Assembly (NCBI GenBank): GCA_963703085.1
Contig: OY969789.1
Coordinates: 1,523,398 to 1,587,397, forward strand
Direction: 5' to 3'
Source: an uncultured Actinomycetota bacterium
Lineage (GTDB): Bacteria; Actinomycetota; Actinomycetes; Mycobacteriales; Jatrophihabitantaceae
DNA: 64,000 nt
Part shown: positions 1 through 64,000 of the stretch, one piece after another
Layout of the letters: the number at the start of each line of letters is the position of its first letter
Numbering within the stretch: position 1 is the stretch's first letter
Program-made: the position numbers and the translations under genes
The notes under the pieces: model-generated
The model's input: the letters and a program-made list of their open reading frames with translations, nothing else
The model's database searches: none
Told to the model about the DNA's origin: nothing

Positions 1-1372
1 CGGCCCCGAGCGACATCCGGCCCGGCAACGACCCGTCAGCCGGCACGAGGGCGCCGTCACCGGGGTCGACGGGATCACCCCGGGACAGCTCATCGCCGGC
101 CAGGCGGGCCAGCAGGTCGAGCGCGATGCGCCGGCCGAACACCAGCCCCTCGAGCAGCGAATTCGAGGCCAGCCGATTCGCGCCGTGCACTCCGGTACAC
201 GCCGCCTCTCCGCAGGCGTACAGGCCGGGTACCGAGGTGCGGCCGAGCAGATCGGTGCGCACCCCGCCGGAGGAATAGTGGCTGGCCGGCACGACCGGGA
301 CGAGGTCGGTGACGGGGTCGATGCCGTGGGTGCGCAGCGATTCCAGGATGGACGGGAATCGGCGCCGCCACAGGGCTTCGCCGAACTCACGGCCGTCCAG
401 CCAGACGTGGGCGGCACCGGTCTGCTGCATGCGGCGCAAGATGCCCTTGGCGACGACATCGCGAGGCGCCAACTCGGCCAGCTCGTGCTGCCCGAGCATG
501 AACCGCTGGCCGGCGTCGTCACGCAGCACGGCGCCCTCGCCGCGCACTGCCTCGCTGACCAGCGGCTGCTGGCCGTGTGCCCCGGCGCCCAGCCACAGCA
601 CCGTCGGGTGGAACTGGACGAACTCGAGGTCGCGCACCACGGCGCCGGCGCGCAGTGCGGCCGCCACCCCGTCACCGGTGGACACCGTCGGGTTCGTGGT
701 CGCGGCGAACACCTGCCCGAGGCCGCCGGTGGCCAGCACGACCGCACGGGCCCGCACCGCGCCGACGCCGTCGCGGGCGCCTTCGCCCATCACGTGCAGG
801 GTGACGCCGCGCGCGGCACCCGCGGCGTCGCCGATGACGTCCAGCACGAGGGCATGCTCGATCACCTCGATGCGAGGGTGGCGATGCACCGCTTCGATGA
901 GCGCGCGGATCACCTCGGCGCCGGTGGCGTCGCCGCCCGCGTGCACGACGCGGTGGCGATGGTGGCCGCCCTCCCGGGCGAGTTGCAACTGACCGTCGGG
1001 GTCACGGTCGAAGCGCGCGCCCAGCTCGATCAGCTCGGCGACCGCCTGCGGGCCCTCGGTGACCAACGCGCGCACGGCGTCCTCGTCGCACAGCCCGACG
1101 CCGGCCACCAGGGTGTCGTGCAGATGCTCGGCTGGGGCGTCGTCGGCACCGAGCGCAGCCGCGATCCCGCCCTGGGCCCACTGCGTCGAGCCGGCCGCCA
1201 GGACGTCCTTGGTGACCACCAGAACTCGCCACGGCGTCGTCTGGTCCACCAGCCGCAAGGCCGTGCTCAGACCGGCGACGCCGGAGCCGACCACGACGAC
1301 GTCCGCGTCGGCGTGCCATCCCGCAGTGGCTGCGCGCAGGTGCCCGGGCGGGCCGGTGGTGACTGCGGTCAT
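1..1372 (-). CDS. nadB: L-aspartate oxidase (partial; C-terminal part lies beyond the window start)
   Basis: Absent from the ORF track because it is truncated. Manual reverse translation from ATG 1372-1370 gives [41 protein letters not shown]...[20 protein letters not shown]...[19 protein letters not shown]. This shows an FAD GxGxxG fold and NadB/succinate-dehydrogenase flavoprotein motifs. The ATG overlaps the panC stop (ATGA). Confidence 0.85.
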
Positions 1373-2208
1373 GCAAGCTCGATGGGATAGTTGTCGATGA
1401 GCCGGGTGCCGCCCACCCGAGCCGCAACCAGCATCCGGGCCGGACCGTGCTCGGGCGCGGCGGACAGGTCCGGCGCGCGCAGCTCGAAGTAATCGACCGC
1501 CACCGCCGGCTCGGCAGCCAGTACCTGCCGACCAGCCCGCAGCACAGCCTGCGCATCGGCGCCGCCATGTGCGGCGTCGAACGAGGCGCGCAGGGCGGCG
1601 GACAGCGCCGCCGCCGCGGCCCGATGCGCGTCGTCGAGATACACGTTGCGGCTCGATCGAGCCAGCCCGTCGGCTTCCCGAACCGTCGGCACCTCGACGA
1701 TCTCGGCGCCGAGGTCGAGGTCGTGCACCATTCGGCGCACCAGCGCGATCTGCTGATAGTCCTTCTGCCCGAAATAGCTGCGCGTCGGCGCGGTCAGATG
1801 CAGCAGTTTGCACACCACGGTCAGCACGCCGGCGAAGTGCCCGGGTCGGCTCTCGCCTTCCAGCTCCGCGGCCAGCGGGCCGGGATCGACGCTCACCCTG
1901 GGCAGACCGCCGACGTAGACGTCCTCGACCTCGGGTACCCAGACCAGATCGACGCCGGCGGACTCGCACAGCGCCAGATCCGCTGCCACCGGTCGCGGGT
2001 AGCGGCTGAAATCCTCGTTCGGCCCGAACTGCAGCGGGTTGACGAAGATCGTCGCCACCAAGGAGTCGTTCTGGTCACGGGCCGCGGCCAGGAGGGCCCG
2101 GTGCCCGTCGTGCAAAGCGCCCATCGTGAAGACCGCGCCCACCTCGCCCGGCACCCCGGCGCGGGCTGACTCGAGTTCGGCGCGCCGGTGCGCCACGAGC
2201 ATGCTCAC
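1369..2208 (-). CDS. panC: pantoate--beta-alanine ligase
   Basis: 279 aa ORF. Contains [14 protein letters not shown] (HxGH-type), [18 protein letters not shown] and FGQKDYQQ, motifs typical of PanC. Confidence 0.95.
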
Positions 2209-2269
2209 TCAGCCAGTCTTGCAGTGCGGTGACCCGCCGCGGCAGCCGGACCGACCGGGCGCCAGGAGG

Positions 2270-3160
2270 TCAGCTCGGTTCGTCGGTGAGCATCCGCAGC
2301 AGGTCGGCGTGTTGCCGCTCGGTGATCCGTCCGGACTGACGGGCCCGGTCGGCGGTGCGCCGGGCCATCGCCCGGTAGGAGTCCAGCACGTCCGGAGACT
2401 GGCGGCTCAGCACGGCCAGGTGCTCGCTCACCGTCCGCACGTCACCGCGTGCGACCGGCCCGGTGAGCGCTGCGACACCGAGCCGCAGCGTGTTGTCCAG
2501 CGCGGCCCCGGTCAACGGCGCGAGCATTCGGGCCGGCGCCTCGACGCCCGCGTCCGCAAGCAGCTGCATCGCATCCGCGACCATCGTCACCAGGTGGTTG
2601 GACGCATGGGTGAGCGCGGCGTGATAGACCGGCCGGGCCAGCTCCGGGATCCAGATCGGTTCGCCGCCGATCTCGATGACCAGTGTCTCGGCGACCGGCC
2701 GCAGTTCCGGTTGCGTTGTCACGCCGAACACCGCGCCGTCCAGCCGGTCGAGATCTTCCGGCCGGCCGGCGAAAGTCATCGCCGGGTGCAGCGCCAGCGG
2801 CAATGCCCCACGCGCGGCGGCGGCGTCGAGCACTCCGACGCCATGAGCGCCCGAGGTATGGGCCACCCATTGGCCGGGGCGCCACACATCGGTCGCGGCC
2901 AAGCCCGCCACCAGCGGGCGCAGCGCGTCGTCTGGCACGGCGAGCAGCACCAGCTCCGCAGCCGCGACCACCTCGTCCGGTGGCAGCAAGGGCACATCCG
3001 GCAGCAGCCGTTCGGCCCGGCGCACGGAGTCCGCCGAGACACCGCTGGCCGCGATCACCCGGTGACCGGCCCGATTCAGCGCGGCGCCCAGCACCGCACC
3101 CACCCGGCCGGCGCTGATGACGCCGACCGTCAGCCGGACGGGATCTGCAGACAGATTCAC
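2270..3160 (-). CDS. Rossmann-like / DUF2520 domain protein (ketopantoate-reductase-like oxidoreductase, Rv3603c-like)
   Basis: 296 aa. N-terminal VGVISAGRVGAVLGAAL dinucleotide-binding motif. Sits immediately upstream of panC, as in other actinobacteria. Confidence 0.8.
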   Translation of the reverse strand: MNLSADPVRLTVGVISAGRVGAVLGAALNRAGHRVIAASGVSADSVRRAERLLPDVPLLPPDEVVAAAELVLLAVPDDALRPLVAGLAATDVWRPGQWVAHTSGAHGVGVLDAAAARGALPLALHPAMTFAGRPEDLDRLDGAVFGVTTQPELRPVAETLVIEIGGEPIWIPELARPVYHAALTHASNHLVTMVADAMQLLADAGVEAPARMLAPLTGAALDNTLRLGVAALTGPVARGDVRTVSEHLAVLSRQSPDVLDSYRAMARRTADRARQSGRITERQHADLLRMLTDEPS

Positions 3161-3183
3161 GATGCGCCGAGACTAGTGGGCCG

Positions 3184-3561
3184 TTGCCGCCGGTAGATTC
3201 GGCGAGCGTGACGCAGATCCCGCAGAGCCCGCCGTCTCTCGCTTCCGCAGTCGCCAAGGCAACCGACGCGGCCGCGTTGGGGGCCAACGCGCCGGCGCTG
3301 CTGCTGGAGGTCCTCACCGAACTCGGCGCGTTGGCCGCACTGGCGACGACCGCGACCGAACGCGGTCGCCGGCCGTTCCGTCCCCCCGCCGGGTGGGGCG
3401 AGCAGCTGGGCGCTCTCGGGTTCGCGCTGTACGGCCTCGCCGATCAGAGCGGGATCGATCTTGACACCGCAATCCGGGCCAGGGCCGGCGCCATCATTGC
3501 GCAGGCCGATCGAGCCGCTCAGCAGGCTACCGACGAGGGCTGGCCGTTCACCGCCGACTGA
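3184..3561 (+). CDS. hypothetical protein (possibly MazG-like all-alpha fold; weak call)
   Basis: 125 aa ORF with high GC3 that fills the gap between two minus-strand genes. The TTG/GTG start is uncertain and I recognised no clear catalytic motif. Confidence 0.4.
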   Translation: MPPVDSASVTQIPQSPPSLASAVAKATDAAALGANAPALLLEVLTELGALAALATTATERGRRPFRPPAGWGEQLGALGFALYGLADQSGIDLDTAIRARAGAIIAQADRAAQQATDEGWPFTAD

Positions 3562-3566
3562 TCCGG

Positions 3567-4826
3567 CTAGTCGCCGGCCCGGCGCCGGCGACCGACGTAG
3601 GAGTCGTCGCTACCCGCACGCGGTGATCGCGGCACAGGCTGGCCGGTCTCGTGCCTGCCTTCGGGCTCCGCCGCGAACCGGCGAGTGGCCCCGATCCCGA
3701 CCGGCTGGCCGAGATGCCGTGACCCGGCAGCTGCGGCCGGTTGGCTCGTCGCCAGCCGGCGCGGCGGTGCAGCGGGTATGTCGGTCTGCGCCGCAGGGCG
3801 GTGCACCGGCCGAGACGGTTCGGCGGCCGGACCGGGGACCGGCGCCTGCGGTGCCGGCGTCGGCGCCTGAGCAGCCGGTGGCGGCGCGGCGGGCGGCTGG
3901 TCGGCGAGCAGATCCAGGTCGTCCACCGGGGTCAGCCTGGGCAGTCCGGCGAACGGGTCGGCGGCAAGCGTGGTGCGAGGGGGGTCGGCAGGCGGCGGGA
4001 CCGGCTGCTCGACGGCCGGCGGGGCGGGCTGCTCCGCCGCAGCCGCCGGGACGGGCTGCTCCGCCGCAGCCGCCGGCTCCGGGCGCCGCTCGACAACAGG
4101 TACCTGCGGGCCATCGGGCAGAACCACCGCGGGCATCGGCTGGGTGGCGTCGGCCGGGATCGGGGACTGCGGCGGCGCCGGCCGCTGTGGGCCGGGTCGC
4201 TCGGTCCTTGGCGCGGCCGGGGAAGCAGCGGGGTCAGCGGCCGGTTGCGCTGCGGCCGCGGCCGGTTCCGGCGTTCGCAGCGGGCTGGGCTGCGGTGGGG
4301 CGGCCACCAGCGAGGCCAGCGTCTCCTGGGAGCCGGACCGGCGGCGCACCTCCTCCTGCAGTTCGGCGATGTTCGAGCCGACGATCCGGGTTTCGATGCG
4401 CTCCAGGCGCATCCGGCCGTCGACGGCGTCCTGAACGTCGCTGCGCAGCCCGGCCACCTCATGCCGCAGCGAGACCAGCTCGGCGCGCAGGCCCTTCTCC
4501 AGCTCGCGGCGCAGCATCACCTCGAGCTGCAGCTCGTACTCCCGGCGGCCGGCCCGTTCGCGCTCCAGTTCCAGCTCGTAGTGCCGGCGCACTTCCAGTT
4601 CGCTGCCCGGCTCATCTTCGTGATAGGCCTCGCTCGGATGCGAACGCCGCGGACCGTAGACGCTGAATCCGCCGAAAACCAATCCCCAGGCGCCGGCCAG
4701 GAGCCCGAGTCGGACGGTCTTGGTCTCGGTGCCGAACACGATCATCCCGACCGCACAGACGCTGAGCCCAACCGCGATCGCGATGCCGACGAAGCGCAGC
4801 GCTGTGCGACCGCGGGCTGACGACAT
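3567..4826 (-). CDS. Ala/Arg/Pro-rich membrane protein with coiled-coil segment (DUF6779 / Rv3604c-like)
   Basis: 419 aa. Two N-terminal TM helices (FVGIAIAVGLSVCAVGMIVF, LGLLAGAWGLVFGGFSVY). A charged coiled-coil follows (RHYELELERERAGRREYELQLEVMLRRELEKGLRAEL), then a Pro/Ala-rich tail. Its syntenic position is next to the DUF2520 gene. Confidence 0.75.
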   Translation of the reverse strand: MSSARGRTALRFVGIAIAVGLSVCAVGMIVFGTETKTVRLGLLAGAWGLVFGGFSVYGPRRSHPSEAYHEDEPGSELEVRRHYELELERERAGRREYELQLEVMLRRELEKGLRAELVSLRHEVAGLRSDVQDAVDGRMRLERIETRIVGSNIAELQEEVRRRSGSQETLASLVAAPPQPSPLRTPEPAAAAAQPAADPAASPAAPRTERPGPQRPAPPQSPIPADATQPMPAVVLPDGPQVPVVERRPEPAAAAEQPVPAAAAEQPAPPAVEQPVPPPADPPRTTLAADPFAGLPRLTPVDDLDLLADQPPAAPPPAAQAPTPAPQAPVPGPAAEPSRPVHRPAAQTDIPAAPPRRLATSQPAAAAGSRHLGQPVGIGATRRFAAEPEGRHETGQPVPRSPRAGSDDSYVGRRRRAGD

Positions 4827-4862
4827 GGCCGCGAGCCTAATCGGTGCGGCCAGCCTCGCTCT

Positions 4863-4898
4863 CCCGCCGGGACAGCCGCTCTCAGCTGTCCCGGCGGG
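4863..4898 (-). terminator. GC-rich hairpin downstream of the betaine-binding protein gene (factor-independent terminator candidate without U-tract)
   Basis: Perfect 14-bp inverted repeat: cccgccgggacagc (4863-4876) and gctgtcccggcggg (4885-4898), with an 8-nt loop. It begins 13 nt after the stop at 4911. Confidence 0.5.
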
Positions 4899-4910
4899 AT
4901 TGCTGTGCTG

Positions 4911-5840
4911 CTAGGACTTGCCCAGCCCGTTGTCGTCGACCCACTTCTGGGCGGCCTTCTGCGCATTCTGGTGGTCGATCTCGACCTGCTTGTCCAGCTG
5001 CTGCAGCGCCTCGGTGGTCAGCTTCGCGTTGACCTTGTCGAGCACGCCCTGCGCTTTGGAATCCAACTTCTTCTGGCTGCCCATCCAGATGATGTTGTCT
5101 GCCTGCTGCAGCTTCTTGTCGTCCTCGAGCAGGACGAGGTTGTTCGCCGCAACCAGGCCGCTGCTGGAGAAGACCAGACCCAGCTGGATGGTGCCGTCCT
5201 TCAGCGCGTTGATGGTGTCGACGCCACCGCTGCTGCCGAACTTCTTGAAGCCCTTGAACTTCAGCCCGTAGGTCTTTTCCAGCCCAGGTTCGCAGAACGG
5301 CCGGGTCGGGCACTCCGCCCCGGCACCGAGAGTGATCTGGCCGTTGAGCTTGGCCAGGTCACTGAGCGTCTTCAGGCCGTTCTTGTCGGCGAAGTCCTTC
5401 GTGACGGCGAACGCATTCTCGTCCGCTGCCGGGGAGGGCTTGCCGACGATCAGGCCCTTGGATTTGATCAGCGCCGCCAGCTTGGTCTGCACCGCGCTGG
5501 CGTCGGTACCGGCGATCGGGCTGTTCGCCGACGCATCCTTGCCGTTGATCTGCGTGTTCCAGTACTCGGCAACGGTCGAGACGTACTCCGGAACCACATT
5601 GATCTCGTTGCTGGTCAACGCCTTCTGGTAGACCTCCCGGGCGCCGATGTTCACCTTGGGCGTGGCCTTGAGGCCGGCCGCTTTGAGGGCATCGACGTAC
5701 ATGTAGGCGATGATCTCGGACTCGGCGAAGTTGGCCGAGCCGACGACGACGTTCTTCTTGCTGCTGCTGCTGCACGCGCTCAGTCCACCCACCGCGGCGA
5801 GTGCCACAGCGAGCAGAGCAGCGCTTCGACGAAATTGCAT
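4911..5840 (-). CDS. glycine betaine/choline-type ABC transporter substrate-binding lipoprotein (OpuAC/ProX family)
   Basis: I trimmed the ORF to ATG 5840 (MQFRRSAALLAVALAAVGGLSAC, signal peptide plus lipobox). VVVGSANFAESEIIAYMYVDALKAAG is typical of OpuBC/OpuCC-like binding proteins. Confidence 0.85.
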   Translation of the reverse strand: MQFRRSAALLAVALAAVGGLSACSSSSKKNVVVGSANFAESEIIAYMYVDALKAAGLKATPKVNIGAREVYQKALTSNEINVVPEYVSTVAEYWNTQINGKDASANSPIAGTDASAVQTKLAALIKSKGLIVGKPSPAADENAFAVTKDFADKNGLKTLSDLAKLNGQITLGAGAECPTRPFCEPGLEKTYGLKFKGFKKFGSSGGVDTINALKDGTIQLGLVFSSSGLVAANNLVLLEDDKKLQQADNIIWMGSQKKLDSKAQGVLDKVNAKLTTEALQQLDKQVEIDHQNAQKAAQKWVDDNGLGKS

Positions 5841-6030
5841 GGGTTGTGGCGCCTTTCGTGTCCCGGCTCGATGGCCGCGTGTCTGGCGAGACGTCCAGCC
5901 CGGTGCCGGGCTGATGCCACAGCCAAGCATGAACTGCCGACAACCGCTCGCGGTGGTGCCGATCGTCACTCAACCGCGACGCCCGGTGCCCTGCCCGGCG
6001 GCCCGGCCGGCGGGTTACTACGGTGGTGGG

Positions 6031-7314
6031 GTGACCAGCGCGGCGAGTGCGACGAACCGGTCGTCAGCCGCCCTGACGGTGCGATCGATGCCCATCGCCG
6101 ACCCGGGTGCTGGGCTGATCGACCTGCTCCCGGATCCGCACGGGATGGCCTGGTCGCGCAACGGCGAAGGGCTGATCGGCTGGGGCACGGTGGCCGAACT
6201 GCGCTGTACCGGGCCCGACCGATTTGTCCAGGCCCGTGACTGGTGGAGCGACCTGGTCGACCGCTCCGCAGTCCGCGACGAGGTCGGCCTGGCCGGCAGC
6301 GGGTTGGTGGCCTTCGGCTCGTTCGCCTTTTCCGACTCACCGCACGCTCCGGCCGGGGAATCGGTGCTGTCCGTGCCGCAGTTCGTCGTCGGCCACCGCG
6401 GCGGCCACTGGTGGGTGACGACGATGGGCGTCGAGGATCACCTGCCGCCGCTGCCGCCGCAGCTGACCGTCCCCGGAATCGACCCGCCGGGGGAGCTCAC
6501 CTTCGCCGACGGTGCCAGCAGCCCGGCGCTGTGGCAGACAGCGGTGGCGACGGCGGTACGCCGCATTTCGGCCGGCGAACTCGACAAAGTGGTGCTGGCC
6601 AGAGACCTCGACGTGCGTACCGAGCATCCGATCGATCCGCGCTGGCCGCTGCGCCGGCTGGCCGAGCGCTACGGCAGCTGCTTCACCTTCGCCGTCGACG
6701 GGTTGCTCGGCGCGACACCGGAGCTGCTGGTCCGGTTGGAGGGTCGGCTGGTCACGTCGCGGCTCCTGGCCGGCACCATCCAGCGCACCGGCTCGCTGGC
6801 CCGGGACGAGGCGCTGGCCGGCTCGCTGGCGCGCTCCAGCAAAGATCTCGAGGAGCACGAGTACGGCGTCGCCTCGGTCGCCGAGGCACTGGCGCCGCAC
6901 TGCACCGGGATGAACGTCCCGGAGGCGCCGTTCGTCCTGCATCTGCCGAACGTGATGCATCTGGCCACCGACATCACCGGCGTCGTCAGCGACGGATCGA
7001 CCGCACTGGACCTCATTGCTGCTCTGCATCCGACGGCGGCGGTGTGCGGCACGCCCCGAGCCGCTGCCACCGCCGTGATCGACGAGGTGGAGGGCATGGA
7101 TCGCGGCCGCTACGCCGGGCCGGTGGGCTGGATCGCGGCCAGTGGCGCGGGCGAGTTCGGCATTGCTCTGCGCAGCGGCGAGCTCGACCCTTCCGATGCG
7201 CGGCACATGCGGCTGTTCGCCGGGTGCGGCATCGTCGCGGACTCCGATCCGGTGGCTGAGCTGGCCGAGAGCAACGCCAAGCTCCTGCCCATGCGCGAGG
7301 CCCTCTCTACCTGA
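6031..7314 (+). CDS. menF: isochorismate synthase
   Basis: Chorismate-binding domain motifs: GELDKVVLAR, GATPELLVR, HPTAAVCGTP, GMDRGRYAGPVGW, GIALRSG, AGCGIVADSDP. The start is uncertain; in-frame candidates are GTG 6031 and ATG 5914. Confidence 0.85.
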   Translation: MTSAASATNRSSAALTVRSMPIADPGAGLIDLLPDPHGMAWSRNGEGLIGWGTVAELRCTGPDRFVQARDWWSDLVDRSAVRDEVGLAGSGLVAFGSFAFSDSPHAPAGESVLSVPQFVVGHRGGHWWVTTMGVEDHLPPLPPQLTVPGIDPPGELTFADGASSPALWQTAVATAVRRISAGELDKVVLARDLDVRTEHPIDPRWPLRRLAERYGSCFTFAVDGLLGATPELLVRLEGRLVTSRLLAGTIQRTGSLARDEALAGSLARSSKDLEEHEYGVASVAEALAPHCTGMNVPEAPFVLHLPNVMHLATDITGVVSDGSTALDLIAALHPTAAVCGTPRAAATAVIDEVEGMDRGRYAGPVGWIAASGAGEFGIALRSGELDPSDARHMRLFAGCGIVADSDPVAELAESNAKLLPMREALST

Positions 7315-7330
7315 GTCTCCGCGAGCAGGC

Positions 7331-8944
7331 TTACAGCTCAGCGTGCAGCGCGCGCACCGTGTCGCGGCGGCAGCGGACTTCCAGCACCTGCAGACCGCTC
7401 GGTGGTGCCGCTACCCGCTCGGCCAGATCGGCGGCGTCGACGATGTGGTGATGCGCCACGCCGGCCCCGGCGCACAGGGCGGCCAGGTCGGCGCCGGTGG
7501 GCGTGCCGAAGAGCCGCTCGAAGCCCTCGGCATGCTGCGGTGCGCCCTGCTCCAGCGTGCCGAAGATGCCGCCGCCGTCGTCGTTCACCACCACGACGGT
7601 GAGCTCGGGCCGCGGCTCGTCCGGTCCGATCAGCAGTGCCGTCACGTCGTGCTGGAAGGTGAGGTCGCCGACCAGCGCGTAGGTGGGACGCGGCTGGCCG
7701 AGTGCCAGCCCGATCGCGCTGGACAGCGTGCCGTCGATCCCGGCCAGCCCGCGGTTGGCCACGACGCGCACGTCCGCGCGCGGCAACGCGGCCAGGTCCA
7801 CGTCGCGCACCGGATTGGACGAGCCGAGCTGGATCGCCGAGCCGGCGGGCAGCGCAGCCATCACCGTGCGAGCAACCGCCAGACCGGACGGCCAGGACGC
7901 CTCGACCACAGCCGCGACCCGCGATGCCAGGTGCGCCGCCGCGTCCGTCCAGCTGCGTGCCCAGTGCGGATCGACCGGACCGGTAGCGCCGGCCAGCCAG
8001 CCGGATCCGACGACTCGGGTGGCGACGCCGGCCGCGTCCGGCCAGCGCGGGCCGTCGGACACCACCACCACCTCGCCGGCCGCGCCGAGAAGCTGCTGCG
8101 TCGCACGGTGCAGGGTGGGCGTTCCGATCACGATGACGCGGTCCGGCACGTGCTCGGCCAGCCACTCTGCGTCCTGCAGCAGGACCGCACCGCAGGGCAG
8201 CGCGGCGCCGCCCAGCCCTGCGGAGGCCTCGGCTATCACCGGCCAGCCGTGCCGCGTCGCCGCAGCACGCCCCACCTCGGCCAGCGCGGCCGCGCCGTCA
8301 CCGGCCACCAGCGCCGTCCGGGGCCGGACGTCGTCGTGCTCTGGCGACCCGCCGGGCGCGTCCGGCGGGTCGAAACGCAGGCTGGTGCCCCGGTCGGGCG
8401 CGACTTCGGCCGGTGCCACCAGCGGCTCGCGAAACGCGAGGTTGACGTGTACCGGCCCGGGATCGCGCGAGAACGACCCGACCGCCCAGCTGACCGCGCG
8501 GGCCAGCACCGCCCTGGCCCGGTCTGGGGCAGCGGAGTCGAGGCCGACGAACCATCGCGTGGCCGTGCCGTAGAGGCGCTGCTGGTCGGTGGTCTGGTTG
8601 GCGCCGGTGCCGACGAGTTCCGGCGGCCGATCGGCGGTGAGGACGACCAGCGGGATGCCCCGATGCGACGCCTCGAGCACCGCCGGGTGCAGGTTCGCCG
8701 CCGCCGTCCCCGACGTGCAGGCGACCGGCACGGGGCGGTTGCCGGCCGCGGCGAGGGCCAGCGCGAGGAACCCGGCACCACGCTCGTCGATGCGCACGTG
8801 CAGCCGCAACCGCCCGGCGGCGTCGGCCCGGTGCAGGGCATACGACAGCGGCGCGTTGCGCGAGCCCGGGCAGAGCACTGCCTCGCGGACGCCGAGGGCG
8901 ATCAGCTCGTCCACCACGACGGCGGCCAGCCGGGCGGACGTCAT
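7331..8944 (-). CDS. menD: 2-succinyl-5-enolpyruvyl-6-hydroxy-3-cyclohexene-1-carboxylate synthase
   Basis: I trimmed the 802-aa track ORF to ATG 8944 (MTSARLAAVVVDELIALGVREAVLCPGSRNAPL...). ThDP-enzyme motifs are present: CTSGTAAANLHPAVLEA and GDLTFQHD. The start overlaps the menC stop (ATGA). Confidence 0.95.
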   Translation of the reverse strand: MTSARLAAVVVDELIALGVREAVLCPGSRNAPLSYALHRADAAGRLRLHVRIDERGAGFLALALAAAGNRPVPVACTSGTAAANLHPAVLEASHRGIPLVVLTADRPPELVGTGANQTTDQQRLYGTATRWFVGLDSAAPDRARAVLARAVSWAVGSFSRDPGPVHVNLAFREPLVAPAEVAPDRGTSLRFDPPDAPGGSPEHDDVRPRTALVAGDGAAALAEVGRAAATRHGWPVIAEASAGLGGAALPCGAVLLQDAEWLAEHVPDRVIVIGTPTLHRATQQLLGAAGEVVVVSDGPRWPDAAGVATRVVGSGWLAGATGPVDPHWARSWTDAAAHLASRVAAVVEASWPSGLAVARTVMAALPAGSAIQLGSSNPVRDVDLAALPRADVRVVANRGLAGIDGTLSSAIGLALGQPRPTYALVGDLTFQHDVTALLIGPDEPRPELTVVVVNDDGGGIFGTLEQGAPQHAEGFERLFGTPTGADLAALCAGAGVAHHHIVDAADLAERVAAPPSGLQVLEVRCRRDTVRALHAEL

Positions 8945-9918
8945 GCGGCGCAGGCCGTGGCGCGTCGCTGCCACCACTCGGCCCGCTCGGCCGGTGCGGC
9001 CAGCGTGCGCAGCAGCGCCGGGTCCGGCACCACGGCGCCAACAGCCAGCATCCCGGCGACGGGTCGCTGCGGTGCGCCGACGACATCCGCGCCGAGCAGC
9101 GATCCGGTGGCCAGCCCGCACGCGTAGGGCAGCTCCGGCAGGGCGCCGGCCAGGGCCAACCCGGCAGCGATCCCGACGGCAGTGTCGATCGCGCTGGACA
9201 CCACCACCGGCAGCCCGACCTGCTCGGCCAACCGCAAGCAGGCCCGCACACCGCCCAGCGGCGCCACCTTCAACACCACCACGTCGGCTGCCTCGGCGGA
9301 CACCACGCGCAGCGGGTCGTCGCTGCGCCGGATGGACTCGTCCGCGGCGATCGGCACGTCCACGGCACGGCGCACCGCGGCAAGCTCGGCGACAGACCTG
9401 CACGGCTGCTCGACGTACTCCAGGCCGCCGGCTGCCTTGTCGTACAAGGGGATCAGTCGCGTGGCGGTGTCGACATCCCATCCGGTGTTGACGTCGATGC
9501 GCACCCGTCCGCCCGGGCCGATGGCATCTCGGACCGCTTCCAGACGAGCCAGGTCGGCCGCCTCGTTCTGGCCGCGTTCGGCAACCTTCACCTTCGCCGT
9601 CCGGCAGCCACCCGAGCCGCGCACCAAGTCCGCAGCGTGGTCGGGATCGGTCGCCGGGATCGTGACATTGACCGGCACCTCGTCGCGCACCGCGGCCGGA
9701 AAGCCCTGCTCGGCTGCTTCCCGCGCCGCCAGCCACCACCCGCGCGCCTCGGCAACGTCGTACTCGACGAACGGCGCGAACTCGCCCCAGCCGGCCGGCC
9801 CCTCGATCAGCATCGCCTCGCGCACCGTGATGCCCCGGAACCGGGTGCGCATCGGAATCGACACCACGGCGCTGCGCACCTCGGTTACGTTAGCGGGTCG
9901 CCACCGACCCACCCCCAT
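8941..9918 (-). CDS. menC: o-succinylbenzoate synthase
   Basis: 325 aa. PMRTRFRGITVREAMLIEGPAGWGEFAPFVEY and KVKV/IDVN/EQPC enolase-superfamily metal-ligand strands match actinobacterial MenC. Confidence 0.9.
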   Translation of the reverse strand: MGVGRWRPANVTEVRSAVVSIPMRTRFRGITVREAMLIEGPAGWGEFAPFVEYDVAEARGWWLAAREAAEQGFPAAVRDEVPVNVTIPATDPDHAADLVRGSGGCRTAKVKVAERGQNEAADLARLEAVRDAIGPGGRVRIDVNTGWDVDTATRLIPLYDKAAGGLEYVEQPCRSVAELAAVRRAVDVPIAADESIRRSDDPLRVVSAEAADVVVLKVAPLGGVRACLRLAEQVGLPVVVSSAIDTAVGIAAGLALAGALPELPYACGLATGSLLGADVVGAPQRPVAGMLAVGAVVPDPALLRTLAAPAERAEWWQRRATACAA

Positions 9919-9923
9919 GTTGG

Positions 9924-9975
9924 TTGGCCCCGTAGCCGGGGGTTTTCCGGCGTGTCGTCCCGGCTACGGGGCCAA
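9924..9975. promoter_or_regulatory. long perfect inverted repeat in the menC/menB divergent intergenic region (operator or 5'-UTR hairpin candidate)
   Basis: ttggccccgtagccggg (9924-9940) pairs perfectly with cccggctacggggccaa (9959-9975), with an 18-nt loop. It lies 6 nt from the menC ATG and 35 nt from the menB GTG. Confidence 0.5.
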
Positions 9976-10009
9976 CTTGGAGAACGAGCGGCGCAGTAAC
10001 GTTCAGCGG

Positions 10010-10918
10010 GTGACGACACCGGTATCCGAGACGTTCGATGCGTCGGCCTGGCGACCGGTCGACGGGTTCGAGCTGACCGACCTCACCTACCACCGGCACG
10101 TGCACCTGGGCGTCGTGCGCATCGCCTTCGACCGGCCGGAAGTGCGCAACGCCTTCCGCCCGGGGACGGTCGACGAGCTGTACCGCGCGCTGGACCATGC
10201 CCGGATGACGCCGGACGTGGGAGCGGTGCTGCTCACCGGCAACGGCCCGTCGCCCAAGGACGGCGGCTGGGCATTCTGCTCGGGCGGTGACCAGCGCATC
10301 CGCGGTCGGGACGGCTACCGCTATGCCGGTGGCGACACGGCCGAGTCGATCGACCCGGCCCAGTCCGGGCGGCTGCACATCCTCGAGGTACAACGGCTGA
10401 TCCGCACCATGCCCAAGGTGGTGATCGCGCTGGTCGGCGGCTGGGCGGCCGGCGGCGGTCACTCGCTGCACGTGGTCTGCGATCTGACCATCGCCAGCCG
10501 CGAGCATGCCCGGTTCAAGCAGACCGACGCCGACGTGGGCAGCTTCGACGGCGGCTACGGATCTGCCTACCTGGCAAGGCAAACCGGGCAGAAGGTGGCC
10601 CGGGAGATCTTCTTCCTCGGCGCCGAGTACGACGCGCAGCGTGCCCTCGAGTTGCATGCGGTGAACGCGGTCGTCGGGCACGCCGACCTCGAACCGACCG
10701 GCATCGACTGGGCCCGCACCATCCTCGGCAAGAGCCCGACGGCCATCCGGATGCTGAAGTTCGCGTTCAACCTCGCCGACGACGGGCTGATGGGCCAACA
10801 GGTGTTCGCCGGTGAAGCGACTCGGCTGGCCTACATGACCGACGAAGCGGTCGAAGGACGCGATGCGTTCCTGCAGAAGCGGCCGCCGGACTGGTCGCCG
10901 TTCCCGTACCACTTCTGA
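10010..10918 (+). CDS. menB: 1,4-dihydroxy-2-naphthoyl-CoA synthase
   Basis: I trimmed the ORF to GTG 10010. Crotonase fold with MenB-specific stretches: AFCSGGDQRIRG, GWAAGGGHSLHVVCDLTIAS, KQTDADVGSFDGGYGSAYLAR, and C-terminal FLQKRPPDWSPFPYHF. Confidence 0.95.
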   Translation: MTTPVSETFDASAWRPVDGFELTDLTYHRHVHLGVVRIAFDRPEVRNAFRPGTVDELYRALDHARMTPDVGAVLLTGNGPSPKDGGWAFCSGGDQRIRGRDGYRYAGGDTAESIDPAQSGRLHILEVQRLIRTMPKVVIALVGGWAAGGGHSLHVVCDLTIASREHARFKQTDADVGSFDGGYGSAYLARQTGQKVAREIFFLGAEYDAQRALELHAVNAVVGHADLEPTGIDWARTILGKSPTAIRMLKFAFNLADDGLMGQQVFAGEATRLAYMTDEAVEGRDAFLQKRPPDWSPFPYHF

Positions 10919-12012
10919 TGGCAAGCCTGCGCGTCGTCCCGCCCTGCTACGACGTGGTGCTGCCGGCGCTGCGCGACGCGTTGGCCGGTGACCGACCGGT
11001 GCTGGTGTCCGACGATCAACGCGCGATCGAGGCGGCGCTGCCCGACGAGCCGGTCGCTGCGGACATTGCGCTGCTGGTGGCGACCAGCGGTTCGACCGGT
11101 CGGCCCAAGGTGGTCGAACTCCCCCGCGCCGCTATCACCGCGTCCGGCCGGGGCACCGAGCAGGTGCTGGGCGGGCCGGGCCAGTGGCTGCTCGCATTGC
11201 CCTTGCATTACATCGCCGGCGTGCAGGTGCTGGCTCGATCGCTGCTGGCCGGGACAGAGCCGGTCCGCCTCGCTGGTCCGACGTTCACGCCGCACGCCTT
11301 CGCCACAGCGACCGAACGCCTGCACGGCCCACGCCGCTACGTATCGGTGGTCCCGACCCAGTTGCGCCGGCTGCTTGCCGACGGTGCCGGGCTGGCCGCG
11401 TTGCAGTCCTACGATGCGGTGCTCGTCGGCGGGGCGGCCACGCCACCGGCGCTGCTGCGTGCCGCGCTGTCCGCGGACGTCCGCGCCGTCGTCACGTACG
11501 GGATGACCGAGACCGCCGGCGGGTGCGTCTACGACGGAACGCCGCTGCCTCAGGTGACTGTGCGCATCGACGCTGACGGCACCGTGCTGCTCGGCGGCGC
11601 GACCCTGGCGCGTGGCTATCGCGGGGGCATCGCGCAGGATGCGTTCGCCGGTGCGGAGTTCCGCACCTCTGACCTCGGTCGGATCGCAGCCGATGGCAGG
11701 CTCACCGTGCTCGGCCGGTCCGACGACGTCATCATCACCGGCGGCGTCAACGTCCACCCCTTGGCCGTGGAGGCAGTCCTCGCCCAGCAGATCGGCGTCG
11801 CGGACTGCGCGGTGGCCGGCGTTCCCGACGACGAGTGGGGGCAGGCCGTGGTCGCCTGGGTGGTCGGGACCGCCTCGGCCGACGACTTGCGGGCTGCCGT
11901 TCGGGCCGAGCTCGGCGCCGCAGCCGTACCGAAGCAGGTACGGCACGTCGAGTCGATCCCCGTGACCGAAACGGGAAAGCCGGACCGACGCCGGCTGCGC
12001 GGCGCCGGCTGA
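10918..12012 (+). CDS. menE: o-succinylbenzoate--CoA ligase
   Basis: 364 aa short adenylate-forming enzyme. AMP-binding motifs ATSGSTGRPKVV and YGMTETAGG are present. The ATG overlaps the menB stop (TGATG). Confidence 0.85.
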   Translation: MASLRVVPPCYDVVLPALRDALAGDRPVLVSDDQRAIEAALPDEPVAADIALLVATSGSTGRPKVVELPRAAITASGRGTEQVLGGPGQWLLALPLHYIAGVQVLARSLLAGTEPVRLAGPTFTPHAFATATERLHGPRRYVSVVPTQLRRLLADGAGLAALQSYDAVLVGGAATPPALLRAALSADVRAVVTYGMTETAGGCVYDGTPLPQVTVRIDADGTVLLGGATLARGYRGGIAQDAFAGAEFRTSDLGRIAADGRLTVLGRSDDVIITGGVNVHPLAVEAVLAQQIGVADCAVAGVPDDEWGQAVVAWVVGTASADDLRAAVRAELGAAAVPKQVRHVESIPVTETGKPDRRRLRGAG

Positions 12013-12038
12013 TTCCGCCCTAGGCGAGTCGGGAGCGG

Positions 12039-12773
12039 CTAGGCCGGTTCCGGCTGGACCGCGCGGGCGCGTTCCGGCCGGCGTGCCCGACGCAGCCGGG
12101 ACCGGGCGCCACCGCTGCTGTTGGCCCGCGCCACCGGCGACATCAGTTGGGTCGCCCCGGCGAGGAGCAAATCGACGACGATCGCCAGTACCGCGACCAG
12201 GATGGCGCCGGCCACCAACTGCGGGTTGTCGCTGGTGGTCTGGCCGTCGATGACGAGCCGGCCCAGGCCGCCCTGCGACACGAGCGCGGCAAGCGTCGCG
12301 GTCGCGATCACGTTCGTCACCGCCGTGCGGACCCCGGCCAAGCTCAGCGGCAGCGCCAAGGGGAATTCGACCCGCAACGCGATCTGCACCGGCGACATGC
12401 CCATGCCCCGGGCCGCGTCGACTGCGTCCTTGTCCGCCTCGCGCATCCCCACGTAGGTGTTGGTGATGATCGGCGGCAACGCCAGCAACACCAACGCGAT
12501 GATGGTGGGCCACTTGCTGCTGTAGCCGCGCGGCAACAGCTGCGAAGCAAGTCCGAGGAAGGCGATCGACGGCACCGCGCGGCCGACGTTCGACACGTTG
12601 ATCGCCAGGAACCCGAGCCGGCCGCTGTGCCCGCAGGCGACCGCGATCGGCAGCGCGATGAGCAGTGCGATCACCATGCTGATGGCGGTGAACTGCAGAT
12701 GCTCCACGATGCGGTGCAGGATGCCTTCGGAGCCCCACCAGTTCGCGCTGGTCGTCAGGTAGTCGAGGTTCAC
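12039..12773 (-). CDS. glycine betaine/choline-type ABC transporter permease
   Basis: I trimmed the ORF to GTG 12773, which overlaps the upstream stop (GTGA). BPD-type permease with an EAA-like loop: VGMREADKDAVDAARGMGMSPVQIALRVEFPLALP. Confidence 0.9.
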   Translation of the reverse strand: MNLDYLTTSANWWGSEGILHRIVEHLQFTAISMVIALLIALPIAVACGHSGRLGFLAINVSNVGRAVPSIAFLGLASQLLPRGYSSKWPTIIALVLLALPPIITNTYVGMREADKDAVDAARGMGMSPVQIALRVEFPLALPLSLAGVRTAVTNVIATATLAALVSQGGLGRLVIDGQTTSDNPQLVAGAILVAVLAIVVDLLLAGATQLMSPVARANSSGGARSRLRRARRPERARAVQPEPA

Positions 12774-13507
12774 GCCAGTACCTCCGCGGCCCGATCGGGC
12801 TTTGCTGCGGCTCGGGTGCTGCGCTTGCTCGGTCCCCTCGACCACGGCGTGGCCAGCCAGCCGATCACCACGAACAGCACGTCGGCGATGACGGCCAACA
12901 GCACCGCCAGCGCAGAACCGACGATCACCGCCGTGGGGAACTGCTGCTGCATGCCTTGGGTGATGATCAGATCGCCCAGGCCGCCCTGCGTCACCAGCGC
13001 GGCGAAGGTGGCCAGTCCGACCGTGGTCACGGTGGCGATCCGCAGACCCGCGATGATGCTCGGCAGGGCCAGCGGCAGTTCGACGCGGACCAGCATCTGC
13101 ATCGACGACAGACCCATCCCGCGAGCCGCTTCCCGCACATCCGGGCTCACCTGCTCCAGCCCGGTGATGATGTTGCGGATCAGGATCAGCAGCGTGTAGC
13201 TGACCAGCACGATCTCGATGGTGCTTCGGGTGATGTACCCGGTGTACGGGCCGAGCAGGAACAGCGCGGCGATACCGGGGATCGTGTATAGCACGCTGGC
13301 TACCCCGAGGACCGGCCCTTGCAGCCAGCGAAACCTGCGCAGCAGCACCGCGATCGGCAGAGACAGCAGAAAGCCGATCAGCACGGCCTCGACGGTCAGG
13401 CTGATGTGCTCCTGGAAGGCGGTACTGATCGTGTCGGAGTTTTCGTGAACCCAGTCCCAGTCGAAGAGCTGCTGACCGGCCGGCAGCGCGAGCACGATGT
13501 CGCTCAT
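12770..13507 (-). CDS. glycine betaine/choline-type ABC transporter permease
   Basis: 245 aa with multiple TM helices. EAA loop: GLEQVSPDVREAARGMGLSSMQMLVRVELPLALP. Confidence 0.9.
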   Translation of the reverse strand: MSDIVLALPAGQQLFDWDWVHENSDTISTAFQEHISLTVEAVLIGFLLSLPIAVLLRRFRWLQGPVLGVASVLYTIPGIAALFLLGPYTGYITRSTIEIVLVSYTLLILIRNIITGLEQVSPDVREAARGMGLSSMQMLVRVELPLALPSIIAGLRIATVTTVGLATFAALVTQGGLGDLIITQGMQQQFPTAVIVGSALAVLLAVIADVLFVVIGWLATPWSRGPSKRSTRAAAKPDRAAEVLA

Positions 13508-13620
13508 GTCGCTAGCCTAGGTCGGATGCCCGACGACGGGCCATCGGTCCTTCCCGACAAGCGGAGCGAGTGCCGGACCCTCCTGGGAGCCGGCTGCGCG
13601 TCCAGGAGGAGTGGCACCCG

Positions 13621-14772
13621 GTGAACGCTACCCCCGACACGATGATCCGGCTGGACGCGCTGGCGAAGCGGTATCCCGACGGGACAACGGCCGTGCACGA
13701 CCTCACCATGGACATGCCGCGCGGCGAGATCTCCATGCTGGTCGGCCCGTCCGGCTGCGGCAAGACCACCACGATGAAGATGATCAACCGGCTCATCGAA
13801 CCCACCTCGGGCACGATCCTGCTCGACGGCGACGATGTCACGCACGGCGATCCGGTGCGGCTGCGTCGCGACATCGGGTACGTGATCCAGAACGTCGGAC
13901 TGTTCCCGCACCGCACGATCGCGCAGAACATCGCCACCGTGCCCGGCCTGGTCGGCTGGGACAAGAAGCGCACGGCGACTCGGGTGAACGAGCTGCTGGA
14001 GCTGGTCAGCCTCGACCCGAAGACCTTCGCCAAGCGCTATCCGCACCAGCTCTCCGGCGGGCAGCGCCAGCGCGTCGGCGTCGCCCGCGCGCTGGCAGTC
14101 GACCCGAAGGTGTTGCTGATGGACGAGCCGTTCTCGGCCATCGATCCGATCGCCCGCGACCGGCTGCAAGGCGAGTTCCTGCGGCTGCAGGCCGAGGTGC
14201 AGAAGACGATCGTGTTCGTCACCCACGACATCGAAGAAGCGGTCCGGGTCGGCGACAAGATCGCCGTGCTCTCCCAGGGTGGTCATCTCGAGCAGTACGC
14301 CGACCCGGCGACCTTGCTCGGCTCGCCGGCCAACGATTTCGTCGCCGACTTCGTCGGATCGGACCGCGGCCTGAAGCGGCTGGCGGTCACTCCGATCACC
14401 GTCGAGGATCTCGAGGTACCGCCGACGGTGCACCTCGGCGACACGCTGGCGCAGGCCCGGGAGTCGATGGACCGAGCGGGCGCGCGCTGGGCGGTGGTGG
14501 TCGACGATGCGGAGTCGCTGCACGGCTGGCTGGCCAAGCAAAGCGCGACGGGCACCGGCGACGTGGCCGGCCAGGCGCGCCGGATGGAGGCGTGGGTGCC
14601 CAAGGACGCGTCGCTCAAGCAAGCCTTCGCCACGATGCTGCAGCAGGACGCCGGCTGGGTCGCGGTCCTGGACGGCGACCGGTTGCTCGGCGTGCTCACC
14701 CCGGAGTCGTTGCACGCCGCCCTGCGGCATTCCGTCGAGGACGTCGAACCGGAGACCGCCGGCGCGGTCTGA
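13621..14772 (+). CDS. glycine betaine/proline-type ABC transporter ATP-binding protein with C-terminal CBS pair
   Basis: GTG 13621 is preceded by AGGAGG 12 nt upstream. Walker A GPSGCGKTT, signature LSGGQRQRVGVARAL and Walker B LLMDEPFSAID are present. The C-terminal roughly 120 aa is CBS-like, as in OpuCA/ProV. Confidence 0.9.
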   Translation: MNATPDTMIRLDALAKRYPDGTTAVHDLTMDMPRGEISMLVGPSGCGKTTTMKMINRLIEPTSGTILLDGDDVTHGDPVRLRRDIGYVIQNVGLFPHRTIAQNIATVPGLVGWDKKRTATRVNELLELVSLDPKTFAKRYPHQLSGGQRQRVGVARALAVDPKVLLMDEPFSAIDPIARDRLQGEFLRLQAEVQKTIVFVTHDIEEAVRVGDKIAVLSQGGHLEQYADPATLLGSPANDFVADFVGSDRGLKRLAVTPITVEDLEVPPTVHLGDTLAQARESMDRAGARWAVVVDDAESLHGWLAKQSATGTGDVAGQARRMEAWVPKDASLKQAFATMLQQDAGWVAVLDGDRLLGVLTPESLHAALRHSVEDVEPETAGAV

Positions 14773-14825
14773 CCGATCCCGACGCGTACTCGCAATGCCG
14801 GGCTGCTGCCCGGAACTCGGGTGGC

Positions 14826-15317
14826 TCACGCCAGCGTGATCGGCGCATTCGGCGGCCCGGCGCTGAGCAACTCCGCCAGGTCGCGGGGCAGCGTCCGCGG
14901 GGCGAACAGCTCCTCGCCGTGGTAACCGCTGAGCTCCTGCGTCGGCCACCACCGGAAGCCGGAGATGTTCTCGGCAGCGAGCTGACCCGCGCTGAAGTGG
15001 CTCGCCGGGACGAATGAGTCGGTGCGCACGAGGAAGTAGTCGTTGACGATCCCGTCGTAGCCGGCGACGTGACCGGCCTCGATGACTTCGTGATGCCAGA
15101 CATGAGGCGGCTCGCCGTCGAGGTCGAGACCGACCTCTTCGAGCAGTTCGCGACGCAGCGCATGCCGCAGCGTCTCGCCCGGCTCGACCCCACCGCCGGG
15201 GGCAGCCCAGACGACCGGGCCGCCTTCGTGGGTCAGATCGATACGGCACAGCAGCAACCGATCGTCGCGGTCGACGATCAGCGCACGGGCGGAATGCCGC
15301 AGCCGCGGGTCAGCCAT
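14826..15317 (-). CDS. NUDIX hydrolase
   Basis: Nudix box GGGVEPGETLRHALRRELLEEVG. Confidence 0.9.
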   Translation of the reverse strand: MADPRLRHSARALIVDRDDRLLLCRIDLTHEGGPVVWAAPGGGVEPGETLRHALRRELLEEVGLDLDGEPPHVWHHEVIEAGHVAGYDGIVNDYFLVRTDSFVPASHFSAGQLAAENISGFRWWPTQELSGYHGEELFAPRTLPRDLAELLSAGPPNAPITLA

Positions 15318-15361
15318 TCGCAGCAGGCTACCGAGCTCGCTCGGCGATGGGTTCCGCTGCC

Positions 15362-15991
15362 CTAGGCGTGCTCAGTCGCGAGCTTCGCGCTGAAGCCGAG
15401 CAGGGCCAGCCCGGTGGTCGCGTCCAGACCGCGGCGCACCCGACGCCGGGCGAGCACGGTCCGGGCCTGGTGCAGGAAGGTGACCAGCACGAACAGGTAG
15501 CCGAGGCCGAGCGTGGCATGACTCACCGCATAGGTCAGCAACACCGGAATGCCGGAGTCACGGCCCAGGAACTGCGGCAGCACCGCAAGGTAGAACACCA
15601 GCACCTTCGGGTTGGTGATGTTGGACAGAAAGCCCTGCCGCCACCCGGCGATCGCCTGGGTTGCGCTTCGCTCGCCGCCGTCCGACGCCGACGGATAGTC
15701 GCCGCGAACGGCCGAACGCAGTGCCTGCACCGCGAGGAAGACCAGGTAGCCGATGCCTGCCCACTTGATCGCCTGGAACAGTGGCTCGACTCGCACCACC
15801 ACGGCGCCGAGGCCGGCCGCTGCCGCCGCGCCCTGCAGCAGGTTCGAGCTGCCCACCCCCAACGACGTCCACACCCCGCGCCGTCTGCCACCGACCAGTG
15901 TGTTTCTGGTGACGACCGCGAAGTCCGGTCCCGGAATGAGGATCAGCACGACCGCGAAGACCAGGAACGACCCGTAGCTCGACCAGTTCAC
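15362..15991 (-). CDS. LysE/RhtB family amino-acid exporter
   Basis: 209 aa with about 6 TM helices. N-terminal FLVFAVVLILIPGPDFAVV is typical of the LysE family. Confidence 0.9.
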   Translation of the reverse strand: MNWSSYGSFLVFAVVLILIPGPDFAVVTRNTLVGGRRRGVWTSLGVGSSNLLQGAAAAAGLGAVVVRVEPLFQAIKWAGIGYLVFLAVQALRSAVRGDYPSASDGGERSATQAIAGWRQGFLSNITNPKVLVFYLAVLPQFLGRDSGIPVLLTYAVSHATLGLGYLFVLVTFLHQARTVLARRRVRRGLDATTGLALLGFSAKLATEHA

Positions 15992-16036
15992 GCCCTCTAC
16001 CTTGCCATCCGATGCTGCGCCTGCGCTGCCGCCGGT

Positions 16037-16492
16037 CTACTTCTCCCGGTCAGCGTTGGGATCGATGGCGGCGCGCTCGAGGAGCAGACCGGCGACGATG
16101 AGAGCGGCCGCGGCAACGGCCAGCACAATGCCCACGAAGGTGTCGTGGCCGGCCGCCTTGACCCGCCCGGCGTCCGGGACGACGCGCACCAGGATGCCCG
16201 CGGCGGCGCCCAGCACCGCGGCGCCTACGACGGCGGATGCCTTGCCCAATGCGGCGCAGCGGGCGATGCTCAGCGCCGACATCAACCGCGCGCCGGGTCG
16301 GTGCCCGATCGCCGCAGCCACCCGACGCGCGACCACGAACTCCGCGACAGCCAATGCGGCCAGCGGAAGCGGCGTGACCAACTGCAGCGGAGGGATCGAC
16401 TCGTAGGAATGCCGCAGCAGGACATACACCGAGATCGCGATGATGCCGAACGGCACCGCGAGATCACCCGACTGGGTGCGCCGCATCTTCAT
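16037..16492 (-). CDS. DUF3180 membrane protein (Rv3605c-like)
   Basis: I trimmed the ORF to ATG 16492 (MKMRRTQSGDLAVPFGIIAISVYVLL...). Four predicted TM helices. The start overlaps the folK stop (ATGA). It holds the conserved position downstream of folK. Confidence 0.8.
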   Translation of the reverse strand: MKMRRTQSGDLAVPFGIIAISVYVLLRHSYESIPPLQLVTPLPLAALAVAEFVVARRVAAAIGHRPGARLMSALSIARCAALGKASAVVGAAVLGAAAGILVRVVPDAGRVKAAGHDTFVGIVLAVAAAALIVAGLLLERAAIDPNADREK

Positions 16493-17010
16493 TGCAGGCT
16501 CATCCCGGGTTGCTCGACCACGCCGGCGACCTCGTCCGGGGACAGTCCGGCGAGCAGAACATCGACCCGGCCGAGTCCGTCGAGCTGTGCGTCCGGGTCG
16601 GCGGCCAGCCACGGCACCAGCACGAACGCCCGTTCCGCGGCGCGCGGGTGCGGCAGCGTCAAGTCCCGGTCGGTCAAGTGCACTCCGGGCACCGAGATGA
16701 CGTCGACGTCGAGGGTGCGCGGGCCCCACCGCACCGCTCGGGTGCGCCCGGCCGCGTCTTCGGCACCGTGCGCGCGCGCCAACCAGTCCGCCGCCGACGC
16801 CGTCGGGTCGTCGACCAGCAGCACCGCATTGAGGAACGGCCCCTGCTCGACCGGGCCCCACGGAGGTGTCTCATACACCGGCGACGCGGCGACCAGCCAC
16901 CGGCGCAGCACGTCGACGGCGCTGCGCAGGTGCTGCAGGCGGTCGCCCAGATTCGATCCGATCGACAGCACTGCGGAGCTCACCGCGCAGTCCACCATCG
17001 ATGAGCGCAC
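16489..17010 (-). CDS. folK: 2-amino-4-hydroxy-6-hydroxymethyldihydropteridine diphosphokinase
   Basis: HPPK motifs: SIGSNLGDR, SPVYETPPWG, FLNAVLLV, RWGPRTLDVDVI, LPHPRAAERAFVLVPW. Confidence 0.9.
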   Translation of the reverse strand: MRSSMVDCAVSSAVLSIGSNLGDRLQHLRSAVDVLRRWLVAASPVYETPPWGPVEQGPFLNAVLLVDDPTASAADWLARAHGAEDAAGRTRAVRWGPRTLDVDVISVPGVHLTDRDLTLPHPRAAERAFVLVPWLAADPDAQLDGLGRVDVLLAGLSPDEVAGVVEQPGMSLQ

Positions 17011-17020
17011 TGCCTTTTGG

Positions 17021-17389
17021 TCATTGCCGGTCCCGGCGGATCGTCACGCTCACGTCGGCGAACTCGTGCGGGATCGGCGCCTGCGGTTTGTGCACCGTCA
17101 CCGTCGCCGCATGCACCCGGGAGTCAGCGAGGCAGCAGCTCAGCAGCCGGTCCGCCAGCGTCTCCAGCAGATTCACCGGGGCACCGGTCAGCACGGCCAC
17201 CAACGCCTCGGCGAGTTCCCCGTAGTGCACCGTGTCGGCGACGTCGTCACTGGCGGCCGCCGGCGCGGTGTCCAGTTCGAGTACCGCATCGACGACGAAC
17301 TCCTGGCCGTCGCGGCGCTCGCCCGGGTAGACGCCGTGATAGCCGAATGCCCGCAGCCCGGTCAGCTCGATCCGGTCAGCCTGATTCAT
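17021..17389 (-). CDS. folB: dihydroneopterin aldolase
   Basis: I trimmed the ORF to ATG 17389 (MNQADRIELTGLRAFGYHGVYPGERRDGQEFVVD...TVHYGEL...VTVHKPQAPI). Classic FolB signature. Confidence 0.9.
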   Translation of the reverse strand: MNQADRIELTGLRAFGYHGVYPGERRDGQEFVVDAVLELDTAPAAASDDVADTVHYGELAEALVAVLTGAPVNLLETLADRLLSCCLADSRVHAATVTVHKPQAPIPHEFADVSVTIRRDRQ

Positions 17390-18260
17390 TGCTGGCTCCG
17401 CCGGCGGTGCTCGTGCCCTGCGCCCGTTCCTGCTGAATGCGGCCGATGACGGTGGCGGCGTCCACGCTGGCCACCACGTCGTGCACCCGAACCCCCCAGA
17501 CGCCCTGCTCAGCACAGAAGGCGGTGAGCGCGGTGGTTGCGTCCTCCCGCTGGTCGACTGGTCGAGGGGTGTCGTCGTCAATGGCGAGCAGCCGGCCCAG
17601 GAAGGACTTGCGCGAGGCCGCGACGAGCACCGGATACCCCAGCGCGGTGAAGGCATCCAGATGCGCCAGCAGCGCCCAGTCGTGTGCCGGCTTCTTCGCG
17701 AAGCCAAGACCGGGGTCCACCACGAGCTGGGCCTCGGTGACGCCGGCGGCGAGCGCCGCGTCGATCCGCTCGGTCAGCTCGCTGCGGACCTCGGCCACCA
17801 CGTCGTCGTAGTGCGCCAGCTGTCGCATGGTCGAACTGTGCCCGCGCCAGTGCATCAGCACCCAGGGACACCCGGCATCGCGCACCACCCGGGCCATGTC
17901 CGCGTCGGCGAGCCCGCCGGAGACGTCGTTGACGACTCGCGCCCCGGCAGACAGCGCCGCCTCTGCGACCGCGGCCCGAGAAGTATCGACGCTGAGCGGC
18001 ACCCCGGCCGCAGCGAGCGCCTCGATGACCGGGACGACGCGCTCCCGCTCCACCTCGGCATCGACTCTGGCTGCTCCGGGACGGGTCGACTCGCCGCCCA
18101 CGTCGATGAGGTCAGCCCCGGCGCCGTGCATCTCGATGCCGTGCGCCACGGCCGCGTCGAGGCTGTCCCAGCGACCGCCGTCGGAGAACGAATCGGGTGT
18201 CACGTTCAGCACCCCGACCACCACTATCCGGTCGTCCCGGAACGGCAGCCCCGCAGCCAC
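17376..18260 (-). CDS. folP: dihydropteroate synthase
   Basis: GVLNVTPDSFSDGG, DVGGESTRPGA, SVDT and NDVSGG motifs. Confidence 0.95.
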   Translation of the reverse strand: MAAGLPFRDDRIVVVGVLNVTPDSFSDGGRWDSLDAAVAHGIEMHGAGADLIDVGGESTRPGAARVDAEVERERVVPVIEALAAAGVPLSVDTSRAAVAEAALSAGARVVNDVSGGLADADMARVVRDAGCPWVLMHWRGHSSTMRQLAHYDDVVAEVRSELTERIDAALAAGVTEAQLVVDPGLGFAKKPAHDWALLAHLDAFTALGYPVLVAASRKSFLGRLLAIDDDTPRPVDQREDATTALTAFCAEQGVWGVRVHDVVASVDAATVIGRIQQERAQGTSTAGGASNESG

Positions 18261-18263
18261 CCG

Positions 18264-18872
18264 CTACCGGCCCAGAATCAGGGTCAGCGCCTCTGCCCGC
18301 GAGCGAGGGTCCGACCGGAAGCCGCCACGTACCGCGGAGGTGACGGTGCGGGCACCGGGCTTCTTGATGCCGCGCATGGCCATGCACAGATGCTCGGCCT
18401 CCACGACGACGATGACCCCGCGCGGCTGCAGCACCCGGGCCACTGCGTCGGCCACCTGGGAGGTGAGCCGCTCTTGCACCTGCGGGCGGCGGGCGTACAG
18501 ATCGACCAGCCGGGCGAGTTTGGACAGCCCGGTGATCCGGCCGTTCTCGCCGGGGATGTAGCCCACCGCTGCCGTGCCGTGCCACGGCACCAGGTGGTGC
18601 TCACACGTCGAGTACAGCGGGATGTCCTTGACCAGGACCAGCTCGTCGTAGTTCTCCTCGAACGTGGTTTCCAGCACCTCGTCGGGGTCGACGAACAGTC
18701 CGGCAAAGATCTCCGCGTACGCCCGCGCGACGCGTACCGGCGTGGCCTTCAGGCCTGCGCGATCCGGGTCCTCGCCGACGGCCAGCAGGAGCTCGCGCAC
18801 CGCAGCCTCGGCCCGGGGCAGGTCGACCGCCCCCGGGACAGGCGTAGCACCGGGTGAAGTGTCGCTTGCCAT
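18264..18872 (-). CDS. folE: GTP cyclohydrolase I
   Basis: [31 protein letters not shown] and [11 protein letters not shown] motifs. Confidence 0.95.
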
Positions 18873-18900
18873 TACCGTGTGCCCGTCCCGTGTGCGGCAC

Positions 18901-21135
18901 TCACCGTGGTCCGGGTGCGCCTTGATCCGGCGGCGGATAACCGGGGTTGCCCGAAGCCGGCGGGTAACCGCTCGGCGGGGTGTAGCCCGGCGTGACCGGT
19001 GGCCCGCTGGGCGGCTGGTAGCCGGGATACGGGGCGGGCGGCGGCGGTGTCGGCGCGCCTCCTACGGAGGCGTTCGGGTCCGCGCCGTGCCGTGGGCCGG
19101 CCGGGGTGGTCACGCCGGGCGTCCCGTTCGATGAGCCGCCACCGTTCGGTGATGCGCCACCGTTCTGCGACGGCGTGCCGTTGGCCACGTACTTGCTGCC
19201 GTTCGGCGGTGGCGGCCGCTTGCCCCGCAGCGCCTCCGGGATCTCGATCGGACCACGGTCGCTCGGCGTGCGCTTGCCGAAGCCGTTGAAGCTGTTGTGC
19301 GGCGGGCGCTTGCGAACCGGGGCAAGGATGCGATCCAGGTCCTCGCGGCCCAGCGTCTCCTTCTCCACCAGCTCCAGCACCAGCGCGTCGAGTACGTCGC
19401 GGTACTGGACCAAAATCTCCCAGGCCTCGTCGTGCGCTGCTTCGATCAGGCCGCGCACTTCTTCGTCGATGTCCGACGCGATCTCCTCGGAGTAGTCGCG
19501 TTGGTGGCCGTAGTCGCGGCCCATGAACGGTTCGGAGTCGCCGGTGCCGTACTTCACCGCGCCGAGCTTGGCGCTCATGCCGTACTCGGTGACCATCGAC
19601 TTGGCCAACTGCGTCGCCCGCTCGATGTCGTTGGACGCGCCGGTCGTCGGCTCGTGGAACACCATCTCTTCCGACGCCCGACCGCCCAGTGCGTAGACGA
19701 GCTGGTCGATGATCTCCGAGCGGGTCTGGTTGTAGCGGTCCTCCAGCGGAAGCACCAGCGTGTGCCCCAGCGAGCGGCCGCGCGGCAGGATCGTCACCTT
19801 GTGCACCGGGTCGAGGTGGGGCATCGCCCACGCGGCCAGCGCGTGGCCGGCCTCGTGGTAGGCGGTGACCCGCTTCTCGTCGTCGCTCATCGCCCGGGTC
19901 TTGCGTTCCGGGCCGGCGATGACGCGGTCGATCGACTCTTCCAGCGCGGCGTTGGTGATCAGCCGGCCGTTGTTGCGGGCGGTGAGCAGCGCCGCCTCGT
20001 TGATGACGTTGGCCAGGTCGGCACCGGTGAAGCCGGGGGTCCGCCGGGCGATGACGTCGAGGTCGACGTCCTGCGCGAACGGCTTGCCCTTGGCGTGCAC
20101 CCGGAGCACGGCCTTGCGACCCTCCACGTCCGGCGGGCCGACCGCGATCTGCCGGTCGAACCGGCCTGGCCGCAGCAGTGCCGGGTCGAGGATGTCCGGA
20201 CGGTTGGTGGCGGCAATGAGGATGACGCCGCCCTTCACGTCGAACCCGTCCATCTCCACCAGCAACTGGTTCAGGGTCTGCTCGCGCTCGTCGTGGCCGC
20301 CGCCCATACCGGCACCGCGGTGCCGACCGACGGCGTCGATCTCGTCGACGAACACGATGGCCGGCGCGTTGGCCTTGGCCTGCTCGAAGAGATCGCGTAC
20401 CCGGGAGGCACCGACGCCGACGAACATCTCGACGAAGTCCGAACCGGAGATCGAGTAGAACGGCACCCCGGCCTCACCGGCGACGGCGCGGGCCAGCAGC
20501 GTCTTACCGGTTCCGGGCGGCCCGTAGAGCAGCACGCCCTTCGGGATCTTCGCGCCGATCGCCTGGAACTTGGCCGGGTTCTCCAGGAACTCCTTGATCT
20601 CCTCCAGCTCCTCGACCGCCTCGTCCGCGCCGGCGACGTCGGCGAAGGTGGTCTTCGGCATGTCCTTGTTGACGAGCTTGGCCTTGCTGCGGCCGAAGCT
20701 CATCACCTTGTTACCGCCACCCTGCATCTGGGTGAGGATGAAGAACAGGATGCCGAACAGCAACAGGAACGGCAGCAGGGTGAACAGCAACGACAGCCAG
20801 GGGTTGTCCTTGCTCACCTTGGTCGACAGGTCCACCCCGGCCTTGCCCTTGATCTCGTCGAAGATGGGACGAGTCGCGTCGGCCGGATAGGAGGTCTTGA
20901 TCTTGGTGTGGCCGTCGAGCGGCTTTTTCAGCTGCAGCTCGAGGGTCTGCTCCTTGTCGTGCAACACGGCCTTGGTGACGTTGCCGGTATCGACCTGAGC
21001 CAGTGCCTGGGAGGTGGTGACCGAGTGGTACCCGTCGCCGCCGGAGAGCAACGAGGGCAGCACGAAGACGGCGATGAGGATCACCAGTCCCCACAACCAC
21101 CATGAACGTGCGATGCGCTTGCGATCCATAGTCAC
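18901..21135 (-). CDS. ftsH: ATP-dependent zinc metalloprotease FtsH
   Basis: 744 aa. Two N-terminal TM helices. AAA Walker [14 protein letters not shown], Walker [12 protein letters not shown] region, and HEAGH zinc site. Long Pro/Gly/Asn-rich C-terminal tail. The start is GTG 21135 or ATG 21129. Confidence 0.97.
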
Positions 21136-21353
21136 GCGCGGGGGCGCGTCAACGCCCCGCTTGCCTCCTGCTCAGCACTGGAAAACGGCCAGCAAACCTG
21201 CCGAAGACGGTACACGGCGCCGTTGGGACGGGCTCGCTCACGCTCAGCACGCCGAAGGCGGTGGACTGTCCTGGACGTGGGTTGAACGCGCCGGCCCGGT
21301 GCGGCGTTCCAGCCGGGCGTTCGCTCTCAGCGCAGCTGCCGCCGCCCGGCTGC

Positions 21354-21902
21354 TCACCCCCCGTAAACGCTGCGCTTCAGGATCCCGACGTAGGGCAGGT
21401 CGCGGTAGCGCTCGGCATAGTCCAGCCCGTACCCGACGACGAATTCGTTGGGGATGTCGAAGCCGGTGTACTTGACCTCCACCTGCACCTTGGCCGCGTC
21501 CGGCTTGCGCAGCAGTGTGACGATCTCCATCGAGGCCGGCTCCCGTGACATCAGGTTCTTCAGCAGCCACGACAGGGTGAGGCCGGAATCGATGATGTCC
21601 TCCACCACCAGGACGTGCTTGCCGGCGATGTCGCGGTCGAGGTCCTTGAGGATGCGCACCACTCCGGACGAGGTGTGCGACGAGCCGTAGGAGCTGACCG
21701 CCATGAACTCCATCGTGGAGGGCTGCTCCAGGGCCCGGGCCAGGTCGGACATGAACATCGCGGCGCCCTTGAGCACTCCGACCAGCAGGATCTCGCGGCC
21801 CGCGTAGTCGCTGTCGATCTGCTTGGCCACCTCGGCGATCCGATCGTGGATCTGCTCGGCGGTGATGACGACGGATTCGATGTCGGCGTCCAGGACGGAC
21901 AC
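21354..21902 (-). CDS. hpt: hypoxanthine phosphoribosyltransferase
   Basis: I trimmed the 543-aa track ORF to GTG 21902, with GGGAG upstream. PRPP motif [14 protein letters not shown] is present, along with [20 protein letters not shown]. Confidence 0.95.
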
Positions 21903-21979
21903 GGATGGCACTCCCAGCGGGTTGTGAGGACAGCGGCGGCGGCGGGCAGGGAACTGCCCGGTGGTGGGGCGGTGCACGA

Positions 21980-22933
21980 TCAGCAGCGGTGCACCTGCAG
22001 CCTGCCAGACGACCTGGTGACGGTGCAGCCCCCGGGCAGCTGGGCCGGCCCCTGGCCGTGCCAGTCGGCGACGAGGCGGTCGAGCGTCCCGAGATGTGTC
22101 GCAGTGAGCGGCTCGGTGCCGATTGCCCGGGCCCACAACCGCAGCACCCGAATGCGGATCGCGCGGGGTTGCCCGGCCAGCTCGTCGATCGGTAGCTCCT
22201 CGGACTCGTCGCCGAGCTGGCCGAACAGTTCGTCGGCGATGTGATCGAGTGCTGCACTGTCCTCGCGCAGCTGCGCCGCGGTGCGGGCCAGCGCCGGGGC
22301 GACACCGCCGCAGAGCACGTCGTCGAGCAGGGGCAACACCTCGCGGCGCAACCGGACCCGGGTGAACCGCGGATCGGCGTTGTGCGGGTCGTCCCACACC
22401 GGCAGGCCGAGCGCGGCGCAGGCTGCCTGCGTCGTACTGCGGCGCAGTCCCAGCAGCGGGCGCAGGTAGCGGCCGGTCCGCGGCGCCATCCCGGCGAGGG
22501 ACCGCGGGCCTGATCCGCGGCCCAGACCGAGCAGCACAGTCTCTGCCTGGTCGTCCAAGGTGTGCCCGAGCAGCACATCGGCGTGCCAGGCTTCGGCCGT
22601 CGCGTTCAGTGCGGCGTACCGGGCGGTGCGGGCAGCTGCTTCCGGACCGCCGGTGCCGGTGACGTCCACCGCGACGACCTCGACCGGATCGAAGCCGAGT
22701 TCGTACCCGAGCGCTGCCACGGCGGCGGCCCGCCCGGCCGACCCGGGCTGCAGGCCGTGATCCACGGTGAGCAGCCCGGCGCTCACCCCGGCCCGGTCGG
22801 CCTCGAATGCGGTCGCGGCAGCCAGCGCCACCGAGTCGGCGCCGCCGGAGCAGGCCACCAGCACGGCGCCGCCGTCGGACAGCAGCGCCCGTACCGCGCG
22901 ACGCACGGCTGCCACTGCCGGAGCCGGCCCCAT
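21980..22933 (-). CDS. tilS: tRNA(Ile)-lysidine synthetase
   Basis: PP-loop [12 protein letters not shown]. Also [21 protein letters not shown] and RPLL. Conserved position upstream of hpt. Confidence 0.9.
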
Positions 22934-22991
22934 CAGCGCAGCCGGTTTTGGCGCGGAATCGTCGTATCGGCGGCTGATCCGCCAAAAGCGG

Positions 22992-24038
22992 TCAGCCGTG
23001 GACGCGGGTGATCCATCGCTCCGGAGCGCCGATCTCGTCCTTGCTGGGCAACGCCGACGGGGCGCTCCAGATCGCGTTGAACCCGTCCAGGCCCACCTTG
23101 TCGACGATCGCCCGGACGAAGGCCGACCCCTCCACGTACTGCCGGGTCTTCGCGTCGAGACCCAGCAGCCGACGGATCAGCTTGTCCAGCGGGTTACCGC
23201 CCTTGCGCCGGCGCATCGCGAAGCGCGCCTCGATCTGCCGCTGGGTGGGGATGACGGTGGGCGATACCGCGTTCATCACGTACTCGGCATGGCCCTCCAC
23301 CAGGCTCATGAAGCCGGTCAGCCGGTTGATCACGGCGCGCTGCTCGGGGGTGGCCAGCGCGTTGGCCAGCCCGCTGCCGTCCCCGCGACCGCGCACCGCG
23401 TTGACGACCTCGGTCAACCCGTTGCTGAGCCGCTCCTTCAGCGCCGCCGGGTCGAGATCCATCGACGAGGTGAGCGCATTGACCTCGTCGAGCATGTGTT
23501 GGCGCATCCACGGCACGGCGGTGAACTGCACCCGGTGGGTGACCTCGTGCAGGCAGACCCACAGCCGGAAGTCCGACGGGTCCACGCCGAGCTTGCGTTC
23601 CACCTCGACGACATTCGGCGCGACGAGCAGCAACTGCCCGTCCGGACGGTCGAAGAACTCGAACTGCCCGAGCACCTTGCTCGACAGGAACCCCAGCAAC
23701 AGCCCGGCCTGCGCACCGGTGACCCGGCCGCCGACCATCTCGGTCATCTTGCCGGTCTTGCCCTGCTCGGCGAGCCGGTCGAGCAGCGGGCCCATCAGCC
23801 GTGCCATGCCACCGGCGTTCACATCGATCCAGCCCGGCCGGTCGACGACCCGGGTGATCGCGGTCAGCGGTGGCTCGCTCAGCGCGGTCAGCTCAGCGAC
23901 GTGCGCTGCGGCGACCTCGGCAGCGTTGCTCAGCTCGGCGACCGCGGCAGCGGCCTCGTCGGCGCCGATCCGCGGCGGCGCGGACGCAGTCCGCTTGGCG
24001 GTCGATGCCGCCAGTTCCCAATCGATCAGCGAGGCCAT
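22992..24038 (-). CDS. zinc-dependent metalloprotease (Rv3626c-like hydrolase family)
   Basis: I trimmed the ORF to ATG 24038 (MASLIDWELA...). HExxH site in WVCLHEVTHRVQF. Conserved position upstream of tilS. Confidence 0.85.
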   Translation of the reverse strand: MASLIDWELAASTAKRTASAPPRIGADEAAAAVAELSNAAEVAAAHVAELTALSEPPLTAITRVVDRPGWIDVNAGGMARLMGPLLDRLAEQGKTGKMTEMVGGRVTGAQAGLLLGFLSSKVLGQFEFFDRPDGQLLLVAPNVVEVERKLGVDPSDFRLWVCLHEVTHRVQFTAVPWMRQHMLDEVNALTSSMDLDPAALKERLSNGLTEVVNAVRGRGDGSGLANALATPEQRAVINRLTGFMSLVEGHAEYVMNAVSPTVIPTQRQIEARFAMRRRKGGNPLDKLIRRLLGLDAKTRQYVEGSAFVRAIVDKVGLDGFNAIWSAPSALPSKDEIGAPERWITRVHG

Positions 24039-24082
24039 GCCTTGCACGGTAGCGGGCAAGACCGGACGGCGCCGCGCGGTGC

Positions 24083-24841
24083 TCAGCTGCGCGGGTAGCG
24101 GACCAGGTGCTGGGTGTAGCCGCCGTCGACGACGACGGTGGAACCAGTCATGTACCCGGCGGCATCCGAAGCAAGGAACGTGACGACCGACGCGACCTCC
24201 TCGACGCTGCCGACCCGACCCATCGGGATCCACTCGTTGAAGTTGTGCCGACCGACGTCATCGAGCAGCTGCCGGTTCAGGTCCGTCTCGATGGCACCTG
24301 GGGCGACCGCGTTGACCCGCACCCGGTCCGCGGCGAATTCGATCGCGGCGGTGCGGGTCAGCATCGACAGTGCCGCCTTGGCCGCGGCATACGCGCCATT
24401 GCCCCGGACCGGGACGGTGTCATGGATCGACGTGATGTTCACAATGCTGCCGGTGCCATTGGCTGAAAGCTGTGGCAGCAGCAGGCGCATGAGCTGCAGT
24501 GGGGCGACCAGATCGACTTCGAGGGTGCCCAGGAACGCGTCCCGGTCCAGATCGGCGAGTTCGGCGTGCTGCTCGGTGGCCGCGTTGTTCACCAGGATGT
24601 CCAGCCGTGGTTCGTCGGCCAACTCGGCCGCGATCCGCGCCGGCGTCTGCGGATCTGCCAGATCACCGGCCACGGCCCGCGTGCCGAGTTCGATCGCCAG
24701 TGCCTCCGCCGCGGCACCGCTCAGACCGTGCACGATCGCTCGGCCGCCGGCCGCGGTGATCGCCCGTGCAGTCGCCTCCCCGATGCCCGAGGTGGCCCCC
24801 GTGATGAGGGCGCAGCGGCCCTGCAACGGCCCGCCGGTCAT
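24083..24841 (-). CDS. SDR family oxidoreductase
   Basis: TGATSGIGEA cofactor motif, NNAA, and catalytic YAAAKAAL. Confidence 0.9.
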   Translation of the reverse strand: MTGGPLQGRCALITGATSGIGEATARAITAAGGRAIVHGLSGAAAEALAIELGTRAVAGDLADPQTPARIAAELADEPRLDILVNNAATEQHAELADLDRDAFLGTLEVDLVAPLQLMRLLLPQLSANGTGSIVNITSIHDTVPVRGNGAYAAAKAALSMLTRTAAIEFAADRVRVNAVAPGAIETDLNRQLLDDVGRHNFNEWIPMGRVGSVEEVASVVTFLASDAAGYMTGSTVVVDGGYTQHLVRYPRS

Positions 24842-24856
24842 GTCGTCACCTCGAGC

Positions 24857-26068
24857 TCACCATGCCGGCATCACCGGGTACCACCCCGGCCGGCGCGGAT
24901 CGGCGCCGTGGCCGGAAGTGCCTGCTACGTAGAGGTTCGCGTACGCACCGCTGTCGTGCAGCCGGCGGTATTCGGCCACCTTCTCCCGGTCCAACTCGAC
25001 TCCCCAGCCCGGTCCGTCGGGCGGGACGACGGTACCGTCACCGGCCGGCAGCAACCGCGCTCCGGCGATCACGTCGTCGACGAGATGGTGGTAGTGCGCG
25101 TCGACGCCCAGGGTCAGGTTCGGGATCGTGACTCCGGTGTGGGCCATCACGGCCATCCCGATGCCGAGTTCGATGCCGGAGTGCATGCCCAGGCCGAGGC
25201 CGAGCACGGCACACATGTCGCCCAGCACCTGGGTGCGCGTCGGGCCGCCCCAATACCAGGGGTCGGAGAGCACCACGTCCACCGAGCCTTGTGCGATCGC
25301 ACCGGGCAGGTCGGCGAACTCGACGACCACCATGTTCGTGGCCAGCGGAAGCGTTGTCCGCGAGCGAACCTGCGCCATTCCTGCCTGGCCGGGCGCCGGG
25401 TCCTCGTAGTACTCCAGACCGATACGTTCGAAGGCCTTCGCGTGCTTGATGGCTGTAGCCGGCGTCCATGCCGCGTTCGGGTCGAAGCGGATCGCGACGT
25501 CGGGCAGCCGGTCGCGGATCGCCTGCGTGGTGCGCACTTCGGTATCCGGATCCAGTACGCCGCCCTTGAGCTTCACCGTCCGGTAGCCGTACTGCTCGAC
25601 CAGATCTGCCGCGTGCTCGGCCATCGCTTCCGGTGTGTCGATTGCCGCCACGTCGTCGCGCGGATACCGGTAGAAGCAGTACGCAGCCATGTCGATGGAC
25701 GGGCGCAGCGCACCTCCGAGCAGCTGGTACGCGGGGACGCCGGCCGCCTTGCCCTGTGCGTCGAGAAACGCCATCTCCAGCGCGGCTGCGGTCAGCGCGT
25801 TGTTGCTCCAGTAGAAGCGCTGCGTCACCCGCATCCGCAGCACCGCCAGCTCGTGCACCGTCAGACCGATCGCGACCGGCGCGTGCGTCATCACCTCGGC
25901 CGCGGAGGCCGCGGTCTCGCCGAGGCCGACGATGCCGCCCGCGGTATGCACCTCCACGATCGTTCTGGTGAACGCCTCGTGCACGCCATACGAGTGCCGG
26001 ATCGGTGCCTGGATCGGCACGGTCACCTCGTAGGCGTCGACCTTGCTCACGACCAGGTCGGTGTTCAT
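24857..26068 (-). CDS. enolase-superfamily acid-sugar dehydratase (glucarate dehydratase-like)
   Basis: 403 aa. Mandelate racemase/muconate lactonizing N-terminal and C-terminal barrel pattern (KLKGG..., FDPNAAW, YYEDP). The C-terminal RRPGWYPVMPAW resembles the GudD C-terminal PGW motif, recalled from memory. The ATG overlaps the upstream stop (ATGA). Confidence 0.8.
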   Translation of the reverse strand: MNTDLVVSKVDAYEVTVPIQAPIRHSYGVHEAFTRTIVEVHTAGGIVGLGETAASAAEVMTHAPVAIGLTVHELAVLRMRVTQRFYWSNNALTAAALEMAFLDAQGKAAGVPAYQLLGGALRPSIDMAAYCFYRYPRDDVAAIDTPEAMAEHAADLVEQYGYRTVKLKGGVLDPDTEVRTTQAIRDRLPDVAIRFDPNAAWTPATAIKHAKAFERIGLEYYEDPAPGQAGMAQVRSRTTLPLATNMVVVEFADLPGAIAQGSVDVVLSDPWYWGGPTRTQVLGDMCAVLGLGLGMHSGIELGIGMAVMAHTGVTIPNLTLGVDAHYHHLVDDVIAGARLLPAGDGTVVPPDGPGWGVELDREKVAEYRRLHDSGAYANLYVAGTSGHGADPRRPGWYPVMPAW

Positions 26069-28281
26069 CTGCTCGGCTCCTCGCTGCGCGGGCCGAGAAC
26101 ACGCAACCCGAACCGGAACTGCATGTCCTCGTCATACCACTGCGGGAAGGCTGTCCCCCAGAGGTTGTTGTAGAGGTTGACGTGCATCCCGCCGCGCAGA
26201 TCGAGCGGGTCGTTGTCGAACTCCAGCAGCGCCGGCCGGCCGGGTGCGACGAGTGGGGCGTCCACCGTGTCGATGCCCAGACCGCCGTCGGCATCGCGGT
26301 ATTCCGCGCCGCGGCCGACACCGTGCAGGTGCCGGCCGCCGTCAGCGATGACGTCCTGCGGCGCGACCTGCTGGCCGAGTTTGTCGAGCAACCACCCGTC
26401 CGGGTCGTCCGCCGCGGGACAGAACGAGAACCACATCGCTTCCGGCAGCCGCGACGCCCGCTTGCCTGCGGCAACCAGCCGGATCTCGACGTGCGGCCCC
26501 TCGGCGGCGAGTCGGTACTCCACCCACAGCTGCGCCGGCCAGGCGAGCAACGGGCTCTCTTCGGGCGATGGCTCGGGCATCCGCAACCGGCCGACCGCCC
26601 GCTGCGGGGCCGACCCGTCGGCCAGCCAGAAGTCGGCGCCGTCCGGGGCCACGGTGCGCGAGCGCGCGTCGAATTTGCGCAGGCCGGGCTTGGCGAAGTC
26701 GTTGTCGGCGAACGCGGCGCTGTTGTACGCGGCGTTGTAGCGCACGTAGTCATCAGCGCTGAAGGTCTGATAGCTGAACGTGCCCAGACCGGCCGCCGTG
26801 GCCCACTCCCGACCGGTCGCTCGGTCGATGAGTCCGGTGATGCCGCCGTGCTGATCGGACAGTGTCACCTCGAAGTTCTCATTGACCAGCCGGACCGGAT
26901 CGGTCGCGGGAGTCATCCCGGCACAGGACGGCAGAACCGGGGCCAGGCGCTGTAGCCCGGCCAGCCCGGCAGTGCGCAGCGGTTGCGGCAGCGACTGCAC
27001 CGCTCTGCGCGGGCGCTCGCGTTTGACGGCCCATTCCCGGTCGACGGCCGCGAACTGCTCGTCGTTGCTGCGTGCGGCGGCCAGCGCGTCGGGCGGATAG
27101 CTGTCCCACTCACGCAGGTACACCGACGTGTTGAGTCCCCAGTTGTGCTCCGGTGCGGCGATCAGTTCGGCGAGCAGGCGCAGGTCGTCCGCTCCGCCGG
27201 ATTGCAGCTGGGCACTCTCGATCCACCCGCGGCGCATCCGGAGCACCTCACGCAGGGCACTGGTCTTCGCGGGGTCGGAGCCCGTTCCGTAGATCCACGT
27301 GTCACCGATCTCCTGGGTGACCACCGGCAGGTACGGCTGCAACGGGGCGATGACCTCGGCAATCGTGCTGAGATCGCAGGCAACGATCCGCGCGCCGGGG
27401 AACTTGCTGCGCAGGGATGCATACGCCGCCTCGATCGAGGTGACCGTCTGCGGTCCGTGGTTGTCGCCGTGCACCCGCATCGACACCGCTGCCGTCGTGC
27501 CGGGCAGCCGGGCGGTGCCTCCGTAGGCGGTCGGGTGGTAGAGGACGGCGACCTGCTTGCCGTCCGGTGCCCGCCAGTTGAACAGATGCGTGCGCGGCTC
27601 GTTCGCCGCTTCGGTGGACAGCCGGCGCAGTTCCTCGTCGCTCACCTGCCGATCCGCGAAGACCGGCTCGTCGGCATACGTGCGGAAGGTGTCCGGGTCG
27701 GGGACGTCGACGCCGGACTCCGGCAACAACCCGTCCGGCCCGAAGAAGGGCACCCCCGGTGCCTTGCATCCCGGGTTGCAGCCGATGTCCAGAAAGGTGA
27801 CGCCGGCATCGGCGAGCACGCTGACCAATCCCCGGGTGTGGCCCGGCACGTCGGTCAGCCGCGCCGCCGTGGTGCGCTTGCCGAACCGCCCGTCCAGCAC
27901 CTTGGCGAACTGCATGGACGCCTCGACCGACGAACGGTCCAGCAGCTCGGTGTACCAGGTGAACGGCAGCGCATGCCAGACCAGGTCGCCGGCCGCGATG
28001 GCCGCTTCAGCACGCTGCAGGGCAGCGCCGGTCGCCTGCTGCAAATACGTGTACAGCAGCCAGGCCGGGACGGTCCAGACCAGTCGTTCCTCGCCGCCGC
28101 GCAGGCGCAGCCGTTCAGCCGTATCGATCGCCGCTGGCAGGTGCTGTTCGAAGTACTGGCGCAGCACGTTCTCCTCGGTGTCGGTGAACCCGACGTCGAG
28201 GTGGCACTTGAACATCACGTAGACGACCTCGACCGGCAGCTCCTGCCAGTCCTGCCGGTAACCGACGGCGGGCCTGCTCAC
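26065..28281 (-). CDS. DUF5054 / glycoside hydrolase family 38 N-terminal-like protein
   Basis: 738 aa. The N-terminal VMFKCHLDVGFTD (His-x-Asp metal motif) and PGHTRG resemble the GH38-like DUF5054 family, recognised from memory. Translationally coupled on both sides (GTGA and ATGA overlaps). Confidence 0.7.
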   Translation of the reverse strand: MSRPAVGYRQDWQELPVEVVYVMFKCHLDVGFTDTEENVLRQYFEQHLPAAIDTAERLRLRGGEERLVWTVPAWLLYTYLQQATGAALQRAEAAIAAGDLVWHALPFTWYTELLDRSSVEASMQFAKVLDGRFGKRTTAARLTDVPGHTRGLVSVLADAGVTFLDIGCNPGCKAPGVPFFGPDGLLPESGVDVPDPDTFRTYADEPVFADRQVSDEELRRLSTEAANEPRTHLFNWRAPDGKQVAVLYHPTAYGGTARLPGTTAAVSMRVHGDNHGPQTVTSIEAAYASLRSKFPGARIVACDLSTIAEVIAPLQPYLPVVTQEIGDTWIYGTGSDPAKTSALREVLRMRRGWIESAQLQSGGADDLRLLAELIAAPEHNWGLNTSVYLREWDSYPPDALAAARSNDEQFAAVDREWAVKRERPRRAVQSLPQPLRTAGLAGLQRLAPVLPSCAGMTPATDPVRLVNENFEVTLSDQHGGITGLIDRATGREWATAAGLGTFSYQTFSADDYVRYNAAYNSAAFADNDFAKPGLRKFDARSRTVAPDGADFWLADGSAPQRAVGRLRMPEPSPEESPLLAWPAQLWVEYRLAAEGPHVEIRLVAAGKRASRLPEAMWFSFCPAADDPDGWLLDKLGQQVAPQDVIADGGRHLHGVGRGAEYRDADGGLGIDTVDAPLVAPGRPALLEFDNDPLDLRGGMHVNLYNNLWGTAFPQWYDEDMQFRFGLRVLGPRSEEPSR

Positions 28282-28946
28282 AGCACGCCGAACGTGGCGA
28301 ACGCCTCGGTGGCCAGCATGCCCTCGGAGACCGCAGTTCGGAACTCGCGCTCGCTGGAGCGCTTCAACAGTGCTGCCTTGATCGTCTGCTCGATCAGATC
28401 CCGGGGAACGATCGCGGCGCCGTCTGCGTCAGCAACGATGAGATCGCCCGGCTCGATCCGGACGCCGTCGATCACGCAGGCCACGTCGTGCGCGATGATC
28501 TCGTGCCTACCCTGGCTGTCATACGGGATGGTGCCGGCGCTGATGACCGGGAAGCCCAGTCGGCGCACCGCTCGGGTGTCGCGGATCAGTCCGTCGGTCA
28601 GCGCACCTGCGGCGCGCCGCGCGACACATGCCGTGGACAGCAACTCGCCCCACACCGCAATGTCCTGGGCCCGCTGCGTCGGCGTGACGAACACGTCGTC
28701 GGGCTTGATCGCATCCAGTGCGGCGACCAGGCCGCGGAACGGCTCCGGCGGCACGCCGTAGACCCGCTGCAGGTGCACCGGGAAGGCGTAACCCACCAGC
28801 ACCTGCTCAGGGTCGAGCGGGCGCAGACCCGCCCCGAGGCACTGCTGGCGCAGTCCGATCGCATCCAGGACGTCGGAGACGACCGCCGGCGACAGCTCGG
28901 CGCGGACCGCGGCGAGATCGATCGCGGGTGTAGGACCAGAGGACAT
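28278..28946 (-). CDS. RraA family protein (class II 4-hydroxy-2-oxoacid aldolase / oxaloacetate decarboxylase-like)
   Basis: 222 aa. RraA/HMG-aldolase motif: WGELLSTACVARRAAGALTDGLIRD, followed by GFPV...G. Confidence 0.85.
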   Translation of the reverse strand: MSSGPTPAIDLAAVRAELSPAVVSDVLDAIGLRQQCLGAGLRPLDPEQVLVGYAFPVHLQRVYGVPPEPFRGLVAALDAIKPDDVFVTPTQRAQDIAVWGELLSTACVARRAAGALTDGLIRDTRAVRRLGFPVISAGTIPYDSQGRHEIIAHDVACVIDGVRIEPGDLIVADADGAAIVPRDLIEQTIKAALLKRSSEREFRTAVSEGMLATEAFATFGVL

Positions 28947-28970
28947 CAGGCAGCTCCGGGATAGGTGCGG

Positions 28971-29834
28971 TCAGCTCTTCACCCCGCCACCGGTCAGACC
29001 GGCGACGAAGTGACGCTGCAGGACGAAGAAGATCACCAACGGCGGCAACGTGGTCACGGCCGAGGCGGCCATGAGCGGGCCGATGTTGGGATTGTGCTCA
29101 CCGATCAGCGAGGCCAGGCTCACCGTCGCCGTCGTGGTCGAACCGCTGAGGAACACCAGTGCGAAGAGGAACTCACCCCAGCAGGCCAGGATCGCGTAGA
29201 CGGCCACGGCGGCCATCCCTGGCCGGGCGATCGGCAACACCACCGACCACAGGATGCGCATCCGGGACGCACCGTCGATCAGCGCGGCCTCGGTGAGCTC
29301 GAAGGGGATGCTGCGGAAGAACCCCACCAGCATCCACACACAGACCGGCAGGAACAGAACGGTGTAGGCCGACGTGAGCCCGGTGATCGACCCGATGAGC
29401 CCGAGCTTGTTCCACAGCAGGTACACCGGCACCAGGACGGCGGCCTGCGGGAGCAATTGGGTGAACAGCGTCAAGGTCAGGAAGCCGGACGCACCGGGGA
29501 AGCGCCACTGGGTCACCGCGTAGGCCGCCATCGAACCGAGGATGAGCACGATCGCGGTCGTCACCAGGGCGACCACGGCGCTGGTCACCAGCGCCTGCGG
29601 CAGGCCACCGGCGTCGAGCACCGCGCGGAACTGCGCTGTGGTCGGCGCATGCGGGAACCAGGTGGGGTGGGTGCGGCCGAGCTCGGAGTCGGGCTTGAAG
29701 GCAGAGGCGACCATCCAGTACGTGGGGCCCACCGCGAAGACGAGACCGACCAGTAGCAGGACCACCCGACCGATGCGGGCCGGTGGCCGGGAACGCCGCC
29801 ACGGCAACGTGGCGGTACTCTGCTCAGCCGGCAT
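28971..29834 (-). CDS. carbohydrate ABC transporter permease (MalG-like)
   Basis: 287 aa with 6 TM helices. EAA loop: FELTEAALIDGASRMRILWSVVLPIARP. Confidence 0.9.
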   Translation of the reverse strand: MPAEQSTATLPWRRSRPPARIGRVVLLLVGLVFAVGPTYWMVASAFKPDSELGRTHPTWFPHAPTTAQFRAVLDAGGLPQALVTSAVVALVTTAIVLILGSMAAYAVTQWRFPGASGFLTLTLFTQLLPQAAVLVPVYLLWNKLGLIGSITGLTSAYTVLFLPVCVWMLVGFFRSIPFELTEAALIDGASRMRILWSVVLPIARPGMAAVAVYAILACWGEFLFALVFLSGSTTTATVSLASLIGEHNPNIGPLMAASAVTTLPPLVIFFVLQRHFVAGLTGGGVKS

Positions 29835-30771
29835 CGGCCCGGCTCCGTCGCGTCGCGCGCATGTAGGTCAGGATCGCCACCAGCATCAACACGAACGAGA
29901 TCACCGACAGCGCCGCGCCCTGGTCGAGCTTGTTGAAGGCGAACGACGTCTCGTAGATCTGGAAGCCCAGCGTGGTGGTGGCGCCGCCCGGCCCACCGTT
30001 GGTCATCGCGTACATCAGGTCGAAGTAGTTGAACGTCCAGACGAAGGCGAGCAACCCGGTGAGCGCCAAGATCTCGCGGATCCCGGGCAGGATGATGTAG
30101 CGGACGCGTTGCGCGTAGCTGGCCCCGTCCAGCACTGCAGCCTCGTGCCGCTCGGTCGGGATCGACTTCAGCCCGGCGGAGATCATCAACATCCAGAACG
30201 GCGCGCCCTTCCACACGTTCGCCGCGATCAGAGCGGGCATCGCCGTGGCGTGCTCGCCGAGCCAGTCGCGCGGAGCCATCCCGAACCACCCGATGATCTC
30301 GTTGCCGACCCCGGAGATCGGGTCGTAGATCGCCAACCAGACAGCACCGACGACAACGCCCGGCATCACCCAGGGGGACAACAACAGCACCCGGATCAGC
30401 CGGTCACCGCGACGTTCGCCGTCCAGCGCCAGCGCCAGGACGAAGCCGAGCAATCCCTGGAACACCAGCGATCCGACGGTCCAGTAGACCGTGGTGGCGA
30501 GCACTCCACCGAGGTCGCCGAACTTGAACAATTCCCGGTAGTTGCGCAACCCGGCGAACGAGCCGTCTTTCGGGCTGTAGCGATTGACGTGGACGCTGAC
30601 CCAGACGTTGTAGAGGAACGGGTAGAGCACCAGGCCGGCAGCCAGCAAGGCCGGGACCACGGCCATCGTCCAGCCACCCCAGCGGCGGCGGGAGGCCCGC
30701 TGCCGCTGGGGCCGTTCCGGCTGGTCCGCGGCGCCGGAGCGCCGCTGAACCTTGTCGACCGCCAGGGTCAC
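29824..30771 (-). CDS. carbohydrate ABC transporter permease (MalF-like)
   Basis: I trimmed the ORF to GTG 30771, which overlaps the SBP stop (GTGA). EAA loop: PTERHEAAVLDGASYAQRVRYIILPGI. Confidence 0.9.
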   Translation of the reverse strand: MTLAVDKVQRRSGAADQPERPQRQRASRRRWGGWTMAVVPALLAAGLVLYPFLYNVWVSVHVNRYSPKDGSFAGLRNYRELFKFGDLGGVLATTVYWTVGSLVFQGLLGFVLALALDGERRGDRLIRVLLLSPWVMPGVVVGAVWLAIYDPISGVGNEIIGWFGMAPRDWLGEHATAMPALIAANVWKGAPFWMLMISAGLKSIPTERHEAAVLDGASYAQRVRYIILPGIREILALTGLLAFVWTFNYFDLMYAMTNGGPGGATTTLGFQIYETSFAFNKLDQGAALSVISFVLMLVAILTYMRATRRSRADAG

Positions 30772-32069
30772 TGCAGGACCTGCTCGTCGACCTCCGAGTC
30801 GAAGGAGTTGAGCTGATCCTTCACGTTCTTGCCGCCGGTCACCGCGGGCAGCACGTACTTCTCGAACGCCGCCGCGACCTGCGCAAGCTGGGTCACCGGC
30901 GGGATCGGCAGCCCGCTGTTGGGCAGCTCCGCCTTGAACGGGGCATAGAACGCGCTGGAGAACGTGGCACCGTCCATGCCGTCGTTGATCGGCGGGAACG
31001 CACCGGTCGAGCTCTGCTTGATCAGGTTGTCCTTGGTCGTCATCCAGGCGAGCAGTTTCTTCGCCGCGTCCGCGTGCTTGGTGAACTTCGAGACGCCGAC
31101 CTGCCACCCGCCGGACGCACTCGCCGGCTTGCCACCCGCCTGCGGGGTCGGGATGGTCGTCGTGACATAGCTCGTGCCGAATTTGGCCTTCGGGTTGGCT
31201 GCCTCGATCTCGGCCTTGAACCACGGGCCGCCGACCATCATGGCGACCTTGCCGCCGGCGAACAGCTTCGTCATCGTCTGCTCGGACATGTTGTTCTCCC
31301 CGGGCGGGACTGCGCCGGTCTTGTAGATGTCCTGCAGCAACTGCACGGCGGCGACGGTGTTGTCGTCGCTGCCGGCCACTCCCTTCGGAGAGTCCGCACC
31401 GCTGAGAATCTGCCCGCCGGCCGATTTGATGAACGAGCCGGCCGCCTCGTAGGCCATCGCGTAGTCGTTGTCGGACCTGAACACGAAGCCGTACTTGTCG
31501 GTGCCCTTGAACTTCGCCACGTCCGTGACGAGTTCGTCCCAGGTCTTCGGCGGCGTGGCGATACCGGCCGACTTGAACAGCGCCGGGTTGTACCAGAGCG
31601 CCCGCGCGTCAGTGGTCAGCGGGACGGTGTACTGCCCGCCCTTCACCTTGCCGATGTCCAGCAGGCCGGGGATGAAGTCCTTCGTGGCGATCTGGCCGGA
31701 GCTGATGGCGCTGTTGAGATCGGTGAGGTACCCGGCGTTCGTCCAGGCCTGCACATTGGGATGGTTCACCTGGAACACGTCTGGGCCACTGCGCCCGCGC
31801 AGCGAGGTCGACAACTTGGTGTCGTAGTTGTTGAAGTCGATCTGATCGACCTTGACCTTGATCTTCGGGTTGGCCTTTTCGAAGGCGTCGATGATCGTCT
31901 GCTCGGTCTTGATCTGCGTGTCGGTCGACGGCGTTCCCCAATGGATCGTGACCGCTCCGCCGGAGCTCTTGGACGACGAACACCCGGTGATCACCAACGG
32001 GATCACCGCGACGCAGGCGACCATTGCTCGGGCCGGCCACCGGCCGCGTCGTGCTGAGTTAGCCTTCAT
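30768..32069 (-). CDS. carbohydrate ABC transporter substrate-binding lipoprotein
   Basis: 433 aa. Signal peptide plus lipobox (VITGCSSS). Family 1 extracellular solute-binding pattern. AGGAG SD lies 6 nt upstream of the ATG. Confidence 0.9.
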   Translation of the reverse strand: MKANSARRGRWPARAMVACVAVIPLVITGCSSSKSSGGAVTIHWGTPSTDTQIKTEQTIIDAFEKANPKIKVKVDQIDFNNYDTKLSTSLRGRSGPDVFQVNHPNVQAWTNAGYLTDLNSAISSGQIATKDFIPGLLDIGKVKGGQYTVPLTTDARALWYNPALFKSAGIATPPKTWDELVTDVAKFKGTDKYGFVFRSDNDYAMAYEAAGSFIKSAGGQILSGADSPKGVAGSDDNTVAAVQLLQDIYKTGAVPPGENNMSEQTMTKLFAGGKVAMMVGGPWFKAEIEAANPKAKFGTSYVTTTIPTPQAGGKPASASGGWQVGVSKFTKHADAAKKLLAWMTTKDNLIKQSSTGAFPPINDGMDGATFSSAFYAPFKAELPNSGLPIPPVTQLAQVAAAFEKYVLPAVTGGKNVKDQLNSFDSEVDEQVLQ

Positions 32070-32079
32070 CCGGATCTCC

Positions 32080-32113
32080 TATAATCGATAGTCGCTCCTC
32101 GTTAGACGAGGAG
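32080..32113. promoter_or_regulatory. AT-rich divergent control region: TATAAT box plus 7-bp-arm palindrome (candidate GntR operator)
   Basis: Perfect TATAAT at 32080-32085 on the plus strand. Palindrome ctcctcg-ttaga-cgaggag at 32095-32113. Both lie between the SBP operon start (32069) and the gntR start (32173). Confidence 0.3.
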
Positions 32114-32172
32114 ATTGCCGTAAGGTCACTGCCGTGTCAACGGGCGCTGGTCTTAATCGAGGGGCGTGAGCG

Positions 32173-32955
32173 ATGGCTGGACTGGACCGGACGCTGCTGT
32201 CCGACCAGGCATATCACCTACTGCGCGAGCGACTGCTGACCCAGCAGCTGGAACCGGGCAGCCGGTTGGTCGAGTCGGTCATCGCCAAGGAGCTGCAAGT
32301 CAGCCAGGCACCGATCCGGGACGCGCTGCGCCGGCTGGCGCACGAGGGATTCGTCCTGCAGCTGCCCCGGCGCGGGAGCTTCGTGGCGCACATGTCGACC
32401 GAGGAAGCGCATCAGGCCTACAAAGTTCGTGCCGCTCTCGAGCGAGTCGCGGTGGAGCATTACCTGCAGCGGCGCACCGAGACGTCCCTCGACCTGTTGG
32501 ACAAACACCTGCAGACCATGATCCAGGCGGCCGCCGGTGACGACCTCGGCAAGCTGATCGAATGCGACGCTCAGTTCCACCGCACGATCTGGGAGGAGTC
32601 CGGGGTCGCGCTACTGGTCAAGATCTGGCCGATGGTCGAGGTCAGCATGCGCGACCTGACGCAGATCTCGAACCGGTTGTACTTCGCTGACCTTGACCAG
32701 GTCGCGCGCACTCATGAGCCCCTGCTGGCGGCGTTGCGCGCGGGCGACCCGCAGGCCGTCGATCTGTTCCACGACCACGTGCTCGCGGTGTGGACGCACG
32801 TCGCGGAGCCCGCCGAGCACCCCGTGCGGGCCCGCGCAGCGAAGCGTGCGCCGAGAAGCACCAACAGCAGCCAAGGCCGCCGTCAACGGCAGCCGCAGCC
32901 GGCCAGCGCCGCTGCGGCCGCGTCGAGAGCTGCATCGGCGGGCACTTCGTCGTAG
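32173..32955 (+). CDS. GntR family transcriptional regulator, FadR/FCD subfamily
   Basis: N-terminal wHTH: SVIAKELQVSQAPIRDALRRLAHEGFV. FCD-type all-helical C-domain (DAQFHRTIWE, H..L). An Arg-rich roughly 50-aa tail overlaps the dacB 3' end. Confidence 0.9.
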   Translation: MAGLDRTLLSDQAYHLLRERLLTQQLEPGSRLVESVIAKELQVSQAPIRDALRRLAHEGFVLQLPRRGSFVAHMSTEEAHQAYKVRAALERVAVEHYLQRRTETSLDLLDKHLQTMIQAAAGDDLGKLIECDAQFHRTIWEESGVALLVKIWPMVEVSMRDLTQISNRLYFADLDQVARTHEPLLAALRAGDPQAVDLFHDHVLAVWTHVAEPAEHPVRARAAKRAPRSTNSSQGRRQRQPQPASAAAAASRAASAGTSS

Positions 32956-34310
32956 ACACCGACCTGATCGGCCATGAACGCGAAGACCAGGAGCCGCCCG
33001 GAGGCGTCTCGAATGATGCCGGCCAGCGTGTTCGTCCCGGTCAGCGATCCCGTCTTGGCCCGTACCGCACCGGCGCCGCCGCGGGATCCCTTGACCTGGT
33101 ACCGGGTAGCCAGCGTGCCGTCCCAGCCGGCCACCGGCATCCCACTGACGACACCGCCCAGCGCCGGATGCCGGCCGCCGACGATGACCCGCAACAGCGC
33201 GCCCAACGCGCTCGGCGCGATCCGGTCCCGCACCGACAGCCCGGAGGCGTCGACCAAATCGACGCCGGACGTGATGCCCAGCTTGGCCAGCACCGTACGA
33301 ACCGCGGTGACCGTCCCGGCGAACGATGCCGGCTGGTGCTCCAGCACGGCCACCTGCCGGCCCAGCATCTCGGCGATGACGTTGTCGGAGTCCTTGAGCA
33401 TCTGCTCGACCAGGTCGAGTACCGGCGCCGATGCCACCGAACCCAGCCGTTTCGCTCCGGCCGGCGCAGTGCCGCGCCGCACCGGCACGCTGTGCGGCAG
33501 ACCGAGCAGGTTCGCCAGGGCGCGGCCCGCCTCCAGGTCCGGGTTCTGGCTGCGGATCGCTCCGCCGGCAGCAGGCAACCCACCGTCCACGACCAGCGCA
33601 GTGACCGACGACTGGTAGTCACTGGGCACGTCCTCGGCCGCCCAACCCGGCGCCTCCAGCGCGCCGGAGTATCGCGAGCCGTCCACCACGATCGACGTCA
33701 CTGCCGCGCCGAAGTTCTTCCGGATCATCGTGGCGAGCTGAGCCAGCCGTGCCGCATTCGGGTAGAGCGACGGGCGCCCCGGCGGCGCGGCGCTGAGGGT
33801 CGGATCACCGCCACCGATCAGGACGACCTGTCCGGGCACCGCTCCGGCCACCGCGAGCGTGCTGAACCGGTCCGTGGCCTTGGCGGCGGTGAGGATGGCA
33901 CTCGCGGTCGTCAGCTTCGTCGTCGACGCCGGGATGAACCCGGCCGAGCCGGCCTGGTCGAACAGGAGATTCCCGCTGCTCGCGTCGGCCACGTACCCGC
34001 CGACCTTCGGCCCGAGCGCTGCGGCGCGCAGCAACGGCGCCAGCTCTGCGGCGACCTTGGTCGGGTCGGCGCTCGGCCCGGCAGCGCCCGGGGTCGTGCT
34101 CGCCGGTGGCCTGGTCGCGGCGCCGACCGCCGCGGGAGTGGAGGGTGTTGCTGAGCGCCCGGTGCCGGGTGGGGTCGGGCTCCCGGTGGCCGGCGCCGCG
34201 GCGGAGAGGTCGCGCAGCTGGTGACCACCGAGGAATCCCACCGCGCCTACCGCGACCAGAACGACGACCAGCAGCGCGATGCCGAGACCGGACCGCACGC
34301 GGGGATTCAC
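32883..34310 (-). CDS. dacB: D-alanyl-D-alanine carboxypeptidase/endopeptidase (PBP4 family)
   Basis: PBP4 motifs: PASTTKL (SxxK), SDN (KDSDNVIAE) and KTGSL (KTG). One N-terminal TM helix. The start is set at GTG 34310 to avoid the ppa promoter region; GTG 34298 is an alternative. Confidence 0.85.
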
Positions 34311-34367
34311 GCCTACGACACTAGGGTGTTGAACCAGTCGCACGTTGAGGTGGGAGGGAGCGTCACC

Positions 34368-34856
34368 GTGGAGTTCGATGTCCTGGTCGAGGTTCCCAAA
34401 GGCAGCCGCAACAAGTACGAGGTCGACCACGGAACCGGGCGGATCCGGCTGGACCGCACGCTGTTCACCTCAACGCAATATCCGGCCGACTACGGCTACA
34501 TCGAGGACACCCTGGGGCTGGACGGCGACCCGCTCGATGCGCTGGTGATCTTGCAGGGCGACCCGCTCTTCCCCGGCGTGCTGGTGCGCTGCCGGGCGAT
34601 CGGCATGTACCGGATGACCGATGAGAAAGGTCCGGACGACAAGGTGCTCTGCGTGCCGAACACCGACCCGCGCCTGGAGCACCTGCGCGACATCCATCAC
34701 GTTCCGGAGTTCGACCGGCTGGAGATCTCGCACTTCTTCGCCGTCTACAAAGAGCTGGAGCCGGGCAAGAGCGTCGAGGGCGCCACGTGGGTCGGCCGGG
34801 TCGAGGCAGAGGCGGAGATCGACCGGTCCCGCAAGCGGCTGACTGACTCGCACTGA
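34368..34856 (+). CDS. ppa: inorganic pyrophosphatase
   Basis: GTG 34368 is preceded by GGGAGGGAG 7 nt upstream. Family I PPase motifs: [44 protein letters not shown]. Confidence 0.95.
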
Positions 34857-34929
34857 ACCTGTCGATTCTGCTTCTGCGCGTTCGTCATCCCAGACGACAA
34901 CGCACGGACATCGATCTTGGGAGAACGTC

Positions 34930-35271
34930 ATGCCTGAGTACCTGGTCCTGATCTACGAGGACGAGCGGCAGTGGGAATCGATCAGCCCGGACGACTGGGC
35001 ACAGGCGATGCAGGCGCACAGCGACTTCGCCGAGAAGGCGGTCGCCGGTGGCGCGAAGATCGTCAACACCCGGCCCTTGGAGCCGACGCGCGCGACTACT
35101 TCCTTCCGCGAGGGCCTGATCACCGAGGGCCCGTTCGTCGAGACCGCTGAGCAGCTCGGCGGTTACTACCTGGTGGAGGCGCGCGATCTCGACCACGCGC
35201 TGGAGGTCGGCGCGATGGCGCCGGCCCGCAACGGCCACGTCGAAGTACGCCCGATCGCAGATCTCGACTAG
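34930..35271 (+). CDS. YciI family protein
   Basis: 113 aa. MPEYLVLIYEDE..., GPFVETAEQLGGYYLVEARDLDHALE is typical of YciI/DGPF domain proteins. Confidence 0.85.
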   Translation: MPEYLVLIYEDERQWESISPDDWAQAMQAHSDFAEKAVAGGAKIVNTRPLEPTRATTSFREGLITEGPFVETAEQLGGYYLVEARDLDHALEVGAMAPARNGHVEVRPIADLD

Positions 35272-35924
35272 CCGCCGAGCAACCCGGACTCGTAACCCGC
35301 GGCCACTGCAGCGGCCCGGTCGCTGACGCCGAGCTTGGCGTAGATGTGCACGAGGTGTGTTTTCACCGTCGCCTCGCTGACGAACAGCTCGCGGGCGGCA
35401 TCGCGGTTGGTGGTTCCGCGCGCGACGAGACGCAGCACATCGATCTCGCGCGGGCTCAGTGTTGCCTGCTTCGGGTCCCGGACCTGGCCGAGCAGCCGCT
35501 CGGCCACCGAGGAGGCCAGCACCGTCTCGCCACGATGCGCGGCACGCACCGCCCGGAGCAACTCTTCGCCCGACGCGTCCTTGAGCAGGTAACCGGTGGC
35601 GCCGGCTTCCACTGCGGCGACGACATCGGCGTCGGTGTCGAACGTGGTGAGCACCAGAACCGGGGTGTGCTGCCCGGCCGCTCGCAGCGCCCGGATGGTC
35701 TCCGCCCCGCCGAGATCCGGCATCCGCAAATCCATCAGCACGACGTCGGGATCCAGCGCGGGCACCAGCGCCAGCGCGTTCCGGCCGCCGGATGCCGTGC
35801 CCACCACCTCGATGCCGGGCTCGTCGGCGAACAGCCCGCTCAGCCCGTCCCGCACGATCGGGTGGTCGTCGACGATCAACAGGCGGATGGGCGCTGCGCT
35901 CATCGGTGCGTCCTGCGCCGCCAC
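35268..35924 (-). CDS. two-component response regulator, NarL/LuxR family
   Basis: REC domain (LLIVDDHPIVRDGL, VVLMDLRMPDLGG, VLVLTTFD). LuxR HTH (LSPREIDVLRLVARGTTNRDAARELFVSEATVKTHL). An alternative start is ATG 35903. Confidence 0.95.
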   Translation of the reverse strand: MAAQDAPMSAAPIRLLIVDDHPIVRDGLSGLFADEPGIEVVGTASGGRNALALVPALDPDVVLMDLRMPDLGGAETIRALRAAGQHTPVLVLTTFDTDADVVAAVEAGATGYLLKDASGEELLRAVRAAHRGETVLASSVAERLLGQVRDPKQATLSPREIDVLRLVARGTTNRDAARELFVSEATVKTHLVHIYAKLGVSDRAAAVAAGYESGLLGG

Positions 35925-35931
35925 ATTGCGC

Positions 35932-37203
35932 TCATGCTGCCAGCACAGCGGGTACCCGAGCGTTCAGCACAGTGCCCTGCCCCGGCGTGCTCTCCACCTC
36001 GAGCTCACCGCCGACCCGCTGCAGCCGCAACCGCATGCCCTCCAGCCCGAACCCGCCGGCGGCATGCGGGCGCCGCGGTGCGGCGACGTCGAAGCCGATG
36101 CCGTCGTCCTGGACGTCGAGCAGCACGACGTCCTCCATGTACGACAGGGTGACCGCGACCTTCTCCGCCGTGGCGTGCCGCACGATGTTGGCCAGCGCCT
36201 CCTGCATCACTCGCAGCAGGGTGACTTCCAGATCCGGAAGCAGCCGCACCGGCAGTCCGGTGGTCTCCACCCGGGCCGGCACGGCGGATCTCTCCGACCA
36301 GTCGCTGACCGCCCGGCTGATCGCTTCCGGCAACGGGGTGCCCTCCAATGCCTCCGGACGCAGCGCGTTCACCGATCGGCGCGCTTCGCGCAGGCTGCTC
36401 TGCGCCAGTTGCCGAGCGGAGGCATGATGGCGGGTCCGCTCGGCTGCCGTCATCCCCTCGCGGCCAGCTGCGTCGAGTTGCCGGATGATGCCGGTGAGGC
36501 CCTGCGCCAAGGTGTCGTGGATCTCGCCGGCCATCCGGGCCCGCTCGTCGAGCATGCCGGCTTCGCGGGCTTGGGCCAGCAGTTGCGCCTGCAGGCCGGT
36601 GTTCTCCCGCAGTGCCGACTCGAGGTGTTCGTTCGTCGCAGCCAGCTCATTGATCATCGTCTGCCGCTCGGCGCTCTGCGTGGCTGTCATCGTCCCGATG
36701 ACGGTGAACGCGCAGGCGAGGACGCCGTTGATGGCCGCAACCGCGACGTAGGTGGCGATCGAACCCGCCGTGCCGTCCGGGTAGCCGCCGACCTGGGATG
36801 CGGCGACGATCGCGGCATTGGCCACCACGGCCAGCGCCATCCACGGCATGACGAACAGCCGGGCCGCATCGACGTAACCCAGCCACGCCGGCAGTGCGTA
36901 CCACGGGTTCAGCCCGATGAGCACGCCGCACAGCGCCCATCGGACCACCCAGAACACCACCCGGCGGGACATCGCTGCCCGCTCCAGTTCCAGGCCGCCG
37001 TCCCGCCACGCCGTCCAGCCAAGCAGCACCACCGCGAGGGCGACGGACAGTTCGAACCGGCCGGCCGAGCCGTAGCCCTGGGACGTGATGAGTGCAGCCA
37101 AGCCGATCGACATGGTGACGAGTGCGAACGGAGCGACCCGGAAAAAGCGACGGATGCCGCGCTCCCACTGCGGATTGCCGGAGAGCACATGGATCATCGC
37201 CAC
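35932..37203 (-). CDS. sensor histidine kinase (HisKA_3 / NarX-DesK type) with polytopic N-terminal sensor
   Basis: About 6 N-terminal TM helices. H-box ERARMAGEIHDTLAQGL. HATPase_c motifs (EALANIVRHA, DDGIGF, GFGLEGMRLRL). The start is GTG 37203 or ATG 37197, with no obvious SD. Confidence 0.9.
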   Translation of the reverse strand: MAMIHVLSGNPQWERGIRRFFRVAPFALVTMSIGLAALITSQGYGSAGRFELSVALAVVLLGWTAWRDGGLELERAAMSRRVVFWVVRWALCGVLIGLNPWYALPAWLGYVDAARLFVMPWMALAVVANAAIVAASQVGGYPDGTAGSIATYVAVAAINGVLACAFTVIGTMTATQSAERQTMINELAATNEHLESALRENTGLQAQLLAQAREAGMLDERARMAGEIHDTLAQGLTGIIRQLDAAGREGMTAAERTRHHASARQLAQSSLREARRSVNALRPEALEGTPLPEAISRAVSDWSERSAVPARVETTGLPVRLLPDLEVTLLRVMQEALANIVRHATAEKVAVTLSYMEDVVLLDVQDDGIGFDVAAPRRPHAAGGFGLEGMRLRLQRVGGELEVESTPGQGTVLNARVPAVLAA

Positions 37204-37213
37204 GGCTGCACGC

Positions 37214-37384
37214 TCACGCCGGTGATCGTCTCGGGATCATGCTCGCTCCGCAAGCGTCGCTCGGGATCATGCTCGCTCCGCAAGCGTCGCTCGGGATCAT
37301 GCTCGCTCCGCAAGCGTCGCTCGGGATCATGCTCGCTCCGCAAGCGTCGCTCGGGATCATGCTCGCTCCGCAAGCGTCGCTCAT
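37214..37384 (-). CDS. candidate repeat-encoded micro-ORF (56 aa) translationally coupled to the ABC-2 permease
   Basis: ATG 37384-37382 overlaps the permease TGA 37383-37381. The ORF reads MSDACGAS(MIPSDACGAS)x4MIPRRSPA and stops at 37216-37214. Every repeat unit supplies GGAG-N5-ATG in this frame. Translation is unproven. Confidence 0.3.
   Translation of the reverse strand: MSDACGASMIPSDACGASMIPSDACGASMIPSDACGASMIPSDACGASMIPRRSPA
37231..37380. repeat. perfect tandem repeat, 5 x 30 bp (tcgggatcatgctcgctccgcaagcgtcgc)
   Basis: Direct reading. Units at 37231, 37261, 37291, 37321 and 37351 are identical with no mismatch or spacer. They occupy 150 of the 177 nt between the ABC-2 permease stop and the kinase start. 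Confidence 0.98.
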
Positions 37385-38151
37385 TCCCAGCGGAACAACC
37401 GCACGGCCAACGCACTGAACCCGACTGCATAGGCGGCCAGCACGCCCAGTTGCAGCGCGCCGGGGAAATGCCCGCCGGTCGCGTCCTGCATGGCCTGCAC
37501 CGTTGCACCGAGCGGGGTGTAGTCGCTGATGTGGCGCAGCACCGGCGGCATCTGCGCCCGCGGCAGCCACAACCCGGCGAAGAACATCATCGGGAAGAAC
37601 AGCACGGCGCCGGCCGCGTTCGCGATCTTGGCCGACGGCGCCACCGCGGCCACGAAGACGCCGATTCCGAGCAACGCCGCGGCAGCGAGCACGTAAGTGA
37701 CGACGTAGCCGCCGAACTGCTTCGGCAGTGCTACCTGATACCCGATCCGGGCGACGACGAGCAGCACGATGCTGGTGATTGCACCCGCGCAGAAGTGCAG
37801 GAGTACCTGGATGCGCAGCAGCGCTACCGGCGAGACCGGCGTGGTGGCCAACCGTCGCAGTACCCCACGTTCGCGGTAGGTGCCGAGCACCGGCGGCAAC
37901 CCGTTCAACGCGAGCATCGCCATCGAGAAGACGGTGATGATCGGCAGGTACGCGCTGAAGTAGCTCAGCCCGTGCAACTCCTTCGCCGGGTCGCGGGTGG
38001 CCGGGAAGGCGCCCAGCACAACGATCGCGATCAGCGGCGCAAGCATGCCCCACACCAAGCCGATCGGGTCGCGCCGGAACAGGGTCGCCTCGGTGCGGGC
38101 CAGCCGGGTGCGGCGGCGGGGGCTGACGGTGGGCAGCACTGCGGTACTCAT
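37381..38151 (-). CDS. ABC-2 type transporter permease
   Basis: 256 aa with 6 TM helices and ABC-2 family topology. The ATG overlaps the ATPase stop (ATGA). Confidence 0.9.
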   Translation of the reverse strand: MSTAVLPTVSPRRRTRLARTEATLFRRDPIGLVWGMLAPLIAIVVLGAFPATRDPAKELHGLSYFSAYLPIITVFSMAMLALNGLPPVLGTYRERGVLRRLATTPVSPVALLRIQVLLHFCAGAITSIVLLVVARIGYQVALPKQFGGYVVTYVLAAAALLGIGVFVAAVAPSAKIANAAGAVLFFPMMFFAGLWLPRAQMPPVLRHISDYTPLGATVQAMQDATGGHFPGALQLGVLAAYAVGFSALAVRLFRWE

Positions 38152-39059
38152 GAGCGGTCCTTCGCGGCAGAGGTGAGGGCGACGAATGCGTCGTCGAGGG
38201 TGGCCTGGTCGACGCGCAGGGAGCGCGCGACGACGCCCTGCTGGGCGAGCCAGCCGGTGACCGAAGCGACCATCGCGTCATCGCCGATGACGCTGAGCGT
38301 TCCGCCGTGCCCGGCCACCTCGGTGACGCCCGGCAGAGCACGTAGCGCGTCCTCGTCGATCGGCCGCGACGGGACGAAGCGCAGGTGCTGCGGTGCGTCG
38401 ACGCGCTGGGCCAGCCCATCTGGCGTGTCCAGCGCGACGACCTTGCCGGAGTCGATCACGGCGACCCGGTCGCAGAGCCGCTCGGCCTCCTCCATGAAGT
38501 GGGTGACCAGCAGAATCGTCACCCCGCGGGCCCGTGCGTCCTCGATCAACTGCCAGGTCTCCCGGCGTGCGGCCGGATCGAGCCCGGTGGTCAGTTCGTC
38601 GAGAATGGCGACCCGGGGGTTGCCGATCAGCGCGAGCGCGATGGACAGCCGTTGCCGCTGGCCACCGGACAACCGGCGAAAGACAGTCCGGCGCGCAGCA
38701 GAGAGGCCGAGGCGTTCCATCAGCTCGCGCCAGTCGGCGGGATGCTCGTAGAACGAGCTGTACAGCTCGAGCGCCTCGGCGACGCGCAGCCGGTCGGGGA
38801 ACTGGCTGTCCTGCAGCTGCACACCGAGGATGCGGTGCAGCGCGGCGGCATCACGCTGCGGATCCAGCCCGTGCACCCGGATCGTTCCGCCGTCCGGGCG
38901 GCGCAACCCGGAGATGCATTCCGCGGTGGTGGTCTTGCCCGCGCCGTTCGGCCCGAGGATCCCGAAGATCTCGCCTTCTTCGACCTGCAGCGACACATCG
39001 TCGACGACGGTGCGCCGCCCGTACCGCTTCACTAGGTGGTCGACGTGCACGACCGGCAT
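38148..39059 (-). CDS. ABC transporter ATP-binding protein (DrrA/ABC-2 exporter type)
   Basis: Walker A GPNGAGKTT, signature LSGGQRQRLSIALAL, Walker B ILDELTTGLD. Confidence 0.95.
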   Translation of the reverse strand: MPVVHVDHLVKRYGRRTVVDDVSLQVEEGEIFGILGPNGAGKTTTAECISGLRRPDGGTIRVHGLDPQRDAAALHRILGVQLQDSQFPDRLRVAEALELYSSFYEHPADWRELMERLGLSAARRTVFRRLSGGQRQRLSIALALIGNPRVAILDELTTGLDPAARRETWQLIEDARARGVTILLVTHFMEEAERLCDRVAVIDSGKVVALDTPDGLAQRVDAPQHLRFVPSRPIDEDALRALPGVTEVAGHGGTLSVIGDDAMVASVTGWLAQQGVVARSLRVDQATLDDAFVALTSAAKDRS

Positions 39060-39226
39060 CGGTATTGCCCTTCTGAGTCAGTGGATTCGACCCGGTCAGC
39101 ATCCGATGAGACCGTCGCGTGCCGCATCGGCCGCATGGTCAGCAGTTCTCGCACTGCGGTGGATACCCCCATCCACCGATCGGTTGATGGGGCGTGGCCG
39201 GCCGAGCGAACTGGGCGGCCGGCGCC

Positions 39227-40126
39227 TCAGTCGACCGGGGTGATCCGAACCGGCCGGTGCACCAGGAACGCCGCCGGACCGGCCGCGTGGCAGGTCAGCT
39301 TGGCCGGCTCGGACCGCTCGACCACGACGGACACGTCGACCACGCCGTGCGGAGTGTCCAGCCGGACCGTGATCGGCTCGCCGTCGGTGCGGCGCAGCCC
39401 GATCACTCGGACCTCCCCCACCTTGCGCAGCGCGAGCTGCTCGTGGGCGAACGCCATCGCCGCCTGCGCCGCCGGGACGAAGCCCACCCGGCCGCGCAGC
39501 AGCGCCCCGACCACTTCGCCCGCCTCTGCGGCGTCGATGAATTCCTGCGCGGCGAACGGCAGCACCCGGCCGTAGAGCAACCCGGTCGGCAGCACCAGCA
39601 CGTTGGCGGCGAACCGTTCGCCGCCCACATGGCTGCACTCCCAGACCCGTCCGGGACGCAGTCGGGTCAGCGCGTCAGCTACGGGGCGCCCGCGCAGCGC
39701 GCAGCAGGTGTCGTGCCGGCTGTGCGCGCACACCAGGAAGGTGGGCGCCGTCTCGGCTGTACCGGCCGATCCGTCCAGCGGCAGGTCGAGCAGCTCGGCC
39801 TCGGCGGTGTAGGTGCCCCAGCGCTGCTCCTCGACGCCGGCCCGGCAGTTCACCAGCGCCCACTTGCGCAGCGCCCCCTTCGGTGTGCGGCCGAACCGGC
39901 GCACCGCGAGGGTCCGGATGCCGGCCACCGAGGCGCGCTGTTCCAGGTCCGTGGCGACGGCACGGTCGAAGCGCGATTCCCGTAGGCCGGCCGAACCCCA
40001 TGGCCCCGGCTGCTCGACGAGCAGGATGCGTCCGGCCGGGAAGGCCGTGCCGAGCATCGCGTCGCCACGGAGTTGGGCGCGCAACGCGCACCGTTCCAGG
40101 GTCTCGCGTGGGTGCGGGTGGGTCAC
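39227..40126 (-). CDS. sucrase/ferredoxin-like family protein (thioredoxin-like [2Fe-2S] fold)
   Basis: 299 aa. Contains LVEQPGPWG and the Cys cluster FLVCAHSRHDTCCALRGRP...WECSHVGGERFA, characteristic of the sucrase_ferredoxin family (recognised from memory). Confidence 0.8.
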   Translation of the reverse strand: MTHPHPRETLERCALRAQLRGDAMLGTAFPAGRILLVEQPGPWGSAGLRESRFDRAVATDLEQRASVAGIRTLAVRRFGRTPKGALRKWALVNCRAGVEEQRWGTYTAEAELLDLPLDGSAGTAETAPTFLVCAHSRHDTCCALRGRPVADALTRLRPGRVWECSHVGGERFAANVLVLPTGLLYGRVLPFAAQEFIDAAEAGEVVGALLRGRVGFVPAAQAAMAFAHEQLALRKVGEVRVIGLRRTDGEPITVRLDTPHGVVDVSVVVERSEPAKLTCHAAGPAAFLVHRPVRITPVD

Positions 40127-40142
40127 TGGCCGGCGGTGAGCA

Positions 40143-41429
40143 CTAATCGGCCGGGACGACGACGGCTTCGCGCACCAGCTGCCGAGCCAGTACGAGCTGT
40201 TCCTCGGCGTCCAGTCCGGGGAGCTGCTCCGGAGTGAACGGCTCGCCGGCCAACACCAGCTTCACGGCGGTCTCGACGGTCGGCGGCATGCTGACCGTCT
40301 TGTCCAGCACGCGCAGCTGCACGCCGGCACCGTTGCTGCTGAGCGTGTGGCGCAGGCCGGCGCGCAGCCGCAACGGAGTGTGCGGGGTCAACGCGGCAAG
40401 CAAGTGTGCATGCGCGAGCGGAGCGATCGGTTCCGGCCGGGTGGCCGCGGCCAGCGTCGCTCCCAGACCGGAGGCGACGCGCGCGGTGAGCTCGTCGCCA
40501 CCGGTGTGCAGCAGGTCGGTCAACGCTGCCAGGGTGTTGCGCAGCTGCGGGGCCAGCGTCGCGGGATCGGACAGGTCGACCGCGGCCGGCAAGGAGCCGC
40601 GCAGCCGCGGGTCGTCCTTGGCCGCGGTGAGGAGCTGATCGATCAGCGCTGCGCGGGTGATCGGGTGGATGCCGACCGTGAGGTGGATGGACAACTCCCC
40701 GCGCGCCACGGCGGAATGCAGATAGCCGCGCGGCAGGTAGAGGGCGTCGCCGGGGGAGAGCTCGGTGTCGATGAGCGGCGGCTCCTCGGCCCGGCGGGCA
40801 ACCGCATCGCGGTGCTTCTCCCAGGGCTGGTCGACCAACGGATCAGCGAGCACCGGCTCGTGGATGCGCCAGTGCTTGCGCCCGGCGACCTGCAGCACGA
40901 ACACGTCGTGGGTGTCGTAGTGCGCGGCAAAACCCTGGTTCTGCGGCGGGGTGATGTAAGCGTTGATCTGCACCGGATGGCCCAGCTCGGCCGCCAGGGC
41001 CGAGCCGAACTGCACCAGCGGCGGCCAGGTGCGGTGCAATGCCTGCAGGACCAGCGTCGCGCCGTCGGCGATGAGCTGCAGCACCTTGTCATCGGCCACC
41101 TGGTCGGTGATGGTCGCGCCGGTGCCGCCACCGCGGGTGTACCGCGCCGGCGGCAGCAGGCCGCCTTCCTTGGCCATGCGCAGGAACGGAGTACGCAGCC
41201 CTCGGCGGGAGATCAGCTCATCGACCGCTGCGGAGTCCAGCAAGTCGGTGAACCCGTCGACCGGCAACTCGGCGGCCGTGCGCAGCAGGGGGCGCGCGCT
41301 CCAGTACTCCCGGGCGAACTGCTCGGCAGGCAATCCGGTGGCCCGGGCGACTGCCGACGGGCCAGCAGCGGACCGGGGGTGCCGGACCTCTCGGTCCGGC
41401 ACCCCCGGGTCTGCGGTCACATCAACCAT
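40143..41429 (-). CDS. JmjC / cupin-4 family 2-oxoglutarate-Fe(II) oxygenase-like protein (ribosomal oxygenase RoxA/YcfD-like)
   Basis: 428 aa. HxD...H facial triad context FAAHYDTHDVFVLQVAGRKHWRI ... GDALYLPRGYLHSAV. A C-terminal winged-helix-like region follows, as in cupin-4 proteins. Confidence 0.85.
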   Translation of the reverse strand: MVDVTADPGVPDREVRHPRSAAGPSAVARATGLPAEQFAREYWSARPLLRTAAELPVDGFTDLLDSAAVDELISRRGLRTPFLRMAKEGGLLPPARYTRGGGTGATITDQVADDKVLQLIADGATLVLQALHRTWPPLVQFGSALAAELGHPVQINAYITPPQNQGFAAHYDTHDVFVLQVAGRKHWRIHEPVLADPLVDQPWEKHRDAVARRAEEPPLIDTELSPGDALYLPRGYLHSAVARGELSIHLTVGIHPITRAALIDQLLTAAKDDPRLRGSLPAAVDLSDPATLAPQLRNTLAALTDLLHTGGDELTARVASGLGATLAAATRPEPIAPLAHAHLLAALTPHTPLRLRAGLRHTLSSNGAGVQLRVLDKTVSMPPTVETAVKLVLAGEPFTPEQLPGLDAEEQLVLARQLVREAVVVPAD

Positions 41430-41441
41430 GCAGTGTCGTGT

Positions 41442-41705
41442 TCAGCTGGCGCCGCCATCGGCGCCGCCGTCGTGCTCACCGGGCGCGCCATCGGCGCCCC
41501 CGTCCGCGGGACCCTCGGCGCCACCATCAGCACCACCGTCGGCACCGCCATCCTCCGTACCCGGAGCGCCGGCGGCGCCGCCGTCCGCGGGGCCCTCGGC
41601 GCCGCCATCAGCACCACCGTCGTGCTGGCCGGGCGTGCCGTCCGCGCCGCCGTCAGCTGGGCCTTCGGTCTCGTCCGTGCTGAATCCGTCGTCGGTTACG
41701 CTCAT
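41442..41705 (-). CDS. small acidic Asp/Gly-rich repeat protein (87 aa), hypothetical
   Basis: ATG 41705 has AGGAGG 4 nt upstream. Three tandem 23-27 aa units of the form EGPADGGADGxPGxxDGGADGGA. The stop lies 12 nt before the cupin ATG. The opposite-strand ORFs here are Arg-rich shadow frames. Confidence 0.6.
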   Translation of the reverse strand: MSVTDDGFSTDETEGPADGGADGTPGQHDGGADGGAEGPADGGAAGAPGTEDGGADGGADGGAEGPADGGADGAPGEHDGGADGGAS

Positions 41706-41833
41706 CGTTCCTCCTGGATCAGGGCGTGCGCCAGCGAACTCGCCGAGCGCAGTTGGACGCGGCGGGGGTTCCACCGGTGCTCACCGTAGCGACCCGCCGA
41801 ACCCGGCCACAAGCACCTCGGTCGGCCTTCCGG

Positions 41834-42070
41834 TCAGGCGTTACCGAGCGGACCGGGCAGCGTCGGTGGCGCCAACGGCGGCGGCGCCGACGGGTCCGGG
41901 GCGGGGGTCGGCAGCGGCTGTGGCGGGGCTTGCGGATCAGCCGGGCTCGGGTTCGGTGTCGGGGTCGGTGGCGGACCAGGCCGCGGTGGAGCGGGACTCG
42001 GCGGGACCAGCGGGTCCGGATCGGCGGGCGGCGTGGTGCCTGGATCGGGCTCGACAGGTGGGATCGTCAT
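41834..42070 (-). CDS. small proline-rich protein (78 aa), hypothetical
   Basis: ATG 42070 has GGAGG 8 nt upstream. About 45% Pro (PPSPAPPRPGPPPTPTPNPSP...), with no signal peptide or TM helix. Coding status is uncertain because of low complexity. Confidence 0.45.
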   Translation of the reverse strand: MTIPPVEPDPGTTPPADPDPLVPPSPAPPRPGPPPTPTPNPSPADPQAPPQPLPTPAPDPSAPPPLAPPTLPGPLGNA

Positions 42071-42213
42071 GACGCACCTCCGCGTCCACTATCTCATTGC
42101 CGGGTCAGCACGGTCGATGTGTCGCCCGACGACGGAAGTTTCCCGGCGCGGCGATGAGTTCGGGGAGCTGCAGCGGTCAGTACGCACATAGCCACCGACG
42201 ACAGGAGCACGTC

Positions 42214-42690
42214 ATGCCCCGGATCACGCCCAACCTCTGGTTCGACACCGAGAGCCAAGAGGCCGCCGAGTACTACGTCTCGGTGTTCCCGAACTCGAAG
42301 ATCACCAACATCGTCAACTACCCCGAGGGAGCGCCACGTCCTGCCGGCACGGTCATGATCGTCGAGTTCGTGCTGGACGGGCAGGAGTACACCGCCATCA
42401 ACGGCGGCCCGGAATTCACCTTCGACGAGGCGATTTCATTCCTGATCGACTGCGCCGATCAGGACGAGGTCGACTACTACTGGTCGACGCTGTCCGAAGG
42501 CGGCGAGGAGGGCCCGTGCGGATGGCTGAAGGACAAGTACGGACTGTCCTGGCAGGTGATCCCGGCGGAGATGGCACAGGTGCTGAGTGACCCGGATGAG
42601 AAGCGGGCGCAGCGGGCCGTCAAGGCCATGTTCGGGATGAAGAAGATCGACCTCGCCGCACTCAAGGCGGCCGCGGACCGCGAGGAGTAG
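42214..42690 (+). CDS. VOC family protein (PhnB-like / 3-demethylubiquinone-9 methyltransferase-domain family)
   Basis: ATG 42214 has AGGAG upstream. ITPNLWFD...AEEAAEYY-type N-terminus, INGGPEFTFDEAISF, GWLKDKYGLSWQV. Confidence 0.85.
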   Translation: MPRITPNLWFDTESQEAAEYYVSVFPNSKITNIVNYPEGAPRPAGTVMIVEFVLDGQEYTAINGGPEFTFDEAISFLIDCADQDEVDYYWSTLSEGGEEGPCGWLKDKYGLSWQVIPAEMAQVLSDPDEKRAQRAVKAMFGMKKIDLAALKAAADREE

Positions 42691-42696
42691 CGCGGT

Positions 42697-43458
42697 CTAG
42701 ACCGGCTTGCGGGCGCGGTGCAGCGCGACGATGCCGCCGGTCAGGTTGCGCCACTGCACCTCGGCCCAGCCGTTCGCCGCGACGATGCGAGCCAGTTCGG
42801 CCTGCGCGGGCCAGCGCCGGATCGATTCGGCGAGATAGACGTAGGCGTCCGGGTTGCTCGCCACCCGGCGGGCGATCCACGGCAGCGCGCGCATCAGATA
42901 ACGCAGGTAGATGTGCCGGAACGGCGCGAATACGGGCCGGCTGAATTCACACACCACCAGTACCCCGCCCGGCCGGGTGACCCTGGCCAGCTCGCGCAGC
43001 GCCAGTCCGACGTCGTTGACGTTGCGCAGCCCGAAGCTGATGCTGGCCGAGTCGAAGGAGTTGTCGGCGAACGGCAGGGCCAGTGCGTCGCCGGCGACGA
43101 ACGGCAACCAGCTGCGTTCCTTGCGCTTCTTGCCGGACTGCAGCATGCCGATGGAGAAGTCACAGGCCACCGGGGTGACGCCGGCTAGCGCCAGCTCGGC
43201 GGTGGACACGCCGGTGCCGGCGGCCAGGTCGAGCACCCATTGGCCCGGCTGCAGCTCCAGTGAGCGCCGGGTGCGCCGGCGCCACCGCCGATCCTGGCCG
43301 AGCGACAGCACCGAGTTGGTCAGGTCGTATCGCTTGGCGACCCCGTCGAACATGTTGGCGACGTCGCGCGGAGACTTGTCCAGACCGGCGACGGAGGCGC
43401 CGGTCTGGGTCGCGGACGTCTCGGGGGCGGGGTTCATCTCCCGTTCAGTGTCTCGCAT
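42697..43458 (-). CDS. menG: demethylmenaquinone methyltransferase
   Basis: UbiE/MenG motifs: [29 protein letters not shown] motif VLDLAAGTG, and SISFGLRNV. An alternative start is ATG 43437. Confidence 0.92.
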
Positions 43459-43590
43459 CCCGATGTGGGTCCGACACCGGCCGCGGCTCGGAGTGTGTCG
43501 AGCGTCTACGTGACCCGGGCACTCCCGCCATCGTTGCCACTATGTACCGGCCGCACGCACCGGCCGGCAGCCACAACCAGGAGGCACCGC

Positions 43591-44040
43591 ATGGCCGCGT
43601 ATCAGACCATCGTCGTCGGCACGGACGGCTCGGAGACGTCGCTACGCGCCGTCGATCGTGCCGGTGCCCTCGCGGCGGACGCGCAGGCGACCCTGCTGAT
43701 CGTGTGCGCCTACGAGCCGGCCAGTGCGAAGGATGTCGCGGCGGCCCAGGACACGCTACGTGGCGAGGGGTATCGGATCGTCGGTTCGGCGCCGGCCGAA
43801 GAAAACCTGCAGGCAGGTCGGGACCGCGCCCGGGCCAGCGGCGCGATGAAGATCGAGACCGTGGCCGAGCCCGGTGTGGCGACCAGCGTGCTGCGCGACG
43901 TGGCCAAAGAGCGCGGCGCCGATTTGCTGGTCGTCGGCAACCGTGGGCTCAACTCGATCAGCGGCCGGATCCTCGGCTCGGTGCCCCTCGACGTCGCTCG
44001 CCGCGCGGGCATCGACGTGCTGGTGGTGCACACCACCTGA
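43591..44040 (+). CDS. universal stress protein
   Basis: ATG 43591 has AGGAGG upstream. Contains IVVGTDGSETS and the C-terminal ATP-binding motif LLVVGNRGLNSISGRILGSVP...VLVV. Confidence 0.9.
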   Translation: MAAYQTIVVGTDGSETSLRAVDRAGALAADAQATLLIVCAYEPASAKDVAAAQDTLRGEGYRIVGSAPAEENLQAGRDRARASGAMKIETVAEPGVATSVLRDVAKERGADLLVVGNRGLNSISGRILGSVPLDVARRAGIDVLVVHTT

Positions 44041-44052
44041 TGCGCCGCGCTC

Positions 44053-45123
44053 ATGAGTAGCCGGCCGCCGCGGGACGAGCCGATCGATCCCGACGCCGGC
44101 GCCCAGCGTGCCGACGACGGCGACGCACTGCTCGCCGGCGTGCTGACCAACCTCCAGCACGAGATCGAGCGAGTGTTGTTGGGCAGCGATCGCCGGCTGA
44201 CGAAGGCCGAGGCGACGGCGGCCGCCGGCGTCTCGATCGAGGTGGCCGACGAGCTCTGGCGCGCGCTGGGCTTCCCCACCGTCCCGGCCGGTGCTGAGGT
44301 CTTCACTGCCGGCGACGTGCGCGCGCTGCGCATCGTCCAGGAACTGGTCGCCACTCAGGTGCTGCATCCCGACGAGCTCAGCTCGGTGACGCGGATGATG
44401 GGCCAGACGATGTCCCGCCTTGCCGACTGGCAGGGCCGGCTGTTCGCCGAGCGCCTCCGCAGCTCTGCGCAGCCGGTGCCGGACGGCGATCCGGTCCGCT
44501 TTCTGTCCAGGTTGGTGGAGCTGCTCAGCGAGGTCCAGGAGCTGGTCTGGCGCCGGCATCTCGCGGCTCTGGTGCCCAGGTTCATCGGCGAGCTCAACGC
44601 AGCCGGCGCGGGCGCGCAGAGCCGGGCGTTGGCGGTCGGTTTCGCCGACATGACTGGCTACACCAGCCTCACCCGACGGGTCAGCGCGCGCACGCTGACC
44701 GAGATCCTCGAGACGTTCGAGTCGATCGCTTCGGACTTGGCTGCTGAGAACGGCGGCCGGATCGTCAAGACCCTCGGCGACGAGGTGATGTTCGTGGCCG
44801 ATACGGCGGCTGACGCCGCCGAGATCGCGCTGTCCTTGTTGGACCGCGCCGAGGGCGACAAGCGGATGCCCTCACTGCGCACCGGGCTCGCCGCGGGCGA
44901 GGTGCTCACCCGGTTCGGTGACGTGTACGGGCCGGTGGTGAACATCGCCAGCCGGCTGACGACCGTGGCCAAGCCGGGCTCGGTCCTCGTCGATCGCATG
45001 ATGGCCAGCGCTCTGGAGGCCGACGGCAGGTACTCGGTGCGACCGACCCGTCGAGCATCGGTCCAGGGCTACAGCCGGCTGCACCCCTACCTGCTGCGCC
45101 GGGCCGCATCGCCCGCCTCGTAG
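44053..45123 (+). CDS. class III adenylate/guanylate cyclase domain protein
   Basis: C-terminal CHD: VGFADMTGYTSLT, VKTLGDEVMFV, RTGLAAGEV..RFGDVYGPVVNIASRL. The N-terminal roughly 170 aa is of unknown function. Confidence 0.9.
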   Translation: MSSRPPRDEPIDPDAGAQRADDGDALLAGVLTNLQHEIERVLLGSDRRLTKAEATAAAGVSIEVADELWRALGFPTVPAGAEVFTAGDVRALRIVQELVATQVLHPDELSSVTRMMGQTMSRLADWQGRLFAERLRSSAQPVPDGDPVRFLSRLVELLSEVQELVWRRHLAALVPRFIGELNAAGAGAQSRALAVGFADMTGYTSLTRRVSARTLTEILETFESIASDLAAENGGRIVKTLGDEVMFVADTAADAAEIALSLLDRAEGDKRMPSLRTGLAAGEVLTRFGDVYGPVVNIASRLTTVAKPGSVLVDRMMASALEADGRYSVRPTRRASVQGYSRLHPYLLRRAASPAS

Positions 45124-45133
45124 TGTCGTCGCA

Positions 45134-45886
45134 ATGACTGACGACGCAGCGCTGGCGGCCGAGTTGGTGCGCGATGCCGGCCGGCTGGCCCAGCAGATGC
45201 GCCGCCGCGGTGTAGCGATCGATCGCAAGACGTCGGTCTCGGACATCGTCACCGACGCCGACCACGCTGCCGAGAAACTGATCGTCGAACGGCTGCATGC
45301 CGAGCGCCCGGACGACGGCATCGTCGGTGAGGAGGGCACCCGGGAAGCCGGCGCGCGCACCTGGTTGCTCGACCCGATCGACGGCACCTACAACTACGCG
45401 TCCGGGATCCCGTTCTGGTGCTCGGCAGTGGCCCTGGTGGATGCGGACGGGCCGGTGCTCGGTGCCGTGCACATCCCGGAGTCGGACGAGCTGTGGGTGG
45501 GTGGCCGCGGTCTGCCCACTACCTGCAACGGCATACCAACCGAACTGCTGCGCGACCGTTCGCTCGACGAGGTGTCGGTGTGCAGCTACTTGCATCCGGA
45601 GACGATTCCGTCCCGCGAGATGCGCGAGCCGCTGTTACGGATGATCCGGCCCGCCGCCACCGTGCGGATGTTCGGGTCAGGGTCGGTCGAGCTGGCCTGG
45701 ATCGCCGGTGGGCGCATCGGCGCATTTGCGCAGTACGACTGCCAGGACTGGGACTGGTATCCCGGTCAGGCCCTCGTGCTCGGCGCCGGCGGCGCTGCCC
45801 GGGTGGTGGAACACGGTGGCCATCACTGGCATCTCGCCGGCAACCGCCGCACCGTCGACGACCTCGCTGCCGCCCTCAACGCCTGA
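45134..45886 (+). CDS. inositol monophosphatase family protein
   Basis: Motifs DIVTDADHAAE, GEEG, WLLDPIDGTYNY and WDW..G. Confidence 0.9.
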   Translation: MTDDAALAAELVRDAGRLAQQMRRRGVAIDRKTSVSDIVTDADHAAEKLIVERLHAERPDDGIVGEEGTREAGARTWLLDPIDGTYNYASGIPFWCSAVALVDADGPVLGAVHIPESDELWVGGRGLPTTCNGIPTELLRDRSLDEVSVCSYLHPETIPSREMREPLLRMIRPAATVRMFGSGSVELAWIAGGRIGAFAQYDCQDWDWYPGQALVLGAGGAARVVEHGGHHWHLAGNRRTVDDLAAALNA

Positions 45887-45890
45887 CGCG

Positions 45891-46385
45891 CTACCGGCCG
45901 CGGTTGCGCTGCCGATCGCGGCCGCGGTGGTCGTCGTGGCCGCCCAGGCCGCCGTAGACGACGGCGCCGGCAGCCGGGATCAGCAGGAACCACCACCACT
46001 GCTTGGTGATGAGGAACAGCGCCAGCGCGAGGAACGGGCTGACCGCCACGAACGTCGCGCCGGCTCGACCGCCGAGCGCTCCGCCATGCTCTTGGCGAGC
46101 CACCTCGGTAGCCGAGATCTGGGCCGGAACCATCGTGGACAGCGAGCGGGCCGGCGGTGCGTTGGGCCCGGGCCGGGGTTCGGGCAGGTCGGTGAACAGC
46201 GGGGTGATCTCCCCCCAGGTGCGAGCGACATAGATCTTCGCCGAGCGCTCGCCGTACTCCTCGGCGTCGATCCGGCCGGCCGACATGTGCTCGTCGAGTG
46301 CCTGCAAGGCGGCGTCCCGCTCGGTCTTGCCGATCCGGATGGCATCCTGGCCCGGTTGCGTCGCTGCGCCCTCGTCGTCGGTCAT
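45891..46385 (-). CDS. DUF1707 domain membrane protein
   Basis: The N-terminal RIGKTERDAALQALDEHMSAGRIDAEEYGERS is the DUF1707/SHOCT-like motif. C-terminal TM segments are present. Confidence 0.8.
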   Translation of the reverse strand: MTDDEGAATQPGQDAIRIGKTERDAALQALDEHMSAGRIDAEEYGERSAKIYVARTWGEITPLFTDLPEPRPGPNAPPARSLSTMVPAQISATEVARQEHGGALGGRAGATFVAVSPFLALALFLITKQWWWFLLIPAAGAVVYGGLGGHDDHRGRDRQRNRGR

Positions 46386-46386
46386 C

Positions 46387-46677
46387 TCATCCTCGCCCGT
46401 CTGCGGAGGTGTCTTCGCCGGACAGTTCGGCGTCCATTTCGGCGGTGCGCGCCTTACGGGCGGCGAATTGCTCGTGGAAGCCCTCGGCCAACCTGGCCCG
46501 CGGCTTGGCCAGCAACACGTAGGACAGCGGCAGCGACAGCAGCGCGGCGATCGCCGCGGCGAGCAGCCCGTTCACCCCGACCAACCAGAGCACCCCGAAG
46601 AGCACCGCGAACAGCGCGATCCGCAGCGCGGTGTAGATCCACAGCGCGGCGAGCGGATGGGTCGAGGTGCGGGGCAC
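46387..46677 (-). CDS. DUF4229 domain membrane protein
   Basis: 96 aa with two TM helices, followed by a charged tail. The pattern is typical of DUF4229. Confidence 0.75.
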   Translation of the reverse strand: MPRTSTHPLAALWIYTALRIALFAVLFGVLWLVGVNGLLAAAIAALLSLPLSYVLLAKPRARLAEGFHEQFAARKARTAEMDAELSGEDTSADGRG

Positions 46678-46736
46678 CCGCCCAGCCTACGAGAGGTGTC
46701 GACTCGCGGCCGGGTTCGGCCCGACCCGCGGCTCAG

Positions 46737-47198
46737 TCAGGGTCGCGGCGCTTCCGGCAGCGGATATGCCCGGCCCTCGAACTTCGTCGAGAGCACCACG
46801 GTGGTCCGGGTGCGGGCCACGCCGCGGATCCGGTTGAGCGTGCCGATCATCCGTTCCAGGCCGCCTACATCGGCGACGCGGATCTTGACGACATAGGACT
46901 CCTCGCCGGCGACGAACCAGCAGTCCTCGACCTCGGGCACGTCACGCAGTTCGGTGGCCACCCGGACCTCGTCGGCGTTCTCGTTGAGGAAGACGCCGAT
47001 GAGCGCAGCCATCGAGTAGCCCAGCGCCTCCGGGGTGACCGTGGCGTGATAGCCGGTGATGACACCGGAGGCTTCCAGCTTGCCGACCCGCTCGTGCACG
47101 CTCGGTGCGGACAGGCCCACCTGCCGGGCCAGCTCGGCGTACGTCGCGCGCCCGTTCGCGCGCAATGCATCCACCAGGGCCCGGTCCACCGCATCCAC
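46737..47198 (-). CDS. Lrp/AsnC family transcriptional regulator
   Basis: HTH: LVDALRANGRATYAELARQVGLSAPSVHERVGKLEASGVI. An AsnC-type ligand domain follows. Confidence 0.92.
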   Translation of the reverse strand: MDAVDRALVDALRANGRATYAELARQVGLSAPSVHERVGKLEASGVITGYHATVTPEALGYSMAALIGVFLNENADEVRVATELRDVPEVEDCWFVAGEESYVVKIRVADVGGLERMIGTLNRIRGVARTRTTVVLSTKFEGRAYPLPEAPRP

Positions 47199-47334
47199 CC
47201 GGGAAGGCTATCGGCCCGGCGCCGGCCCGGCCGCCCGGCCGAGTGCCCGGCCCCGTGCTCACGGTCCTGCGCTGCTCGCGCGCGCCAGATCAGGTGCCGC
47301 TCCGCCGACGGTATGACAGCGCGGTCGTCTAGCT

Positions 47335-48246
47335 CTACTTGTTGGTGCCTTGCGACACCGAGCCCTGCAACTGGCGCTGGAAGACCAGATACACCACGAG
47401 CACCGGCAGCACCGTTATGACGACGGCGGCGAACAGCGCACCGAAGTCGACCGAGTAGCCCGCTTGGGAGTTGTATGCAGCCAGACCCTGGGTCAGCACC
47501 GACCGGCGGATGTCGGTGTTCAAGGCGATCGGCAGCAGGTACTGGTTCCACAGGCCGACGAAGTTCAGGATCGCCACGGTGGCCAGACCCGGTTTGGCCA
47601 TCGGCAACATGATCGAGAAGAACGTGCGCCACTCCCCTGCGCCGTCGATGGCCGCCGCCTCCGCGATGGAGTTGGACAGGCTCTTGAAGAACGAGAACAT
47701 GAAGAACACGGTGAACGGCAGCGAGAACGCGCCGTAGGTGAGGATCAACCCGGGCAGGGTGTTCAGCAGGCTCAGCTGACGCAGGATGAAGAACAACGGG
47801 ACGATGGCCAGGAAGATCGGGAAGGTCAGCCCCGCCAGCATGAAGTAGTAGACGATCCGGCTGCCCGGGAACGGGAAGCGGGCCAGCACGTAGGCGCACA
47901 TCGATCCGAACACCATCGTCACGATCAGGCCGCCGAACACGACGATGAGGGAGTTCACGAAGTACGTGCCGATGTGCGCCGTCGACCAGGCATTGACGTA
48001 GTTCTTGAAGTTCCAATGCTTGGGCAGCGCGAACGGTGAGGCGAAGATCTCGCGTGATGTCTTGAACGACGACATCAACGTCCACAGCATCGGCAACACG
48101 ACGAGCAGTGACCAGATGGACAGCACGGTGTGCGAGAAGGCGCCGACAGCGCGGTCGCCGGCGGTCATCTCCGGGCCGGATCCAGTTTCCCGCTCGACCG
48201 ACTGTCCGACCCGCTCGCGCGCGGTCTCCGCTCTGGTGTCAGTCAC
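47335..48246 (-). CDS. carbohydrate ABC transporter permease (MalG-like)
   Basis: 303 aa with 6 TM helices. EAA loop: SIAEAAAIDGAGEWRTFFSIMLPMAKP. Confidence 0.9.
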   Translation of the reverse strand: MTDTRAETARERVGQSVERETGSGPEMTAGDRAVGAFSHTVLSIWSLLVVLPMLWTLMSSFKTSREIFASPFALPKHWNFKNYVNAWSTAHIGTYFVNSLIVVFGGLIVTMVFGSMCAYVLARFPFPGSRIVYYFMLAGLTFPIFLAIVPLFFILRQLSLLNTLPGLILTYGAFSLPFTVFFMFSFFKSLSNSIAEAAAIDGAGEWRTFFSIMLPMAKPGLATVAILNFVGLWNQYLLPIALNTDIRRSVLTQGLAAYNSQAGYSVDFGALFAAVVITVLPVLVVYLVFQRQLQGSVSQGTNK

Positions 48247-49241
48247 TCAGCCACCTCGTTCGTGCCGCCGGTGAGTCGGTTCACCGCAAAGACAACAGCG
48301 GCGAACAGCAGCGTGATGATCGCGACGATGACGCCCATCGCGCAGGCATAGCCGAACTGCTGCTTGACGAAGGCGGTGGCGAACAATCGCTGGGTGATCA
48401 CCAGCGTGGAGTTGTTGGGGCCACCAGCGGGGTTCAGCGCAGCCATGTAGACGAAGGCGTCCAAGGCGACAATCCCCATGTAGATCACGCCGGTCTGCAC
48501 GTTGTCGCGAATCATGGGGATGGTGATCGACACCGCGGTACGGAATCGTCCGGCCCCGTCGATACGAACCGACTCGTAGATCTCCGCCGGCACACCCTTG
48601 ATCGCCGCGACGAACAGCACCATGTAGAAGCCGACCAGGCTCCACACGATGACGAACATCGTCGCGATCATCGCGGTCTTCTCTTCACCCAGCCAGGCGT
48701 AGGACTTGAACCCACTGAAACCGATCCGCGTCAGCGTGCCGTTCAGCAGACCTGCGCTCGGGTCGTAGATCTGGTTCCACATGATGCCGATGGCGATAGC
48801 CGGGATCACGTAGGGGAAGAACGACACGACGCGGTACACGCTCGAGTTGCGCAGACCTCGCACCGGCCCCGTACTCGGCCCACCCACCGTCACCAGCGAC
48901 GCGAAGAACAACGCGATCGCGATCGTGACGACGGGCAGCACGATCGCCAGCGTGACGCTGTTGCGCACCGCCCTGCGGAAGACCTCGTCATGCAGCAGGT
49001 TCGAGTAGTTCTTGAAGCCCACGAAGTTCTTCGCCGACTCGAAGCCCTTCCAGTCGGTCAGCGAGTAGTAGAAGGCCTGCGCGAACGGTGAGATAACCAG
49101 CACGACGTACCCCACCACGGGCACGATGAGGAACACGAAGAAGAAGCTGATCTTGTCGAAGGTCAGGTCCTTCCGGCTCCACCGCCGACGCGCAACCTTC
49201 CGTTCGCGCGTCGGCGGCGGCGTGGTGATGCCGGCGGTCAT
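48243..49241 (-). CDS. carbohydrate ABC transporter permease (MalF-like)
   Basis: I trimmed the ORF to ATG 49241. EAA loop: PAEIYESVRIDGAGRFRTAVSITIPMI. Confidence 0.9.
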   Translation of the reverse strand: MTAGITTPPPTRERKVARRRWSRKDLTFDKISFFFVFLIVPVVGYVVLVISPFAQAFYYSLTDWKGFESAKNFVGFKNYSNLLHDEVFRRAVRNSVTLAIVLPVVTIAIALFFASLVTVGGPSTGPVRGLRNSSVYRVVSFFPYVIPAIAIGIMWNQIYDPSAGLLNGTLTRIGFSGFKSYAWLGEEKTAMIATMFVIVWSLVGFYMVLFVAAIKGVPAEIYESVRIDGAGRFRTAVSITIPMIRDNVQTGVIYMGIVALDAFVYMAALNPAGGPNNSTLVITQRLFATAFVKQQFGYACAMGVIVAIITLLFAAVVFAVNRLTGGTNEVAE

Positions 49242-49323
49242 GGGTTCCCCGCGGAGTTGATCGCGCCACGAAGACGCGACAAGCAAGCGACGGCGCGGGG
49301 GCGAAGAACTTCGTGGGGGGAAC

Positions 49324-50745
49324 TCATTTAACTTCGATCTTCTTTACCGACGGGTCCTTACGCACCTTGTCGACGATGGACTGCATGCCGTCGGTCAACG
49401 TCTTCACGCTGGATCCACCGGACAGGAACGTGTTCCACAACACCAGCAGGTCGTCGTTGACCCCGTAGTAGTCGACGAAACCCCAGGTGAACACGTTCGA
49501 CCCGGCGTCGGACAGCAGCTTCAGCTGCGACTTCAGCGCGGTGGAGCCGAACCCGTCCGCCGGCACGGTGTCCTTGACGATCGTCGGCGAGTGGGTCACC
49601 TTGGCGAAGTTCGCCGCAGCCTCCTGGGAGAGCATCGCGCGGAGGAACTCCTTGCCGCCGGCAGAGTTCTTGCCCTGCGACGGCACGATGAACTGCTCTC
49701 CGGCCGCACTGTGCAGAGCGGTGAGCGGCAGCTTCGAGTTGGACGTCACCGTCGGCTCGGCCGCTCCGGTCATCTCGAACCCGGACTTGGTCTGGGTCTT
49801 CATCTCGTTCTCGATCCACGACCCGGACGGGTAGAGGATTGCCTGCTGCGAGTCGCTCCACTGCGCCTGGGCCGCGGTGAACTGGGTGCCCGCGCCGCCC
49901 GGCTTGAAGTAACCGGCATCGATGATCTTCTTCATCCCGTTCAGCACCTGCTGCATCGGGTCGGAGCGGAAGCAGTCTGCCTTGATGTTGTCGAGGGCCA
50001 GGCGCACGTCGTCGCCACCCTCCTTGATCGCCGACGCGATGGCCATCGTCAGGTAATAGGTGGCGGCTTCCTTGCCCCATACGAACAGGTACTTGCCCTT
50101 GCTCTTGGCCCGGCCGCCCAGGTCGTAGGCCTCGTCCCAGGTCTTGGGCACCTGCCAGCCGTTCTGCTGGAACAGCGACTGGGAGTACCACATGCCGTAC
50201 ACGGTCAGGACGTAGTTGAGCACGGCGAACTTGCCGTCGTAGGTGCCCGGGGCCATCACGTTCGGGTAGAGCGTGTCCTTGATGACCTTGCCCTCGTAGT
50301 TCTTGGCGTTGACCACCGAGTTCAGGTCCTCGAGCTGGTCGAGCACACCGGCAATACCGATGTTGCCCTTGCCCGAGTCGTCGATGACGTCCGGCGGGTT
50401 GCCGCCGACGAAGCGCGGCTGCAGTGACTGGGCCAGGTTCGTGGCCGGGCTGACCTTGACCTTCACCCCGAGGCTGCTCTGCTTCTTCTCCACGACCGTG
50501 CCGGCGAACTGCGTGTAGGCGACGCCGTAGCCGCCGTTGAAGATCACGGCATCGACCGTGGAGTTCTTCGCCACGCCGAAGGGGTTGTCCGCCGTGACCT
50601 TGCCGGTGTCCTTCTTCTTGTCCTTGCTCCCACCGCCGGCGCAGGAGGCCAGCGCTCCTCCCAGCGGCACCAGGGCCGCCGCGGCCGCCGTGCCGCGCAA
50701 GAAGTTTCGGCGGTTCAGGTCGAGCCCGGTGCGTGGTTCGTTCAT
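49324..50745 (-). CDS. ABC transporter substrate-binding protein, N-acetylglucosamine/diacetylchitobiose (NgcE)-like
   Basis: 473 aa. Tat-type signal NRRNFLRGTAAAAAL plus lipobox ASCAG. The overall resemblance to the NgcE family is recalled from memory. Confidence 0.8.
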   Translation of the reverse strand: MNEPRTGLDLNRRNFLRGTAAAAALVPLGGALASCAGGGSKDKKKDTGKVTADNPFGVAKNSTVDAVIFNGGYGVAYTQFAGTVVEKKQSSLGVKVKVSPATNLAQSLQPRFVGGNPPDVIDDSGKGNIGIAGVLDQLEDLNSVVNAKNYEGKVIKDTLYPNVMAPGTYDGKFAVLNYVLTVYGMWYSQSLFQQNGWQVPKTWDEAYDLGGRAKSKGKYLFVWGKEAATYYLTMAIASAIKEGGDDVRLALDNIKADCFRSDPMQQVLNGMKKIIDAGYFKPGGAGTQFTAAQAQWSDSQQAILYPSGSWIENEMKTQTKSGFEMTGAAEPTVTSNSKLPLTALHSAAGEQFIVPSQGKNSAGGKEFLRAMLSQEAAANFAKVTHSPTIVKDTVPADGFGSTALKSQLKLLSDAGSNVFTWGFVDYYGVNDDLLVLWNTFLSGGSSVKTLTDGMQSIVDKVRKDPSVKKIEVK

Positions 50746-50764
50746 TGCTTTCCTCCGAGGTGGG

Positions 50765-51556
50765 TCATGCCGACCGGCGGATGCGGCCGGTGTAGCGAGC
50801 TTCCAGTGCGGTGTTGTGTGCGTCGCCTTCGGGAATGTTGGCGGAAAGATAGACCAGTAGTTCGTCTCCGGACGCGATCTGCCGGCGCAGTACCTCGGCG
50901 ATGATCATCTGCGCGAGCAGCGCAGCGGTGATCGAGGAGATGCCACAGGCGAAGCCGCCGTCGGGCAGCGGCAGCACCGCATCACCGAAGGGCGCACCGT
51001 TGTCGAGGACCACGGTGGCGATGTCCTTCAGTTTCTTGCCGGACGGGTGTCGGGATTCCACCACATCGGTGTGCGCCGCGGACGTGATCGCGATGATCGG
51101 GTGGCCGGCATCAGCGACGATCGACGCGAACTCCACGACGGAGCCGTTGATGCCGGAGTTGGACGCGATCACCAACACGTCATCCGGGCCGATCGGCGCC
51201 AGGTCGTAGATTTCCTGGGCGATCGCCGGGTCACGCTCCAGCTTGTCGTCGCGCAGCTGCTGCGGGGTCCGGTCGCCGTACATCACCACGTCGCGCAGGC
51301 TGATCATGTTCGTCGGGATGAGCCCGCCGGCGCGACCCGCGATCTCCATCGCCAAGGCCTGGGAGTGCCCGGAACCGAAGGCATGCACCACCCCGCCGCT
51401 GCGGACCGCGGTAACGATCAGCTCCGCCGCTGCAGCGATACCCGATTGTTGCGTCGCGGCGACGTAATCGATCCGCTCGCGGGCGACATCGACGAACGCT
51501 TGAGCACTGACGCCCGTCTCCGCGACGATCTGATCAGTCATGGGCAGCTCGGTCAC
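50765..51556 (-). CDS. SIS domain protein (UPF0309 sugar isomerase-like family)
   Basis: 263 aa. Contains GGVVHAFGSGHSQALAMEI and VLVIASNSGINGSVVE. Confidence 0.85.
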   Translation of the reverse strand: MTELPMTDQIVAETGVSAQAFVDVARERIDYVAATQQSGIAAAAELIVTAVRSGGVVHAFGSGHSQALAMEIAGRAGGLIPTNMISLRDVVMYGDRTPQQLRDDKLERDPAIAQEIYDLAPIGPDDVLVIASNSGINGSVVEFASIVADAGHPIIAITSAAHTDVVESRHPSGKKLKDIATVVLDNGAPFGDAVLPLPDGGFACGISSITAALLAQMIIAEVLRRQIASGDELLVYLSANIPEGDAHNTALEARYTGRIRRSA

Positions 51557-51717
51557 CTGGGAGATGATGCACTGGATGTGGGCTCCCGTCCTATGCTTCC
51601 AGCCGGCCGGTCCGGGGGATACTCCGTCGGCTGGTCGACCCGCTGCCCCGCCCGGGCACCGGCATTTCTGCGCGCCGCGTCCGCGGCACTGATTGGGTGT
51701 CTACACGACCTGCCGAA

Positions 51718-51733
51718 ATTTGTCTATACCACT
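51718..51733. promoter_or_regulatory. DasR-responsive-element (dre)-like operator candidate
   Basis: ATTTGTCTATACCACT matches the Streptomyces dre consensus A(C/G)TGGTCTAGACCA(C/G)T at 13/16 positions. It lies in the divergent SIS-operon/kinase promoter region, 32 nt before the kinase start. A weaker site, GGGTGTCTACACGACC, is at 51695-51710. Confidence 0.4.
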
Positions 51734-51764
51734 TTGCCGTGGTCGGCCCTAAGGTAGACGAATC

Positions 51765-52760
51765 GTGATGCAGCCACTGGTATGCGGGGCCGACCTCGGT
51801 GGCACCAGCACCCGGGTCACCACCGCCGACCTGGCCGGAAACCGTCTTGGCGTGGGGCGGGCCGGCGGCGGAAATCCAACGACGCACGGGGTAACAGCGG
51901 CGGCCGAATCACTCGCGGCAGCACTGCGCGCTGCGCTGCAGGGGCTCGACCCGGCCCGGGTGGTGGCGCTGGTGCTCGGGCTGGCCGGCGGTGGCGCGCT
52001 CGCCGACCCGCGCGCCGCGGCCGGGTACGCCGAGATGCTGCGCTCGATCGGCGTGCTGGCTGCGCCGGTGGTGGTCGGCGACGGGTTGTGCGCCTTCGCG
52101 TCGGCGACGCCCGAGCCGGACGGGACGGTGTTGCTGGCCGGTACCGGCGCCGCCGCCGCGCGCATCCGGGATCACGATCTGCGCGAGACTGCCGACGGCC
52201 TGGGGTGGCTGCTGGGCGACGAGGGGTCGGCGTACTGGATCGGCCGGGAAGCGCTGCGCGCGGTGCTGGCGGAGGTGGGCGGGGTCGGCGCGCCCTCGAT
52301 CCTGCGCGCCGAGGTGTGTGGTGCGCTGCTGGGCCGCGCGCCCGGCGACGCCATGCGCGACCGCAACGAGCTGATCAACGCCGCGGCCGCCGGCCCACCG
52401 ATCCGGCTGGCCACGCTGGCCACCCTCGTCGTGGCCGGTGAACAGCATGGCGACGACGTCTGTGCGGGCATCTGCGACCGTGCCGCCGAGCTGCTCTGCG
52501 CGACGGTCAGCGCGGTGCGCGACGCCGACGAGAACACCCCGATCGTCGTCAATGGCGGCGTCGTGCGCTCGGCCGTATCGCCGGTCGGGTCACGGGTTCG
52601 CGCGTTGCTCAGCGCCCGGTTCGCCGGACCTGTGCTGGCACCCACGGACGGCACCATCGGGGCGGCGTGGCTCGGCATCAGGGCGGTGGATCCGGGCGGT
52701 GACCTCGAGGCAGCGCACCGGCGCCTGCGCGATTCGGCGGAACCGGCGGCAACTCAGTGA
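51765..52760 (+). CDS. BadF/BadG/BcrA/BcrD ATPase family protein (N-acetylglucosamine kinase-like)
   Basis: 331 aa. ASKHA phosphate-1 motif GADLGGTSTRV and later GTGAAA. The start is GTG 51765 or ATG 51768. Confidence 0.85.
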   Translation: MMQPLVCGADLGGTSTRVTTADLAGNRLGVGRAGGGNPTTHGVTAAAESLAAALRAALQGLDPARVVALVLGLAGGGALADPRAAAGYAEMLRSIGVLAAPVVVGDGLCAFASATPEPDGTVLLAGTGAAAARIRDHDLRETADGLGWLLGDEGSAYWIGREALRAVLAEVGGVGAPSILRAEVCGALLGRAPGDAMRDRNELINAAAAGPPIRLATLATLVVAGEQHGDDVCAGICDRAAELLCATVSAVRDADENTPIVVNGGVVRSAVSPVGSRVRALLSARFAGPVLAPTDGTIGAAWLGIRAVDPGGDLEAAHRRLRDSAEPAATQ

Positions 52761-53332
52761 GGAGGCACATCAGTACCGCCGACCGTAGGTCCAGGCGGTC
52801 GCGTCCTTGCCGAGCTTGCGAGGCCGGCGCCATAGGCCTTGCGCAACTTCCGCTCGGTCCGCTCGTTCATCCCGACCCGACGACGCTGCAACGCCCACGG
52901 CGCGACGGCGCGCAGCACCTTGCGCATGGGGTAGTCCAGCTGCGAAATCACCACGATGCCCTCATACCGTGGGAAGAGCGACCACTTGCGCTTGACCGAG
53001 CGGATGTCGGCGCTCACCAACGAGAACGAGGCCCCCGACCGGCCGCCCCTGGAGTAGTTCACCTGTTCCACCCGGTGCAGAGCCAGCGGCGGCTCCCAGC
53101 CGTGCAGGCCGCGGACCCGCAGCTCCCTGTCATCGAAGACGAGGCGCCCCCGCCAGAGGCTGACGAACCATGGGGCGAACAAGGCAACGACAACCAGCCC
53201 GAAGATGCCCAGCGCGACCGTGCCCTGGACGAAGCCGGCGACCGCGATGGCCAGGAAGCCTGCCTCGATCAGCAGGAATGCGATCCGCATCCACAGCTGG
53301 GTCTTGATCACGGTGGGTGCCACGGCCGTCAT
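52754..53332 (-). CDS. hypothetical membrane protein (two TM helices plus possible bacterial PH-like domain)
   Basis: 192 aa. TM helices WMRIAFLLIEAGFLAIAVAGFV and LGIFGLVVVALFAPWFV. I recognised no family motif. Confidence 0.55.
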   Translation of the reverse strand: MTAVAPTVIKTQLWMRIAFLLIEAGFLAIAVAGFVQGTVALGIFGLVVVALFAPWFVSLWRGRLVFDDRELRVRGLHGWEPPLALHRVEQVNYSRGGRSGASFSLVSADIRSVKRKWSLFPRYEGIVVISQLDYPMRKVLRAVAPWALQRRRVGMNERTERKLRKAYGAGLASSARTRPPGPTVGGTDVPPH

Positions 53333-53370
53333 TCAAGCAGCCAGGCCGTCGAGCCAAGGACCGCGACCCG

Positions 53371-55275
53371 ATGACCGAACTACGTCAGGAACTGCTCACC
53401 CTGCCAGCTGCCGAGCTGGGCGCGGACAACCCGCTGCCGGCCCTGCGCCCGCTCGGGACGCTGGCCGAGTTGACCAACGTGGACGAGCTGGCCGCTGATA
53501 TGGCGGAGCGGATCCGGTACGGGCGGTTGCGAACCCTGCTGCCGTATTCCGTTCAGGACGGCTACGGCCGCCCGCGCACCGAGCGCGCCATCGCCACCGT
53601 CGTGCTGGAGAACGAGCACCTGCGGGCGACGGTGCTACCGGAATTCGGCGGCCGGCTGTGGTCCTTGGTCGACCGCGCCACCGACCGCGAGTTGCTGTTT
53701 TGCAACGGGGTGCTGGCCTTCGCCAACCTCGCCTTGCGCGGGGCTTGGTTCGCCGGTGGGGTGGAATGGAATCTCGGGTCGACGGGGCACAGCACGCTCA
53801 CCTGCGCGCCCCTGCACGTCGCGCGCGTCGCCACTGCGGACGGCGACCCCGTGCTACGGCTGTGGGAGTGGGAACGCTCCCGCGATCTGGTCTTCCAAGT
53901 CGACCTGCGCCTGCCTCCCGGGGCGCGCTGCCTCTACGTCAACGTGCGGGTGCGCAACCCGAACGACGACGCCGAGGTGCCGCTGTACTGGTGGTCGAAC
54001 ATGGCGGTACCGCAGCGCCCGAAGACCCGCGTGCTCGCACCGGCAACCGCCGCCTGGCGGTCCGGCTACACCGGCCGGCTCGAGTATGTAGCAGTCCCGG
54101 TACCGGACGACGGGGACGCCAGCTACCCGGCCCAGGCGCCGCGTGCCGCCGACTACTTCTTCGACATCGACCCGTCCCGGCGGCCGTGGATCGCTGCCCT
54201 GGACGAACACGGCTACGGCCTGGCGCACACGTCGACGGCGGCGCTGCGCGGCCGCAAGCTGTTCTGTTGGGGCGCCAGCGCCGGCGGCAGGCGTTGGCAG
54301 GAATGGCTGACCGGCCCGGACGCGGAGTACGCAGAGATCCAGGCCGGGCTGGCCACCACCCAACTGGAGCACGTCCGGCTCGGCGCCGGTGCGGAGTTGT
54401 GCTGGACCGAGGCCTATGGCCCGGTCCAGGTGTCCGAGCCCGCGGCGGAATGGCAGCAGGCGTGCGCGGCGCTGGAGAGTGCCCTGGCCGACGTGGTGAC
54501 GCCGGCAGAGGTGGATGCGGCACATACGGCGTGGCGCGCTGCGGTGGCCGACACCGAGCCCGCCGAGCTGCTGGCGACCGGCTCGGGATGGGGTGCGCTG
54601 GAACTGCGGGCCCGCGCCGCGGACGCGCTGCCCGGAACGCCGTTCGCCGCGCCGACGCGGCCCACGCCGGCAGAGCAGGTCTTCGCGGCACTGCTCGACA
54701 CCGGGTCCCTGCCATCGCTGGACCCGGCCGAACCGCCGCCGCTGCCGCCGATCACCGAGCACTGGCAGCGCCGCCTCGCCGGCGCCGGATCCGGCTGGCT
54801 TGCCCAGCTGTACCGGGGGTTGGCGCTGGCCGCCACCGGTGACGACGCTGCCGCGCGTAGCGCCCTGACCGCCTCGCTGCTCGACCGGCGCACCGCTTGG
54901 GCGCTGCATGCATTGGCGCTGCTGCCGGGAGCGGATCGCTGCGGGTTGCTCGCCGAGGCGGTCACGCTGGCTGCGGACTGTGCGCCGCTGCGGCTGGCCC
55001 TTGCCGTGGCTCAGCTCGAGGACGGCGACCCGTCCGGCGCGCTCGCCACGCTGGACGGCTTCCCCGGCGACGATCCGCGGTTCGGTCGCAGCTGCCTGCT
55101 GCGGGCGCGCGCGCTGGTGGCGGCCGGGGACCTCGACGCCGCGGCTAGTGTCTTTGCTGCCGGGTTCGAGATGGCCGACATCCGCGAGGGGTCCGACGAA
55201 CTCACCGCAACCTGGCGGGCGGTCGCGGGCGACGCTCCGCTGCCGGCACGGTACGACTTCCGGATGAAGAGCTGA
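53371..55275 (+). CDS. DUF5107 domain protein with C-terminal TPR-like region
   Basis: I trimmed the ORF to ATG 53371. LPYSVQDGYGR, LENEHLRATVLPEFGGRLWSL and GGVEWNLG...H resemble the DUF5107 family, recognised from memory. The Ala/Leu-rich helical C-terminus is TPR-like. Confidence 0.75.
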   Translation: MTELRQELLTLPAAELGADNPLPALRPLGTLAELTNVDELAADMAERIRYGRLRTLLPYSVQDGYGRPRTERAIATVVLENEHLRATVLPEFGGRLWSLVDRATDRELLFCNGVLAFANLALRGAWFAGGVEWNLGSTGHSTLTCAPLHVARVATADGDPVLRLWEWERSRDLVFQVDLRLPPGARCLYVNVRVRNPNDDAEVPLYWWSNMAVPQRPKTRVLAPATAAWRSGYTGRLEYVAVPVPDDGDASYPAQAPRAADYFFDIDPSRRPWIAALDEHGYGLAHTSTAALRGRKLFCWGASAGGRRWQEWLTGPDAEYAEIQAGLATTQLEHVRLGAGAELCWTEAYGPVQVSEPAAEWQQACAALESALADVVTPAEVDAAHTAWRAAVADTEPAELLATGSGWGALELRARAADALPGTPFAAPTRPTPAEQVFAALLDTGSLPSLDPAEPPPLPPITEHWQRRLAGAGSGWLAQLYRGLALAATGDDAAARSALTASLLDRRTAWALHALALLPGADRCGLLAEAVTLAADCAPLRLALAVAQLEDGDPSGALATLDGFPGDDPRFGRSCLLRARALVAAGDLDAAASVFAAGFEMADIREGSDELTATWRAVAGDAPLPARYDFRMKS

Positions 55276-55295
55276 GCCGCGCAGAGGGGTTGTCG

Positions 55296-55793
55296 ATGAA
55301 GATCAACATCAACGGCACGGAGTACGACTCCTGGGACGACGTCCCCGCGGAGTTGCGCGGCACTCTGCAGGGCGCGCTGCCGGATGCCAACCACGACGGT
55401 GTCCCTGACCTCTTCCAGGGCGGCCCGCTGCCCACCGAGTCGATCGTGCGCAGCTCGACCACGATCGCCATCGGGGACAAGACCTACAACTCCATCGACG
55501 AGGTACCCGAGCCGCTGCGCGAGACGCTCCGCCGGTCCGGGTTGTTCGCGCAGCCGGGCAGCGGCCAGGGCAGCGCTCAGCCTGTCGACGCCGGGACCCA
55601 ACCGGGTCAGCCGCCGGTGTCGCAACCGGTCGCGCAGCCGGCAACCGGCCAGCCGGCATACCCGCCGCAGCCTGCCCAGCTGGCCTACCAAGAACCGCCG
55701 CAGATCTCCGGTGGGATGGTCACTCTGAACGGCCAGCCCTACGACCCGAACCAGCCGGAGAAGAAGCGGCACTGGTGGAGTCGCAAGGGCTGA
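55296..55793 (+). CDS. hypothetical protein with duplicated NGxxYxSxD(D/E)VPxxLRxTL motif and Gln/Pro-rich linker
   Basis: ATG 55296 has GAGGGG 6 nt upstream. GC3 is high. I recognised no family. Confidence 0.6.
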   Translation: MKININGTEYDSWDDVPAELRGTLQGALPDANHDGVPDLFQGGPLPTESIVRSSTTIAIGDKTYNSIDEVPEPLRETLRRSGLFAQPGSGQGSAQPVDAGTQPGQPPVSQPVAQPATGQPAYPPQPAQLAYQEPPQISGGMVTLNGQPYDPNQPEKKRHWWSRKG

Positions 55794-55838
55794 CCCAGCC
55801 GGCGGGCGATCCGCGGTCCGGCGTCCTACTCTTGGCGG

Positions 55839-56207
55839 GTGCTCTTCTTCGCCGGTGGTGTACTGGGGTTGCTGGCGGTCGCCTTCTGGTTGTTCGGCGT
55901 CTTCGACGCGTTGACTGCGCCGGCCGACAAGGTGCGGGCCATGCAGAAGCCGCTCTGGATCCTGGTCGCCCTCATCGGGCTGGACCTCGGTGCGGTGCTC
56001 TGGTTCGTCTTCGGCAGACCTCGGGTCGGTGTGCCCGGTCTGGAGCAGCGGGATCGCCGGTCGGACATGTGGGGCGGTGCCTTCGAGCGGCCGCAACGCC
56101 CGTCGTCACGGCCCGGTGCGAAACGACCGATCGCGCCGGATGACGACCCGGAGTTTCTCCGCAGCCTCAACAAGCCGCGGCCCGAGGACGACGTCCCGCC
56201 TGGCTGA
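55839..56207 (+). CDS. PLD nuclease N-terminal (PLDc_N) domain membrane protein
   Basis: 122 aa. Two TM helices with the W..VA.....G..LWF.FGRP signature (LWILVALIGLDLGAVLWFVFGRP). Confidence 0.75.
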   Translation: MLFFAGGVLGLLAVAFWLFGVFDALTAPADKVRAMQKPLWILVALIGLDLGAVLWFVFGRPRVGVPGLEQRDRRSDMWGGAFERPQRPSSRPGAKRPIAPDDDPEFLRSLNKPRPEDDVPPG

Positions 56208-56221
56208 GTCGCGCGACGCGC

Positions 56222-57292
56222 TCAGTTCAATCCGGCGTAGCTGTGCAGGCCGGAGATCACGATGTTCACCACAAAGAAGTTGAAGGTCATGGCGGCGAAC
56301 CCGGCGACGTTGATCCACGCGGCAGCGCGGCCCTTCCAGCCGGCCGTGGCGCGGGCGTGCAGATACGCGGCGTAGACGACCCAGGCGATGAAGGCCCACG
56401 TCTCCTTCGGGTCCCATCCCCAGTAACGTCCCCACGCTGCCTCGGCCCAGATCGCGCCGCAGATGACGCCGAAGGTGTAGATCGGGAATGCGAAGGCGAC
56501 GATCCGGTACGCCGACTTGTCCAATGCCGAGGCGGCCGGAAGCCGATCGCCGATCGACACCGGGAAACGGGTACTGGCGCCGCTGGCCTGCGCCGCGTCG
56601 TAGCGGCGGCGGACCAGGAACAGCATGCTGAGCACCGCGGAGACCAGCAGCATTCCCTCGCCGGTGGCGGCCGCGGACACATGGATCGCCAACCAGTAGG
56701 ACTGCAGCGCGGGCACCAGCGGCTGCGCCTTCGCGTACAGCACGGTGCCGGCCAGGAACATCACGACGATCACCGGGATCATCACGAACAGGCCGAGGTA
56801 CCGCAGCTGCGGTGCGCGCAGCAGCGTCACCAGCCAGGCAGCGACGGCGACCATGCCGACCACCGCGGAGAACTCGTACATGTTCCCCCACGGCACCCGG
56901 TCGACCGCGATACCCCGGATCGACACCGAGGCGACGTGCACCAGGAACCCGATGACGGTCAGCCCGACCGCGGCCCGGCCGATCCACTCGGTACGCCGCG
57001 AGCCGTCCTTGCCGCCGCCGTCGTCGACGATCTCGACCAGCGGCGTTGCCGTCTCGCGCCGGCTCGCCGTGCTGTCGCTGAGGCTCTCCGCGGTAGACAG
57101 GCCGGCCGACCCGACCAGCACCTTCTCGGTCGTCGGAGCGACGCTCACGACGGGGGTGGTGGCCGCGATCTTGCCGCGCCTGCCGAAGGCGTACTCGGCG
57201 GTGTAGCCGAAGGCGGCCAGGGCGTACGTCGCGATGGCAGTGGTGAACAGCCCATCGGCCAGGTGCGCAAGCCCGTCGTTGACGGAGCTCAT
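56222..57292 (-). CDS. ccsA: c-type cytochrome biogenesis protein CcsA/CcsB (ResC)
   Basis: I trimmed the ORF to ATG 57292. The tryptophan-rich WWD-like heme-handling motif WGRYWGWDPKETWAF is present, with multiple TM helices. Confidence 0.92.
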   Translation of the reverse strand: MSSVNDGLAHLADGLFTTAIATYALAAFGYTAEYAFGRRGKIAATTPVVSVAPTTEKVLVGSAGLSTAESLSDSTASRRETATPLVEIVDDGGGKDGSRRTEWIGRAAVGLTVIGFLVHVASVSIRGIAVDRVPWGNMYEFSAVVGMVAVAAWLVTLLRAPQLRYLGLFVMIPVIVVMFLAGTVLYAKAQPLVPALQSYWLAIHVSAAATGEGMLLVSAVLSMLFLVRRRYDAAQASGASTRFPVSIGDRLPAASALDKSAYRIVAFAFPIYTFGVICGAIWAEAAWGRYWGWDPKETWAFIAWVVYAAYLHARATAGWKGRAAAWINVAGFAAMTFNFFVVNIVISGLHSYAGLN

Positions 57293-57365
57293 TGCTCGGC
57301 TCCGCGCTCGGTCCGCTCCTCGGGCGCTGCGGCGCCCTGCGACGCTCGCTCGCTGTCGCCTTCGG

Positions 57366-59042
57366 TCACCGCTCCTCACTCCCCTTCGCTGCGGGCCGGC
57401 TCGCCGCGTCCTCGCCGTCGGGTGCAAGTCGGCGCAGCAATGTGGCGAATTCCTCGGTGAAGTTGCCCGAATCGCTTCGGGCCAGGCCGCCGATGCTGAC
57501 CAGGGTAGGAGTGCCCGCCGCTGGTTGCCCCTTCGGGGTGCGCTCGGCCGGGACGAGGCGCAGCCACACCCGGCGACGCCGGATGCCCAACGAGCCGATC
57601 AGGCCGACCACCATCGCGGCTGCGGCGAGCAGCAAGTACTGCTGTGTCGGGTCGTGCGACACCTGGATGCTGGCGTACTGCTTCCAGCCGTCGAAGGTGA
57701 CCGATGCGCCGGTCGAGGTCGTCACCGTCTCGCCGACCTTCAGGTTCTTCTGGCCGACCCGCTTCAGCTTGCCGCTGCTGATGAGTGTCGGATCGAGGGA
57801 GTAGACGCTGCGCGGCACCCCATCGTTACCGACATCGCCTTGATAGACGAAGAGTCCGAGCACCGGGTCCTGGGCCCGCGGCGAGGCCGAGCCGATCGTG
57901 CCGCCCGGTTCGGCCACCGGGGTGGGCGCGAAGAACCCGGATAGGCCGATGTCGTTGCGGTGCGAACCGTTCGCCTCGGCCTTGCCGGGGAACTGGAAAG
58001 CACCCTCGCTGAAGTACGTGTTCGGGTCCTGCGGAATGAACGCGGCGGTGTTGGTGACCTTGGTGCCGTCCGGCATCGTCACCGTGACGGTGGGCGCGAA
58101 GCCGTGACCGATGAGGTACACCCGGTCGCCACCGACACGCAGCGGGTGGTTGACCGTGATTCGCTTGTGCTCGGCGTTGCCGTCGGCGCCGCGCGAGTAG
58201 GTGACGTCCGCAGCAAATTGCTTCGGCTCGCCGGTGTCGAGGTAGGTGGCGGTGAACTTGTTCAGGTCGTCGATGCAGAACGGGGCGACCCGGCCGTCCT
58301 GAGCCAACCGGCCCGGTCGCCACGAGTCGTACTGCTGCACCTGGTTGCAGAACGACGAGCCCTCGATGAGGATCACCGAGCCCGTGTAACCCCACAGCCG
58401 GCCGATCGCGATCGCGAACAGCGCGCACAGCAAGGCAATGTGGAAGAGGAGGTTGCCGGTCTCCCGGCTGTACCCCTTCTCCGCCGAGATCGTGACGACG
58501 CCACGCTTCTCCGTGCGCACCTCGGTGCGCCACCGCCGGCCGAGCGCAGCGCGCAGTTGCGTGGCCGCGTCCTCGGGCGGCTCGTCCACCGTGAACGCGC
58601 CGGACTCGGGCAGCCGGTCGAGGTTCTTCGGCGCGGCCAGCGGCCGGGCTCGCAGCGCCCGCCAGTGCAACCTGATCCGGGGCACCAGGCAGCCGACCAG
58701 CGACACGGCAAGCAGCAGGTAGATCGCCGCGAACCAGGGCGAGCCGAACACGTCGAAGAAACCGAACCGGTTCAGCAGCCGGCCCCACCCGCCGTGCGTG
58801 GCCAGGTACTGCTGCACGTTGCTCGGATTGAGCGGGCGTTGCGGCAGCAGGGATCCGGGCACCGATGCGACCGCCAGCAGGAAGAGCAGGACGAGCGCGG
58901 TGCGCATGCTGATCAGCCGCCGCCAGGCCCGTCGGGAGACCCGCACCACCTCGTTCAGCGGCCCACGCGGCGGCCGGCCCGGTGGCGTCGTGGCCGGCCC
59001 TTTGGTCGCCTTTTTGGCAGTACTACCGGTGGAGACCGTCAC
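57366..59042 (-). CDS. resB: cytochrome c biogenesis protein ResB (Ccs1)
   Basis: I trimmed the ORF to GTG 59042, which overlaps the ccdA stop (GTGA). Contains SMRTALVLLFLLAVASVPGSLLPQR and GFFDVFGSPWFAAIYLLL. Large extracytoplasmic domain and a C-terminal TM helix. Confidence 0.9.
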   Translation of the reverse strand: MTVSTGSTAKKATKGPATTPPGRPPRGPLNEVVRVSRRAWRRLISMRTALVLLFLLAVASVPGSLLPQRPLNPSNVQQYLATHGGWGRLLNRFGFFDVFGSPWFAAIYLLLAVSLVGCLVPRIRLHWRALRARPLAAPKNLDRLPESGAFTVDEPPEDAATQLRAALGRRWRTEVRTEKRGVVTISAEKGYSRETGNLLFHIALLCALFAIAIGRLWGYTGSVILIEGSSFCNQVQQYDSWRPGRLAQDGRVAPFCIDDLNKFTATYLDTGEPKQFAADVTYSRGADGNAEHKRITVNHPLRVGGDRVYLIGHGFAPTVTVTMPDGTKVTNTAAFIPQDPNTYFSEGAFQFPGKAEANGSHRNDIGLSGFFAPTPVAEPGGTIGSASPRAQDPVLGLFVYQGDVGNDGVPRSVYSLDPTLISSGKLKRVGQKNLKVGETVTTSTGASVTFDGWKQYASIQVSHDPTQQYLLLAAAAMVVGLIGSLGIRRRRVWLRLVPAERTPKGQPAAGTPTLVSIGGLARSDSGNFTEEFATLLRRLAPDGEDAASRPAAKGSEER

Positions 59043-59824
59043 AGTCCGCTCCCCACCCCGGGGCTCTGCCCGGTCCAATTCAGGAGCTGGTTCATCCAGT
59101 CGTTCCACGTGCCGGTCAGCAGCAACACGCCGATGACGATGAGCAGCGCGCCGCCGATCCGGCCCACCGCGCGAGCATGCCGGCGCACGAAGGTCAGTGC
59201 GCCGGTCACCCACCCGACGCCGAGCGCCACGAGCACGAACGGGACGCCCAGACCGATGCAGTAGGCGACGGTGAGGAAGGCGCCACGTCCTGCGGTGCCC
59301 TGCGTGGAGGCGAGGCTGAGCACAGCGCCGAACGTCGGGGTCAGGCACGGTGTCCAGGCCAGCCCGAAGGCGATGCCCAGCACCGGCGCGCCGAGCAACC
59401 CGGCTCGGGGCAGTCGGTGCACCTTCAGTTCCCGTTGCAGGAACGGGATTCCGCCGAGGAAGACGATGCCGAGGACGATCACGAGAGCGCCGAGAATCCG
59501 CTGCAGGGTCTCCTTGTGCACCACGATCGCGTCGGCGAGGCTGCCGAACAGGATGCCCTGCGCCACGAATATCGCAGTGAACCCGAACACGAACAGCACC
59601 GCACCGGACACCATCCGGCGCTGGCTCGGACCAGCGCTGGTCGACTCGGTGTCACCGGTCAGTCCGGTGACGTAGGAGAGGTAGCCGGGCACCAGCGGCA
59701 GCACGCACGGTGAGAGAAAGCCGATCAGCCCGACCAGTGCGGCCGCGCCGGCGGCAGCGAGCAGGGAGCCGTCGGTCACGGTATTGGCAAAGCCGGTGGC
59801 GACGGGCACGGCGAGTCCGGACAT
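59039..59824 (-). CDS. ccdA: cytochrome c biogenesis protein CcdA (thiol-disulfide transporter)
   Basis: 261 aa. The two conserved Cys motifs are FLSPCVLPLVPGY and WTPCLTPTFG. Confidence 0.92.
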   Translation of the reverse strand: MSGLAVPVATGFANTVTDGSLLAAAGAAALVGLIGFLSPCVLPLVPGYLSYVTGLTGDTESTSAGPSQRRMVSGAVLFVFGFTAIFVAQGILFGSLADAIVVHKETLQRILGALVIVLGIVFLGGIPFLQRELKVHRLPRAGLLGAPVLGIAFGLAWTPCLTPTFGAVLSLASTQGTAGRGAFLTVAYCIGLGVPFVLVALGVGWVTGALTFVRRHARAVGRIGGALLIVIGVLLLTGTWNDWMNQLLNWTGQSPGVGSGL

Positions 59825-59837
59825 GAATCGAGGCGAC

Positions 59838-60443
59838 TCAGTGCTCGGAGATGAGCGAGGTGAGGACGGGTTGCAGGTCGCCGGGTTGCACCAGGTTGAC
59901 GTAAACCGCTGCGACCTTGCCCTGTTTGTCGATCACCACGGTGTTCGGCAAGCCCTGCAACGGAAGATGACCGATTTGCAGGGCGGTCCTGGCGCCCTCG
60001 TCGTACACGATCGGGTAGGTGATGTCGTTGTCCTTGACGAATGCCTTCGCAGGGCTGGGGCTGGTCTCTTTCACGTCGATGCCGACGAAGGCGACGCCCT
60101 TGGCCTGGTAGGCGCGGTAGACCCGTTCGAAGTTCGGCGTCTCCACCCGGCACGGCGCACACCAGGTACCCCAGTAGTTGACCACCACGACCTGGCCCTT
60201 GAGCGAGCGCAGCGTCCACGCCGTTCCGTCCAGCAGAGAACCGGTCGCCGGGCCGGCCGTCTTGCGCTTGCCCGGTGCGATCGTCTTGCCTTTCGGCGTC
60301 GCGCCCACGTACTTGTACTGCCCACCCGCGGTCTGGTCGACGGCGTCCTTACTGCCGGTGCACCCAGCCAGCACCAGGGAAACGCACAGCGCGATCAGGA
60401 CAGGGCGAATCGCCTTACCGGACAGACGAATCGATCGGGTCAT
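59838..60443 (-). CDS. TlpA/ResA family thiol-disulfide oxidoreductase lipoprotein
   Basis: I trimmed the ORF to ATG 60443 (lipobox LAGCTG). Thioredoxin motif NYWGTWCAPCRVETP. Confidence 0.9.
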   Translation of the reverse strand: MTRSIRLSGKAIRPVLIALCVSLVLAGCTGSKDAVDQTAGGQYKYVGATPKGKTIAPGKRKTAGPATGSLLDGTAWTLRSLKGQVVVVNYWGTWCAPCRVETPNFERVYRAYQAKGVAFVGIDVKETSPSPAKAFVKDNDITYPIVYDEGARTALQIGHLPLQGLPNTVVIDKQGKVAAVYVNLVQPGDLQPVLTSLISEH

Positions 60444-60531
60444 GGTCGCTCCAGTGTGCCTTCCGCACCAGTGTGACCCACGCCCGCCCCCGGTCCGAGC
60501 CGGGTTCAGCGTCGCCGCTGCCGTGACCGGG

Positions 60532-61233
60532 TCAGGTGGCGCAGGAGTCGTCGGTGCAGGTTCCGGCATCGGTGCGACCGGCGAAGACCGGCAATGGGTG
60601 CGCATCGGCCCAGGCCTGGTCCAGTGCCTGGGTGAACACCTCGACCGGCTGGGCACCGGAGACCGCGAACTTCTCGTCGAAGACGAAGAACGGAACGCCT
60701 TGCACGCCGTACGCGTGGGCCTGCGCGATGTCGGCGTCGACGGCGTCGCCGTAGCGATCCGAAGCCAGTACGTCGCGCACCTCGGCCTCGTCGAGACCGA
60801 CCTCGACGGCGAGTTTTGTGAGTGCCTCGTGGTCACCGATCGGAGCGCCTTCGGTGAAGTAGCCGGCCAGGAAACGCTCCTTGGCCGCATCCTGCAGACC
60901 GTGCTCGGCGGCGAGGTGGAGGAGCCGGTGCGCATCGCGGGTGTTACCCGATCGTGCGTCGTCGAGGTGGAAGTCGAGACCCGCGGCGGCCGCGTTGGCC
61001 GTCATCTTCGCGTTGGACTGTTCGGCCTGCTCCAAGGTCATGCCGTACTTGGCGCTCAGCATGCTCGCCATCGACTGGGTGCTCTGCGCCGGTGCCGACG
61101 GGTCCAGTTGGAAGCTGCGCCAGTGCACGGTCACGTCGTCACGGTGGGCGAACTCGGCGAGAGCGGCCTCGAGGTGACGCTTGCCGATGTAGCAGAACGG
61201 GCACACCACGTCGGACCAGATGTCGATCTTCAT
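60532..61233 (-). CDS. DsbA family oxidoreductase (FrnE-like)
   Basis: I trimmed the ORF to ATG 61233 (MKIDIWSDVVCPFCYIGK, CPFC active site). Contains GVQGVPFFVF and a C-terminal CTDDSC (Cx4C) tail. An alternative start is ATG 61266. Confidence 0.9.
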   Translation of the reverse strand: MKIDIWSDVVCPFCYIGKRHLEAALAEFAHRDDVTVHWRSFQLDPSAPAQSTQSMASMLSAKYGMTLEQAEQSNAKMTANAAAAGLDFHLDDARSGNTRDAHRLLHLAAEHGLQDAAKERFLAGYFTEGAPIGDHEALTKLAVEVGLDEAEVRDVLASDRYGDAVDADIAQAHAYGVQGVPFFVFDEKFAVSGAQPVEVFTQALDQAWADAHPLPVFAGRTDAGTCTDDSCAT

Positions 61234-61295
61234 ACCGGTGCCAACGCCGTCTCGCGGCGCGGGCATTCCCGCCTGCTCGGCCGTCCGCTCGCCGG

Positions 61296-61925
61296 TCACG
61301 CTCCGGGCACTGCGCCCTTCGGTGTCGCACCGGCCGGCTCGGCGTAACTCACCGACACGATCTCCGCGCCGGCGAACGTCAGCGACGTGACCGAGCCGAG
61401 CGAGCAATGCCGCTTGCGCGGGTCGTGCCACAACCGCTCTCCGCGGGCAGCTCGGGTGAGGATGACGATCGGCAGCTGATGGCTGACGCATACCGCTTCG
61501 TGCCCCTCGGCGGCGGCGCGGGCGGCCTGAACAGCGGCGAGCATGCGCGCCGCGATCTCGGTGTACGGCTCCCCCCAGGAGGGCCGGAACGGGTTGCGAT
61601 AGAGCGGCCAGTACGCGGGTTTGGCCAACTGCGCCATCGGTCCGCCGGCCACTCGGTGTCCCTCGAATGCATTGGCGGCCTCGATCAGCCGGTCATCCTG
61701 ATGTACCTGCAGGCCAGTCATCGCGGCGAGCGGGGCGGCAGTCTCCAAGGCCCGTTCCAGTGGCGAGGAGACCAGGTGGCTGAGGTCCCGGCCGGCCAGA
61801 TACGCGGCCGCCTTCTCGGCCATCGCGACGCCCGCGTCGGAGAGGTGGTAGCCGGGCAGCCGCCCGTACAAGACCTTCTCCGGATTGAACACCTCGCCGT
61901 GGCGCACCAGGTGCACGACGGTCAC
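61296..61925 (-). CDS. histidine phosphatase family protein
   Basis: I trimmed the ORF to GTG 61925, which overlaps the hemL stop (GTGA). RHG motif LVRHGEV is present, plus a later SHQLPI. Confidence 0.88.
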
Positions 61926-63250
61926 GCGACGCCTGCCTTCGCAGCGGCCAGCGCGGCGGCGGGCAGTGCCGCGGCGATGCGGTCGATCGCGGCGTCGTCG
62001 TGCGCGGCGCTGACGAACCACGCCTCGAACGCGCTCGGCGGCAGGTACACGCCGCCGTCGAGCATCGCGTGGAAGAAGGCGCGGTAACGCTCGGTGTTCG
62101 CGTTCTGCGCCGCCTGTGCGGTGGCGAAGTCGCGCACCGGTGCTGAGCTGAAGAACACCGAGAAGAGGTTGCCGGCGTACTGCACCTGATGCTCGACGCC
62201 CGCCGTACGCAATGCTTCGCCGGCCAGTGCACCGATCTCCTTCGCGACCTGGTCCAGCCGGGCGTAGACGTCCGGTGTGCAGTGCCGCAAGGTCGTCAGC
62301 CCCGCGGCGACGGCGACCGGATTGCCCGACAGCGTGCCGGCTTGATACACCGGGCCGGCCGGGCTGAGCTGGCCCATCACCTCGGTGCGGCCACCGAACG
62401 CGGCAGCGGGCAGGCCGCCGCTCATCACCTTGCCGAAGGTGACGAGGTCTGCGTCCACCGGGTCGAGGCCGTACCAACCGGCCGAGCTGACCCGGAACCC
62501 GGTCATCACCTCGTCCATCACCAGCAATGCGCCATACCGGCTGGTGATCTCGCGCAGTCCGGCGTTGAAGCCCGGGTCCGGTGGGACGGCGCCCATGTTG
62601 CCGGCCGCCGCCTCGGTGATGAGGCAGGCGATGTCTGCGCCGTCCTTCGCGAACGCCGCTTCCACGGCCGGGAGGTCGTTGTAGGGCAGCACGATCGTCT
62701 CGCCGGCCTGCGCGTCGGTTACCCCAGGGGTTTCCGGATGCGCGAAGGTGACGACTCCGGAGCCGGCGGCGGCCAGCAGGGCGTCCACGTGGCCGTGGTA
62801 GCACCCGGCGAACTTCACGATTCGGCGCCGCCCGGTGACGCCCCGGGCCAGCCGGATCGCGCTCATCGTCGCCTCGGTGCCCGAATTGACCAGCCGGACC
62901 TGCTGCACCGGTGACGCCGGGTTGACCGCGCGCAGCCGGGCGATGATTTCCTCGGCGAGCTGCACCTCGCCCTCGGTCGGGGTGCCGAACGACAGCCCGT
63001 GAGTGGCCGCCTCGCGGACCGCATCGACCACGGCCGGGTGAGCGTGGCCGAGCACCATCGGGCCCCACGAGCCGACCAGGTCGACGTACTCTCGGCCGTC
63101 GGCGTCGGTCAGGTAGGGGCCGTGCCCGCTTGCCATGAACCGCGGCGTGCCGCCGACCGCGCGGAACGCCCGCACCGGGGAGTTGACCCCGCCGGGGATG
63201 ACGGCCTGCGCCCGGGCGAACAGTTCAGCAGAGCGCGGTGCGTCGGTCAC
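61922..63250 (-). CDS. hemL: glutamate-1-semialdehyde 2,1-aminomutase
   Basis: [36 protein letters not shown], and the PLP-Lys context [11 protein letters not shown]. The start is set at GTG 63250 with GGGAG upstream. Confidence 0.95.
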
Positions 63251-63304
63251 CCAGCCAGTCTCCCAGCTGCCGCGACTCCCGCCGCGCCTGGTGCCCGCAT
63301 CCGT

Positions 63305-63354
63305 GATGATCAAGGCGAGAGTGGGGCTATCGCCCGAATCTCGCCTTGATCATC
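63305..63354. repeat. extragenic palindromic element, copy A (16-bp perfect stem, 18-nt loop)
   Basis: gatgatcaaggcgaga (63305-63320) pairs with tctcgccttgatcatc (63339-63354). It starts 18 nt after the rhodanese stop. It shares outer stem and flanks with copy B. Confidence 0.85.
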
Positions 63355-63371
63355 GCGGGATGGGGCGGAGG

Positions 63372-63704
63372 TCAGGACTTGCGCTCGCCGGGCTCCGGAC
63401 CGGTGACGACCGGCAGGCCGGCGGCTTGCCAGGCCTTGGTGCCGCCGTCGACGGACATGGCGGTCCGGCCCAGCGCGTCGAGTTGCGCAGCTGCCTTCCC
63501 GGCCCGGCCGCCCATACTGCACAGCGTGATGATCTGCCCGGCCGGCAGGTCGGCCGCCCGGCTCGGGATCGTCGCGATCGGGACGTTCACCGCTCCGGCG
63601 ACATGCCCGGCCGCATATTCTTCGGGGTCGCGCACATCGATGAACAGGTCACCGGCCCGCCACATCTCTCGCGCCGTCGGGACATCCACCTTCTCTGCTG
63701 CCAT
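63372..63704 (-). CDS. rhodanese-like domain protein
   Basis: I trimmed the ORF to ATG 63704. Contains DVRDPEEYAAGHVAGAVNVP and the active-site loop CSMGGRAG. Confidence 0.88.
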   Translation of the reverse strand: MAAEKVDVPTAREMWRAGDLFIDVRDPEEYAAGHVAGAVNVPIATIPSRAADLPAGQIITLCSMGGRAGKAAAQLDALGRTAMSVDGGTKAWQAAGLPVVTGPEPGERKS

Positions 63705-63742
63705 GCCTCCACCCTGCCACGCACCGAACCCGACAGCATCCC

Positions 63743-63798
63743 TCGCGATGATCAAGGTCGTTTGGTTGCCCTGGCGACCAAACGACCTTGATCATCGC
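63743..63798. repeat. extragenic palindromic element, copy B (23-bp perfect stem, 10-nt loop)
   Basis: cgcgatgatcaaggtcgtttggt (63743-63765) pairs with accaaacgaccttgatcatcgcg (63776-63798). It lies between the stop of the upstream partial gene (63811) and the rhodanese start. Confidence 0.85.
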
Positions 63799-63810
63799 GG
63801 GAGGGGCGCG

Positions 63811-63999
63811 ATCACGGGACCGGACGGGTCCAGCCGAGTGCGGTGGCCAGCTCGGCCGGATGCCGGGTCGCCAGCACGACCGCGGAACCGTCCGCGCGAG
63901 TGATCGTCACCCCGGAGCTGTCCCGGGTGAGCGTCTCCGCGCCCCCCCAACCACGGGCCTGTCCCCACAGTTCGGCCGCCCGGTCGATCCCGGGTCGGC
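63811..63999 (-). CDS. hypothetical protein (partial; only the C-terminal 62 aa are in the window)
   Basis: Manual reverse translation gives an open frame to the window edge: ...CRPGIDRAAELWGQARGWGGAETLTRDSSGVTITRADGSAVVLATRHPAELATALGWTRPVP*. GC3 is high. I recognised no family. Confidence 0.4.
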
Positions 64000-64000
64000 A

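Follow-up and report, generated by a model that had tools for sequence, protein, structure and literature searches.

An intercistronic tandem array in an ABC transporter and two-component module

The window, by which we mean the whole stretch of 64,000 nucleotides analysed here, has a GC content of about 70%. Its minus strand carries a module of four genes in the order ATPase, permease, kinase and regulator, and most of the gap between the permease and kinase genes is occupied by a tandem array. In the list below, L001 is a contig from a Jatrophihabitans sp. MAG, L088 is a Logan contig from a different run and L004–L007 are more distant homologous modules.

38148–39059, minus strand: ABC ATPase, first gene of the module (Pfam ABC_tran, E = 8.6e-31; syntenic with a 303-aa gene of L001)
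37381–38151, minus strand: ABC-2 permease of 256 aa, ending in FRWE and the stop codon (GAA-TGA; Pfam ABC2_membrane, E = 8.4e-25)
37214–37384, minus strand: putative relay micro-ORF of 56 codons, with the ATGs of the five units as internal starts in its frame (16-codon counterpart in L001)
37231–37380, minus strand: tandem array of five 30-bp units, each with GGAG-N5-ATG (TRF and pattern search; single copy in L001 and L088)
37204–37230, minus strand: unique 27-nt spacer from the array to the kinase start, which holds the micro-ORF stop (about 52% identity to L001 over 37198–37230)
35932–37203, minus strand: HisKA_3/HATPase_c sensor histidine kinase (Pfam), starting at GTG 37203 or ATG 37197
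35268–35924, minus strand: NarL/LuxR-type response regulator, last gene of the module (Pfam Response_reg and GerE; syntenic in L001 and L004–L007)

The array consists of five abutting units that are 100% identical to one another and read tcgggatcatgctcgctccgcaagcgtcgc on the plus strand and GCGACGCTTGCGGAGCGAGCATGATCCCGA on the coding (minus) strand. TRF reported it at 37230–37382 with a period of 30, 5.1 copies, 100% matches and a score of 306, the top array of the 64-kb window, and a pattern search of the window allowing up to three mismatches recovered only the five array copies, where shuffled sequences (n = 100) gave an expectation of zero. The array fills 150 of the 177 nt between the permease TGA (37383–37381) and the kinase GTG (37203). 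On the coding strand, each unit carries GGAG, a 5-nt spacer and an ATG that overlaps a TGA of the permease/kinase frame, together with a direct repeat (GAGCGA-N8-GAGCGA). The preliminary description of this DNA, made from the letters alone, had set out the five identical copies, their share of the gap and the composition of the unit, and all of this is borne out, as is the placement of the array inside a conserved ATPase–permease–kinase–regulator module, for which Pfam matches and synteny now speak.

Head-to-tail copies of a unit of 10–100 bp, as TRF finds here, are one mark of a bacterial minisatellite or VNTR. The array is an ordinary kind of variable tandem repeat, of the intergenic minisatellite/VNTR class that in mycobacteria is known to vary and to influence expression (PMC12817950). 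Its periodicity extends over 37230–37382, 3 nt more than five full units, owing to a 3-nt GAG microhomology at either end, as would be expected of a first duplication of the slippage type.

The array is most likely transcribed within a single ATPase–permease–kinase–regulator mRNA. The permease protein is identical to P0242, which is encoded on a 3.85-Mb contig. For the kinase, the 421-aa form that begins at ATG 37197 is the one called in public records (P0121), and the L001 kinase begins MIHVLSGNPQWE at the equivalent ATG; ATG 37197 is more likely than GTG 37203 to be the start. At the other end of the kinase gene, the longest ORF of the window regulator opens at GTG 35924, 7 nt past the kinase stop (region 35924–35935); in L001 and in the distant modules, the two genes share a 4-nt overlap.

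The array boundary in an independent assembly

Short reads cannot span a perfect 150-bp array and the copy number comes from a single assembly, so an artefact of assembly or polishing, with a real copy number of one or some number other than five, has to be considered. We regard it as extremely unlikely. The kinase identical to P0121 is recorded on a 3.85-Mb contig and also, at positions 63–1328, on a 1411-bp Logan contig (k = 31) from run ERR11571141. That contig therefore begins 62 nt upstream of ATG 37197, at window position 37259, which is the first k-mer (k = 31) to leave the periodic region 37230–37382. Judging from these coordinates, an independent assembly ends exactly at the array boundary, as expected if the reads hold at least two tandem copies. 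The 3.85-Mb length of the source contig also suggests that long-read data were used. In the source organism, the locus and its copy number are beyond the reach of short-read assembly.

A single conserved unit at the orthologous site of a relative

The best database relatives of the permease (89% identity) and the kinase (83%) are both encoded in one Jatrophihabitans sp. MAG, the only close relative in the collections searched. Its contig, L001, is syntenic with the window over more than 12 kb, with about 80% nucleotide identity across the operon. The permease–kinase junction of L001 reads TGGGAATGA-GCGACGCTTGCGGAGCGAGCATGATGCCTA-GACGATCAC... and holds one unit, identical to the window unit at 28 of 30 positions; L088 has the same single-unit allele. 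Another Logan contig (L003), with a kinase 98% identical, begins with adapter inside the kinase gene and stops short of the spacer. Copy number at this locus therefore differs, five versus one, between species that share about 80% nucleotide identity. The presence of one unit at the same site in the sister genome indicates that a single-copy native spacer is ancestral and was amplified in the window lineage. A recent expansion had been suggested from the perfect identity of the copies, with the proviso that relatives should not carry five diverged copies, and at the between-species level this suggestion stands, as the sole close relative has one.

The amplified piece is unusually well conserved. 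Between the window and L001, the 30-bp unit is 93% identical, compared with 80% for the whole operon, 65–70% for third codon positions, 60% for the upstream intergenic region and 52% for the 3' spacer. The last 17 nt of the permease gene together with the first 25 nt of the unit form a 42-nt perfect run, exceeded in length by only one other identical run in the 4-kb operon; no other non-coding part of the operon is as well conserved as the unit. At a neutral identity of about 0.68, we calculate a probability of about 6e-5 per site for 25 consecutive matches. Conservation so far above the neutral proxies argues that the amplified piece is functional sequence, not junk, and on this comparison it is under constraint. 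Perfect conservation over 25 nt also exceeds what a Shine–Dalgarno (SD) element and an ATG need, and the conserved element may have some other role.

Comparison with MIRU elements

The preliminary description had likened the array to mycobacterial MIRU elements, such as those between senX3 and regX3. As these are presented in PMC3184786 and PMC12548453, after Supply et al. 1997, the likeness extends to three respects: tandem repeats lie inside a two-component-system operon, a small repeat ORF starts on the upstream stop codon (ATGA) and translation is, or here would be, relayed to the next gene, and the unit length is a multiple of three, such that the frame is kept when copy number changes. 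The intra-operon site by a two-component system, the ORF start on the upstream stop and the tandem repetition could together suggest a mobile intergenic element of the MIRU kind that was inserted at the kinase start and then multiplied. MIRU, however, are units of 40–100 bp with 40–50 dispersed copies (PMC3184786), whereas the unit here has 30 bp and occupies a single locus. The 21-nt core of the unit, identical in the window and L001, has one match in 185,579 species genomes (596 Gb), which is the orthologous site of L001 itself, and no match in JGI metagenomes; the rest of the 64-kb window is free of unit fragments 12 nt or longer. The search for further copies that had been proposed as a check thus found, in these species genomes, metagenomes and the window, none beyond the orthologous site.

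Nor is there a contrast between empty and filled sites, since the orthologous site of the relative (L001/L088) already holds a single, highly conserved copy. This argues that the unit is native and was amplified in place, not inserted. Compared with MIRU by their published description, the array differs further in that its ORF starts on the permease stop but ends 10–16 nt short of the kinase start, that each unit has its own SD and ATG, and that the host is a soil-type, Jatrophihabitans-like actinobacterium, not Mycobacterium. Insertion of a MIRU-like element is largely refuted by these observations, and by size, dispersal and insertion kinship with MIRU is not supported.

A micro-ORF that ends beside an SD-less kinase start

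The array lies within a 56-codon ORF encoding MSDACGAS(MIPSDACGAS)x4MIPRRSPA. As originally described, its start ATG (37384–37382) overlaps the permease TGA (ATGA) and its stop (37216–37214) lies 10 nt upstream of the kinase GTG 37203; the distance to ATG 37197 is 16 nt. Predicted duplexes with the anti-SD sequence are stronger at the ATPase start (−7.6 kcal/mol), the permease start (−6.2 kcal/mol) and the ATG of each unit (−5.8 kcal/mol), and weaker at the ATGA start of the micro-ORF (−3.3 kcal/mol). Both kinase starts, GTG 37203 (−3.2 kcal/mol) and ATG 37197 (−3.1 kcal/mol), are SD-less: 61% of random positions reach such values. The earlier impression that the kinase has no SD was therefore correct.

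L001 has a 16-codon counterpart, MSDACGASMMPRRSLP, that like the window micro-ORF opens on the permease stop and closes at the matching position. The C-terminal half of the peptide diverges between the two. Its kinase start is likewise poor in anti-SD pairing (−1.9 kcal/mol). At that start, L001 has a 14-bp tandem duplication of its own (10826–10853; about 893–920 in L088; CCATGGCGATGATT / CCATGGCCATGATT), which yields a 7-codon ORF, MAMIPWP, that is equipped with an SD (−5.8 kcal/mol) and whose TGA overlaps the kinase ATG. The window array and the L001 duplication are independent, and both put the kinase start directly behind a short SD-equipped ORF.

These arrangements fit what is known of translational coupling. 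A review describes coupling as efficient at distances of −4 to +25 nt between the upstream stop and the next start and as decaying from +50 to +350 nt, and notes that a gene can have ribosomes 'delivered' to it by a short ORF upstream, with MIRU given as a natural example (PMC12548453). The micro-ORF stop falls inside the efficient range (10 or 16 nt), and in both the window and L001 the downstream start is without a strong ribosome-binding site. The openness of the frame carries little weight of its own: at 70% GC, we estimate a chance of about 0.7 for 16 stop-free codons, and chances of 1/3 each for a unit length that is a multiple of three and for in-frame ATGs.

Homologous modules point in the same direction. 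The distant modules L004–L007, at about 50–57% identity, have the same ATPase–permease–kinase–regulator order with compact junctions. The kinase follows the permease at +15 nt in L004 and at −4 nt in L005 and L006, where the kinase ATG is that of the ATGA; at the +13-nt junction of L007, a 6-codon ORF overlaps the permease stop with its start and the kinase ATG with its stop. The GAA-TGA (ATGA) permease end is seen in L007 (2983–3003), L004 (2983–3003) and L005 (3001–3004). Across 85 homologous loci, the permease C terminus FRWE is near-invariant and GAA-TGA ends 17 of them, mostly the nearest homologues. In the loci with a kinase next in line, the earliest start open to it is −4 to about +60 nt from the permease; the window gap (171–177 nt) is the longest and that of L001 (72–78 nt) is the next. 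The compact junctions of the homologues indicate that the long spacer of the window is derived and that coupling-type junctions are the norm in this family.

Searches for a promoter, RNA structure or peptide product

An alternative role for the unit is as a tandem promoter or operator repeat that drives or controls separate transcription of the kinase and regulator genes, with copy number setting promoter strength. Conservation over 25 nt, beyond the needs of SD and ATG, and the GAGCGA direct repeat in each unit would suit such a role, and there are precedents: the senX3–regX3 intergenic region has promoter activity (PMC4213456), and promoter tandem repeats of M. tuberculosis are phase-variable, with slippage altering copy number and sometimes expression (PMC12817950). 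The array resembles the M. tuberculosis promoter repeats and intergenic VNTRs in consisting of non-coding tandem copies, perfect or nearly so, beside regulated genes. Those repeats, however, hold promoter elements and act on transcription, whereas neither the unit nor the gap around it has a −10-like hexamer: no TANNNT was found on either strand of the 177-nt gap, no promoter elements were found in the unit and no sigma-70-like promoter was found in 35000–39600 of the window. Simple scans of this kind could miss a promoter that is weak or non-canonical, as those of actinobacteria can be. The present array also differs in lying between co-oriented genes of one operon and in that its copy-number difference is known between species. 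Owing to the senX3–regX3 precedent, we keep the promoter or operator explanation in play, but consider it quite improbable.

The possibility that the unit copies an operator upstream of the operon was examined and rejected. Upstream of the ATPase gene (39120–39175, minus strand), two blocks are conserved with L001 (about 8975–9010) in an otherwise 60%-identical intergenic region. The first is CATCAACCGATCGGTGGA..ATC.ACCGC, with the palindrome CCGATCGG and the inverted arms GGTGGAT/ATCCACC; the second is CCGGATGCTGA.CGGGTCG. Neither is related to the unit, which, together with the lack of unit fragments elsewhere in the window, also weighs against the unit as an operator. By their position and conservation, the two blocks are candidates for the promoter or operator of the operon.

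No terminator was found in the 177-nt gap. One terminator-like hairpin, at 37160–37147, was set aside: it falls within the coding sequence of the kinase, and in L001 its T-run is interrupted. A search against known RNA families (Rfam, E ≤ 1) returned only a meaningless snoRNA match inside the kinase gene. The gap RNA has a folding z score of −2.6; the units pair weakly with one another and no conserved or terminator-like structure emerged. The predicted energy for opening the kinase initiation region stays at 17.3–17.6 kcal/mol from one copy to eight, and by this measure the structure at the kinase start is not predicted to depend on copy number. One speculation is that the unit ATG might be an ancestral kinase start displaced by an older duplication: ATGATCC is shared by the unit and the kinase start, and CGGAGC...ATG occurs in L001, but the similarity is very short.

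It had also been suggested that the repeat peptide could itself be a product. A functional Cys-containing repeat peptide could conceivably be encoded by the micro-ORF, whose six in-frame ATGs include five with an SD and whose decapeptides have one Cys each; it would act as, for example, a kinase modulator or a multi-core precursor for export through the neighbouring ABC transporter. Yet none of 5.8 billion proteins has words in common with the micro-ORF product, it has no Pfam match and no gene model, the version of the relative is 16 aa long with a divergent C-terminal half, and no maturation genes lie nearby. These results lend the suggestion no support, and we consider it highly improbable.

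Proposed origin and a possible relay to the kinase

In the reading that we favour, slippage or unequal recombination built a young minisatellite in place, the expansion of which is plausibly tolerated, or mildly useful, by way of the relay micro-ORF and possibly raises kinase translation; we give this reading as a whole a probability of roughly 0.55. We hold its structural and evolutionary part, namely that a conserved intercistronic element was recently amplified where it stood, with considerable confidence. The coupling of the micro-ORF to the kinase is a tentative proposal to which we would give somewhat less than an even chance.

In the proposed sequence of events, a 30-bp piece of the native permease–kinase spacer, flanked by the GAG microhomology, would have been duplicated and then expanded to five copies in this lineage only, through replication slippage or unequal recombination. 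Because the unit is 30 nt (10 codons) long and lies inside the micro-ORF, any copy number keeps the frame and leaves the stop in place, and every further unit would add one more in-frame SD and ATG entry. Ribosomes arriving from the permease, or loaded at any unit, would translate the micro-ORF, terminate beside the kinase start and either re-initiate at this SD-less start or open its structure. Such a frame-keeping relay would allow expansion to be tolerated and may raise kinase translation, with copy number acting as a slippage-prone dial. That the genes are co-transcribed, that the micro-ORF is translated, that ribosomes pass from it to the kinase and that copy number has an effect are all predictions drawn from the arrangement of these signals. 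Tuning of coupling by copy number, as the preliminary description had proposed, is plausible on this view.

In this respect the array recalls the short upstream ORFs that act by termination–reinitiation, as PMC12548453 presents them with reference to Shell et al. 2015: an SD-equipped ORF ends within coupling range before an SD-less start. It differs from them in that its ORF is chained to the stop of the upstream gene, has been lengthened 3.5-fold and has gained five extra entry sites, and in being known from sequence alone.

The chief alternative is that the array is a neutral product of slippage, a minisatellite tolerated in an untranslated spacer, with the micro-ORF a by-product of high GC content and the kinase start either SD-independent or served by its own transcript. 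The perfect identity of the copies implies an array on which selection has not yet had time to act; at 70% GC an open frame is nothing unusual, and no gene caller reports this one; and the constant predicted accessibility of the kinase start and the divergent C-terminal half of the L001 peptide fit this explanation too. A purely neutral array is nevertheless harder to reconcile with a piece conserved far above neutral proxies, with SD-less kinase starts placed just after SD-equipped micro-ORFs in both genomes, and with the retention of ATGA-type junctions by the nearest homologues. On balance we regard neutrality as unlikely, though it deserves serious weight.

A more ambitious extension of the favoured reading is that the locus is a translational contingency locus. 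Through a slippage-prone ladder of SD and ATG elements in the relay micro-ORF, copy number would govern the supply of ribosomes to the SD-less kinase start, thereby tuning the ratio of sensor to ABC exporter heritably and reversibly, with transcription left as it is. The array would then be a non-mobile, convergent counterpart of MIRU that arose from a conserved native coupling element. We consider this rather improbable.

Should the relay from micro-ORF to kinase operate, the locus would be an intercistronic coupling device multiplied by simple slippage with the operon left unbroken, its repeat number would be a translational, not a transcriptional, knob for a sensor kinase, and it would offer a natural test case for termination–reinitiation over long spacers in high-GC actinobacteria. 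Should it not, the locus is still likely to be a hypervariable typing marker and a warning about short-read assemblies that break at the array. In either case, native sequence can give rise on the spot to an architecture like that of MIRU, with no mobile element involved.

Other repeats in the window

The runner-up TRF array of the window lies at 3988–4076 and has a 27-bp unit, 3.4 copies, 83% matches and a score of 115. A degenerate array with a 12-bp period (TRF, 41448–41654) lies within a 110-aa ORF on the minus strand (41442–41774) that encodes an acidic Gly/Ala/Asp tetrapeptide-repeat protein (…DGGADGGAEGPADGGA…). The syntenic gene in L001 (6351–6740) encodes 129 aa and has no Pfam match.

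Follow-up and report, generated by a model that had tools for sequence, protein, structure and literature searches.

Which molecule is the substrate of an actinobacterial relative of the ribosomal oxygenases whose gene directly follows that of a small, very acidic repeat protein? The question is raised by four minus-strand ORFs in the 64,000-nt stretch of DNA analysed here (the window). They code for a Pro-rich polypeptide, an acidic repeat peptide, a JmjC-type Fe(II)/2-oxoglutarate (2OG) oxygenase and a Suc_Fer-like protein, and all of them were found again, with gaps of 128, 12 and 16 nt, where an earlier sequence-only reading had placed them. That reading had suggested a substrate-enzyme module comprising all four genes and had named a gene neighbourhood survey as a means of checking it.

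We surveyed 80 species genomes with the closest orthologues of the JmjC protein (48–83% identity). Three of the four ORFs constitute a conserved same-strand cassette in the order acidic peptide, JmjC, Suc_Fer-like. A small D/G-rich ORF is located directly upstream of the JmjC gene, on the same strand, in 79 of the 80 loci, and as the remaining locus starts at a contig end, this amounts to all 79 evaluable ones; the Suc_Fer-like gene lies directly downstream of the JmjC gene in 78 of the 80. The survey thus upholds the module as far as these neighbours are concerned and leaves the Pro-rich ORF outside it. The peptide-JmjC pairing holds down to 48% JmjC identity, is also present in Streptomyces, Salinispora and a metagenome contig (47–56% identity), and was found in all three loci reached from the side of peptide homologues. 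Some peptide-JmjC loci lack the Suc_Fer-like gene. The three-gene order is kept across many Actinomycetota orders and in a few Vulcanimicrobiota MAGs, and the JmjC protein has at least 566 matches among Actinomycetota species-representative genomes. While the peptide and JmjC genes are 12 nt apart in the window, a stop/start overlap is possible for this pair in 31 of 68 loci, which agrees with the translational coupling suggested earlier, and for JmjC-Suc_Fer in most loci. The best explanation is a single operon made up of all three genes.

Apart from the JmjC and Suc_Fer-like genes, the peptide gene has no conserved neighbour, and no conserved protease, exporter or transporter gene accompanies the cassette in the 80 loci, which lie in housekeeping chromosome regions. 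An ABC transporter gene pair follows the cassette only in the window and in two related loci (L001 and L035). The idea of a secreted or cell envelope-associated product is therefore not backed by any conserved exporter or protease.

The acidic peptide gene (41442..41705, minus strand), recognised from its reading frame, orthologues, codon-position bias and Shine-Dalgarno sequence, codes for 87 aa. A leader-like N-terminal segment, MSVTDDGFSTDET (41705-41667), is followed by three tandem repeats of the type EGPADGGAxGxPGx[H/E]DGGADGGA (41666-41598, 41597-41517, and 41516-41448), a Ser residue and a TGA stop. The product includes 21 Asp and Glu residues and no Lys or Arg (pI 4.05). In composition, the peptide has 36% Gly, 19% Asp and 19% Ala; His is present in many repeats, Cys and aromatic residues are absent. 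Across the loci, the peptide is 58–183 aa long and has a conserved start, M-x-[LIV]-x-D-D-D-[IM]-T-T, with a nearly universal Asp run at residues 4-7, behind which the number of repeats varies. This layout resembles a leader followed by a multi-core precursor. The DGGADG core is invariant (293 cores in 53 peptides) and the ending ...DGGADG[GS]A-stop is conserved across phyla, while His is absent from 17 of the 53 peptides and precedes only 65 of the 293 cores. The peptide has no family match in Pfam, NCBIfam or PADLOC.

The gene is rarely called in other genomes and is absent from the protein collection of this one; neither small ORF, with the starts used here, is present in a collection of 15 billion proteins, and a profile search with the peptide found only 77 representative clusters among 1.84 billion. 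Since the peptide is nearly devoid of Lys and Arg, trypsin-based proteomics would miss it as well. This absence, together with a GC3 of 0.74-0.75 in both small ORFs against 0.88-0.91 in the neighbouring genes, an overlapping frame with a GC3 of 0.97 and a 369-aa shadow ORF on the other strand, could be read as a sign that neither small ORF is coding and that both are artefacts of repetitive DNA rich in GC, and a frame plot alone would indeed mislead here. However, the alternative frame is broken by stops, whereas the frame, start context, N-terminal motif and stop position of the acidic ORF are kept in 79 loci of distant taxa. A Shine-Dalgarno motif precedes the peptide in 51 of 52 loci, compared with 16% of random ATGs; in the window it is AGGAGG (41710..41715, minus strand), 4 nt upstream of the ATG as noted before, and its context CAGGAGGAACGATGAGC recurs in one Streptomyces locus. 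Relative to the closest relative, L001, substitutions at the three codon positions number 7, 11, and 36, falling mostly on the third, and indels are in frame. Conservation, ribosome binding sites and substitution pattern effectively refute the artefact explanation for the acidic ORF and make it extremely improbable overall. Judged by these comparisons, the acidic ORF is a real gene under protein-level selection. The module had been made dependent on such conservation, and both position and sequence of the ORF are kept in all 79 evaluable loci.

The Pro-rich ORF (41834-42070, minus strand; 78 aa, 46% Pro) is likewise under coding constraint according to its alignment with L001, in which substitutions (11/5/31 by codon position) occur mainly at position 3 and indels are in frame. 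Its GGAGG lies 6 nt before the ATG rather than 8 nt, as had been stated. Orthologues were found only in L001 and L016, in both cases directly downstream of menG, and in L016 the ORF is 4.3 kb away from the JmjC gene. We rejected it as a member of the module, since its orthologues travel with menG and not with the cassette.

The JmjC gene (40143..41429, minus strand) codes for a 428-aa Fe(II)/2OG oxygenase of the MINA/NO66/YcfD (ribosomal oxygenase, ROX) clade. It matches Pfam JmjC_2 (PF08007, E 1.5e-27, 96 bits against a cut-off of 22) and also Cupin_8, and can be aligned with NO66 (E 2.6e-20), MINA53, tROX, and YcfD. The metal triad H170/D172/H238, the 2OG-binding K185 and the HxT motif H249-T251, a criterion of NO66-like versions (PMC2938197), align with the NO66 motifs HYD, GRK and RGxxH, and H170, D172, H238, K185, H249 and T251 are invariant in 14 orthologues. 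By sequence, the Fe(II)/2OG site is intact. The AlphaFold model (pLDDT 77) consists of a JmjC domain, a helical domain and a C-terminal beta-beta-beta-alpha-alpha domain (strands 361-366, 369-374 and 377-381, helices 383-393 and 408-420). In Foldseek it matches NO66, MINA53, YcfD and tROX over the full length (E 1e-21 to 1e-14), aligning about 430-490 columns with their chains at a TM of about 0.45-0.54. As modelled, the protein has the three-domain architecture of ribosomal oxygenases, in which the helical domain is a dimerisation domain. No Pfam match to the C-terminal domain was obtained even at E 10, PqqD/RRE included; fusions of PF08007 JmjC domains to RRE-like folds have been reported (PMC12710340).

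The protein therefore shares with YcfD/RoxA of E. coli, Rhodothermus tROX, human NO66 (RIOX1) and MINA53 (RIOX2) the PF08007 domain, the HxD...H triad, the 2OG Lys, HxT and the succession of JmjC, helical and C-terminal winged-helix-like domains. ROX enzymes hydroxylate uL16 Arg, uL2 His or uL15 His. Unlike them, the window protein is only about 20-24% identical to the known members, its sequence-detectable homology begins at residue 117, and residues 60-116 are specific to its subfamily. This region includes a conserved basic segment (residues 72-105: R76, R79, R84, K87, R96, and R99), which is modelled as disordered and would fit a flap that becomes ordered on an acidic ligand. Furthermore, the subfamily is always preceded by the acidic repeat-peptide gene and usually followed by the Suc_Fer-like gene, while the known enzymes modify ribosomal proteins at Arg or His and are not encoded together with a peptide (PMC6006756, PMC2938197), the context of proteobacterial ycfD being purB/mnmA/pseudouridine synthase (PMC2938197). 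The sequence-only reading had counted a grouping with ribosomal-protein hydroxylases lacking such neighbours against a module: the enzyme does fall into the ROX clade by sequence and fold, but its group always carries the peptide.

The last gene (39227..40126, minus strand) codes for a 299-aa Suc_Fer-like protein of the thioredoxin-like ferredoxin family (PF06999, E 1.4e-18) with a beta-rich C-terminal domain. The source annotation appears to start it later (285 aa); the longer form is favoured because its N-terminal residues, including C13, are conserved. Across 75 orthologues, the conserved candidate metal ligands are C13, C133, H135, H138, D139, C141, C142, H166 and C279. The Apd1/Aim32 [2Fe-2S] ferredoxins of the same Pfam family are characterised by CX8C...HX3H, with HX3H giving two His ligands (PMC8482512). 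The CX8C pair (C133...C142) and the first His of H166-x-G-G are invariant in the Suc_Fer-like orthologues too, but the second His is not conserved, position 170 being Glu both in the window and in the consensus. Other differences from Apd1/Aim32 are the additional invariant H135, H138, D139 and C141, the nearly invariant C13 and C279, and a C-terminal beta-domain of about 90 aa. No PDB relative was found by sequence or fold, and the AlphaFold model (pLDDT 79) is of low confidence exactly in the ligand-bearing loops. It is a predicted iron protein, putatively of the Fe-S type.

The cassette may be transcribed from a tentative promoter at 41783..41812 (minus strand), proposed from the sequence: TTGTGG, an 18-nt spacer and TACGGT, a TAnnnT-type -10 element. 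This -10 element, GCTACGGTGAGC, is conserved in L001, and ahead of the peptide gene 45% of loci have a TA[GC][CG][GC]T element, as compared with 5.8% of control windows; a consensus promoter scan gave no match at the locus. Stress regulon promoters of the SigF/SigB type in Actinobacteria have the form GTTT-N14-19-GGGTA (PMC4694148, PMC8346170). A G[GT]TT[TA]-N13-17-GGGTA motif is present in 10 of 56 related loci versus 0.1% of control windows, and there is no GGGTA element upstream of the peptide gene in the window.

The genomic context argues for a co-encoded, non-ribosomal substrate of the JmjC enzyme, and we give an even chance to the peptide being its dedicated substrate, hydroxylated on Asp and/or His, with the Suc_Fer-like protein as an accessory redox partner. 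The oxygenase would then modify a small, intrinsically disordered, very acidic protein made by the same operon. The conserved x-[LIV]-x-DDD-[IM]-TT start would serve as a leader-like recognition sequence, for which the Arg-rich segment 72-105 or the C-terminal beta-beta-beta-alpha-alpha domain is a possible docking site. The DGGADG repeats would enter the JmjC site, where hydroxylation would occur repeatedly. The closest solved relatives of the enzyme are protein hydroxylases acting on Gly-rich substrate loops. The most likely site is the C-beta of Asp, as Asp is the only hydroxylatable residue invariant in all repeats, although to our knowledge no ROX-clade enzyme hydroxylates Asp. In cores with a preceding His, hydroxylation could also take place at the C-beta of this residue, in the manner of NO66 and MINA53; given the incomplete distribution of His, a NO66-like target cannot be universal. 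The Suc_Fer-like protein might, for example, re-reduce the oxygenase iron, being dispensable in some lineages; its missing second HX3H His and its absence from some peptide-JmjC loci speak against this step. What results would be a polyanion hydroxylated at many sites, plausibly with a role in metal binding or stress, and it probably stays in the cytoplasm since no exporter or protease is conserved. As to the substrate role itself, genomic linkage alone does not prove an enzyme-substrate relation, and tight 1:1 translational coupling is typically a mark of protein partners rather than of a substrate, which would be produced in excess; the lack of a protease or transporter and of an RRE match also weighs against it.

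Ribosomal peptides are hydroxylated by adjacently encoded JmjC/cupin enzymes in RiPP clusters: CzlI in curacozole (PMC11575548) and BpmG/PbsQ in biphenomycin (PMC12257519) biosynthesis. The cassette likewise has an Fe/2OG JmjC-type enzyme encoded beside a short ribosomal peptide, hydroxylation being only proposed here. The putative precursor gene adjoins that of the putative modifying enzyme in 79 of 79 evaluable and three of three peptide-anchored loci, and neither leader protease nor exporter belongs to the cluster. CzlI and BpmG/PbsQ represent YxbC-like or other JmjC subfamilies. They target single sites of the Phe, Arg or Lys type within short cores, and their genes belong to antibiotic clusters of several enzymes, which include proteases, cyclodehydratases, MNIO (DUF692-type iron oxidase) or radical-SAM enzymes. 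In contrast, the cassette is minimal (peptide, one oxygenase, ferredoxin-like protein), and its peptide is a polyanionic tandem repeat encoded in housekeeping regions. Chemical precedent for the proposed beta-hydroxy-Asp/His comes from 2OG oxygenases that beta-hydroxylate Asp, Asn or His in a ribosomal peptide or a repeat protein, namely CinX (cinnamycin; cited in PMC11575548), AspH (EGF domains) and FIH (ankyrin repeats; both PMC4543633). These belong to other oxygenase families than the cassette enzyme, CinX and AspH lying outside the ROX clade, and act on a single defined site or a folded repeat domain, with no co-encoded disordered repeat substrate.

Other roles of the peptide have to be weighed against that of a substrate. 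The JmjC protein could be a genuine hydroxylase of ribosomal or other cellular proteins, like YcfD, tROX and NO66, with the peptide as its stoichiometric partner, e.g., an rRNA-mimicking chaperone of a basic substrate protein, a pseudo-substrate inhibitor or an enzyme regulator. All its closest relatives in sequence and fold are ribosomal oxygenases, the frequently possible stop/start overlap suggests that both products are made in equal amounts, as subunits would be, and a polyanion without Lys and Arg complements basic ribosomal proteins. One Streptomyces cassette abuts genes for a CobW metallochaperone and Zn-independent ribosomal-protein paralogues, but no ribosomal-protein genes were found near the cassette in the other 80 loci. 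We consider a partner role unlikely, as the invariant core and N-terminal motif exceed the needs of a generic polyanion, the purB/mnmA context of YcfD-type genes has no such peptide (PMC2938197), and this subfamily has a conserved Arg-rich segment of its own. The same Streptomyces neighbourhood, the Gly/Asp/Ala composition, with many His-containing repeats and a lack of Cys and aromatics, and the predicted iron proteins on the peptide's downstream side would suit an unmodified polyanion binding or buffering metals (Ca2+, Fe, Zn, Mg), the other two products being linked metalloproteins which, e.g., receive or sense iron. Metal-related neighbours are not conserved, however, visual inspection of the upstream regions in the window and L081 revealed nothing resembling a Zur or iron box, and the strictly conserved 2OG site implies that the enzyme has some target to oxidise, the peptide being the only constant neighbour; metal binding without modification is thus distinctly unlikely.

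Ribosomes are known to be destabilised when they translate acidic runs at the N-terminus. The Asp run at residues 4-7 and the frequent coupling of the downstream gene would accordingly suit a mainly cis-acting regulatory leader, the translation of which sets coupled JmjC and Suc_Fer expression while the peptide itself is functionless; its Asp-rich start and Asp/Gly-rich repeats would destabilise or stall the ribosome in an Mg2+- or charged-tRNA-sensitive manner. Leader peptides are usually short, whereas 58–183 aa are kept open here, with motifs conserved to the C-terminus across phyla and third-position bias along the whole ORF. Moreover, the peptide and JmjC genes of the window are separated by 12 nt only, and neither an Rfam element nor a structure resembling an attenuator or terminator lies between them, so such a leader seems very unlikely.

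No description of the cassette was found in the searchable literature, and the peptide-JmjC pair points to an undescribed peptide-modification system. We speculate, more tentatively than for the substrate role, that the actinobacterial ROX homologues are not ribosome modifiers but the catalytic half of a widespread, overlooked two- to three-gene system, in which a tandem-repeat peptide with DGGADG cores becomes a poly(beta-hydroxy-Asp/His) polyanion and a non-canonical Suc_Fer-type iron-sulfur protein is the redox partner, and that the product, as part of the same tentative reading, acts inside the cell as a ribosomally encoded chelator of metals or as a protectant against stress.

Research on the JmjC oxygenases of the ROX clade, from E. 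coli to humans, treats them as hydroxylases of the ribosome. The Actinomycetota orthologue appears linked to a repeat peptide encoded alongside it, which would supply an obvious and easily testable substrate. The peptide gene also exposes a systematic annotation gap. If the proposed role is true, the enzyme would be the first of the ROX clade to have a dedicated substrate outside the ribosome, and ROX chemistry would extend beyond ribosomal proteins, possibly to Asp. The cassette would then represent a new minimal class of modified peptide and provide the first functional context for bacterial Suc_Fer-like proteins.

The conserved cassette lies on the minus strand of the window, which has a G+C content of about 70% and whose genes are closest to those of Jatrophihabitans and Jatrophihabitantaceae (Actinomycetota). 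In the direction of transcription it includes the acidic peptide ORF (41442-41705), a JmjC_2/Cupin_8 protein gene (40143-41429) and a gene coding for a Suc_Fer-like protein (PF06999; 39227-40126), separated by gaps of 12 nt (peptide-JmjC) and 16 nt (JmjC-Suc_Fer). Upstream are the Pro-rich ORF (41834-42070, minus strand; 78 aa, 46% Pro), a PF06983 gene (3-demethylubiquinone-9 3-methyltransferase-like/VOC-type; 42214-42690, plus strand) and menG (42697-43458, minus strand). The sequence-only reading gave correct coordinates for all four ORFs, correct gaps between them and the right AGGAGG distance, while the GGAGG it had placed 8 nt from the ATG of the Pro-rich ORF is actually 6 nt away. An Rfam scan of 41300-42800 and a promoter/terminator scan of 38900-42750 returned nothing meaningful. 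Genes for an ABC ATPase, an ABC-2 permease and a histidine kinase follow in this minus-strand order 167 nt past the Suc_Fer-like gene. A perfect 30-bp tandem repeat (37230-37382; 5.1 copies of the unit CTCGGGATCATGCTCGCTCCGCAAGCGTCG, 100% matches) sits between the permease and kinase genes and is open in several frames.

A profile constructed from 14 JmjC orthologues and scanned against one genome per species gave at least 566 confirmed matches. In the best 80 of these loci (48-83% identity), a same-strand D/G-rich ORF is located directly 5' of the JmjC gene in 79 and a same-strand Suc_Fer-like gene directly 3' in 78. The sole locus without the upstream ORF, L060, starts 12 nt ahead of the JmjC match, so its upstream DNA is missing. 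Since no further neighbour is conserved across lineages in these 80 loci, the conserved unit consists of the peptide and JmjC genes, usually with the Suc_Fer-like gene. The four-ORF operon proposed earlier, together with such a neighbourhood survey, therefore holds for these three genes; the Pro-rich ORF has to be removed from it, as it goes with menG. An export part made up of the ABC-2 transporter and histidine kinase farther downstream was considered and rejected: these genes are kept only in the closest relative, L001, plus the ABC pair in one other locus, L035.

The loci belong to Jatrophihabitantaceae, Nakamurella, Pseudonocardia, Actinokineospora, Modestobacter, Cryptosporangium, Marmoricola, Rhodococcus, Cellulomonas, Agromyces, Herbiconiux and Thermoleophilia MAGs. 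The complete cassette is also present on three contigs of 0.87-3.4 Mb (L045, L048, L061) from MAGs labelled Eremiobacterota/Baltobacteraceae, i.e., phylum Vulcanimicrobiota; this occurrence outside Actinomycetota reflects either horizontal transfer or mis-binning. The reverse survey, starting from peptide homologues, found a JmjC gene immediately 3' in all three contexts (Streptomyces, Salinispora and a metagenome contig) and a Suc_Fer gene in just one of them. In a Streptomyces sp. locus (L081, 2042-7305) the cassette directly follows ribosomal-protein genes for S14, L28, L33, L31 and S18 and a CobW-type GTPase gene, a cluster resembling a Zn-independent paralogue cluster. In the other 80 loci the cassette has no ribosomal-protein or CobW genes nearby. 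L081 prompted the idea of a Zur- or iron-regulated operon, rejected on these grounds and because no AT-rich box is visible by eye upstream in the window or in L081.

The anatomy of the acidic peptide was derived from 53 sequences. Their median length is 86 aa (range 58-183), and they are composed of 36% Gly, 19% Ala and 19% Asp; Cys is absent, and Lys, Arg and aromatic residues nearly so. The N-terminus follows the consensus M-[SAD]-[LIV]-[DSN]-D-D-D-[IM]-T-T, of which the window peptide has a degenerate form, MSVTDDGFST. It is followed by copies of an invariant DGGADG core (293 in total, mostly continued by [GS]-A), and many peptides end exactly in DGGADG[GS]A. Many lineages carry two to six repeats of a unit of about 22 aa, EG[PT]ADGGAxxxPGxHDGGADG[GS]A, others only GDGGADG-type units. 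His directly precedes the core in 65 of the 293 copies, and HDGGADG occurs in 29 of the 53 peptides. Asp is the sole universally conserved functional side chain.

Composition by itself is ambiguous on the small ORFs. GC3 is 0.74-0.75 in both, compared to 0.88-0.91 in the neighbouring genes; the true peptide frame (GC3 0.74) is rich in T-ending codons (GGT, GAT, GCT), which is unusual for a genome with 72% G+C. Frame-plot logic chooses the wrong frame here: the +1-shifted frame over the peptide gene (66 aa, 41417-41617, minus strand) has a GC3 of 0.97, and a 369-aa antisense shadow ORF (40963-42072, plus strand) covers both small genes. The 66-aa frame was rejected: conservation as an ORF is lacking, and the frame shadows the GNC-rich true one. 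Comparison with L001, whose JmjC protein is 83% identical, showed 7/11/36 differences at codon positions 1/2/3 in the acidic ORF and 11/5/31 in the Pro-rich ORF, with indels in frame. Among the 52 related loci whose peptide start could be assigned, 51 have a Shine-Dalgarno-like motif 4-14 nt before it, compared to 16% of random ATGs. The bias towards position 3, the in-frame indels and the Shine-Dalgarno motifs together indicate that both small ORFs are under coding constraint.

Nevertheless, neither small ORF, with these starts, is present in a collection of 15 billion proteins, and Pfam, NCBIfam and PADLOC scans of the acidic peptide and the Pro-rich protein gave no family match. Database names of peptide homologues are 'hypothetical protein' or a stray 'BatC protein'. 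The peptide profile matched only 77 clusters among 1.84 billion representative proteins, whereas the JmjC search gave 6095 proteins, so the peptide gene must be heavily under-called. Several database gene models swallow it (P0024, P0312, P0323, P0335, P0342): some JmjC models run upstream through the peptide gene in a wrong frame, as in P0024 (584 aa), and others are chimeras that open with the peptide and, after a frameshift, go on out of frame. Such models partly account for how rarely the family surfaces in protein databases. The long matches were also considered as peptide-enzyme fusions, an idea rejected because they are over-extended wrong-frame starts or frameshifted assemblies.

Orthologues of the Pro-rich ORF were found only in L001 (5353-5562) and in the related locus L016 (1052-1294), by DNA alignment and uncorrected search; tblastn with composition-based statistics gave a false negative. 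The conserved ends are MT[IM]PPVEP and APPLAPPxLPGPLG, and there is an in-frame indel of nine codons. Both orthologues are located directly 3' of menG, in L016 at 4.3 kb from the JmjC gene, which speaks against membership of the module. By these comparisons the Pro-rich ORF is a genuine small gene, restricted to a lineage, that stands next to the cassette by chance, and its product looks linked to menG and not to the JmjC cassette. The PF06983 gene is not at the corresponding position in L001; its presence between menG and the Pro-rich ORF is probably due to a local insertion.

The best PDB sequence match of the JmjC protein is NO66 (E 2.6e-20), followed by MINA53 (E 5e-17), Rhodothermus tROX (E 4e-9), YcfD (E 2.5e-8) and YxbC (E 6e-7), and its AlphaFold model (pLDDT 77) matches the NO66, MINA53, tROX and YcfD chains, which are ribosomal oxygenases (ROX), over the full length. 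These matches place it, by sequence and architecture, in the MINA/NO66/YcfD clade. Residues H170, D172, H238 and K185 do not vary, nor does the H249-x-T251 motif, and all align with the catalytic motifs of NO66. A strongly conserved Arg-rich segment (residues 72-105), modelled as disordered and N-terminal to the NO66-aligning region, is subfamily-specific. The C-terminal domain, also counted as subfamily-specific, has the order beta-beta-beta-alpha-alpha in the model, similar to that of a RiPP recognition element (RRE); RRE-like folds fused to PF08007 domains have been described (Bregman et al., PMC12710340).

Neither NCBIfam nor PADLOC has a model covering the JmjC or the Suc_Fer protein, and sequence and Foldseek searches of the PDB gave no significant match for the latter. 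Among 75 Suc_Fer-like orthologues C133, H135, H138, D139, C141, C142, H166, G168, G169, R171 and F172 show no or almost no variation, and C13 and C279 reach 96-97% conservation. The protein retains the CX8C half of the Apd1/Aim32 motif (defined in PMC8482512) but not the second His of HX3H, whose place is taken by Glu170 in the window. The structural model is confident apart from the loops bearing the conserved residues. The protein likely binds a cofactor of redox or metal type. In the source annotation the gene appears to begin 14 codons later (a 100% identical database entry has 285 aa); as the upstream residues are conserved in orthologues, including Cys13 (97%), we favour the GTG at 40126.

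A TAnnnT-type -10 element precedes the peptide gene in 45% of loci (5.8% of controls), and GGGTA alone also in 45% (6.5% of controls). The motif G[GT]TT[TA]-N13-17-GGGTA, matching published SigF/SigB-type stress promoters (PMC4694148, PMC8346170), precedes the peptide start by 42-74 nt in 10 of 56 loci (L009, L010, L012, L022, L027, L031, L041, L043, L046, L051), compared to 0.1% of control windows. It is missing upstream of the peptide gene in the window. Its presence is a hint that, in some lineages, the role is tied to stress or stationary phase.

Read most simply, the acidic peptide would be a dedicated substrate of the JmjC oxygenase. This is suggested by the strict peptide-JmjC co-occurrence, the leader-plus-repeats layout of the peptide, the intact hydroxylase site and conserved basic flap of the enzyme, the latter suited to a polyanion, and the precedent of JmjC enzymes hydroxylating adjoining precursor peptides, CzlI (PMC11575548) and BpmG/PbsQ (PMC12257519). 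The oxygenase would hydroxylate peptide Asp at C-beta, the favoured site because Asp alone is invariant; C-beta hydroxylation of His, where present, is plausible by analogy with NO66 and MINA53. The Suc_Fer-like protein may serve as an accessory redox partner. Since no exporter or protease is conserved with the cassette, the product would probably stay in the cytoplasm.

Several observations count against such a substrate. The Suc_Fer-like gene is not universal with the peptide-JmjC pair, and we know of no ROX-clade enzyme hydroxylating Asp. To our knowledge, the MINA/NO66/YcfD clade is so far known only for ribosome hydroxylation; that the JmjC protein is a ribosomal-protein hydroxylase with the acidic peptide as its partner is unlikely, though to be kept in mind. 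At 31 of 68 peptide-JmjC junctions, and at most of those between JmjC and Suc_Fer, the sequence offers a start codon that overlaps the stop (ATGA, GTGA or TGATG); taking the nearest start biases this count towards short distances. Equimolar coupling is unusual for a substrate, which also weighs against this role; the acidic ORF acting as a translational leader is, with its position-3-biased differences, very improbable. Hardly more probable is an unmodified metal-binding polyanion, a role that the Asp-rich composition speaks for and the intact catalytic site of the adjoining enzyme against.

In the JmjC comparative-genomics survey of Iyer et al., bacterial contexts of the MINA/NO66 clade are ATP-grasp ligases and cyanophage dioxygenase arrays, and the proteobacterial context is purB/mnmA/pseudouridine synthase; the peptide-JmjC-Suc_Fer cassette is absent from them (PMC2938197). 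No description of the cassette was found in the literature covered, subscription-only papers being mostly outside it. It is a widespread and apparently undescribed variation on the JmjC hydroxylase with a co-encoded peptide. The cassette enlists an enzyme clade so far linked only to ribosome hydroxylation.
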